In this document: one piece after another, positions 1-64,000 of the stretch
Numbering within the stretch: position 1 is the first letter of the stretch
Layout: every line of letters starts with the position of its first letter
Made by a program: the position numbers and the translations under genes
Source of the DNA: Hypanus sabinus
Taxonomy: Eukaryota
Direction of reading: 5' to 3'
Length of the DNA stretch: 64,000 nucleotides
Assembly: GCF_030144855.1 (NCBI RefSeq)
Contig: NC_082728.1
Span: forward strand, 32,860,001 to 32,924,000
The notes under the pieces: model-generated
What the model saw: the letters and a program-made list of their open reading frames with translations, nothing else
Databases searched by the model: none
What the model was told of the DNA's origin: nothing

Positions 1-1490
1 TTAACTCATATTTTGCTGAAGTATTCACCTGTGAAGATGTTAGCAATATGCCAGTAAGTGCAGAGAAAAATAAGATTATTTTAAGTGACTTTGAGATCGT
101 AGAAAGTGAAGCCCTGCTTCAGCTGAAAAGACTCGGTTGCTAAATCTCCAGGGCCAGACAACACATATCCCTGGGAATTTAAAGAGGTTGGTGATGAAAT
201 GTGCAAACATGTATTTTACAAAAGTTATTAAAGACTGGTGAAATTCCCATGGACTGGAATGGGCTAATGTTGTTCCAGTATATAAGATGGGTGACCACAC
301 TGACACTGGTCACTATAGTCCAGCAAGCTTGATGTTTATAGTAGGCAAGATAATGGAAACAATAATAACAAATGAGATGGAAAAGTAGCTGATTAGAACA
401 GGTGTTCTATAGACCAGAATGCCAGCATGGGTTCAGAAAGGGAAACCATGTTTTACTAATATGCTGGAGTTCTATGAAGAGGCAACTAAAGTTTATGATA
501 ATAACAGAGAGGTTGATATCATTTGCATGGACTTTCAGAAGCCTTGACATAAGAGGTTAATAATCAAGTTTAAGAAGGTAGGGATTCAGAGTAAGGTGTT
601 TGAATGGATGAGAATTGGCCGATGATACAAAATTAGCTGGGTGGGCTGTTAACATTCAGGCAACAGAATCAATACAGTTAGAGCTAAACAAAATCTAGAT
701 GTGGGCAGATGAGTGACAGATGAATTTTAATGTAAGTAAATGTAAAATATTACATAAGGGAGGTGGAAATATTAGATACAAGTATACAATGGGGGGATCT
801 TGAGCTGGAAGGTACATGGTATGAGAAGGATTTAGGTGGATTGGTAGACTCATCACTATCAACATCTAGACAATGAACAGAAGAGATTAGGAAGGTTACT
901 AGAGCATTGGTCTATATAATATGCTCAGTGGAGTTCAAGTCAAGATACATTCTCCTTAAGCTGTTTAATGCTCCGGTGAGGTCACACCTTGAATTCTGTG
1001 TACAATTTTGGTCTCCATTTTGTGTGAGGAATGTGAAGTCACTGAAGAGAGTTCAGAGAAGGGTGACTAGATTCATTCACGGTCTGCAGGGTTTGAGCTC
1101 TGAAGAAAGATTGAAAGAATTAAATCTTTTTAGCCCAAGTAAATGTAGAATGAAAGGAGACATGATGTAGGTGTTCAAAATCATTAAGGGTTATTATTAA
1201 AATCAATAAAGTGGGTGCCAGCTATTAATTCAAAATTAATCCATCATCAAGGACACGAGGCCATAAGTGTTGACTGGTTAAAGGGAGATTTCAGGCTAAC
1301 ATCAGGAAGCATTTCTTTACACAGCAAGTGGATACATGGAACAAACTACCTAGTTGTGGAATTGAGAGTGGCACCTTAGAGACTTCTAAATCTAAGCTCG
1401 GTAGTTACTTCAACACACTATGAATAGGAATTTATCAAGCATAATTGAACCGAATGGCCTGTTGTCAAAATTTTTTAAATGCTCTCATGC
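1..1490 (+). mobile_element. Degenerate CR1-clade LINE, ORF2 RT/3' fragment
   Basis: ORF 907-1170 (VRSHLEFCVQFWSP...LKRVQRRVTR) matches the CR1 ORF2 C-terminus seen in many copies here; multiple stops; boundaries approximate. Confidence 0.85.
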
Positions 1491-1499
1491 CCAACTGAG

Positions 1500-2850
1500 G
1501 GAGGCTTGGAAATTGGAAAAGGTTGCAATGACCAATGTTGTACTTCAATAGAGATAACAGGGACAAAAATGTGGAGACCACTGATTTGACTTTGATAAGA
1601 TTCATATTATTTCATTGCAATTGAAGATTTATTTCATAAAACTTAGCAAATAATTTTGTCAAATAAGCAATGTCATGACTAATATTCTTATGTTTTTCAC
1701 TAAATGAAGCATTCGAGTGTTCAAAGAGTTTTATCACAATTTCAAAAAGCCCATAAAAGTGTCTCTGGCAGGTTCCTTTTGAGAGCCATCTGACTTCTGT
1801 GTGCAACAGCAGGCATTCAAACTGTTCATTATTCTCAATACAAAGCTCTCTAAATTTCTAGAACTAAAATATGGGACATTATTTTATTTACTGCCAAAAT
1901 AACAGTATTTAATGATTTCTCTGGCTAGTCACTTAGATATTTTGTTACAAGATCTTGTCTATAAATTACACAGTGAATGGTAAATACGTTAGGTAAATAT
2001 TCCTCAAGAAAGTAATAATTCCATGGTGTTGTCCTGTCAGTGATGCTTCCCCATCCGTTGCACAAGCAAGAATGTTGGTGAGCAGAATGTCCTTCTCTTT
2101 GAAAAGTGTTCAACACCCTGAAATATTGACTCCTTCCTTTCTGTTTCTTATCCCCTTGGAAATAACAACTCATGAACCAAGCTTTAATCTTCTTTGACAC
2201 AAACGAAACCAAGAAGCAACGATTCATTGCCTGGTGAAGTTTACTCATCCAACTGCAGAGCAAATTCTAATACCATAAGCATATTGCCTAATATGTCTTC
2301 CACTTTCTCAGCCATTTCATGTATTTGTCTTTGAACAGTGTTGGCAAGTGGAATCGCTTTAATTATTTGATGCGGTGACTTATGTGAAACCACACTCAGA
2401 ACTTCCCTTACTTCTGGCAAAATCAGTTATTCTTCAATTATATGGGGGGGTGGGGTTCCAGAATATTATATGAAGTATGCAAACCATTGTTGTTTTGTTA
2501 AGAGCTGGCAAGCATGTTTTGAAGATGTTTCCATTTCTGAAAGTTTCCACAAAGTGACTGAAAATAAGGCAAGTTCTTGCTTGCTTTGTCAACCTTAAAT
2601 TTCAGGGCAATATTTACTCATGTTTCAACTTACAAGTTCACTCAGCTGTTGTTCTTTCAAAAGCACAACATGATTGAAAATGCATTGATAGGATCCAAGC
2701 AAGGCTGAGTTTATCCTTGCTTCTGATTGTTCATGAAGAGCTGCTGCTGAGCTATTGTTTCCGAATTGCCAAGACCGTGCAGTAAAACTGTTGTCATAAA
2801 GCTGCTGAGTGAGAAATTGTGTATCCAGCAATGAGGAAGGCATAGCGATG
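1500..2850 (-). mobile_element. hAT (Buster/Charlie, ZBED5/SCAND3-like) transposase remnant
   Basis: Fragments in transposase order on minus: YQCIFNHVVLLKEQQL (2625-2843), IHCVIYRQDLVTKYLS (CxxH-like region, 1925-2263), HTEVRWLSKG...DIAYLTKLF (1612-1806). Confidence 0.8.
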
Positions 2851-3979
2851 CATTTTCAATTCAAGATAGAATGTGATTTGGAAGGGAAATTGAAAGGACG
2901 GCAGGTTACCATGTCACTTACCACCCTCATCCATCTAAGTCACGCTTATTGCACCCTTGGGAGCTGCCTTGAGGTAGCACAGAAACCTTTTTGTAATTCA
3001 GCGGAAGTAACAGAATTTTAAGACAATGGATCCAGAATGGAACTGAGATCCATTGTGTTATAAATCTGGTTTGTTTCCTGAATTTCAGCAGTTTGATGTG
3101 TTGAAAGTATTGGATAATTCCCTGTGAATACCAGAGGCTCACTCCTATTTTTAAAAAGGTTCCAGTTTTTGCAGTTTGAGGGAGCTTGGTATGTCACCAA
3201 AGATGCCTTCTTGTCAAGGAGGAGGTAAGCCCTAAAGGCACATACTAAATATTTCAAGAACAAGTTCTTTCTCTCTGCCCTCACTATATTTTTAATTTGT
3301 TTGCTCTCTTTTAGCACTATAATTTTATAATACATATCCTTTAATGTGATTTATAGTTTTTCTTTTATTATTATTAAACATTGTAATGTACTGCTGCCAG
3401 AAACCAACAATATTAAATCTGATTCTCACTTAAAGCAAACTTTACTTTGCCACCCTATTTTCATTAAACCATTCAATAATTGTTTGAATTTTAAATAATT
3501 ACTTTGTAAGATTTGACCTCAAATGATAAATCTCTTTACATAGACACACATAGTCCTTATAGAAGCTCATATCCATTGGCCTAAGTGCACAGTTGTTAAA
3601 TATAGCTCTGAATTTGAACTCCATTTCCATTTATTTTCCTAATCAGACTTAATAACCGTATGAACACCTTACTCTGTTTGCTTCTGTGGCATAAGTGTGT
3701 TTTCCAGGTTTCATGAGGGTATTAGGATATCAGCCTGTCAATCAGAAAACTGGCCTTCAAAGGGAAGGCCATTGTGGTTCTTTGGCCTCCAGTTGGCAGA
3801 ATTGTGCCTATGATGTTAGCATTGATTTGGTTTAGTAACTTTGAGAGAAGGGCAAGAGACTAGTGGGCCTACTCTTCTTGGAAGTTTCATACCCACTGGA
3901 GAGAGCAAATGGGGCTTCAGTTAGTCAACATAGCTGAAAGAAAGTACTTCAATTGTGTGTGTGTGGTTCGGAACTGTAG

Positions 3980-4420
3980 AGTCATAGAATCATACAGCTC
4001 TAAAATGGACTTTGTCCACCATGACTGTGGTGCCCATCAAAGCTAATCCTTTCTTGCCTGCATTAGGCCCTTCTCCCTCAATGCCTTTACAATCCAAATA
4101 CTCTTCTAAAGCCCTTTTAAACATTGTATATTCCTCTGCCACTTCCTCCAGCAGATCAGTCCAGATAGTCACCACACTCTGTGTGAAAGGTTACCCTTTC
4201 AAACTCATTTAAATTTCATCTGCTCTCACCGAAAATATGTCCTCTAGTTCTCGAATCTCCTGCCTTGAGAAAAGAAAGAGACTTGACATTTCATCCCTGT
4301 TAATTTTGTAAATCGCCATCCAGTCTCATCATTGCTCTACAACACTCTATTCCAAGCAACATCAAGGTGACTTTCTTCTGCACTCTTTACAGCACACATC
4401 CTTCCTGTGCTCAAATGTGA
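3980..4420 (-). mobile_element. CR1 LINE 3' fragment
   Basis: ORF 3990-4175 (FKRALEEYLD) and CR1-type 3' tail on minus. Confidence 0.7.
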
Positions 4421-4499
4421 GAGGAATTCTAATCTTCTTTCTACATAATTAATCTAAGTTGGTAATCTGAATGTGCTGTATCTGCAGAGTCTGTGTGTT

Positions 4500-6210
4500 T
4501 AACCCCACAAATGGTATAATGATTAGACCATTTTCCCAATGCTGGACCTGGAACTATGCCTACCTTTTCATCAGCTGCTTGGAACAGTCTATACTCCAAG
4601 CCTACACTGGTATTGCTTCCCAACACTTTCTGCACCACATTAACAACTTGGAGCTGCATCATCAATTTCTTCAACTTTATCCCCAGCTTCAACTCTGCTC
4701 TTAAATTTACTTGGTGTATTGCTGACGCTCTCTCTCCTTTCTCAATCTCTCTGGAAGCACATTATCTGCTAATTTAACTTATAAAGCTATTGAGTCTCAC
4801 AGCTATCTTGTGTATCCCTTTTTTCAACCAGTCACTTGTAAAAATACTATTCCCTTTTCCAAATACCCTTAACCCTGCTCCCTCTTCTCAGGATAAGGCT
4901 TTCCATTCCAGAACATCTGAGATTTCCTCCTCTTTCAAAGAATGGGGTTTCATTTCCTCAACAATTGATGCTGCCTTTATCCGTATCTCCTCTATTTCCT
5001 GGACATACCCTCTCGCCTAATCCTTACCTATAATCCCATGAGTCTCCGCATCCAAAACATCATTCTCTTTAACATCTGCCATCTTCACTAAGCATGTCTT
5101 TCTCTACCTGCCCCCATTCTGTTTTCAGTAGGGTGCAGATTTTGCTCTCTAGGTGACTCCATTGTCCACTCATCCTTCTCCAGGCACTTATCCCTGCAAG
5201 TGGCAGAAGTTCTACACCTGCCCCTTCACTTCCTCCGTCACCAACATTCAGGGCCCCAAACAGTCCGTCCAGGTGAGACAACACTTCATCATAATTGTCT
5301 GGATTCATCTGCTGTATCTGGTGTTCCTGGTGCCGCCTCTTCTACATCTATGAGGCCTGTGTAGATTGGTGCTCTGTTTAATTGAATACCCTTGCTTCAC
5401 CCACCACAACAGGTGGGATTTCCCATTGGCCATAGATCTAAATTCTACTTCCTATTCCCATTCCAACATATCAGTCCATGACCTCCTCTACATTGACAAT
5501 GAGGCCACAGTCAGGTTGGAAGAGCAGCTCCTCATATTCCATCTGGGTAGCCTCCAACCTGATGATGAGAACACCATTTCTCTAACCTGCTAATTTCTTC
5601 CCCCTCCTCCTTCTCTCTTATTCTATTCCCATTCTGGCTCTCTCTTACCCCTTCTTTTCTCATCCCTTGCTTAACACCCCTCTCTTGTGCCCCTGCTTCT
5701 TCCCTTTCTCCCTTGGATCTCTCCTATGAAATTCCTTCTTTTTCAGCCCTTTACTTTTTCTCCCTATCACCTGCCAGCTTCACATCTCATTCCCCTCACC
5801 TGGCTTCACCTATCACCTGGCAGCTTCACACTTTAGTCCCCCTCACCTGGCTTCACCTATCACCTGGCAGCTTCACACTTTAGTCCCCCTCACCTGGCTT
5901 CACCTATCACCTGCCAGCTTCACACTTTAGTCCCCCTCACCTGGCTTCACCTATCACCTGGCAGCTTCACACCTCATTCCCCCTCATCTTTCTTCACCTA
6001 TCACCTGGCAGCTTCACACCTCATCCCCCCCTCACCTGGCTTCACCTATCACCTGCCAGCTTCTGCTCCCTCTCCTCCACCTAATTCTGACCTCTTACCC
6101 TTTTCTTTCCAGTCCTGATAAAGAGTCTCAGTCCACAATTATGATGTTTATTCCCCTCCATTGATGCTGCCTGACCTATGGAGATCCTCTGGTAATTTTT
6201 GTGTTTTGCT
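4500..6210 (+). mobile_element. Penelope-like element remnant (RT C-terminus, GIY-YIG region, pyrimidine-rich 3' part)
   Basis: ORF 5366-5593 (LNSTSYSHSNISVHDLLY...EATVRLEEQLLIFHLGSLQPD) is homologous to the copy at 25647-26066; same terminal repeat at about 6110-6210. Confidence 0.8.
5764..6065 (+). repeat. Minisatellite, about 47-bp unit, about 6 copies, inside the Penelope-like 3' region
   Basis: Unit cacctggcttcacctatcacctggcagcttcacactttagtccccct; cagcttcaca recurs at 5821 and 5868. Confidence 0.9.
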
Positions 6211-6639
6211 CATAGACTGGTCTGTATCTTTGACTCGCAAGAAATAGTTTGGAAAAGGAGCCGTATTCACCACCAGGACAATATTGTATGTTTTGTGTTG
6301 TCTGTAATGGTGAACTTCTAACTCTGAACCATGAATTAACAGCATTTGTGAATTTAATTCAGCACTTACTTTTAATTTCAGCAAAGGGATATTTCCTCAT
6401 ATTGACTGCAGTTCATCTAGTCCTGCACACTAGGTGGAGTGAGAGACCAGTGCAGCCAAATAAACCAGTGGTGCAATGAACCCATGTCACAGCCAACCAA
6501 CAAATTTCCCCCTGGCAGTGAGCAGATTTACAGATTACAGATGAAGTCAGTATCTTAAAGGACTGAACTGCAGTCCAATCTGTGCACAATGCATGAATGG
6601 TGAGTAGCCAGAGAGTATTTTTTAATGTCACAATTTTCA

Positions 6640-7100
6640 TCAGCTTGTTTCTTACTTGAAAACAGAAAGAGAAATGTGATGTTCGAAGAGGAGGGGAAGC
6701 AAAGGGACTGTGTAGAAGAAAGGTCAAATAATCCATGGCAGAGAAGAAGGGATGAGGGGAGTGGAGAAATGAGGAACTGGAATCAGAGGGAAGTGAATGA
6801 GAATTGGACTAGAGAGCGAAAGAATGAGAGGGGGAAGGAGAAGGGGTCAGATGAGAATAAAGAAGGAACTGGGAGGAGTGAAAAGGAGATTGATGGCAAG
6901 AGCACAGGAGATTAAAGCGGGGAGAGGATTGGAGGGGTATTGCAAGTGGAAGGACAGAAGGAATCAAAGGTGAGGGGAAGGAGTGGACAGCAGAGAAGAA
7001 GGGATTCAAGGGTAGAAATGGGGAGTGGAGGACAAACAGAACCAATAGAAAGGAAGCGCTTGGGAGTAGAGATCAAAGAAAGCAAACATCAGGGAACGAA
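6640..7100. repeat. GA-rich low-complexity tract
   Basis: Strong purine bias on plus; overlapping ORFs are compositionally biased (E/R/K/G versus S/P/F/L). Confidence 0.75.
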
Positions 7101-8949
7101 GCATAAGAATCAAAGGGTAATAGAGCCTAGTCGAATGAGAAATGTGATGATATTTAGTTCTATTTGTTCTATATCATGTCAAGATCTTAAATCTCACCTG
7201 TTTATTATCTAATGGCATGTCAATCAAGAGAGGTGACAGAATATTATATTTCAAAAGACTAGTTTGCTGAACTACTTTAGTTTCTTTTCTGAAAGGGTTA
7301 TCGCTAATTATTACTACTCTGAACTGTGGGTCTCTTCTCCATACCAAAGAGAAATTATCTCCAGCTAACAATGCAACTCAAATACAATAATCAAAAACAA
7401 ATAAAGGTTGTGTCTTCTCATTCACTCCTTACTATTTCTATCTTCAAAGTTGTTCTGTATTTATCTTTACTAATTGTCTTGATATGGCATTATTGACATG
7501 GACAGTTTCTGTATCTGTTGTCTAATTTTGAGGTATTATTATCCTTTATTACACAACTGCAGATGGACAAAGTTTGTTGATTTGAGCTCTACAGGGATTT
7601 CTTCTACATTTAGAAATTGAGGTTAGCAATATTCTTGCCAGAATAAGCATTTTGTTGATCTGTCCAGTGAATAGTTATCACAATGCATTAATGGAGTGTA
7701 GGATGTTTCTGAGAGTGGCTGAACAGTGATTCGGGGGAGGATGTGCTCACACTCCCACCTACCATCATGTTGTCAAGAAACAGAGTATTCTGCAGTAGCT
7801 ATTAATGCCTGTTTTTATACAGTAATTCTGAATCCCTATCAATATTGTAAAATCATACCACACACGCACACACATAACATAAACTGCTAAAAATAATGGT
7901 CTTATTGTACTCTACAGACAACCTGGTGTGTTGAAAGTTTTTTCCGGAAAGCATGTCACTTTTCTGCTGTGAAATATATCATCAGAAAGGTAATCAAAGG
8001 TAATGGAATATAATATGGTTGTAACACTAAAGGAGTAATCCAAGGGTCTGGATTATTAATCTGGAGACACTAAATATAAATCCCATTGTGGATGTTTCAG
8101 TGTGGAAATTGCAGCAAGGCAAGGGTTAAAATGGGGCACTGATAGCACAGAATGTGGAAGTTCAGAAAGGTAAGAATTAATATGATAAACTGACACAAAC
8201 TGCAGTCACCCAGACTGAAAATGGCCCTTGGAAGCCTGACTCTCCTTTGCACAGACTTTCTGTTCAAGCCTGGGGACCAAGGTGACCAACATGTGATGAA
8301 GATGCAAACGGAGGATTTTAGGACACAGTGAATATTGCACACTTATTTCACTAATATCTCACGTACTATTGGCCTTTAGCACATGTATTTAATTGGTTAT
8401 TAATAACTGAAATATGTATTATGATTGGTACTTAAATATGCAAATGATAGAATTTAGAAGCACACTAAGTTTATATTGAATCAATATCTGCCACGAGTCA
8501 TGAGTCAATTTGCGTATAAAAATGGCATCTCCTTGTTCGAACTTCAGAACAGTTTAGTGACAGGAGCTGAACTGTTCTTCTTGTGCACAATTATATAAAG
8601 TGTGATTGAGGAATGAGAGTGAGTTGTCAGATTCCAGTTAGTCAGCGATGATACCGGGCTAATAATGCAAAAACCAAGATTATTAATCTAGAGTCACTGA
8701 ATACAAATTCCACATAGGATGTTTGAGAACTGAATTCTATTGATTGTACAACTAGCACTTTACATTTAAGGCACAGGACCACAGATGAATGGGCTGAAAG
8801 CCTTTGGGCTGGGACTCATAGAAGATCATGTGGTTCAATCTGTTGGCAAAGGAATCACACAATGGAGAAAAAGAAGTCAAAGGTTAAATTTATTTCCCAA
8901 ATTAGGTCAGTAACATTGCTAATCACTTTACAAAACAATTTTTTAAAAT

Positions 8950-9488
8950 CCCACAGCTTTTGGTCACCTAATTACAGGAAGATATTAATAAGGTTGAAAG
9001 AGTGCAGAGAAGGTTTACAAGGATGTTGCCGGGTCTTGAGAAACAGAGTTACAGAGAAAAGTTGAATAGGTTAGGACTTTATTCCCTGGAGCATAGGAGA
9101 ATGAGGGGAGATTTGATAGAGGTGTGTAAAATTATGATGGGTATAGATAGAGTGAATGCAAGCAGGCTTTTTCCACTGAGGCCAGGGGAGAAAAAAAATC
9201 CAGAGGCTATGGGTTAAGGGTGAAGGGGGAAAAGTTTAAAGGGAACATTGGGGGGGTTTCTTCACGCAGAGAGTAATGGGAGTGTGGAATGAGCTGCCAG
9301 ATGAAGTAGTGAATACGGGCTCACTTTTGACATTTAAGAAAAACTTGGACAGGTATATGGATGAGAGGGGTTTGAAGGGATATTACCCAGGTGCAGGTCA
9401 GTGAGACTAGGCAGAAAAATGGTTCGGCACAGCCAAGAAGGGCCAAAAGGCCTGTTTCTGTGCGGTAATGTTCTATGGTTCTATGGTT
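8950..9488 (+). mobile_element. CR1 LINE 3' end
   Basis: ORF 9002-9217 (QRRFTRMLPGLE...RMRGDLIEVCKIM); terminal ttctatggttctatgg repeat. Confidence 0.9.
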
Positions 9489-10964
9489 TTCACTCTTCTG
9501 ACAATAAAAATAAAGCAAATGACACTTAATTTTCATTTTGTTTTAATTACTCACTTGAACTGAATAGTATTTTTATGAGGATCCGCTAGAGGACTGATGT
9601 ACTTTAAAGTTGCTGTCACCAAATATTACGGTTCGATTTTAAAACCTTACATTGTTACAGCCAGCTCACATTCATTGGCATGGCTCACATAAGCGATAGT
9701 GTAGGATAGTAAGACATTAGAAATGGTTAATGTATCTAAATACTTTTAGGAAGAAAAGAAGAACAATGTAAATTTTACAAAATAATTCGTATAAAATACA
9801 TCTAAAAATATCAAATCAGCTTTGTAACTGGGCTATGTACATAAAACAAATTAAAGTAGAAATACTTATAAAATAAGCAGAAATTTTCAAAGTAAATTTA
9901 GATATTCTAATCCTTAAAAACATAGAAAAGACGACTGATCAAATTATAATCTATAATATTGCACATGGGTTCACTGCATTTGAATAAAAAGACAAAGTGC
10001 AAAAAACTATAACTTGCACAATTGATATGTTATAATAATAGACAACCGTTGATCTCAGGAGATCATGGGTTTGCACCTCTGGTGGGTTGTGTCCTTTCCA
10101 GGGTGCAAGCCTGGGCCGGAAGATTTGAAGAACCGGCTGTTGCCCATGCAGTGGGTTCCCCCTCTCCATGTCACTGATGTAACCCAAGGGAAGGGCAAGT
10201 GCCGATACAACTTGGCACCAGTGTCATCGCAGAGTTGCCAGAGTGAAGCTGCAAACATCATCAAACTGCCTAAGGGACCCGGGCTCTGGATTTCTTCCTC
10301 GGGGTTTACTCGCGAAGACTTTCCCATGAGTAAGTATGGCCACCAGACAGCGGAGGTTTAAAAGCAGTTTTCCTTCTCCATACATACATTACAAATGGCA
10401 AATATGTGTAGTATTCTACTTACATAATGCTCCTTCTGCTTCTATTTTCGACTGAAGCTGACTACATATCACATTTCACTGTTTTAGTTCCTGAGAAGTA
10501 CAGCTCAGTGGAAGAATGGCATAATGGATTCATTCAACAGGAAGCAAACTTTCAAAGTGCAACTAAGCTTAAGAGCTTTTGCTCTTTTCATTGCCTTATA
10601 GTGATTTTGTACAGACTTAGTATTTCAGGTGTAAAACAGTGTCGCTCCTTGACACTCAAGACTGATCTCACTGATGAGATTTATCAAAGCACTAATAATC
10701 AATATGTGAAGCCATTAACTTCAGATAAAAGCAATGGTGAAGAGTTCAACAAAGTGCCCGAGTTAAAACTGTGTTCTTATTTTACCCAAGAACTGAGATT
10801 ATTAAAAGCACAACTTGAAAGCAAAAATTATTACAGAGGAATGTCATAGTTCTTTGTGAAGGATGTTGAAGTTTCACAGTTGCACAACAGAACATCAGAC
10901 AGATCAGACATCATATCACAAATGATGATTCCTCGATGTAAGTTCGAAGTTAGCGGGGCAGTCT

Positions 10965-10988
10965 TCAAACCTGAGTAAATTTTTTAAG
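10965..10988 (-). CDS. B7-like gene A, terminal coding exon (LKKFTQV*)
   Basis: Strong acceptor tttatttgttcttctttaacag after an 80-bp intron; phase 0; stop TGA at 10967-10965. CAG/GTTTGA could alternatively act as a weak donor. Confidence 0.6.
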   Translation of the reverse strand, partial: LKKFTQV

Positions 10989-11068
10989 CTGTTAAAGAAG
11001 AACAAATAAATTTTGAAAATCATGATGAGTGTGGCTAAAAATAAGTCAACGTTTGAAATCAAACCTAC

Positions 11069-11103
11069 CATTTGATTTCCTGCTTCTTCAACGAACTGTC
11101 GAA
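11069..11103 (-). CDS. B7-like gene A, cytoplasmic exon (VRQFVEEAGNQM)
   Basis: Acceptor ttttcttttgtatttag, donor ATG/gtaggt; phase 1 matches the TM exon; RQF aligns with KQF in the gene B tail. Confidence 0.65.
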
Positions 11104-12061
11104 CTAAATACAAAAGAAAATAAATTATTGTTATTTATGTTACAGTAATTTGAAGTAAATTAATATTTCTTGATGTAAAAATAATCCAAATTATTTTCCT
11201 TATTTTTGTTAATCTCCTAATCATGCATACTAAGAGTAGTAACAATGACAGTAATAATGAATTCTGACATTTTCTGTAATATTCAGGTATTTCCAGCAGT
11301 AATGGGATGCAAAATTGATACAATTTTGAGACTGGGACCAGTCTACAAATAATATGTCACTCCCTCTCAGTTGGAAATTATGTTACCAATCGATCAGTTT
11401 AATTGTCTCAAGTAATAAATAATCCAGGTGAAATTAATTCAAATCCTAGCCTTGCAATATGGGTAGTTGAGCGTAGTTTAATAAGTATGCCTGCTGCCAG
11501 TAACTGTAAGCATTAAGATTTATCTCTATCTACTCCCCATTCTGATCTTTCACTTCTTCCCACCTGCCTATTCTGGTTCCACTCCTCCTTCGCTTTCTCC
11601 AATGGTCCATTTTCCCCCTTCAGATTCTTTCTTCTCCAGCCTCGACCCTTCCCATCCACCTGGCTTCACCTATCACTTTCCTGCTAGCCTCTTTCACCTC
11701 CCCCCTCACCACATTTATTTTCTGGTGTCTTCCCCCCCTTCCTTCACAGCCCTAAAGAATGGTCTCAGTCACAAATGTCAACTGTTTACACTTTTCCACA
11801 TATGCCGCCTAACTTACGGAGTTCTTCCAGCGTTCTGTGTGTTTGCTTAAGATTCAATCTCCTTTAGAATATTGTGGAAAAAAAACAACTTGCTTATTCA
11901 TGTCCTTTAACAAAGAAAACACACTACTCTTAATTAGTCTGGCTTTATTTCATCTGACAACTTTCCAATGTTGTTACCTTAACTATCCTAGTTACTGGCA
12001 AGTCACTCAATTAACTGCTAAAACACACAGAAACACTTACTCAATGCAATGAAGGCCAGCA

Positions 12062-12410
12062 AGTCAAAGTTCAAAAGTTAAAACTTTATTATTAAAGTAC
12101 GTACTGTCACCATATGTACTACTAGCATGAGATTCATTTTCCTGTGGGGACTCACAGTCGACACAAGGAGATACGACAGAAGCAGTAAAAATCTACACAG
12201 AAAGGTGGTCAGACAACCAATGTGCAAAAGAAGGCAAACCTTGCAAATGCAAAAAAAGTAATAAATAATATTGAGAACATGAGCTGTAGAGTTGTGGAAT
12301 CAGTTCAGTGTTGAGGTGTGCGAAGATATCCTCACTGCTCCGGAGTTTGATGGTTCAAGGGTAATAACTGTTCCTGAGCCTGGTAGTGTAGGACCAATGG
12401 CTCCATAATG
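12062..12410 (+). repeat. Interspersed repeat (LINE-tail/SINE-like), also at about 59812-60330 (+) and 28840-28975 (-)
   Basis: Shared aagttcaaa...tttattat...gagattcattttc block in three places. Confidence 0.6.
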
Positions 12411-12942
12411 TCACACATAAATTATGTTTTTAAAACCTTCTTTTCTTTTTTATAGAATGCTCTCTCCAGCACCATTTGCTTTACCCAATACTCCATCAAT
12501 ACTTGGTGCACTGTACATGATGGTAGTTTGATAACAGAATCAGACCCTGCAGAAGGTAAATCAGAGCTTTCCAGGGTGACTCATCTGGTGAGTCTTTAGA
12601 TGGAAGTGTGAATATGGTGAAAAGATCTGCACATTCTGAGGCCAGGATCTGGATTAATTGGTTAAATAATTTAGCATGGTTTATATTGGTACTTTATCTA
12701 CCTATCCCTGTAAACATCCACTGCAGACAGGACTTCAAATCTGCTTGTGTTTGGAAGGCAAATGCACAAATACATACACAGCCCTGCTAACAATTTTGAC
12801 CAGCCAGCTATAGATCATAACAATTGGCAATCATTAAAGTCTTAAGTATTTCAGATTAATCAATGGTTATCTATGCATAATTTTACACCAGTGATTAATA
12901 CTTTGAATTACAAGGGTTGAGAAGTTGGCTGAAATTTTGTAC

Positions 12943-13089
12943 CTGGTTGGCGCCTTCTCCAGAGTTTCAAAAGACCCAGGAGGAATATTCCAGCTGCAAG
13001 ACCTCCAACAACAATACCTACTGCTGTGAGGGATTTGCTCTTTTTTTCTTCAATATGTTCATTATTAATTAATGGATTCACATTTGAAA
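12943..13089 (-). CDS. B7-like gene A, stalk and transmembrane exon (ISNVNPLINNEHIEEKKSKSLTAVGIVVGGLAAGIFLLGLLKLWRRRQP)
   Basis: Acceptor ctttttctgttttttttag, donor CCAG/gtacaa; 147 bp, phase 1-1; hydrophobic segment followed by WRRR stop-transfer; not in the ORF track. Confidence 0.85.
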
Positions 13090-13519
13090 CTAAAAAAAAC
13101 AGAAAAAGCCATAAATTTCATCATCAATCTTTATAAGAAAATTGATGTCATTTGCTTATACACACCACAATTTTTAAAAATCAGTCATGTTGTTCTCCAA
13201 GCAAAACTGTGAATCCCATAACCACCCTGGAACAAACACCCTCAAGAGCTAAATAGAGCCTCTAATGCATAACAAATGTAAGAAAAAGAAAAATGATTGG
13301 GATATCCAAAAAATATTAACTTCCCTATCATTCAATGAGATTGTGGCTTATATCTCAGCTATATTTTCATACACTTTCCATATATCTCTAAATACCCAAA
13401 CTTCTATTTATCTCAATCTTGACAATATTTGGCCACTCAACTTCTGCATTCTCCATGGGTAGATTAACTGGCTTTTGATGAAATCCTTCTTTTCATCTGG
13501 GTCATGGAAGGACAGTACT

Positions 13520-15420
13520 GAATTTTGTTTCATTTTCATTTTTAGAATCTTTTTATTAATGTATAATCTTCAACAACTATAGAATAATATAAAACCAACA
13601 AATTAATATGTATACAATTAATAGAGCTGAAGAAAAAAATCTAATCGTAATATATAAAAATGAAAAAGAAATTATATATAGAAAAAAGGGAAAAAAGAAC
13701 CCCTATTAAACTACAAAAAAAGCACTATTAGGAATCAACCCCCAGAAGCAATACGATTAACCATCATCGAGATATGTAGAAAAAAGTCATCAACCGCCAA
13801 TTCACATTTTTTTTAAAGATAATAAAATTGGAAGGAAACCATGTAGAATAATTCAAATTAAATGATAATATTTGGCAAAAGTGTCCCATCTTCTCTCAAA
13901 ATCAAATCGAAGTTCAAAAGTTCTACTTCTAATTTTTTCCAAGCTGAGAGACAACCTTACTTGAGAAAACCATTCAATTAATGTATGGGAAGAGATATCT
14001 TTCCATTTTAATAAAATAGCCCTTCTTGCCAACAATGTAACAAATGCAATTACATGTTGATCTGAAGATGAAATACCCTGAATATGATATGCAACTATTC
14101 CAAATAGAACAGTTAGTCTATTAGGCTGTAAATTAATTTTCAAAGCTTTAGAGATTGTAGAAAATAAAGATTTCCAAAACAGTTTTAATGAAGAACATGA
14201 CCAGAACATATGTGACAAAGTAGCTACTTCAGTTTTATACCTATCACAGTAACTATCTACAATAGGAAATATTTTAGTTAGTCTCTCCTTTGTTAAATAA
14301 TCACGGACAATCATGGACAATTTTAAATCAAATTAAACAGTGATTGGCACATATAGAAAAATTTACATTTTTCAAAATTCGAACCCAATCTTCATTCACA
14401 AATATCATATTATGTTCCCTGTCCCAATCTTGTTTAATCTTTAGTGATAGGTTCTCTTTTTGTAACAAGAGTAAATAATAAATTCTGCTAATGGAACCTT
14501 TCACTAAGAGATTCAATTACAAAATGGTATCCAACAAATCAGATTCTTGTAAATATGGGAACTTAGGTAAATATTGTTGTAAAAAATGTCTAACCTGAAA
14601 ATATTGCAAAAATTGTGTATGAGCGAGAGAGTATTTGTTAATTAACTCTTCAAAAGTCATCAATCAACCATTACCAAATAAATCTGTAAAAGAACAGATC
14701 CCTTTATTTTTCCATTGGAGAAAAATGGGGTCGGTTATTGAAGGTTTAAATGAAAAGTTTCGATATAAAAAAACTAGAACACTTAAATTGTTTAAACTTT
14801 TAAAAATTACGAAATTGAATCCAAATCCGTAAAGATTGTTTAATAAGCGGGAAAAAATTTAAATTTGGAATTTTAGAGAGCTGTAAAGGTAATGAAGTTC
14901 TTAATATTGAAGTTAAATGAAATTGTTTAACAGCTTTTAATTCCAAATCAACCCAAAGTGGTTTTTGGCTCTTATCGAGATAACCAAAAACATAATTGTC
15001 TAATACTCACAGACTAATAATACAGTCTTAAATTAGGAAGTGTAAGTCCACCATCTTTTTTGGGTTTTTGTAAATGGTATTTGTTAATTCTTGGTCTCTC
15101 ATTGTTCCAATTAAAAGAAATAAGAGAGTCAATTTGATCATAAAAATGTATTAAAAAAGATAGGTAAATTATGGAAAATATATAAAAATCTAGATAAAAT
15201 CATCATTTTCACAGCATGGATATGACCTATTAAAAAAAGAGTAAGTGGATTCCATCTAGAAAATTGTAATTTCATGGAGTCTACTAGAGGAATTATATTA
15301 GCTTTATAAAGATCTTTATATTGTTTAGTAATTATAATACCGAAATATCTAAATGTATTAACAATTCAAAAAGGAATATCATTATATGTTCTAACAGGAG
15401 CATTTAATGGAAACAATTCA
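13520..15420 (-). mobile_element. L1/Tx1-clade LINE 3' fragment in the intron between the gene A IgC and TM exons
   Basis: ORF 13853-14320 (HMFWSCSSLKLFW...LARRAILLKWK...ERRWDTF) is typical of the fish-type L1 ORF2 C-terminus; AT-rich. Confidence 0.8.
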
Positions 15421-16434
15421 CTTTCATTCAACTGAATTTTGAAACTGAAGCTGTGTCCAGACACTTCAACCAGGGAATATCAACAACATGTGAGGAAGCG
15501 TGATAATCTTGTACCTTCCAATGAGATCAACACAGATTTTTTTTTATTTAAGGGAGCATAGGTCAAAACCCCTATTCTAGGAATTAACCTGGTTGCCCAT
15601 TGCTCCAGTCTCTCTACTGCAAACCCATAGGCAAATAGTATGCCAAATGTTGACTCACCAGGGCCCTCAATAATTGGAGCAAGATGGCCCCATTCTTGAA
15701 GTTAAATCATCATGCAATTAAAACCTAATAAATAATCTGGCTTCCTACTTATTGCATCATATGGAAATTAAATTTCAGTGATTTGTGTTAATTGATGTGT
15801 ACATTGCTCTAAACACCAACAGCTTTCAATTTAACATGAGTTAATGGTGGAGCAGGCCTGACAGGCCAGATGACATGATTATGTTTCTATTTTTTATGTT
15901 CATATATTCAATTGTTTCCCTCCCCCACCACTCCCAACTGCTCTCTGTACCTTCCCCCTTTGATTCCACATCTGCCTCTAAGTCAGCCTGACCTGAATTC
16001 ACCTATCACCTGCTAGCTCTTGTTCCAGCCCTTCTGTTCACCTTGTAATGGTTTATATCTCTCCTCTTTCAGTCCAGATGGAGAGGCTAAACCTGAGATA
16101 TCAATTGGCCATTTTTCTTACACATGCTACTTCAACCATTAAGTCCTTCCAACTTTTTCTAGCTAAGACTGATCACTGCAGTATCCCATTTGTCATGCCT
16201 CCCAGACTGAAAATCACCAGCATATTTCTAATTTTTTTGTCCATATCCCAATATTCAGACTAGGCCAGTATATTGCATCTTGTGACATATGGTATAATTT
16301 GCTTTGTTACACCCACTCAAAGTTCTTCTGGAAATCCAAATATACCAAGTTGGCAGCATTGAGAACCAGCAATATTGTAGCAATTAGTTAAACAATCACT
16401 TTCCTAATCATGAAACAGAAGATTATGAACATAC

Positions 16435-16719
16435 TTGAGATATTGTTCCTGGCTTCATATTTATGCTCTGCCTCATTCCACACAGCACAAGTGTAGTTAT
16501 GCTCCTGGTCAGTTTCTGACGTTATAATTGGAAGTGTGCTGGTCATAGAGATCAGTCCTTGAGCAGTTTCTTTTCTTTTGGTTTCTGAGCTGAGTGTGAG
16601 GTTTTTCCCATTAACGGTCCAATGAATCTGAGCGGAAGGATATCCAGTTGTTTCACAAGTGACCACCTTGGTCATTTCTGCCAAATTAACTAAGGCCAGT
16701 TTTGGCAAACTGTAGGGAG
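16435..16719 (-). CDS. B7-like gene A, IgC exon
   Basis: Acceptor ctcgttttag, donor TCAA/gtatgt; 285 bp, phase 1-1; APYSLP junction as in B7-family V-C joints; C...GYP...W...YTCAVW C-set motifs. Confidence 0.9.
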
Positions 16720-16940
16720 CTAAAACGAGAGCATTGTATTATTCGATAATATTAGTGAATCTTTCATTATTCCAAAATCTGCCATCGCTGCCATAGTATT
16801 CCAGCATGGCCCTTGAAAATCAAAGCTCTTAACACTTAATAATGGCTGAACGCAACCCAATTGCTGTCACAGCACAGGTAGTCAGCAGTTCTCACAGAAT
16901 AGATACAGCAACCAGTGAAACCCTGAGCTCTGCCTCAGAG

Positions 16941-16953
16941 GCTTTCACTTTCA
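16941..16953 (-). promoter_or_regulatory. IRF-binding element in the gene A V-C intron
   Basis: Minus strand GAAAGTGAAAGC matches the IRF1/2 consensus G(A)AAASYGAAASY. Confidence 0.4.
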
Positions 16954-17636
16954 TAAACATTCATCAAGGTATAAATATTATTGTATTGAAAAACTGAACT
17001 TCATACCTATGCTAAACAACTAATTAAGGAAAATATAACCATCCCAGGAGACATTTTTCATTCCTTTGAATGGATTCTGCTATGCTTACACCAGCTTTAA
17101 GCTGCAAAGCCCTGGGTACAGATTCCTCGAGGACACTCTTGGTGCAGCACAGGGGCAACCACTGCCTTTGGGGTATGCTGCTACTATGGAGAGATATCAG
17201 TTAATTCTCAGCATTAATGCCAAGGGATCCTTGCCAGCATATGTTGATGCAACAACACCAAAAGTAGGTTATCTACTCAGTAGTACAGTCATCCACCATG
17301 AATGGATACTTTCACCCTACCAGTTACCTGGTGAGTTTACTAATATGGGGGGGGGGGGGGGGTTGGCTTCAGTGAAAGTGATATGATTTGGGACATTCTG
17401 GAGATTTAAAACCTGTTATATGAATGCAAAGGTATTCTTTGTTTTTACAGATAAAACTCTCATACAATATTTATTTACCTACTGTAACTTTCTATCCTTT
17501 TTTTCATAAATGTCTATTTTTGTAATAATAAACGCAAAACAAAGGTGTTTTGGGGAAGTAAAACTGCATTTTACGTCAGTTAGAGTGAACCAGTTTTTGA
17601 AATGGAAAAAACCAAGGAAAGTATACTGTTACTCAC

Positions 17637-17960
17637 CTTTAACCACTAAAACGATGTTAACGTCCTTATATCCCAGATTTGTTTCCAAATAATAATTATA
17701 TTTCCCACTATCTGAAAGTTGTGTTTTTTGAAGTACCAGCGATACATTTTGTTGATCCGGAGAAAGTAATTTAATTCGATCCTGAGCTTTCCTGGGATTA
17801 TGACTTCCATCAAACTTAAAAACTAGAGTATCATCTCCATCTTTTCTCAATTCAATGTCCAGGAGTTTACTTGGCTTTGATGTTGTCAGGTTGCATGGCA
17901 ATATCGTGTCCTCGTTCAATATTCCCGTCACCGTCTCCTCGCACTTCAAAGTCACGAACT
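17637..17960 (-). CDS. B7-like gene A, IgV exon
   Basis: Acceptor tgttttgcag, donor AAAG/gtgagt; 324 bp, phase 1-1; V-set motifs GxxxEDxxLPC, RIxL, NVSLxL, DSGxY. Confidence 0.9.
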
Positions 17961-18044
17961 CTGCAAAACAATACATCCCATCATCTTCCATTACTATCGT
18001 CAGTGTTGAATGAACTAGTGACTGAAAAACGATTTACTACTTAC

Positions 18045-18126
18045 CCTGTGCAGAGTAAACGTTTGCACACAGCACCAAGTAAAAATATATCTGTAGGTTT
18101 AAATCCATTTCCAGTATTCCCTTCAT
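18045..18126 (-). CDS. B7-like gene A, leader/signal-peptide exon (MKGILEMDLNLQIYFYLVLCANVYSAQ)
   Basis: ATG at 18126, donor CAGG/gtaagt, 84-bp intron to the V exon, phase 1; homologous to the gene B leader exon. Confidence 0.8.
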
Positions 18127-18329
18127 CTGCCTGCCGATTTAAACACAATATACAATAAATGTTTAAAGATCAGAAATCGGATGTTTGCCAGGAATTTCAT
18201 ATAATGTAAATTCCAAGTAGGTTACAAAAAGGTAGATTGCATCAACTACATTCGATTGCTATATATGTTTGATCAATCAGAAAACCTCGTACAAGTAACC
18301 CACTGGGTTTCTAGTTTGCTCTACGTTTA

Positions 18330-18970
18330 GCAGACTCTCCGCGACTGCGGACATTCGCTGCCTGGATCAAAGTGTTAATACAAACACAGAAAACCAGTAG
18401 AACTAAAGCAACAACCAAGTGTTGGAATCTACAGCGGGCAACCGGATTTGCCATTTCGATCCACTTGAGAAAGCTGCAAGAGTCTGCAATCACCTGTGGA
18501 GGAACCGCGGAGCCGAGTTTACCAACGCGCCTCACGCTGTCCCCCCGACAGCCTGCGAAATTCGTATCGATTCGGCGGTCTGGGGACTTCTGTTTCCTGG
18601 ACTTTCAACTTCCTTGCTTTCTGTTTCAATCTGAATGGCGAGGACGATGGTGGCGATACCGAGTTTCAATTCCAAAAATAACTACTGTATCGAAGATTTA
18701 TGCCTGACATGCAACTTTTTAAAGTTGAACGGCTGTTAAACTTGCAGGTAACCCGCGGCCTCTTCACCAGCAGCTCACTCGGAAAAGTGTCTTACGAAAT
18801 GGAGGTCAATGGTGTGCTGCGAAAACCGAAACTAATGCGGGAAATACCCGGGAATGTAATTTCAGCAAACCCAACCCTTTCTTGTAAGAAGTATACTGTC
18901 CCCAGCCGGACTTGCTCCTTATTACACCGCTCCGGTGACATTCCAGGGACATTGTCTAAAGTCCATCTTC
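18330..18970 (-). promoter_or_regulatory. CpG-rich putative promoter/5' region of gene A with ISRE and kB-like sites
   Basis: CpG-dense relative to flanks; GAAAACCGAAACT at 18821-18833, GGGAAATACC at 18839-18848, TTTCTGTTTC at 18618-18627. Confidence 0.55.
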
Positions 18971-19129
18971 CAGTTTTTATTTTAGTTTTCTTCGTCAACG
19001 TCAATTAATATTGTGGACTGACATCGCAAATATTTGAATTCATAACGATCACAAAATCATCATTTCCACATTCTGAGCGTTGTTTTGGATTGCACCGATG
19101 ATCTGTACTGGCAAGGAAACTTGTTTGAG

Positions 19130-22100
19130 AGGCCAGAAATAGGAAGATTGTGCAGCTAAATACGTGGCTAAGGAGTTGGTGCAGGAGGGAGGGCTTCATG
19201 TTGCTGGACAATTGGGCCTTGTTCCAGGGAAGGTGGGACCTGTTCCGACAGGATGGGTTGCACCTGAACTGGAGGGGGACTAACAGCCTTACGGGAAGGT
19301 TTGCTAGTGCTGCTAGGGGGGTGGGGGGGTTAAACTAGATTTGCAGGGGGAGGGGAGCCAGAGTGTTAGAGCAGATAGTGAGGTGGAGGAGGATAAATGT
19401 CATGCGAGATCTGCAAGTATAGTGCATGGAATAAAGCCAGATCTGGCATATAAAGAGGCTTTGAGGAAAGAGAAACAGAATAAAGAGTGTAAAGGTTGTA
19501 AGGTAGAAGGGCTACACACGCAAAATGCTGGTGGAACGCAGCAGGCCAGGCAGCATCTATAGGCACTGTCAATGTTTCAGGCCGAGACCCTTTGTCAGGA
19601 CTAAGGTGCATGCACTTCAATGCAAGAAGCATTAGGAACAAAGGTGATGAACTGAGAGCTTGGATACATACTTGAATTATGATGTAGTGGCCATTACAGA
19701 GACTTAGCTGGCACCAGGGCAGGAATGGATTCTCAATATTCCTGGATTTCAGTGCTTTTAAAGGGATAGAGGGGGGGAAATGGGAGGAGAGTGGGATTAC
19801 TGGTCAGGGACACTGTTACATCTACAAAAGGGTGGGTAATGTAGCAGGATCCTCTTTTGAGTCAGTATGGGTGGAAGTCAGGAACAGGAAGGGAGCAGTT
19901 ACTCTATTGGGAGTACTCTATAAGTCCCCTGGTAGCAGCAGGGATACCAAGGAGCAGATTGGGAGGTAGATTTTGGAATGCTGCAAAAATAACAGGGTTG
20001 TTATCACGGGTGACTTTAACTTCCCTAATATTGATTGGCACCTGATTAGTTCCAATGGTTTAGACGGGGCAGAGTTTGTCAAGTGCATCCAGGATGAATT
20101 CCTGTCACAGTATGTTGACAAGCCGACGAGGGGGAATGCCATACTAGATCTAGTATTTAGGTAATGAACAAGTCACATATCTCTCAGTGGGTGAGCATTT
20201 GGGGGACAGTGACCGCCGCTCCCTGGCCTTGAACATTATCATGGAAAAGGATAGAATCAGAGAGGACAAGAAAATTTTTAAGTGGGGAAGAGCAAATTAT
20301 GAGGCTATAAGGCTAGAAATTGTGGGTGTGAATTGGGATGATGTTTTTGCAGGGTAATGTACTATAGACATGTGGTTGATGTTTAGGGATCTCTTGCAGG
20401 ATGTTAGGGATAAATTTGTCCCGGTGAGGAAGATTAAGTATGGTAGGGTGAAGGAACCATGGGTGACCAGTGAGGTGGAGAATCTAGTCAGATAGAAGAA
20501 GGCAGCATACATAAGGTTTAGGAAGCAAGGGTCAGATGAGTCTATTGAGAAATATAGGGTAGCAAAAAAGGAGCTTAAGAAGGGACTGAGGAGAGCAAGA
20601 AGGGGGCATGAGGAAGCCTTGGCGAGTAGGGTAAAGGAAAACCCTACAAAAGGTTGACAGGAATGAAGATAGGACCTATTAGAGATAATGGTAGGAAGAT
20701 GTGCCTGGAGGCTGTGGAAGTGAGCGAGGTCCTCAATGAATACATCTCTTCAGTATTCACAAATGAGAGGGAACTTGATGACCATGAGGACAATATGAGT
20801 GAGGTTGATGTTCTGGAGCATGTTGACATTAAGGGAGAAGATGTGTTGGAGTTGTTAAAATACATTAGGATGGATAAGTCTACAGGGCCTGACGGAATAT
20901 TCCCCAGGCTGCTCCATGAGGCAAGGGTAGAGATTGCTGAGCCTCTGGCTAGGATCTTTATGTCCTCATTGTCCACAGGAATGGTACCGGAGGATTGAAG
21001 GGAGGTGAATGTTGTCTCCTTGTTCAAAAAGGTAGTAGAGATAGTCCGGGTAATCGTAGACCAATGAGCCTTACATCTGTGGTGGGAAAGCTGTTGGAAA
21101 AGATTCTTAGAGATAGAATCTGTGGGCATTTAGAAAACCATGATCTGATCAGAGACAGTCAGTATGGCTTTGTGAAGGGAAGATCATGTCTAACAAGCCT
21201 GATCAAGTTCTTTGAGGAGGTGACCAGGCATATAGATGAGGGTAGTGCAGTGGATGTGATTTACATGGATTTTCATAAGGCATTTGACAAGGTACTACAT
21301 GGTAGGCTTATTCAGAAAGTCAGAAGGCATGGGATCCAGGGAATTTTGGCCAGGTGGGTTCAGAATTGGCCTGCCTGCAGAAAGCAGAGGGTTCTGATGG
21401 AGGGAGTACATTTGGATTGGAGGGTTATGACAAGTGGTATCCCACAAGGATCGGTTCTGGACTTCTACTTTACGTGATTTTTATTAACGACCTGGATGTG
21501 GGAGTAGAAGGGTGGGTTGGCAAGTTTGCAGATGACACAAGAGTTGGTGGTGTTGTGGATAATGTTGAGGATTGTCGAAGATTGCAGAGAGACATTGATA
21601 GGATGCAGAAGTGGGCTGAGAAGTGGCAGATGGAGTTCAACCCAGAGAAGTGTGAAGTGGAACACTTTGGAAGAACAAACTCCAAGGCAGAGTACAAAGT
21701 AAATGGCAGGATACTTGGGAGTGTGGAGGAGCAGAGGGATCTGGGGTTACAAGTCCACAGATCCCTGAAGGTTGCCTCACAGGTAGATAGGGTAGTTAAG
21801 ACAGCTTATGGAGTGTTAGCTTTCATAAGTTGAGGCATAGAGTTTAAGAGTCTCGGGGTAATGATGCAGCTCTATGAAACTCTGATTAGGTCATACTTGG
21901 AATACTGTGTCCAGTTCTGGACACCTCACTATAAGAAGGATGTGGAAGAATTGGAAAGGGTACAGAGAAGGCTTACCAGGATTCTACCTGGTTTAGAGAG
22001 TATGCAATATGATCAGAGATTTAAGAGACTTCTAGACAGGTATATGGAGGAATTTAAGGTGGGGGGGTTATATGGGAGGCGGGCAAAGGGTCAGCAAAAC

Positions 22101-22140
22101 ATTGTGGGCTGAATGGCCTGTACTGTGCTGTATTGTTCCT
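19130..22140 (+). mobile_element. CR1 LINE: ORF1 SGNH-esterase C-terminus plus frameshifted ORF2 (APE endonuclease and RT)
   Basis: 19150-19338 LNTWLRSWC...DGLHLN (esterase DxxH); 19973-20164 GDFNFPNIDW (APE); 20995-21833 RT with KAFDKV, PQGSVL, KFADD. Confidence 0.92.
19512..19602 (-). mobile_element. Short Penelope-terminal-repeat insertion with degenerate hammerhead motif, inside the CR1
   Basis: Same repeat as 26200-26300 and 62791-62961; minus strand agtcCTGACAAagggtctcggcctGAAAcattgac. Confidence 0.65.
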
Positions 22141-23273
22141 TGTTCTTTGTTGTTCTTTGGTTAAGTGAGCCACACACAAACAAACAAAGCTGTAGACTGA
22201 ACAGGCCTTATATTCGCTTCCAGCAAACTTTAAGGGAGGGGGCTGGTGGGAGAATCTCTCAAAACTCAAAAGAATAAGATTTTAATTTTGAGTTAGTACA
22301 ATGAAAGCAGTTGATCAATATCAACAATCAATATACAAGACTAACTCCCCATTGCTTCTTTATAAGGTATCTCCGGTACCTGATGAAGTGACCACTGAGT
22401 GTATTTTTGTGGTCTTTTGCTGCTCCAGCCCATCAGCTTCAAGGTTTGATGTGTTGTGGGATCAGTAGTTCTGTAAACCACTGTTGGAACACATTGTTTA
22501 TTTGAGTTACTGTCACCTTCCTGTCAGCTTGAACCAGTCTGGCCATTCTCCTCTGACCTCTCTCATTAACAAAGCATTTTCACCCACTAAACTGCTGCTC
22601 ACTGGATTTTTTATAAAGTTTTCTATTTTCTATAATGTTTTGATGTGCATGCAAAGCCCAGGGGATCAGCGGTTTCTGAGATACCCAAAGCCACTCTGTC
22701 TAGCACCAACAATCATTCCACGCTCAAAGGCACCTAGATCACATCTCTTCTCCATTTTAACGTTCGGTCTGAACAGGACTTTGCATTGCAGTTGCACAAT
22801 TGACTGTGAAAATATTTACATTAATGAGCGGGTGTACTTAATAAAGGGGTCATTAAGTGTATGTCACTATATTGGGTGTGAACAGATAGTTCGGTATAGT
22901 TATATGTTTACACATCAAAATTGATATCTAGCCTTGAAAACTCAAACACCTTCATCAAGACAAAGTCAACTGCACCATGTGTGTACCCCTGCATTCTCAC
23001 TTGCTGCTCTTCAGCAATGTATGGGATGGACGATGGGGACAGGTCAAGAGAAGTTCTGACCCTTCCTAAATGCTGACATGAACTGCATTTTTTTCTTCAT
23101 TCATTTATTCATTCAGTGTTCAGGGTACTCCTCTGTTTTTGGGGTCGTTTGCAAACAAAAAATTTCAGGATGTATACTGTATACATTTCTCTGACATTAT
23201 ATGTACCTATTGAAACCTAATGAATGAATGTTTCTGTGCCCAGACTTTAAGAGCATAGAAGCCTATCCCTCCC

Positions 23274-23700
23274 TAAATCCATCAATATAATATTGGGCAC
23301 TCCCATGGTTAACATAGAAAAACATAGAAACATAGAAAACCAGCACAATACAGGCTCTTCAGCCCACAAGGCTGTGCTGAACATGTACTTACTTTAGAAA
23401 CTACCTACAGGTACCCATAGCCCTCTATTTTTCTAAGCTTCATGTACCTATCCAGGAGTCTCTTAAAAGACCCTATCGTATCCAACTCCACAACCGTTGC
23501 CGGCTGCCCATTCCACGCACTCACCACTCTCTGCGTAAAAAACTTACCAGACATCTCCTCTGCACCAACTGCCAAGCACCTTAAAATTGTGCCCTCTCAT
23601 GCTAGTCATTTCAGCCTTGGGTAAAAGCCTCTGACTATCCACATGATCAATGCCTCTCATCATCTCTATCAAGTCACTTCTCATACTCTCTCGCTCCAAG
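23274..23700 (-). mobile_element. CR1 LINE 3' end
   Basis: catagaaa tail repeats; near-identical in type to 38005-38350. Confidence 0.8.
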
Positions 23701-24954
23701 GAGTAAAGCAAAACAGTGGCTTGCCCTAATCAATGATTAATTAATTTTCTGACTGAAAAACCTGCCATTACAGTAAAATCATTCTGAATACTCTCTGGAA
23801 TTTGGAGTTTTTTTTATTTTAAAAGTTAATTATTAAAGGCTTATTACATTTCCACAAAGTTAAGTTAACAGAAAGGATTTATTTTAATAATTGACTTCAG
23901 CTGTTCTGTGCCTTGATCGTAATCTTCAGAAAGTCAGGTTTCATCCTGTATGCTTCTCGGAAAATTCTCTTAAATTTTTCTGTTGATATCTTTCAGTTCA
24001 GATTTCAATTCATTATTTGGATGCACAAAGAAAAGCATGAATAGCTGATTAAACAGTGAGTTATCAACACAGGAATCCGGTGAAAATATATTGACAATAG
24101 TGATTTTGCAAATTCACATGAATAATTATGTTGATTGACAAGAGCAGATTGATGACAGAATCTGGCTCTTTTTTTGAGAATTAACTTGATACAGATATTC
24201 TATTTTCTTCATCATCTGTTGATGAATTAAAGAGTATTCACTGTAAGGGGAAGTTGGACAAACTTGGATTGTTTTTGCCTAAGCACAAGAGGCTGAGGGC
24301 TGACCAGATAGAAGCATCGTACATTATGAGAGGCACAGACGTAGTTGACAGAATCTTGTTCCAGGTGGAAATATTAAATACGAAACAGCACAGCTTTAAG
24401 GTGAGACGGAAAAATTTAAAGGAGATTTACAAGGCATTTCTTATACAGAGTGTGTGGCAGGAACTTGGAACAAACAGAATGGTAATGTTCAAGAGGCGTT
24501 TATACAGTCACATAAACAGACAGGAACTGGAGGGGTATAGACCAGGTACAGGCAGATGGAAATATTTCATTTTCATTATGGCCATTGTAGGTCAAAGTGC
24601 CTGATCCCACACTATACTATTCTGTACTCTATTTACAGGTAAAATAACCCTTCCTTTTAGGAATTGTAAAGATATTCTTGAAAGTTACATACCTACAAAA
24701 TTTAGGTTGTTTCCTGATGCATGCTTTTGAGAAAATGACAACATTAATATTTCAGGTAAAATTAGCATTATATTCAATCTGAAAAGATGTTTCTTGAAAC
24801 AACATTATGTGATTTAATACTTAACCATGAACCATATCACACTTTGTTTGCTGCTGAACCTCTCTGCCATTTTTAACCTCAAAATGTGCTCAGTGGGCAA
24901 ATTCAAAGCTAATGCACTTTGATGTGAATCAATGTGAAGGTATCTGTTTTGTTT

Positions 24955-26300
24955 CTGAAAACTGAAAGGCAGATTATTGCTCATCTACTGATGTCTATTT
25001 CTGACACCTCCCTCCCCTTTCTTGATCTTTCTGTCTCTATCTCTGGAGACAGCTTATCTACTGATGTCTACTATAAGCTTACAGACTCTCACAAGTACCT
25101 GGACTATTCCTCTTTCCACCCTGTCACTTGCAAAAATGCCATCCCCTTCTCGTAATTCCTCTGTCTCCACCACACCTGCTCTCAGTATGAGGCTTTTCAT
25201 TCCAGGACGAACCAGATGTTTTCCTTTTTTAAATAAATGGGATTCCCTTCCTCCACCATCAACTCTGCTCTCAAATGCATCTCTCCCATTTCACACACAT
25301 CTGCTCTCACCCATCCTCCCACCACCCCACTAGGGATAGGGTTCCCCTTGTCCTCACCTACCACCCCAACAGCCTCCAGGTCCAACATATAATTCTCTGT
25401 AACTTCCACCATCTCCAACGAGATCCTACCACCAAGCACATCTTTCCTTCCCCCCTCTTTCTGCTTTCCACAGGGATCGCTCCCTACGTGACTCCCTTGT
25501 CCATTCGTCCCCATCCCTTCCCACTGATCTCCTTCCTGGCACTTACCCTTGTAAGCAGAACAAGTGCTACACCTGTCCTTACACTTCCTCCCTCACCACC
25601 ATACAGGGCCCCAGATAGTCCTTCCAGGTGAGATGACACTTCACCTGTGAGTTGGCTGGTGTGTTATACTGCATCCAGTGCTCCCAGTGCGACCTTCTAT
25701 ATATCGGTGAGACCCGATGCAGAGAACACCTTTGCTCTGTCCACCAGAGAAAGCACACATTTTAATTTCACGTCCCATTCCCATTCTGGTATATCTATCC
25801 ATTGCCTCCTCTACTGTCAGGATGAAGCCACACTCAGGTTGGAGGAACAACACCTTATATTCTGTCTGGGTAGCCTTCAACCTAATGGTATGAACATTGA
25901 TTTCTCTAACTTCCTCCTCCTCTTCTTACCCCATCCCTTATTTATATATTTATTTTCCCCCCTTTCTTTTCTCTCTTTCCCTCTCACAATCACCCCTTGC
26001 CTGCTCTCCATCTCCCTCTGGTGCCCCCCTCCCCCTTTCTTTCTCCCTAGACCTCCCGTCCCATGATCCTCACCCTTCTCCAGCTGTGTATCCCTTTATT
26101 CAATCAACTTTCTTTAGCTTTAGTTTTCCCCATCCTGCCTTCTCCTATCATTTCGGATCTCCCCCTCCCCCTTTCATATCTCTTACTATCTCTTCTTTCA
26201 GTTAGTCCTGATGAAGGGTCTTGGCACGAAATGTCGACTGTACTTCTTCCTATAGACGCTGCCTGGCCTGCTGCGCTCCACCAGCATTTAGTGTGTGAGG
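24955..26300 (+). mobile_element. Penelope-like element (RT C-terminus, GIY-YIG endonuclease, terminal repeat)
   Basis: STDVYYKLTDSHKYLDYSS; GVLYCIQCSQCDLLYIGETR at about 25660-25720 (GIY-YIG); QDEATLRLEEQHLIFCLGSLQPNG. Confidence 0.88.
26204..26239 (+). ncRNA. Minimal type I hammerhead ribozyme motif (best-preserved copy)
   Basis: AGTC-CTGATGA-agggtcttggcac-GAAA-tGTC-GACT: intact core, GUC cleavage triplet, stem I AGTC/GACT. Confidence 0.7.
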
Positions 26301-38004: not shown

Positions 38005-39720
38005 AACATAGAAAACCTACAGCACAATATAGGCCCTTCGCCCACAAAGTTGTGCTGAACATGTCCCTACCTTGGAAATTATTCGGCTTACCTATAGCCC
38101 TCTATTTTACTCAGCTCCATATAATTACCTAAAAGTCTCTTAAAAGACCCCATTGTATCCGCTTCCACCACTGTTGCTGGCAGCCCATTCCATTCACTCA
38201 CCACTCTCCGAGTAAAAAACTTACCCCTGACATCATCTCTGTACCTACTCCCCAGCACCTTAAACCTGTGCCCTCTTGTGGCAACCATTTCAGCTCTGGG
38301 AAAAAGCCTCTGACTATTCACACGATCAATGCCTCTCATCGTCTTGTACACCTGTCACTTCTCATCCTCCTTCACTCCAAGGAGAAAAGGCCGAGTTCAC
38401 TTAACCTTTTCTCATAAGGCATGCTCCCCAATCCAGGCAACATCCTTGTATATCTCCGCTGTACCATTTCTATGGCTTCCACATCCTCCCTGTAGTGAGG
38501 CGACCAAAAATGAGCACAGTACTCCGAGTGGGGTCTGACCCGGGTCCTATATAGCTGCAACATTACCTCTCGACAACTAAATTCAATTACACGATTGATG
38601 AAGGCCAATCCACGATATGCCTTCCTAACCATAGATTTAACCTGTGCAGCTGCTTTGAGTGTCCTATCGACTCGGGCCCCAAGATCCCTCTGATCCTCCA
38701 CACACCGAGAGTCCTACCATTAATACTGTATTCTGCCATCATATTTGATCAACCAAAATGAACCACTTCACACTTATCTGGTTTGAGCTCTATCTGTTAC
38801 TTTTCAGCCAAGTTTTGCATCCTATCAATGTACTGCTGTAACCTCTGACAGCCCTCAACACTATCCACAACACCTCCAACCTTTGTGTCATCAGCAAACT
38901 TACTAATCTATTCCTCCACTTCTTTATCCAGGTCATTTATAAAAATCATGACGAGTAAGGGTCCCAGAACAGATCCCTGAGGCGCACCACTGGTGACCGA
39001 CCTCCATGCAGAATATGACCAGTCTACAACCACTGATTGTCTTTTGTGGACAAGCCAGTTCTGGATCCACAAAACAATGTCCCCTTCAATCCAATGCCTC
39101 CTCACTTTCTCATTAAGCCTTTCATGGGGTACCTTATCAAATGCCTTGTTGAAATTCATGCACACTACATCTATGGCTCTCCTTCATCAGTGTGTTTAGT
39201 CAAATCCTCAAAAATATTCAATTAGGCACATAAGGCACGACCTGCCCTTGACAAAGCCATGCTGAGTATTCCTAATTATATTATACCTCTCCAAATGTTC
39301 ATAAATCCTGCCTCTCAGGATCTTCTCCAAAAACTTACCAACCACTGAGGTTAGAATCACTGGTTTATAATTTCCTGGGCTATCTCTACTCCTTTTCTTG
39401 AATAAAGGAACAGCATCTGCAATCCTCCAGAACCTCTCCCGTCCCCATTGTTGATGCAAAGATCATCGCCTGAGGCTCAGCAATCTCCTCCCTCGCCACC
39501 CAAAGTAATCTGGAGTACATCTTGTCCAGTCCCAGCGACTTATCCAACTTGATGCTTTCCAAAAGCTCCAGCACACCCTCTTTCTTAATATCTACATGCT
39601 CAGGCTTTTCAGTCTGCTGCAAGTCATCACTACAACCACTAAGATCCTTTTCCATAGTGAATACTGAAGTAAGGTATTCATTAGTATCCTCTGCTATTTC
39701 CTCCGGTTCCATACACACTT
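38005..39720 (-). mobile_element. CR1 LINE ORF2 RT to 3' end
   Basis: Minus ORFs: [24 protein letters not shown]...[29 protein letters not shown]; catagaaa tail. Confidence 0.92.
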
Positions 39721-40099
39721 TCACACTTAATTTTTGTATTTGCACGGTTTGTTGTATTCTGCACATCAGCTGACTCTCAGTTGGTGCTGTCTTTCATTGA
39801 TTCTATTATGGTTATTATTCTATTACGGAGTTATTGAGATTGCCCTCAAAAGGGTTGTATGGGGACATATTTGTGGATAATCAGATTCCTCCAAACATCA
39901 ACAGCTTTCCATTTTCCTCAATTTACAAAATGTTTCGCTTTCAACTTCTTGTTCTACCTGTGGATGCCACCCCACCGTTAATTTCTACCTCGCATTCCTC
40001 TTGTCCTTTCATTCCCAGTTCAGTGAGCACGTTTCTCCTTGAAGTTCCTATGCCTTTCTTATTGCTCACACACAAACAATTTGGTGAAATTAGATAAGC

Positions 40100-40820
40100 G
40101 GCGTGAGAGAGGAGTCCCTTTAAATCACACACCCGGACTGAAAATACACACAGCAGCCGGGATCTTGCCTGAAAAGGAAAGCTCCGCAGAGTAGCGATAA
40201 AGAATAGAAAGAAAGCGTCACTTTTCTGTTGCTCTCCCCGTTCCCCTGAACTCTGGGTCACCTGGAGAGGGGTCCCAAAAGCTGACGAAAGGGCTGATTT
40301 CAGAGAGGGCACCAAACGCCATTAGGTGTATTGCAGCTGCTACGCGCTTCATTTAAGTTTGTTATGAATTCTGTCCCAAGTCCAACAAGTTAGTCTCGAT
40401 CCGACACGTTGATAATTCCTTCCCCTCCGAACCGACCCCCGAAGTTCCTCCAGCAGTTCGCTTGTTGCTTAAGCGCCCAGCATTAACCCTTTCTTGTGCC
40501 TGAAACAAGCAGTTTATTTTGTCGAAGCATTGCCGAGAGAGAAATGACCACTAACCGTCAACAAGGAGATGGTGTGTCCCGTAATCCTGCAGACTTCACG
40601 CTGTTAATGCTCGTAGACAATATCCATTCTGACTGATGCCGATGGGACTTCACATTCCCATTAAAACCAGGGCGGGGAAGACCGCTTCAACTCTTCTGCA
40701 CTCGCTAAACTAGCGCCCTGGTAGTTTCTCTTTCACTCCAGAGAATCCGGAACAGTTTGCAATTATAAACTCTTGCAAAGGAAAACAAATCACCCTCGGC
40801 GCAATCTAATCCGTCGCTCA
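40100..40820 (-). promoter_or_regulatory. CpG-rich putative promoter/first exon of gene B with consensus ISRE
   Basis: CpG-dense unique sequence; AGTTTCTCTTTCAC at 40723-40736; candidate donor CAG/gtgacc at 40262/40261. Confidence 0.5.
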
Positions 40821-41249
40821 GAGACTTGATAATCTATCTTGTCGAAAGTACAAGTTTTAACAAACCAAGTTATTGAAATAGTATTAAATGAGAATAATTT
40901 CAAAGAAGCATACCTACTTCTAACTTGTTAAATATGAAGTAATCTGATGAAACACAAAGTTCTCAGCAGCCTATTAATCACATTGCATTAGGGCTCAGCA
41001 ATCACTTATTGGGTTGGGGAGCTTGGGTAACCCCCGCTACACTAGCTACTTCACACAGTGCGGACCAGCACAGCTCAGCAGTCCTAACGCCTGTAGTTAA
41101 ACAGGAGAAAGATGTGTCTCTGCTCTCAGAAATAGCGCAATATTCCTTTCACATGAACTGCTCAGACAGATGGTATAGCCACATTAATGGGACTTTATTA
41201 TAGAACACTCAACAGTCCGCGGGATTTCGAGGAAGGAGTTTGTAGAGAG

Positions 41250-41814
41250 GTCGCAGACAGTTGCAAATAACAAGGTTGTGATAATAGGTAATTTAAACTT
41301 TCCACATATTTAATCGGTACATCAAAGTCCCAACTGTGCGTTACTACATCACCTATTAGGGAGTGAGCAGTGCAGGTGACAGAAATTTGTGTAGGGAAAC
41401 ACATATCTAGTGTTCATAATGACATCAGTTTCAAGGTAATTAGTGGAAAAGGATCGGGCTGAGATTACAAACTGGAGAAAGGCCAATTTAGATGGTATCA
41501 GAAAGAATCTGGCAAGTGTGGATAGGGACAGGCTGTTTTCTGACAAATTGTATACTTGGTAAGTGAGTGGCCTTCAAAAGTGAAATTTTGAGAGTAGAGA
41601 GTTTGTATGTTCCTGTCAGAATAAAAGGCAAGGATAACAGTTTTAGTGAACCTTGATTTTCATGATATTGAGCCCCTGGTAAAGAAAAACAAGGAGGTAC
41701 ATAACAGACATAGGCAGGCAGGAACAAGGGAGATACTTGAGGAATAAAAGAAATGTAGGAGAACACAAGGAGGAAATCGGAGGGCTAAAAAGGACAAGAG
41801 ATTGCTCTAACATA
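41250..41814 (+). mobile_element. CR1 LINE, 5' part (interrupted by the Gypsy element)
   Basis: CR1 sequence reads continuously across the insertion (agggctaaaa...cata | gcata taaggtgaaggagaatcc). Confidence 0.8.
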
Positions 41815-42188
41815 TGTTACACGGGGTGACAGAGGAGAATCCAAGTGCAGGACACCGGCATGTCCACTCAGTTGGGGAGGCTGGCGTAGACCAGAACGTA
41901 GAAGAGGAAACCAGAGCGATCTTGACAAGGAGACGGGATTCACAGGGACTATCTAGAAACTAGAGCAGAACTTGGAACTAACTGTTCCAAACGGAACAGG
42001 AAACAAAGTATCACACGAAAATTAACCAACGAACTGGCAACCTGTGATAGAGTCGTCCTCGTATTTATTCCCAGTCTCTGATGAAAGCCAGGTGTATGAT
42101 TACTGGGTAACTAGCAGCAATTGACTGAAATTGGGGCATGATCAGGGAGAAGAGTGTTAAAGGGAAACGGCCAACGGGAACCATGACA
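41815..42188 (-). repeat. Gypsy 3' LTR (374 bp)
   Basis: Direct repeat of 57405-57768, about 10-15% diverged by eye; preceded on minus by a G-rich PPT. Confidence 0.93.
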
Positions 42189-44090
42189 ATACCCCCCTCC
42201 CCCCAATGGGAGCCTACCAGCATTCCTCCAGGCCTGTCCGGATGGTCCTGATGGAAGTCCTGAATGAGGAAAGGGTCTAGGATAAAGGAGCGGGGGACCC
42301 AGGAACGTTCTTCAGGACCGTACCCCTCCCAGTCCACCAGGTATTGGAGGCCCCTGCCCCGACGGCACACATCTAACAGTCGTCGGACAGTGTATGCCGG
42401 ATGGTTGGCGACGAGCCGGGCAGGGGGAGGAGTCTCAACTGGGGGACACAAAGGGCTGACGAAGACTGGTTTTATCTGGAACACATGAAAGGTTGGGTAA
42501 ATACGCATGGACTTGTGCAGCGTGAGGAGAACCGTTGTGTGGTTGATAATCCTTTCGATCTTGAGTGGTCCCAGGAAGTGGGGGGCGGGTTTCCTAAGTA
42601 CTAGGGCGTATTTGAGCGGGCTGTCCTTGGCGGAAAGCCACATCATCCGCCCCGGTTGGTACTCTGGTACTGGAGTCCGGTGTCGGTCGGCCGTTTTTGT
42701 CGATCTGAGTAGGGCCGTGCGGGTCTCCTCCCAAACCTTCCGGCACCGATCAACATGGTCCCGAACCGACGGTACCGCGATCTCTTCTACCTGACCGGGG
42801 AACAGCAAGGGAACACTCGAACAGGGACCTCCCAATGGTAGAGTTCACCAGGGAGTTGTGGGAGTATTCAATCCAGGGAGATGGTCGCTCCAGGTTGACG
42901 GGTGGTTTGCTGTTACGCAGCGTAACGTTGCCTCCAGGTCCTGGTTAACCCGTTCCGTCTGCCCGTTTGTCTGGGGGTGGAAGCCGGATGACAGTCTGGC
43001 CGTTGCTCCTGGGGCTCGACATACCTGCGAGATGAACTGGGGACCCCGATCGGAGAGGATGTCCGCGGGGATTCCGTGGAGGCGGGAGATGTGATGGACT
43101 AGAAGATCTGCCGTTTCTTGCAAGGGTGGGAGTTTAGGGAGGGCCACAAAATGCACCGCCTTGGAGAATCGGTCTACCATGGTGAGGACAGTTGTGTTTC
43201 CGCGGGAAGGGGATAGACCGGTGACGAAGTCTAGAGCGACGTGGGACCAGGGACGACCAGGTACAGGTAGGGAACGGAGTAATCCCGCAGGTAGCCGATG
43301 GGAGGCTTTTCCACGGGCGCAGACGGAACATGGGAAACATAGGAACGGGTGTCAGGGTCCATGGAGGGCCACCAGAAATGCCTCTTCAGGAGGGTCAGGG
43401 TCCGATCGATTCCGGGATGGCAGGCGAAGCGAGAATTGTGCCCCCACTGTAGGACCTGTGATCGAACAGCATGGGGTACAAAGAGGAGATTGCGAGGTCC
43501 GGTGCCTGGGTAGGGATGCGTCCTTTGGGCCCCTGACTTTGGACCCGATCTCCCAGGTGAGGGCAACCACTACACAGAAATCCGGAAGAATGGTTTCGGA
43601 GTTGGGAAGATCCTCCTCAGAAACGTATTGGCGGGAGAGGGCATCGGGCTTCCCGTTCTTGGACCCCGGACGATAGGTGAGGGAGAACCTGAACCGGCCA
43701 AAAAATAATGCCCAACGGGCCTGGCGGGAATTCAGGCGTTTGGCGGTCTGGATATATTCATGGTTCTTGTGGTCTGTCCAGACGATAAATGGGTGTTCTG
43801 CCCCCCTCCAACCAATGCCTCCACTCTTCCAACGCCAGTTTGACCGCTAGTAGCTCCCGGTTCCCCACGTCGTAGTTTCGTTCGGGGAGAGAAGGCGGCA
43901 CGGGGATGTAGTCTCTGATCCGGGCCCGAACGTTGGGACAGTACCGCTCCCACCCCGGAGGCAGAGGCGTCAAACTCCACAATGAACTGACAGGAGGGGT
44001 TCGGTTGAATCAGAACAGGGGCAGACGTGAAACGCTTCTTCAGTTCGGCGAATGCGGAGTCCGCCCCGGAGTTCCAAAGGAAAGGGGTAG
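42065..44090 (-). pseudogene. Gypsy pol C-terminal part: RNase H, integrase, chromodomain (frameshifted)
   Basis: [13 protein letters not shown] (RH); [11 protein letters not shown] and VDRFSK...SDRGPQF...[10 protein letters not shown] (IN); YTVRRLLD...[17 protein letters not shown] (chromodomain, about 42250-42396). Confidence 0.92.
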
Positions 44091-44439
44091 TATTGGAGTT
44101 TAAAAATATTATGTAGTATAAAACTTGTATCATTTGCTGTGTAACTAGTCAGTTTGCTATGTATGTACTCAATTTAGTAGAATGAAATCTTAGGAATGTA
44201 AAAGACAAATGGTGTGTTAATGGAAGGTAGCTGAAGAGATGTAGATTAGAACTGTACATGTGGTACGTGTGAAACTAGACCAGGATTTTGCTATAAAAAA
44301 TGCCGTGTCCGAGGATCGGTGGGCAATCAGCGACTAGCTCAATGACTGTCTCAGCTTTGATTTGCAAATTAAAGTTTAACCCTTCTTGAAGAATCTTCTG
44401 CGTCTCTTGGTCATTTGTGAGGCACGAAAAACCACGACA
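44091..44439 (+). repeat. ERV 5' LTR (349 bp)
   Basis: Ends ...cacgaCA before the PBS; TATAAA near 44292, ATTAAA near 44368; about 5% diverged from the 3' LTR by eye. Confidence 0.92.
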
Positions 44440-44443
44440 TAAT

Positions 44444-44461
44444 TGGCGACCGCGGCAGGAC
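44444..44461 (+). other. ERV primer-binding site, tRNA-Arg(UCG)
   Basis: TGGCGACCGCGGCAGGAC is the reverse complement of the vertebrate tRNA-Arg(UCG) 3' end (...GTCCTGCCGCGGTCG-CCA), recalled from memory. Confidence 0.85.
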
Positions 44462-44739
44462 CGGATAGAGACCCGCGGAAATGAAACGGCAGACTGGGGG
44501 CACTTCCCAGTCCTCTAGGGACCCCCACAAGGCTAACAGAATTAAGGGTGCACCCAAACAAAAAGTAAGCGCTTTTTGCGACAATTTGGACTAAGAATTC
44601 TGTTGGTTTTGGGGAGGTCTTGGAGTCTCAGAAGTGTGGAACCACTGCCGAAGGGTCTCTCCGGTCCAAAGAATCTGGCAGAATTGGGGGTTAACAGAGG
44701 AGGCTCAGAGGATTGATCAAGAACACTGCAGTGAAGGTA

Positions 44740-45235
44740 AGTACAAAAAAGTTAATAAGAAGTTAAGAAAAAGTCCACGTGGTGTTGGTCAATCCCTGTG
44801 GGTACCGCTTCGTATGAAACGAAGGGCTGAACGGGCAGGGAAAGTAGAATAGAAAATCCTCGTGGATACCGCCTTAAGAGATAAAGGTCTGAACGGCCGA
44901 GGTGTTTAGAGTAGAAAATCCTCGTGGACACCTCCTTAAGAGATAAGGGTCTGAACGGGCGAGGTGCAAAGAGCAAGTTCTGTAGGTACCGCTCTGATTA
45001 GAGGTCTGCACGGGCAGGACAGAATAGGAAACAAGTTCAGTCCAATATATAGTTAAAAGCGCTGGTAGATAGACAATAGACTAGGCATAGAATTAGAGTA
45101 AGTTAAGAAAAAGTCCACATGGTGTGTAGAATTAGAGTGAATTTAGTGAAGAAAAAGTCCACGTGGTGTGTAGAATTAGAGTGAATTTAGTGAAGAAAAA
45201 GTCCACGTGGTGTTAGACTAGGCGTAGAATTAGAG
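44740..45235 (+). repeat. Tandem repeats in the ERV leader (44-bp unit, about 3 copies; about 63-bp unit, 2 copies)
   Basis: gtccac recurs at 45113, 45157 and 45201; agaaaatcctcgtgga...ggtctgaacgg is duplicated at about 44850 and 44914. Confidence 0.85.
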
Positions 45236-45298
45236 TAAGTAATATTATCCAGTAAACAAACTGTGAATCTCTGAAATACCTTAAAAAGATAAAATAAC

Positions 45299-47442
45299 AT
45301 GACAGGTAAAGGAACGGCAGTAGAGATTCTGAGCAAAAAAATTCCCGTTAATTAATAATGAGATCACAAAAGCTTCAGAAAAATGGGGAAAAAAGAATCA
45401 ATAACCTGGTCACAAAGTGGCCAAGAGAAGGAACGTTTGATGTAAGTTTGTGCGAAGAAATGGAGGGACTAATTAAAAATTACAAACCAAAAGATAAATC
45501 TAAGAAAAGAGAGCAAAAAAGAGAAAGAGAAATGGAAGTGCTAAAACTCCAGAACGGAGGGGGAAAGGCTGAGGAGGACAGGTAGAATATTGATTACAAG
45601 CGAGGAAGACACTAAGGTGCCGGAGAAACAGCCTGTTAAAGAGAGAGAAGGGTGCGGTGAGAAGCTGGCTTCGGCTCCGTACCCGAATGCGAAAGAAACA
45701 GAAAAACCCCCTCCCTATAATGAGGAAGGAACCCCTAAGCAGTGCCCCCTGCTGACAGGGACAGTGACCATGCAGGGAGAAGTCCAAGTTTGGGATAATG
45801 AGGAGGAGAAAAAACAATACGAGAAGGAAAAAGCGGCGATATGGAAGGAGATACAGGCAGAAAAGATTAAGATAGAACAGGTACAGAGAGAAATGGGAGA
45901 AGAGATTGAACGGATGAAATACTTAAAAGAGGAAAAGGAGTATGAGGAGTATTGGTTATACTATAGAAATAAACAGACTAGAAGAGAAGGTGACTCATTG
46001 GAGGAGCAAGAGTTAAGTGGAGAGAGAGAGGATGTGAGAATTTGTGGGGAAGAGATAGGAGGCAGTAGGGGAGCGACTTGTGGAAGTAGAGAGAGAGCTA
46101 GATAAGTTACTGAGAGTGGATTGCCAGATGTGAAAAATACTCCAGGGGCCAACCAAGTATTGAATCAGGACAGAAAGGAAGGACTCCACAGGGAGACCGA
46201 GGGAAGAAGAGAACCCCGGAGACATTTGTGTGGGAGGCAGTAAAGACAAACCCTGAGACAGATGGGGAGTCAGGTGAGGAGAAGAGCCAGGGCAGTTGGG
46301 AAGAAGGAGGAAGAATGATGCCATTGTTAGTAAAAGGATCAGGACAAGTGCAGTATATCCCTCGGGGATCCCAGGACCTAGAAGGGCTGAAAAACACTCT
46401 GCCGGATCTACATGAAGGAGCAGGGAAATGGATTAGAGCCTTTGAAGAAGAAACAGCGGGACGATTATTGGCTATGGGAGATTTGAAGGCACTGTTGATA
46501 AGGTTGATGGGAACCTCCAAATTTAACGAACTAATGGAAATGGCTGGCATAGTAAACTCAAACGACCCGAGAACCGATGGAGACAGGTTTGGCAGAGTGA
46601 GGCAGAGGGTATGGCAGGCCCTCAGAAAGTTTTATCCACCCAAAGTGGACCCCAAAGCCTTAAAAGGGGATCCACTGGGAGACACTGAAAACCCAGCAGC
46701 CTACGTAGAAAACCAGTTGAAAAGGTGGAGACTGGAGACTGAGCAAGAGGTGGAGAATAGCTTATTTATGACCTCACTGTTCCGACATAGCATTTTGGAT
46801 GCAATGCCTTCACAAGTAAAATCCAAACTGGAGGAAGTGGTTGGGCTAACGTCAAAGACCCCACAAGAATTTAGAGACCACGTAGTCCATGCGGTTGAGA
46901 AATACCGAAAAGACAAACGAAGGTTGGCTGAGCAGCAGGAAGAGGTGCAAAGAAAGTTAATACAAATGCAGCTTGAAGAACTCAAAAAGAAGGAAAAAGA
47001 GAAAAGCAAAAAGATGCTGCCAGCAACCACTGGTCCGAGTACAGCCATTGAACCGGACAAAGCACTGCTATATGGGGGAACTGATCATACTGTAAGACAA
47101 GGGCTGGAAAACCCCATGCCAATAATCGTCTTTGGCGGAGCATTCCCACAAATGCCCTATCAGGAACAGACTAAATTCAAACAGCCCAGACAGGACTGGA
47201 AGTCCCAAGGAGGGGGACAGAGGAGCTATGGGCAGAGAGAACCAGTGAGGAAACAGGGGGAAAGAGAAGTAGAGAGATTGTGCTGGGAATGTAATCAGCC
47301 AGGTCACATGAAAAGAGATTGTCCGTTTATACTATGGCCTGTCACACACCAGCAGGAACCGATAAGAAGGGAACTAAAGTTTAGCCAAGGACCAGCCCCC
47401 ACAGGCCCAAGCGGACCTGTGAACCCCTATGCGAGGTATTAG
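45299..47442 (+). pseudogene. gag: ERV gag (broken 5' part; 46228-47442 open CA-NC)
   Basis: KWPREGTFD matrix-like motif; zinc knuckle CWECNQPGHMKRDC; ends in TAG at 47440-47442. Confidence 0.9.
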
Positions 47443-50400
47443 GGGTGCCCCGAGAACTTGAGTGGGAAGGGACATTACTCAATGATAACAAGGGAGGCAG
47501 ATGAGGAACCCATTGTTCAGGTTATGTTAGAAGGACAACTGACACCAATGATGATAGATACTGGAGCCACGTACACTTGCGTACAGCCACAGTATGCCCT
47601 TCACCTTCCCATGTCAAGAAAGTTTATTAAGACGGTATGGTCTCGGGGAAAACACAGTTGACACAGTGCACGGCTCCACTGCGGTTGAGAATGGGAAATA
47701 AAATTGTTTTGCCGGTGCTAGTATTTAAAGGAACTCCAATTAATTTGTTAGGCAGAGATGCCTTATTGAATTGGAATTAAAATTAGAATGCACCAGAAAT
47801 GGGCTGAGTGTGGGAAGAGCAGGGGCTCAATTGATAGTGCGAGAAGACAAGAAGGCTAATGTCTTTTGGATAGGAGACATCGCAGATCAGATTCAGGAAT
47901 CCTGGGAAAAATGGAAAAAGGGCGTGCAGGTTATATTACCCAGGGCTGTAATGCCCAAATCTGAGCTACATTGTACAGTGATCGTTGACGAGACTCAGAA
48001 CGGGGAGTTAGAGGAGAAATGGCACCTAGAGGCGTGTACCCAGCAGCGCCTGGAAGGGGAGGCTGTGATAATTGGAAAGCAAGGGGCAGCTTTACAAGTT
48101 ACATGGAACACCTTTTTAGAAAAATGGTACAGGATACCGGAGGCTGCGCCCCACGTAACGTTGTTGGTAAACATGGGATATCAGTCTAAAGACTTAGGAC
48201 CCTTAGTTAAGAGTGCTGAAACCGCAACAGTGTGGAGGAAAATCACGCCAGAGGTGTGGATATCAGAAGACAACAATTGTATTAAAATAATGGTAAGTGT
48301 AGATATGGTAGGGACAGTGAGAGAGGTCGAAATAACTCCCCAACCACACCTGCCCTTGCTGGGAAAGGAAAGAGGCCAGCAGAAAGATAAAAGGTTAGAT
48401 GAGTTGCCATCTATTCTCTGGCCACAGCATGACACGGACGTAGGGAGTCCGGTGGAAGTAAGGCTGAAAAGGGGAGCAATTCCACCCCGGAGACCACAAT
48501 ACCCTCTAAGACCAGAAGCAGAAGAGGGAATAGCATCGACAGTGCAGGGGTTGCTTGAAATAGGAGTGCTTAAAAGAAGCACTCCATGCAATAAGAAGTC
48601 CATGCAATACCCCGTTGCTGCTGGTTTTAAAAGCAGATAAATCTAAGTGGAGATTGGTGCATGATTTGCGAGCGGTAAATGATGTGGTAGAGGACTGGCC
48701 AGCGGTAGTCCCCAACCCACACACGCTTTTGACTAATGTTCCACCAGGAGCAAGTTACTTTTCAGTGATTGATTTGTGTTCGGCTTTCTTCAGCATTCCT
48801 GTAGCCCACCAGTGTCAGTATTTGTTTGCATTTACTTACAGAGGTGCTCAGTATACCTATACCAGAATGCCGCAAGGATTTAAACATTCACCACACGTTT
48901 TTAATCAGGTATTGAAGGCAGACCTGGAGGGTATGCCATTGGAAAGTACATTGTTACAGTATGTTGATGACCTGTTGATTTGCTCCCACAGTAAGGAACA
49001 GTGTGAGCAGGACACTATAACTCTGTTAGAGAAGCTAGCGCACGGAGGACATAAAGTATCCAGAAAGAAACTGCAATTTTGCACACAGCAAGTGGAATAC
49101 TTAGGCAGGGTAATATCCAAGGGAGTGAAGGCGATAGCACCAGATCAGATTGAGGCAATAACTAAGGCCGCCAAACCCCAGACTGTAGGGCAGATGATGA
49201 CGTTTTTGGGAATGGCAGGGTACAGCTCAGATTGGATAGGAGAATATGCCGAGATTGTGGCACCTTTAAGAAAGATAATGAAAGAAGCAGGACATACAAA
49301 TTTGAAGAATGGCTTACAGTGGGATGGAGAGGCAGAGACAGCTTTCAATACTAAGCAGGAATTGCAGTCAGAACCAGCATTAGCTTTGCCTGACTACGAG
49401 AAGGTTTTTTATTTGTATGTATCCAACCGACAGGAGGGTTATGTTACAGCAGTTCTAACACAAGAGACAGGCACAGGAAAAGCAAAGCAGCCGATAGCAT
49501 ACTACATACAGTACGAGACTAGATGAGGTGGCTCAGGGGTATCCACCCTGTTATCAGGGATTGGCGTCGCTGTACTATGCATATGAAAAGGCATCATCTG
49601 TAACCCTGGGCTATCCTGTGACTCTGTACACACACCACAAAGTAGCAGAATTACTGGAAAGAGGGAAATTTGTGTTAACGCCAGCTAGGATAGCAGTGTA
49701 TCAGATGCTATTGACATTTCCAGATATAACTATACAGAGATGCACTACCAGTAATATAGCCGATTTTGTCCCTTTGGGCTATGAAGGAGAACCCCATGAT
49801 TGTGTAGGGAAGACGATGGCATTTGCCAAATTAAGAGCAGATTTACGATCAGAACCAGTAGAGGATGCAGATAAAAAGGTTCTGTTCGTAGATGGCTCTT
49901 GTTATAGGGATTATGATGGAAATCACGCAGGGTTCTCAGTCGTGCAGCAGGATCAGTCGAGCTATAAGATTATTAGGATGGAGTCCTGTCCCCAACCGTG
50001 TTCCGCCCAACTAGCGGAAATCAAAGCCCTGATAGCTGCGTGTGAAATGATGGAAGGTGAGAAAGTAGACATCAAAACTGATTCGGCATATGCTCATAAA
50101 GTATGCCATTTGTTCGGGGCAGTGTGGAAGCAGAGAGGTTTTAAAAAAAAGTAGCGGAGATCCCATACAACATTGTCCGCAAATTCTAGACTTAATAAAA
50201 GCCATAATGAAACCTAAAGCATTGACTATAGTAAAATGCCAGGCACATTAAAAGGGAAACGATGTAATAACAAAGGGAAATCAAGCTGTGGACGAGGCAG
50301 CCAGAAAAGCGTCTGTGTGTACGTCAGCTGTCATTGCCCCCCAGGTAAGCCTAACTCCAAAACCTGAGGTAAAGGACCTGATTGAAATACAAGGTAAGGC

Positions 50401-50890
50401 AACTTTGGCAGAACAGACAATGTGGAGAAAAAGGGGGGGCAAGCAGAACCCGGAAGGCTTGTGGAGCACGGAAGATGGTTTGTTGGTAGTGCCCACCCCT
50501 CTACTGACGATTCTGATTTCAGAAGCGCATGGGATGGACCATTGTGCAAGGGAGGGAAGTGATAAAGAAAATAAAGAAGGATGGTTTTTGGTCACCTTAT
50601 TTACAGGCTTCAGTGGACTTTTTCTTGTCACAGTGTGAGGTATGCGCACAGAATAATGTTCGAAAGGGAATTACAACCCCAATAGGCCACATTCCTGTAC
50701 CTGAAGGACCATTTAAACATCTAGTGGTCGATTACGTAGACATGATAAAGACAGTGAGAGGGAAAAGATACATGCTGGTAGTAATTGATCGATTTAGCAG
50801 ATGGGTGGAGGCGGTACCTTCAAAAGATCAAGGGGCAAAGACGGTGGTAAGATTTCTGACAAATGAAGTTTGGAATACCTACAGAAGTTA
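47443..50890 (+). pseudogene. pol: ERV pro-pol: protease, 2H-phosphoesterase-like domain, RT, RNase H, integrase N-half (frameshifted)
   Basis: MIDTGATYT and NLLGRD (PR); LHCT...PHVTL (2H); LPQG-like MPQGFKHSP and YVDD (RT); FVDGS...AQLAE...TDS (RH); HHCC and DRFSRWVE (IN). Confidence 0.93.
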
Positions 50891-50898
50891 GCTTAAAC

Positions 50899-53587
50899 AA
50901 ACTATAATGTGTTGCATTTATGAAATCGATGAACTCCTGCAGAGAAAACGAATTACATTTCTGCATGCAACAAAAACATTTTGAACTCCGAAAAAAAGAC
51001 GGGTTGAAGTTTACTTTTAAGTAAAATAATCAATGTCTATTTGAGTCCTTCTTGTATTTATGAAAAACACTGAACCTACATTGTCCACCAGCAGCAAACC
51101 AAAAATAACGACAGCCAGCTGTCAACCTGAAAAATAAAAGGACTATTTCACTGAACAATGAAAAAATATGAATATATGTAAAATAATAGGCAATTAAAAT
51201 ATTTATCATACTTGGTTAATGGGATTTCTGCTCCTGAACCTCAGCGCACAGCGTCTGCACATCAGGGCTGTATGACGTCACCTTCATCTTTACACAGGAT
51301 CGCAAGCTGTCATCTGTGAGGCATGCGCGATGTTTGTTTTTAATACAGTTCATGTTGGAGAACACCTGCTCATACACATATGTTGATCCAAAGATCGACA
51401 GGACGCCAAGCGCATACTTTTTAATGTTTACATAAATGTCGGGGATAGCATTCCATGTTTCGAACACAAGTTTGTCCGGTTTGTGGAGGTTTTCAATATC
51501 ACTCCATTTGTGATTCTGAGCAAGAACGGCCTTCTGACGGGCAACATCTTCAAGGTCTGCTGTCAAGCGTCTAAACTTGGACACCCATATGACTTTGAAG
51601 GCTATGTCGGCCAGTTCCATCTCAAGATCAGGTTGACTCACACCTGCCAATGCAGTCGTATTCAGTGGGATGGATTGATGCTTAGGGGAGTGACCGGGAA
51701 GGATAATGTGCTTTTTACCTCTCTGAACTCACAGAAGCATTTCCCAAATGATGTTTGCATTGCGATGATTGCAGAATGTAAATACCCCGAATTTATCATG
51801 TCGTGAGCTTGTTTGAACTCTCTCAAATTGGGGAAGTGAGACAATGTGCCTTTCTGTAAATCTCTGGCAAGCACTGTCAACTTGTGCTGGAATGCCAAAA
51901 CATCCTCCAACATGTGCAGGGCTGTGCATCCTTTCCCCTGAAGAGCTGTGTTCAGTGTGTTCAGGTGCGCTGTCATGTCTACCATGAAGTGTAGCTTTTA
52001 CAGGCACCTCTGGCTGTTCCAGCTCAGGAAAGGTGAGACCTTTACTGCCCAGGAAAGTTTTCACTTCTTCCAGACACACGACAAAGCGTTTCAGCACCTC
52101 CCCTCTTGACAGCCACCGGATTTTGTTGTGCAGCAGGAGATCAGAATATGCGCTTTCCAGCTCGTCCAGTAACAAACGGAATTGACGGTGATTTAAACTT
52201 CTTGCCATTATTTTATTGACAATCTGAATGACAAGATCCATTACTTCCGTGCATTCCGTAGGAAATGTTTGAGCGCACAGTGCCTCTTGGTGCAAGATGC
52301 AGTGAAAAGTCAGCAGCTTTCTGTCCAGCGACTTCTGCAGTAAAGCCACAAATCCCTTGTGCGCTCCTGTCATACTTGGTGCCCCATCAGTAGCTACTGA
52401 CACCAGGTGGGTGGTCTTTATTACTTTGGCTCTTAAACAATTCAAGACAGCCTCACAGATGTCCTCCCCCCGTGTCTGGCCTTTTAGAGGTATCAACTCA
52501 ATCATTTCTTCCTGTGGCCCGGCAGAGTTTACATACCAGTGGAACAGCGCTAATTGTTCAATATCACCTTTGTCTTTAGACTCGTTACAGGCAACCGAGT
52601 AGGCCACAGCTGAATTGATGTCTTTAATTTACTGTCTTCTGATGTCTTCTGCCATTTTTATGGTTCTGTCTTTGACAGTCTTTGCAGAGAGGGGCATATC
52701 CCTGATTTTCTGCACTATTTCACTTTTGTTTTTAAAGTCCGTGAATAGATGTTCTGAAATCTTAATGTAAGATTCTTTTATATATTCACCGTCTGTAAAC
52801 TGCTTCCCGTGCCTGACTATTTCCTGAGCGGCAACAAAACTAGCATATGTCATTGATTTTCCAGACATCATCCACTTCTTGAAATGATTTTTGCTCTGAT
52901 CAACCTTCCGCATCAGTTCCGAAACGGTTTTTCTTCTCTCATCTCCATCCGGATATTTTTGAGCAAAGGCTGCGTGTTTATTCTGGAAATGTCTTGCGAC
53001 TTTTGACTTTTTGTTGTTTGCTAGTTTCTCATTGCATATTAAGCATACCGGTAAACCAGTCTCGTCAGCAGTGAAAGCAAATGAATCTGCCCACGTATCA
53101 TTAAATGTTCTGTTTTCTTCAGTCACTTTTCTTTTTTTTTAAGAATTCTCCATAGTTAGCCTACCTTGGATCGAAAAATTAAAGAAATCATGCACTGGCG
53201 GGTGTCAGGCATTGGCCGTGGTGACGTATATTAATAGCGACAAAAAACACGTTTTATTTAGATTGTACAAGATCACCATAATCTTCATATTTAGAATTAC
53301 ATTTCAAAAACTAACAAACAAACATAAAATACATTTTAATTAAATACTCATCATTTATTTTCCAAAGCCATAGGGAGCCGCAGCACAGAGATGAAAGAAT
53401 CGGATGCGGCTCCGGAGCCGCGGGTTGCCGACCCCTGGTTTATACATAGCATAAAGGCAAAAAAAAACGTTGTATGCAGTGTTATTTCATTTTAAATGTC
53501 AAACGGGTTTTGTGGCTCCCTGTGTTTTCTTTTCTGTGAGAGACGGGTCCAAATGGCTCTTTCAGTGGTAAAGGTTGCCAACCCCTG
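50899..53587 (-). mobile_element. hAT Buster/SPIN-type (GTF2IRD2-like) transposon inserted in ERV integrase, internally inverted
   Basis: Transposase fragments 53126->51216 (BED-like CLIC...RHFQNKH, ATDGAPSM, HCILHQE, RWLSRG, FGSTYVYEQVFS); 8-bp flanks gcttaaac/gcttagac; TIR-type sequences end at 53437 and 53587. Confidence 0.92.
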
Positions 53588-53850
53588 GCTTAGACAATGG
53601 TTCAGCTTTTATCCAGAAAGTGGTCAAACTGGTACTACAGGCGCTGAGGACAAAGCAAAGATTTGGATGTGTATACCACCCTCAGTCGCAGGGCATGGTA
53701 GAGAGAATTAATGGAACCCTGAAAGCCAAACTAAACAAAATTTGTGCAGACACTAAACTTAATTGGGTCGATGCTTTAGCGTTAGCATTGATGAGTTACC
53801 ACATGCAAACTAATCGAATGACATGCCTGACACCGCATGAGATTGCTGCA
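53588..53850 (+). pseudogene. ERV integrase core, C-half
   Basis: DNGSAF...HPQSQGMVERINGTLK; continues FGIPTEVS from before the hAT insertion. Confidence 0.9.
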
Positions 53851-54435
53851 GGCTGGAAAGCTGTCATACCTGTGATAGGGGTAAGCAAAAATGTTTAATG
53901 GATAAACTACATATACTATAATCAACAGAGATTCATCAACTACACCGATGATGCACTGGAGGCCTTAGGGCAACAGCTAGATGCAACTAGCAGGATGGCG
54001 TGGCAAAACAGACAGGTACTGGATTGGCTTTTGGCAGGAAAAGGGTGTGTGTGTGTAATGTTTGGAGAACAATGCTGCACTTTCATACCGAACAATACTA
54101 GCCCAGAAAGGTCTTTCACCAGAGCAATGAATAAATTAAAGAATCTGCGGACCGAGGTCAAACAGAATGCAGGGTTCGGACATCAGTTTTTTGATTGGTT
54201 AGAAAGTAGACTCAGAGGATGGGGAGCATGGCTGACTAAAATGGCAATAACTGTCAGTATTGTAATGTTGAGCTGTGCGTTTGTGCTGTGCTGTTTTCTT
54301 CCTTGTCTCAAATCTCTTATAGTGCGTGCTGCAACCAAACAATTTCTGATGCTCGTGGCAATTACCGAAGCAAGCTTAGTGAAGAAAGAAACACCGAAAA
54401 TGTTATCGTTACAGCCTAAAACACCTGCAGGATGA
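53851..54435 (+). pseudogene. env: ERV env TM remnant (SU deleted)
   Basis: WINYIYYNQQRF; ISD-like QNRQVLDWLLAGKG; CX6CC (CVMFGEQCC); membrane anchor MAITVSIVMLSCAFVLCCFL. Confidence 0.9.
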
Positions 54436-54699
54436 ACAAGAGCAAAACGACAGTGTGGGAGTAGATTGTAAGGGCTTATGAGTCTTTTTCCCTGTCTCAG
54501 GTACAAAGGGACAGGTTTTTTTGGCTCAGCGGCCCAGGGTAACAGGGAGAGAATACTTTTGAGGACTTGGCGCAGAAAATTATAGTTTAACCTGAGATTT
54601 GGGAATAAATGTTTGAGTTTATTGAGGCTTTTGTGCGCGGACTCTTAGCCTTCTTTCTCTGTGTGAGACCCTCTGGGTTTCAAAGGGCGTTTATATATA

Positions 54700-55163
54700 T
54701 TTTGGAATATAAAAATATTATGGAGTATAAAACTTGTATCATTTGCTGTGTAACTAGTCAGTTTGCTATGTATGTACTCAATTTAGTAGAATGAAATCTT
54801 AAGAATGTAGAAGACAAATGGTGTGTTAATATATGGTAATGAGAGGTAGCAGGGAGATGTAGTCAGCTTTGAAACTTGCTATTTGCTATGCATGTACCCA
54901 ATTTAGCAAGAGAACGAAATCTGAGGAATGTAAAAGACAATGGTGTGTTAATGGAAGGTAGCTAAAGAGATGTAGATTAGAACTGTACATGTGGTACATG
55001 TGAAACTAGACCAGGATTTTGCTATAAAAAATGTCGCGTCCGAGGATCGGTGGGCAATCAGCGACTAGTTCAATGACTGCCTCAGCTTTGATTTGCAAAT
55101 TAAAGTTCAACCAAGAATCTGCTGCGTCTCCTGGTCATTTGTGAGGCACGAAAAACCATGACA
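54700..55163 (+). repeat. ERV 3' LTR (about 464 bp, with about 115-bp U3 duplication)
   Basis: Homologous to 44091-44439; ends catgaCA followed by TSD gtag; start degenerate. Confidence 0.88.
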
Positions 55164-57388
<2,225 letters not shown>

Positions 57389-57390
57389 TC

Positions 57391-57404
57391 TGGCTAGTTC
57401 GTTC
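57391..57404 (-). other. Non-tRNA (self-priming) primer-binding site of the Gypsy element
   Basis: GAACGAACTAGCCA directly after the 5' LTR, no TGG start; complementary to LTR-internal GCTAGTTTGTT (57615-57605). Confidence 0.75.
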
Positions 57405-57768
57405 TGTTACACGGGGGCAACAGAGGAGAACCCAAGTGCAGGACACTGGCACGTCAACTCATTTGGGGAGGCTGGTGTAGACCTGAACATAGAGCAGGAA
57501 ACCAGAGGAATCTTGACAAGGAGACGGGATTCACATGGACTCTCTAGAAACTAGAGCAGAACTTAGAACTACTGGTTCTAATCAGAACAAGGAAGAAAGT
57601 ATCCAACAAACTAGCAACCTGTGATAGAGTCGTCCTTGTATTTATTTACCAGTCTCTGTTGAAAGCCAGGTGTACGATTATTGGGTAACTAGCAGCAATT
57701 GACTGAAATTGGGGCATGATCAGGGAGAAAGAAATGTTAAGAGGGAACTGCCAACCAGAACCATTACA
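57405..57768 (-). repeat. Gypsy 5' LTR (364 bp)
   Basis: Direct repeat of 41815-42188; TATA-like AATAAATAC at 57646-57638 on minus. Confidence 0.93.
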
Positions 57769-59600
57769 GCATATAAGGTGAAGGAGAATCCTAAGGGTGT
57801 CTATAGATATATTAAGAGCAAAAGGATCGCAAGGAACAACATTGGACTTCTGGAAGATCAGAGTGGTAATCTATGTATGGAGCTGAATGAGATGGGGGAG
57901 AATGTAAATGGAGTTTTTGCGTCTGTATTTACTCAGGAGAGGGTTACAAGGTCTATATAAGTTCATCAATGCAGCTGCGAGGCTATGCACTCTTTACAGA
58001 TAACAGAGGAGGAGGTGTCATGAGGCAAATTTAGGTGGATGAGTTCCCAGGGCCTGACAAGGGAGGCCAGTGCAGAAACTGCAAGGGCCCTAGCTGAGAC
58101 ATTTAAACATCCTTAGTCTCAGGTGAGGGGCCATAGGATTGGATAATAGCTGATATTATTCTGTTGTTTAAGAAAATCTCTAAGAATAAGATAGGAAATT
58201 GGAGGCTGGCGAACCTTATGTCAGTAGTAGGAAAGTTATTGGAAGGTATTCTGAGGGATACCCTCAATATAACTATTTGGATAGACAAGGACCAATTAGG
58301 GATAGTCAGCATGGCTTTGTGCATGGCAGGTCATGTCTAACCAATCTTACTTAAAGAGTTTTTTTGAGGAAGTTACCAGGAAAGTTGATGAAGGCAAAGC
58401 AGTGGATGTTGGCTGCATGGACTTTAGCAAACCCTTTGACAAGGTCCTACATGGGAGGTTGGTCAAGAAGCTTGAATCACTTGCCATTCAACATGAGGCA
58501 GTAAATTGGATTCAACATTGTCTTTGCAGGAGAAGTCAGAGAGAGGTGGTAGATGGTTGCCTCTCCGACTCGAGGCCTGTGACCAGTGGACTGCCTTTGG
58601 GACTGGTGCTGGGTCCTTTGTTTGTCATCTATATCAATGAACTGAATGATACTGTGGCAAATTGGATCATAAAATTTATGGTGGCACCAAAATTGCAGGT
58701 GTAGTGGAAAGCAAGGAATACTATCAAAGTTTGGAGTGGGACCAGGACCAGCTGGAAAAGTGAGTTGCAAAATGGCAGATGGAATTTAATGCAGACAAGT
58801 GTGAGGTGTTGCACTTTGGGAAGTTCAAGCAGTGTTGGTCTTACACAGTGAGTGGCAGGACAGTGAGGAGTATAATAAAGCAGTGAGATTTGGGAATACA
58901 GTTTCATAATTCCTTGAATTCCTTTTCAAAGGTTGATAAGGTCATAAATAAACATTTTGGAATGTTGCCCTTCATAAATCAACATAGTAGTGCAGGAGTT
59001 GGGATGTAATGTTGAAATTGTATAAGATGTTGGTGACACCTAATTTGGTGTAATGTGTTTTGATGTGGTCACCTACCCAAAGGAAATCTGCAAACAAGAT
59101 TGAAAGAGTACAGAGAAGATTTACATAGATGTTGAGGGGACATGAGGACCTGAGTTATATGGAAAGGTTGAATAGGTTAGGATGATATTCCTTAGAACAC
59201 AGAAGGTTGAGAGGAGATTTGATAGAGGTGTACAAAATTATGAGGTGTATCGCTGGGGGAAATGCAAGCAGGCTTTTTCAGCTGAGGTTGGGTGAGATGG
59301 GAACTAAAGAACATGGGCTAAGGGTGAAAGGTGAAATGTTTAAACGGAACATGAGAGGGAGCTGCTTCACTCAGAGGGTGGTGAGATTGTGGAGTGAGCT
59401 GCCAGTGCAAGTGATGGATGGGGAGTTGATTACACCATTTTACATAAATTTGGATAAGTACATGAATGAAAGGGGTATGGAGGACTGTTGGTCAACGGGA
59501 CTAGGGAGACTGATGCTTCAGCATGGACTAGATGGGCCGAAGGGCCTGTTTCTGTGCTGTAGTGTTTTTTGTCTCTATGCTCCATGTAGATCACAGAAAA
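57769..59600 (+). mobile_element. CR1 LINE, 3' part (RT to tail)
   Basis: KVKENPKG...; KPFDKVLHG...PLGLVLGP; RGDLIEVYKIM. Confidence 0.9.
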
Positions 59601-62600
59601 TGAAATGCATCAGTCAAGGCTGTGTTGTGGAAGACGTTGGGATGTCATAAATTCATCTGTGATCTTACTGACTAAGGGCGCACACTGGAGGGACATCTGG
59701 CCAGTTATTTTCTGTAAGCTTTTCCCGTGTTCGCGCTAGTTCATGTGTTTGTTAGTGAGGACTCCTAAAAGGAGATCAAAAATTCATTTAAAAATAATTT
59801 TTAAAAAATAGTTCAAGTTTCAAAATAAATTTATTATGAAATTACTTTATGTCGCCATATACTGCCTTGAGATTCATTTTCTTGAAGGCATTTACTTTAA
59901 AACATAAACTGCTGTATAATAGAATCAATGAAAAACTACACATAAAGATTTACAAACAATGAATGTACAAAAGAAGACAAATGGCAAAAATAAAATCAGA
60001 TATAGTGAATAAATAATACTGAGAACAGGAATTGGAGAGTTCTTGAAAGTGTGCCCATAGGTTGAGAGAGGTCATCCACACAGATTCAGGAGCCTGATGG
60101 TTGTCGGGTAATCACTATTCCTGAACCTGTTGCTGCTGGACCTATAGCTCTTGTACCTCCTTCCCATTGTCAACATAAAGAAGTGAGCATAGGCTGGACG
60201 GTGCAGATGATTAATGTTGATTGTGGCTTTTTTGTGGCAGTGCTACTTGTCGATGTGCTCAGTGGTGGGGAGAGCTTAGCCTGTGATGGATTAAGTTGTA
60301 TCCAACACTTTTTGCAGACTTCTCCATTCTTGTAAGTGATCTTATCATCCTTGTTTCTTTGTCAATAGGGTCTGAGATAATATCAGCACCCAGGATGAAA
60401 AGCCAAATGTGACATTTGCACCACATAACCTCCCGCAGAGATCCTTTCAATAATTCCAAGTGCTCTACTGTCAACACTGATCAGAACATCAGAGATTTAA
60501 GACATAGCAAGTGTTGGAATCTTAAGCAAAAACACACCTCTGAAGGAAGTCAGTGAGTGAAGCTGCTTGACCCCATGAGTTCATCGGCAGATTATATTCT
60601 GATCAGCACCTCGTCTGGATCAATCACTGGAGAGATGACGATCAAAGCAGGTCAAAGAACAGAGGGCTTATTATTTTCTGTAAAGCTGGTAAATTTTTGA
60701 GAGCAGTAATTGGGAACAGATGTACTCTGGGAAATTTATATTGGAAATATGGAGCTTGCTTAGGTAGTATTTGCATGGGGTTCTGGATTAGTTCTCTTGT
60801 TGAGACAGGGAAAGATTGGAAGGGAGAAGGAACTATAATTGACATGAGAGGTGGAGCACCTAGTCAAGAATTTTAGCAAGGAACAATCAGATTTGGACAC
60901 TCTTTATTTGGACAAGAGACTTGAGAGTTGCAAGGTAGCAAGAAAAAAAAACATAATAAACATAAGAGAGTTAAAAAGGGATGTGATAAAGCTTTGATGA
61001 ATAGGATTAAGAAAAACCCCAAGGCTTCTACACATATATGAAGAACAGGAAGGTGAATACTTTGTTATAGGTCTTCAGAGATCTGTAGCTCCTCCCTGAT
61101 GTTCATGAGGAGAAAATGACATGCCCTGATAGTGAATGATGGATGCCTAGTTCTTAAATAACCGCCTTTTGAAGATGTCCTTGATAGCTGGGAGGGTTGT
61201 GCCTCTATCTGGAAATTTATTCAAGAGGGAGCAGTGTACATGAGAACAGTTTCTGTGGTGCCACAGAGAACAAGTGGCAGCTGTGAAAAGAGAGAATGAA
61301 CAGCCGAAATACCTAACCACAAACCACAGCTACCATTTATTTTTGCCCACATTGCACCAGAATATGTGGTTCCTTTATCAGCCTCTACAGCCATCTGAGG
61401 ACCCAACAATAGGCAACCCCTTAGAGAACATCATATTCAACTCAAGTGATTGCACTACTACTATGGCTATTGATGACAATAAACTCAACTTTGACTTGAC
61501 TTTAGTGTAGGTAACAGGAGACAAATGATTGGAAATAAATTAGATTTGGACCCCCTTTATCCATAGATTTAAAACAAATTGAGAATGTGTTACCTGTAGT
61601 TTTTGATGGGAATAAATGGAGAACTTATTGCTAAATTCTTTACCAGCATGTCAAATGTTTGACCTGTTTACTTGTTATACATTCTATGTTTTTTCTGTTT
61701 TTAGTGTTTGTAGATTTACTTTCAGATCAGTTTCATTCAACAATATCTGCCATTCCTTTCTGAAATTGTGAACATATATATGCTTAAGATACTACTGCTA
61801 AAAAAGTCTAGGCACTTAGCTTATGGAAATTCCATCCTTCTTTCCATAGATGTGATCTGATGTATCCTCTAATACTCCTCTAACACTCCTCTAATAAATT
61901 CATGTAATGCTGGTTACAAAATATTGCTATCATTCTCTGAGTGGGTATGAATATCAAAATGAATTTACTGATAGTCATTTCTATTGATCGTAAATACAGA
62001 TTGCAAGTACAAGTTCAGTTTTGCCACATGGCGAATAAAAACGCTTATCGAAAAGGCATAACATTTTCGAGTTTTACTCCACTTCATGGAACAACAGAAC
62101 TTCAGACAAAATATGTTAATTTCTTTGAAATCCACTAATGTTAGGAAAATTATTATTTAACAATAGTCAATGCATACATAAGCAAACTATCACTACAGAA
62201 ATGAACAGATTAAATAACTTAAAAATGAGTTTTGTTTTCATGACATTTTGAACCAGATTGTTCATAGCCTTTCATCACATTTAATTCTGCATGTTGCAGA
62301 TCAAATGTTAACTGCATCATTACCTTCACCTCCTTTGCCATGCCTGCTTCTGGTCTGCTTAAACCACGTGTTGAAATTTCCAACTTTATTACTTTTACAC
62401 TGAGTTTCTTGGTTGATATTCCTAATGCCACCTAATAGGCAAACATGTCTTTGTCTCAAATACTGCCAACATATTTTAAAATCTCTACTCAGTCTGGACT
62501 TAATTAAATTCTATAAATCCTTCAGTACAATGACCTTTTAAGATTCTCCAATTCCAGATTATTACACACACCACTTTTAATTGCCTCAGTAGTTCTTGAA

Positions 62601-62790
62601 TTCCCTCCTTTAACATCTTTCCTTTTTTGTCTTCATGAAAAGTCTGTTGCAAACCTGCATATTTGCAAAACATTTTAGTCTGCTGCTGTAAAATGTTTTT
62701 GTATGTAAGGGTGTTAATTTTTGTTGTGGGGGAAGTTAGAGTCACTTAAATATGTTAAAAGATGAAGATAGTTAAAAGTAACAGAGTCAA

Positions 62791-62961
62791 ATGCTGGACA
62801 AACTCAGCAAGTCAGGCAGCATCTATGGAGGGAAATAAACTGTTGATGTTTCAATTTAAAAGACACTTTATCAGGAGTCCTGATGAACAGTCTTTGCCCA
62901 AAATGTTGACTATTTATGTCCCTCTATAGATGCTGCTTGACTTGCTGAGTTCCTCCAGCAT
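62791..62961. repeat. About 170-bp imperfect hairpin formed by two inverted Penelope-terminal/hammerhead repeats
   Basis: Arms 62791-62876 and 62878-62961 around the centre tcagga-g-tcctga. Confidence 0.8.
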
Positions 62962-63234
62962 ATTATGCATGTTGCTCAAAATTTCCACCATCTGAAGTAT
63001 CTCTTGTGTCTATACTATACTGTGCATCTTATTGAATGGCGGAACAGGCTCGATGGGCCAGATGGCCTACTCCTGCTCCTATTTCTTATGTTCCTATGTC
63101 CTTATGACACAGTGGTCACTCCTGGACCATTTTGGGACTCTGTGGTTAGATTATTAATATTCTGTGTGTTATTTGCTTGTTTTTTTGCTGTTTGCGTAAT
63201 TTGTTGTTTCTTTGGAAGTTAAGAATAGGGACTT

Positions 63235-63960
63235 CGTACATAAGAGCATAAGAAATAGGAGCAGGAGTAGTCCATCTGGTCCAATGAGCCATGATTCAAT
63301 GGCTCCACCATTAAATCAGATGATGGCTGATCTGGCTGTGGACTCAGATTTCCCACATAACCATTAATTCCCCTGCTATGCAAACATCTAGCTAACTCTG
63401 TCTTAAGTATATTTAATAAGGTAATTTCTGCTGCTTCCCTGGGCAGGGAATCCACAGAATCACAACTCTCAGGTAAAGCAGTTTTTCCTCATCTCTGTCC
63501 TAAGTCTATTCCCCTAAATCTTGAGCCTATGTCTCCTAGTTCTAGTCTCACTTACTTCTATCCTAACACTATCCATTTCATACCTACATGTTTCTATCAG
63601 GCCCTCTCTCATTCTTCTGAATTCCAGCAAATGTAGTCCCAAACAACTCAATTTCTCCACACTGGCTAACCCCTTTATCTCCGGAACAAAGCTTGTGAAA
63701 CTTCTCTTCACCGGCTCCAAAGTCAGTACACCTTTCTTCATAGAAGGTCAGAACTGCACACAGTACTCCAAGTGCGGCCTCACCAGAACACTGTATGTTT
63801 GCAGCGTAAACTCACTGCTCTTAAATTTAGTCCCTCTAGCACTGAATGCCAACATTCCATTTGACTTCTTGAAACCTGTTGCTCCTGCAAACAAACTTTT
63901 TGTGATTCATTCACAAGCACACCCAAGTCCCTCTGCACAACAGAATTGGAAAACCTTTTA
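63235..63960 (-). mobile_element. CR1 LINE 3' fragment
   Basis: ORF 63514-63741 (LEFRRMREGLIETC); cataaga tail. Confidence 0.85.
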
Positions 63961-64000
63961 GCATTTAAATAATAATCTAATTATATTCATGGATTCATAG

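What the first reader, a model, noticed from the sequence alone, without database searches (positions are those of the whole stretch)
47860..48300. 2H-phosphoesterase-like domain between protease and RT in a cartilaginous-fish ERV
Seen: an insert of roughly 200 aa between PR and RT contains LHCT (His codon 47969) and PHVTL (His codon 48152), 61 residues apart, with both motifs intact and in one open frame. Established: paired HxT/S motifs define the 2H superfamily (LigT, AKAP7, coronavirus NS2, rotavirus VP3-CTD); NS2 and VP3 cleave 2-5A and block OAS-RNase L; 2H domains have been noted in piscine epsilonretrovirus Pol. Inference: this ERV lineage may carry an innate-immunity antagonist or an RNA end-processing enzyme; its activity is unknown to me.
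Basis: partly seen in the sequence, partly recalled or inferred. Interest (0 to 1): 0.75.

Follow-up and report, generated by a model that had tools for sequence, protein, structure and literature searches.

The report
CNPase-like enzyme in ray retrovirus Pol
A broken endogenous retrovirus in what is likely a stingray genome carries, between its protease and reverse transcriptase, a conserved two-histidine domain that is predicted to fold like the myelin enzyme CNPase and likely opens cyclic-phosphate RNA ends rather than destroying the immune messenger 2-5A; such domains were already reported in fish retroviruses.

Summary
Observation confirmed. LHCT (His 47969) and PHVT (His 48152) lie 61 codons apart in one frame, between protease and RT of a decayed class I ERV. 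They are among the most conserved residues in relatives. The predicted structure (pLDDT 94) is a 2H fold closest to vertebrate CNPase (Z 15.8, against 8.3 for MHV NS2 and 7.9 for rotavirus VP3). It also matches walleye retrovirus polyproteins.

The domain is known: reviews cite 2H/CNPase domains in fish retroviruses, and this scan noted it three times on other genomes.

Both motifs are intact in 29 of 32 named ray-finned-fish proteins, and that lineage lost OAS and RNase L. Best reading: a Pol-borne 2',3'-cyclic phosphodiesterase that opens cyclic-phosphate RNA ends in the particle. Genomic copies decay neutrally; differences shared between copies show only modest purifying selection. My searches found no test of its activity. 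Verdict: new member of a known kind, with a testable substrate question.

The parts
44091..44439 (+). 5' LTR; preceded by the target-site duplication GTAG (44087-44090)
44444..44461 (+). primer-binding site, complementary to the 3' end of a host tRNA-Arg(TCG)
45545..47442 (+). gag, broken into at least two frames (45545-46105, 46114-47442); zf-CCHC near the end; ends in TAG directly before the protease
47443..47800 (+). retroviral protease (DTG, Asp codon at 47557), frameshifted in its second half; end approximate
47855..48334 (+). 2H phosphoesterase domain, CNPase-like (model residues 13-172 of 47819-48355)
47966..47977 (+). first H-x-T motif (LHCT), aligned to CNPase His230/Thr232
48149..48163 (+). 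second H-x-T motif (PHVTL), aligned to CNPase His309/Thr311
48185..48223 (+). predicted helix 123-135 with conserved Gly127, 15 residues after the second His; inferred equivalent of CNPase helix alpha7
48395..50154 (+). reverse transcriptase and RNase H, in three frames (to 48640; 48564-49526; 49498-50154); start approximate; closest solved RTs are gammaretroviral
50252..53840 (+). integrase, frameshifted and interrupted by a DNA-transposon remnant on the minus strand (ORFs 51216-53138; ends not fixed)
53899..54435 (+). env remnant (TM part, Pfam TLV_coat); most of env is missing
54700..55163 (+). 3' LTR (start approximate; about 120 nt longer than the 5' LTR), followed by GTAG (55164-55167); LTR divergence K2P 0.049 over 342 gap-free columns

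Best explanation
The stretch is a conserved two-histidine (2H) domain of a fish-type retroviral Pol, predicted to fold like CNPase, and it likely acted as a 2',3'-cyclic-nucleotide 3'-phosphodiesterase that would be packaged with reverse transcriptase and would open cyclic-phosphate RNA ends to a free 3'-OH. Shown: its place between protease and RT, both motifs, their conservation, and retention across the ERV family. Predicted: the CNPase-type fold. Inferred: (1) it was made by read-through of the gag stop and so entered particles with RT; (2) the two His/Thr motifs act as in CNPase, giving 2'-phosphate, 3'-OH products; (3) the useful substrates were nuclease-cut RNA ends in the particle or early in infection, such as damaged primer tRNA, so it supported reverse transcription much as an accessory dUTPase does in other retroviruses (analogy recalled). 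Odds: CNPase-type chemistry about 0.65; the RNA-end-healing role specifically about 0.35. This genomic copy is dead.
For: AF2 model: pLDDT 94.1, pTM 0.87. All 41 rows shown by Foldseek in PDB are CNPase or goldfish RICH, best E 1.4e-6. VIA-align over 48,161 chains: CNPase 2xmi Z 15.8, rmsd 4.1, 165 aligned; next 9.7; MHV NS2 8.3, rotavirus VP3 7.9 and 7.2, Acb1 7.8, AKAP18 7.6, poxvirus cGAMP PDE 6.6. Profile-profile match to vertebrate CNPases: probability 93.5, E 2e-7, both motifs in register; reversed-profile control 0.10. Gly at second His+15 is in 97 of 102 relatives and in CNPase, inside a predicted helix where CNPase has alpha7, which PMC4643303 calls unique to CNPase and possibly tied to its stereospecificity. 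The position matching base-stacking Phe235 is aromatic in 82 of 102 relatives and in 27 of 30 sibling copies. Both motifs are intact in 29 of 32 named ray-finned-fish proteins from 20 genera. Of 27 copies picked by RT, 26 carry the domain and 20 keep both motifs; shared differences give omega 0.43-0.50. Yeast and lancelet tRNA-healing CPDases are CNPase homologues (PMC5434554).
Against: No activity has been measured. Identity to CNPase is only 12-16% and rmsd is 4-5 A; viral 2H enzymes change substrate readily (PMC11410667). The sequence alignment to CNPase stops at Gly127, so the alpha7 match rests on spacing and the model. CNPase Arg307 and Val321 have no like residue at the aligned positions. 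The Phe235-equivalent position is not aromatic in this copy or its two duplicates. Selection within the family is weak: the 95% interval for shared differences reaches 0.93-1.06, against 0.10-0.11 for the RT thumb. No profile comparison with AKAP7 or NS2 families was run. It is not known whether RT can extend a 2'-phosphate, 3'-OH end, and most retroviruses lack this domain (recalled). The host has about seven tandem OAS genes.
Confidence: 0.6

Rival explanations
1. Same CNPase chemistry, immune purpose: the particle-borne enzyme destroys 2',3'-cGMP or cyclic-phosphate RNA fragments made when virions are degraded in endosomes, and so blunts TLR7 sensing.
For: PMC11470960 passages show 2',3'-cGMP is the potent pocket-1 ligand of TLR7, with 3'-GMP far weaker. 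A 2',3'-cNMP is the textbook CNPase substrate. TLR7 in fish and its role against retroviruses are recalled, not checked.
Against: No direct evidence. The enzyme would be scarce, enclosed in the core and exposed to lysosomal proteases. Whether 2'-GMP is inactive on TLR7 was not seen in the passages read.
Confidence: 0.12
2. A cGAMP-degrading enzyme that counters cGAS-STING sensing of reverse-transcribed DNA, like avian poxvirus PDEs and phage Acb1.
For: LigT-like viral PDEs degrade cGAMP (PMC11410667). Pol delivery would put it beside the new DNA (inference). Acb1 Z 7.8 and penguinpox PDE Z 6.6.
Against: These matches are about half the CNPase Z. Helix alpha7 is thought to limit substrate size. 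That paper has no occurrence of 'retrovir', 'CNP' or 'walleye' in its main text.
Confidence: 0.11
3. A 2',5'-phosphodiesterase that cleaves 2-5A and blocks OAS-RNase L, like coronavirus NS2 and rotavirus VP3.
For: Shared 2H fold (Z 7.2-8.3). The host has an OAS cluster, and cartilaginous fish have a working OAS-RNase L pair in a yeast assay (PMC10400998).
Against: The fold is much nearer CNPase. The motifs are intact in 29 of 32 named ray-finned-fish proteins, although that lineage lost both OAS and RNase L. The walleye viruses carry the domain too.
Confidence: 0.07
4. An ADP-ribose 1'',2''-cyclic phosphate (Appr>p) phosphodiesterase that works in NAD/ADP-ribose conflicts, or a binder acting as a decoy for host CNP, which blocks lentivirus assembly through Gag.
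For: 2H enzymes process Appr>p (PMC9503650). Some fish ERVs also carry macro domains (PMC4977317). Host CNP binds MA and inhibits particle formation.
Against: Plant Appr>p CPDase scores Z 7.5. No macro domain was found in the ORFs scanned. Strict conservation of the catalytic His/Thr argues for catalysis over a pure decoy.
Confidence: 0.1

Closest known systems
2H/CNPase domain of piscine retroviruses (WDSV, WEHV-1; epsilon-like ERVs of ray-finned fish; Mazumder 2002 and Basta 2009, both seen only as cited in PMC9503650 and PMC4977317)
   Same: [quoted passage not shown] Named teleost ERV Pols have the same motifs, 61-63 residues apart, between PR and RT where those are present.
   Different: Host is a cartilaginous fish. 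Primer is tRNA-Arg(TCG), not tRNA-His as in the walleye viruses. The family is very large in this genome (1,005 candidates, 150 scored, 88-100% identical). The tool labels the two walleye entries 'Envelope polyprotein' and gives no ranges, so the domain's place in them was not checked.
Vertebrate CNPase catalytic domain (PDB 2xmi; goldfish RICH 2i3e; Pfam PF05881)
   Same: Best fold match; both H-x-T motifs, the Gly at His+15 and, in the family, an aromatic at the Phe235 position.
   Different: 12-16% identity; shorter (61 against 79 residues between the histidines); no N-terminal PNK-like domain; no Pfam CNPase hit for this copy; no Arg307 or Val321 equivalent.
Viral 2',5'-phosphodiesterases (MHV NS2, rotavirus VP3-CTD) and AKAP7/AKAP18
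   Same: 2H fold and paired H-x-T/S motifs.
   Different: Z 7.2-8.3 against 15.8; 112-140 aligned residues against 165; host range of the retroviral domain does not follow OAS-RNase L.
cGAMP phosphodiesterases (phage Acb1, avian poxvirus PDE)
   Same: Viral 2H enzymes; Z 7.8 and 6.6.
   Different: Stand-alone proteins of DNA viruses; much weaker fold match.

Membership tests
2H phosphoesterase superfamily | two conserved H-x-T/S-hydrophobic motifs | tested here: met
   definition in PMC5434554
2H phosphoesterase superfamily | two-lobed 2H fold | tested here: met
   predicted model only; the 21 chains with Z >= 5 are known 2H proteins or fit the fold (names partly recalled)
2H phosphoesterase superfamily | phosphoesterase activity | not testable with these tools
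   needs an enzyme assay
piscine-retrovirus Pol 2H domain | homology to the domain in WDSV/WEHV and teleost ERV Pols | tested here: met
piscine-retrovirus Pol 2H domain | in frame between protease and RT | tested here: met
   order holds in this copy, with frameshifts; a teleost PR-2H-RT protein matches sibling copies over residues 11-464 without stops in many of the 91 rows
class I (gamma/epsilon-like) ERV | gag-TAG-pro junction, RT nearest gammaretroviral RT, gamma-type env TM, LTRs with PBS and TSD | tested here: met
   (E 2e-45 gammaretroviral against 1e-25 foamy)
epsilon-like clade in the strict sense | RT tree placement with WDSV/WEHV/SSSV | not tested
   no named exogenous sequences were in hand for a tree
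CNPase family | helix alpha7 and beta5-alpha7 loop after the second motif | tested here: inconclusive
   predicted helix 123-135 and conserved Gly at the same spacing, but no residue-level structural alignment seen
CNPase family | N-terminal PNK-like domain; Pfam PF05881 over cut-off | tested here: not met
   domain follows the protease; no Pfam hit for this copy, 1 of 79 aligned relatives hits PF05881 at E 0.011. It is CNPase-like, not filed as a CNPase
CNPase family | 2',3'-cNMP hydrolysed to 2'-NMP | not testable with these tools
   needs an enzyme assay
viral 2',5'-PDE (NS2/VP3/AKAP7 group) | nearest fold neighbours are NS2, VP3 or AKAP7 | tested here: not met
   Z 8.3 (rmsd 3.8, 127 aligned), 7.9 (3.2, 112), 7.6 (5.0, 140) against CNPase 15.8 (4.1, 165)
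viral 2',5'-PDE (NS2/VP3/AKAP7 group) | cleaves 2-5A | not testable with these tools
   needs an enzyme assay

The most novel reading that the evidence does not exclude
Fish retroviruses captured a vertebrate CNPase catalytic domain and carry it in Pol as an immune antagonist that destroys 2',3'-cGMP, the natural TLR7 ligand (or cGAMP). It would be a retroviral enzyme against nucleotide-based innate sensing, kept across cartilaginous and ray-finned fish hosts.
Probability: 0.15. Interest if true: 0.8.

Novelty: new member of a known kind. Interest (0 to 1): 0.33.

Why it matters
The domain has been in print for years, but my ten literature searches found no test of its function and no report from a cartilaginous fish. 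This work narrows the question. The fold points to CNPase chemistry, and the host range argues against 2-5A. A five-substrate assay on isolated natural domains would tell whether retroviruses use an RNA-end-healing enzyme or an anti-immune nucleotide hydrolase. A minimal viral homologue could also hint at the physiological substrate of vertebrate CNPase, which the abstract of PMC3290555 (search listing) calls unknown. The copy in this window is an ordinary dead member of a very large family.

Tried and rejected
Single-sequence searches missed the domain: Pfam, PDB sequences and a search among longer proteins (0 of 277 candidates). The profile of alignment A1 gave only weak CNPase/RICH hits (E 0.04-1.9), and Pfam hit 2H families weakly in a few of 79 members. 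The ESM Atlas gave no answer.

The first dN/dS run (0.26 for the domain) was set aside: those 30 copies were picked by likeness to the domain and no transition correction was made. One search replaces it. It dropped 3 of 30 loci as duplicates and used the 25 of 27 with over 85% codon coverage.

RNase L in the host: the PF06479 search gave 2 matches among 17 candidates. One is IRE1 by PDB search and the other resembles it. This is inconclusive, not an absence.

Expression: contigs of three runs only guessed to be RNA cover the stretch, and one recorded RNA run covers 6 of 30 bins. No silent control stretch was laid, so transcription is not shown.

No fungal Trl1 or lancelet CPDase appears among the fold hits, so a vertebrate-CNP origin is inferred only. 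AKAP7-family exons were found in the host but were too short to use. No terminal repeats of the DNA transposon were fixed. Domestication of this copy was rejected: gag, pro, pol and env are all broken and singleton differences are neutral (omega 1.06-1.23).

Mazumder 2002 and Basta 2009 were not held; they may already hold more on origin and host range. No supplements were read; those of PMC10400998 may list ray species for OAS and RNase L.

Full report
Observation. Pfam places a zinc knuckle, protease, RT, RNase H, integrase and an env TM remnant around this frame, and finds nothing in the domain itself. Such a motif pair arose in 60 of 20,000 shuffles of the ORF.

The element. It is a provirus from about 44091 to 55163. 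It has two LTRs (K2P 0.049 over 342 gap-free columns), a 4-bp target-site duplication and a primer-binding site matching a host tRNA-Arg(TCG). Gag ends in TAG directly before the protease, and the closest solved RTs are gammaretroviral (E 2e-45, against 1e-25 for foamy virus), so it is a class I ERV. It is dead: gag, protease, RT/RNase H and integrase are frameshifted, a DNA transposon interrupts the integrase, and most of env is gone. Named relatives point to a stingray-like host.

Family. A search of the genome with the domain gave 1,005 candidates; the 150 scored are 88-100% identical. To avoid picking copies by the domain itself, I took the 30 best RT matches and dropped 3 duplicates. Of the 27 left, 26 carry the domain and 20 keep both motifs. 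Among the 25 with over 85% coverage, 10 have frameshifts and 4 have stops in it. Pairwise dN/dS with transition and CpG weighting is 1.06-1.23 for singleton differences, which is neutral decay after insertion. It is 0.43-0.50 for shared differences, with intervals reaching 0.93-1.06; the RT thumb gives 0.10-0.11. So selection during spread in this host is likely but weak. A teleost PR-2H-RT protein aligns to sibling copies in one frame over residues 11-464, so the domain is part of Pol.

Relatives. phmmer against 1.84 billion representatives gave 164 hits, 150 listed. In the 105 that cover at least 60% of the domain, the two His, the Thr/Ser, Pro111, Leu115 and Gly127 are the most conserved positions. 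I looked up 20 hits by name and found 34 longer Pols with the profile. All named ones are from ray-finned fish except one ray protein. Of 32 named ray-finned-fish proteins checked, 29 from 20 genera have both motifs 61-63 residues apart. One had no domain hit and two lacked a full pair, as did the ray protein.

Fold. AlphaFold2 with a 79-sequence alignment gave pLDDT 94.1 and pTM 0.87. Foldseek's significant PDB rows are all CNPase or goldfish RICH. VIA-align over 48,161 chains ranks CNPase first (Z 15.8, rmsd 4.1, 165 aligned), well above other 2H proteins: 9.7, 9.4, 8.7, MHV NS2 8.3, Usb1 8.2, rotavirus VP3 7.9, Acb1 7.8, AKAP18 7.6. In predicted viral structures the top three are Q2VF30 and the WEHV-1 and WDSV polyproteins (E 1e-12 to 3e-8). 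A profile-profile comparison with 71 vertebrate CNPases aligns both motifs (probability 93.5; reversed control 0.10) and puts Gly127 on the CNPase Gly 15 residues after the second His. The model has a helix at 123-135, where CNPase has alpha7; passages of PMC4643303 call that helix unique to CNPase and possibly decisive for stereospecificity. The Phe235-equivalent position is aromatic in 82 of 102 relatives and 27 of 30 sibling copies, but not in this copy or its two duplicates. Arg307 and Val321 have no like residue; a basic residue sits at the latter position in 93 of 105.

Mechanism. The place in Pol implies low-level synthesis by read-through and packaging with RT (inference from class I retrovirus biology). 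CNPase turns 2',3'-cyclic phosphates into 2'-phosphate, 3'-OH products and is homologous to tRNA-healing enzymes (passages of PMC5434554). I therefore favour a cyclic phosphodiesterase that opens nuclease-cut RNA ends, such as damaged primer tRNA: about 0.65 for the chemistry, about 0.35 for that role. The 2-5A reading is unlikely. Passages of PMC10400998 say OAS and RNase L were lost in the ancestor of ray-finned fish, yet the motifs are intact there. Against my reading, cartilaginous fish keep the pathway and this genome has about seven OAS genes; RNase L was neither found nor excluded. cGAMP cleavage has viral precedent (passages of PMC11410667). Destruction of 2',3'-cGMP, the TLR7 ligand (passages of PMC11470960), fits CNPase chemistry and is the boldest open reading.

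What is known. Passages of PMC9503650 state that 2H domains occur in fish retroviruses and WDSV, citing Mazumder 2002. Passages of PMC4977317 state that epsilon-like ERVs of ray-finned fish can encode a CNPase, citing Basta 2009. Neither original was held. Host CNP inhibits lentivirus assembly (passages). I also read the first 10,000 of 14,366 characters of PMC4422223 and passages of PMC6001957, PMC6307210, PMC2852836, PMC8672886 and PMC3185748; none of what I saw mentions the domain. Ten searches found no functional test and no report from a cartilaginous fish; the library lacks most subscription papers. A look-up of earlier scan notes by sequence found nothing. One by words found three notes on other genomes with the same CNPase-like reading; they came after my own reading and are not independent support.

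Verdict. The feature is real and belongs to a known kind. This is a new member in a cartilaginous-fish ERV family, with a sharper and testable prediction of substrate. Interest 0.33.

Noticed in passing
G000:C42, L002/L003 and L072/L073: This provirus and its flanks recur twice more on the same contig, about 85 kb apart, 97.4-97.9% identical over the 10 kb fetched: a segmental triplication rather than new insertions.
   Followed up: partly
window 41823-44090 and 55164-57729: The ERV sits inside a minus-strand Gypsy-like LTR retrotransposon (label from reading the ORFs, not from a family scan), whose long repeats flank it.
   Followed up: partly
window about 50.9-53.6 kb: A DNA-transposon remnant with a Spin-doc zinc finger interrupts the integrase; its ends were not fixed.
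   Followed up: partly
G000:C31:79.65-79.86 Mb (L031-L034, L036): About seven tandem OAS genes, several near-identical in score, while the RNase L search returned only IRE1-like exons.
   Followed up: partly
window 44440-44461: The primer-binding site starts 4 nt after the LTR end and matches tRNA-Arg(TCG); walleye retroviruses use tRNA-His.
   Followed up: yes
window 54830-54950: The 3' LTR has about 120 nt, resembling a repeat of the adjacent LTR segment, that the 5' LTR lacks.
   Followed up: no
window 53840-53899: The integrase tail runs almost straight into the env TM part; most of env is missing.
   Followed up: no
window 5745-6088: Tandem array of a 47-nt unit, about 7 copies.
   Followed up: no
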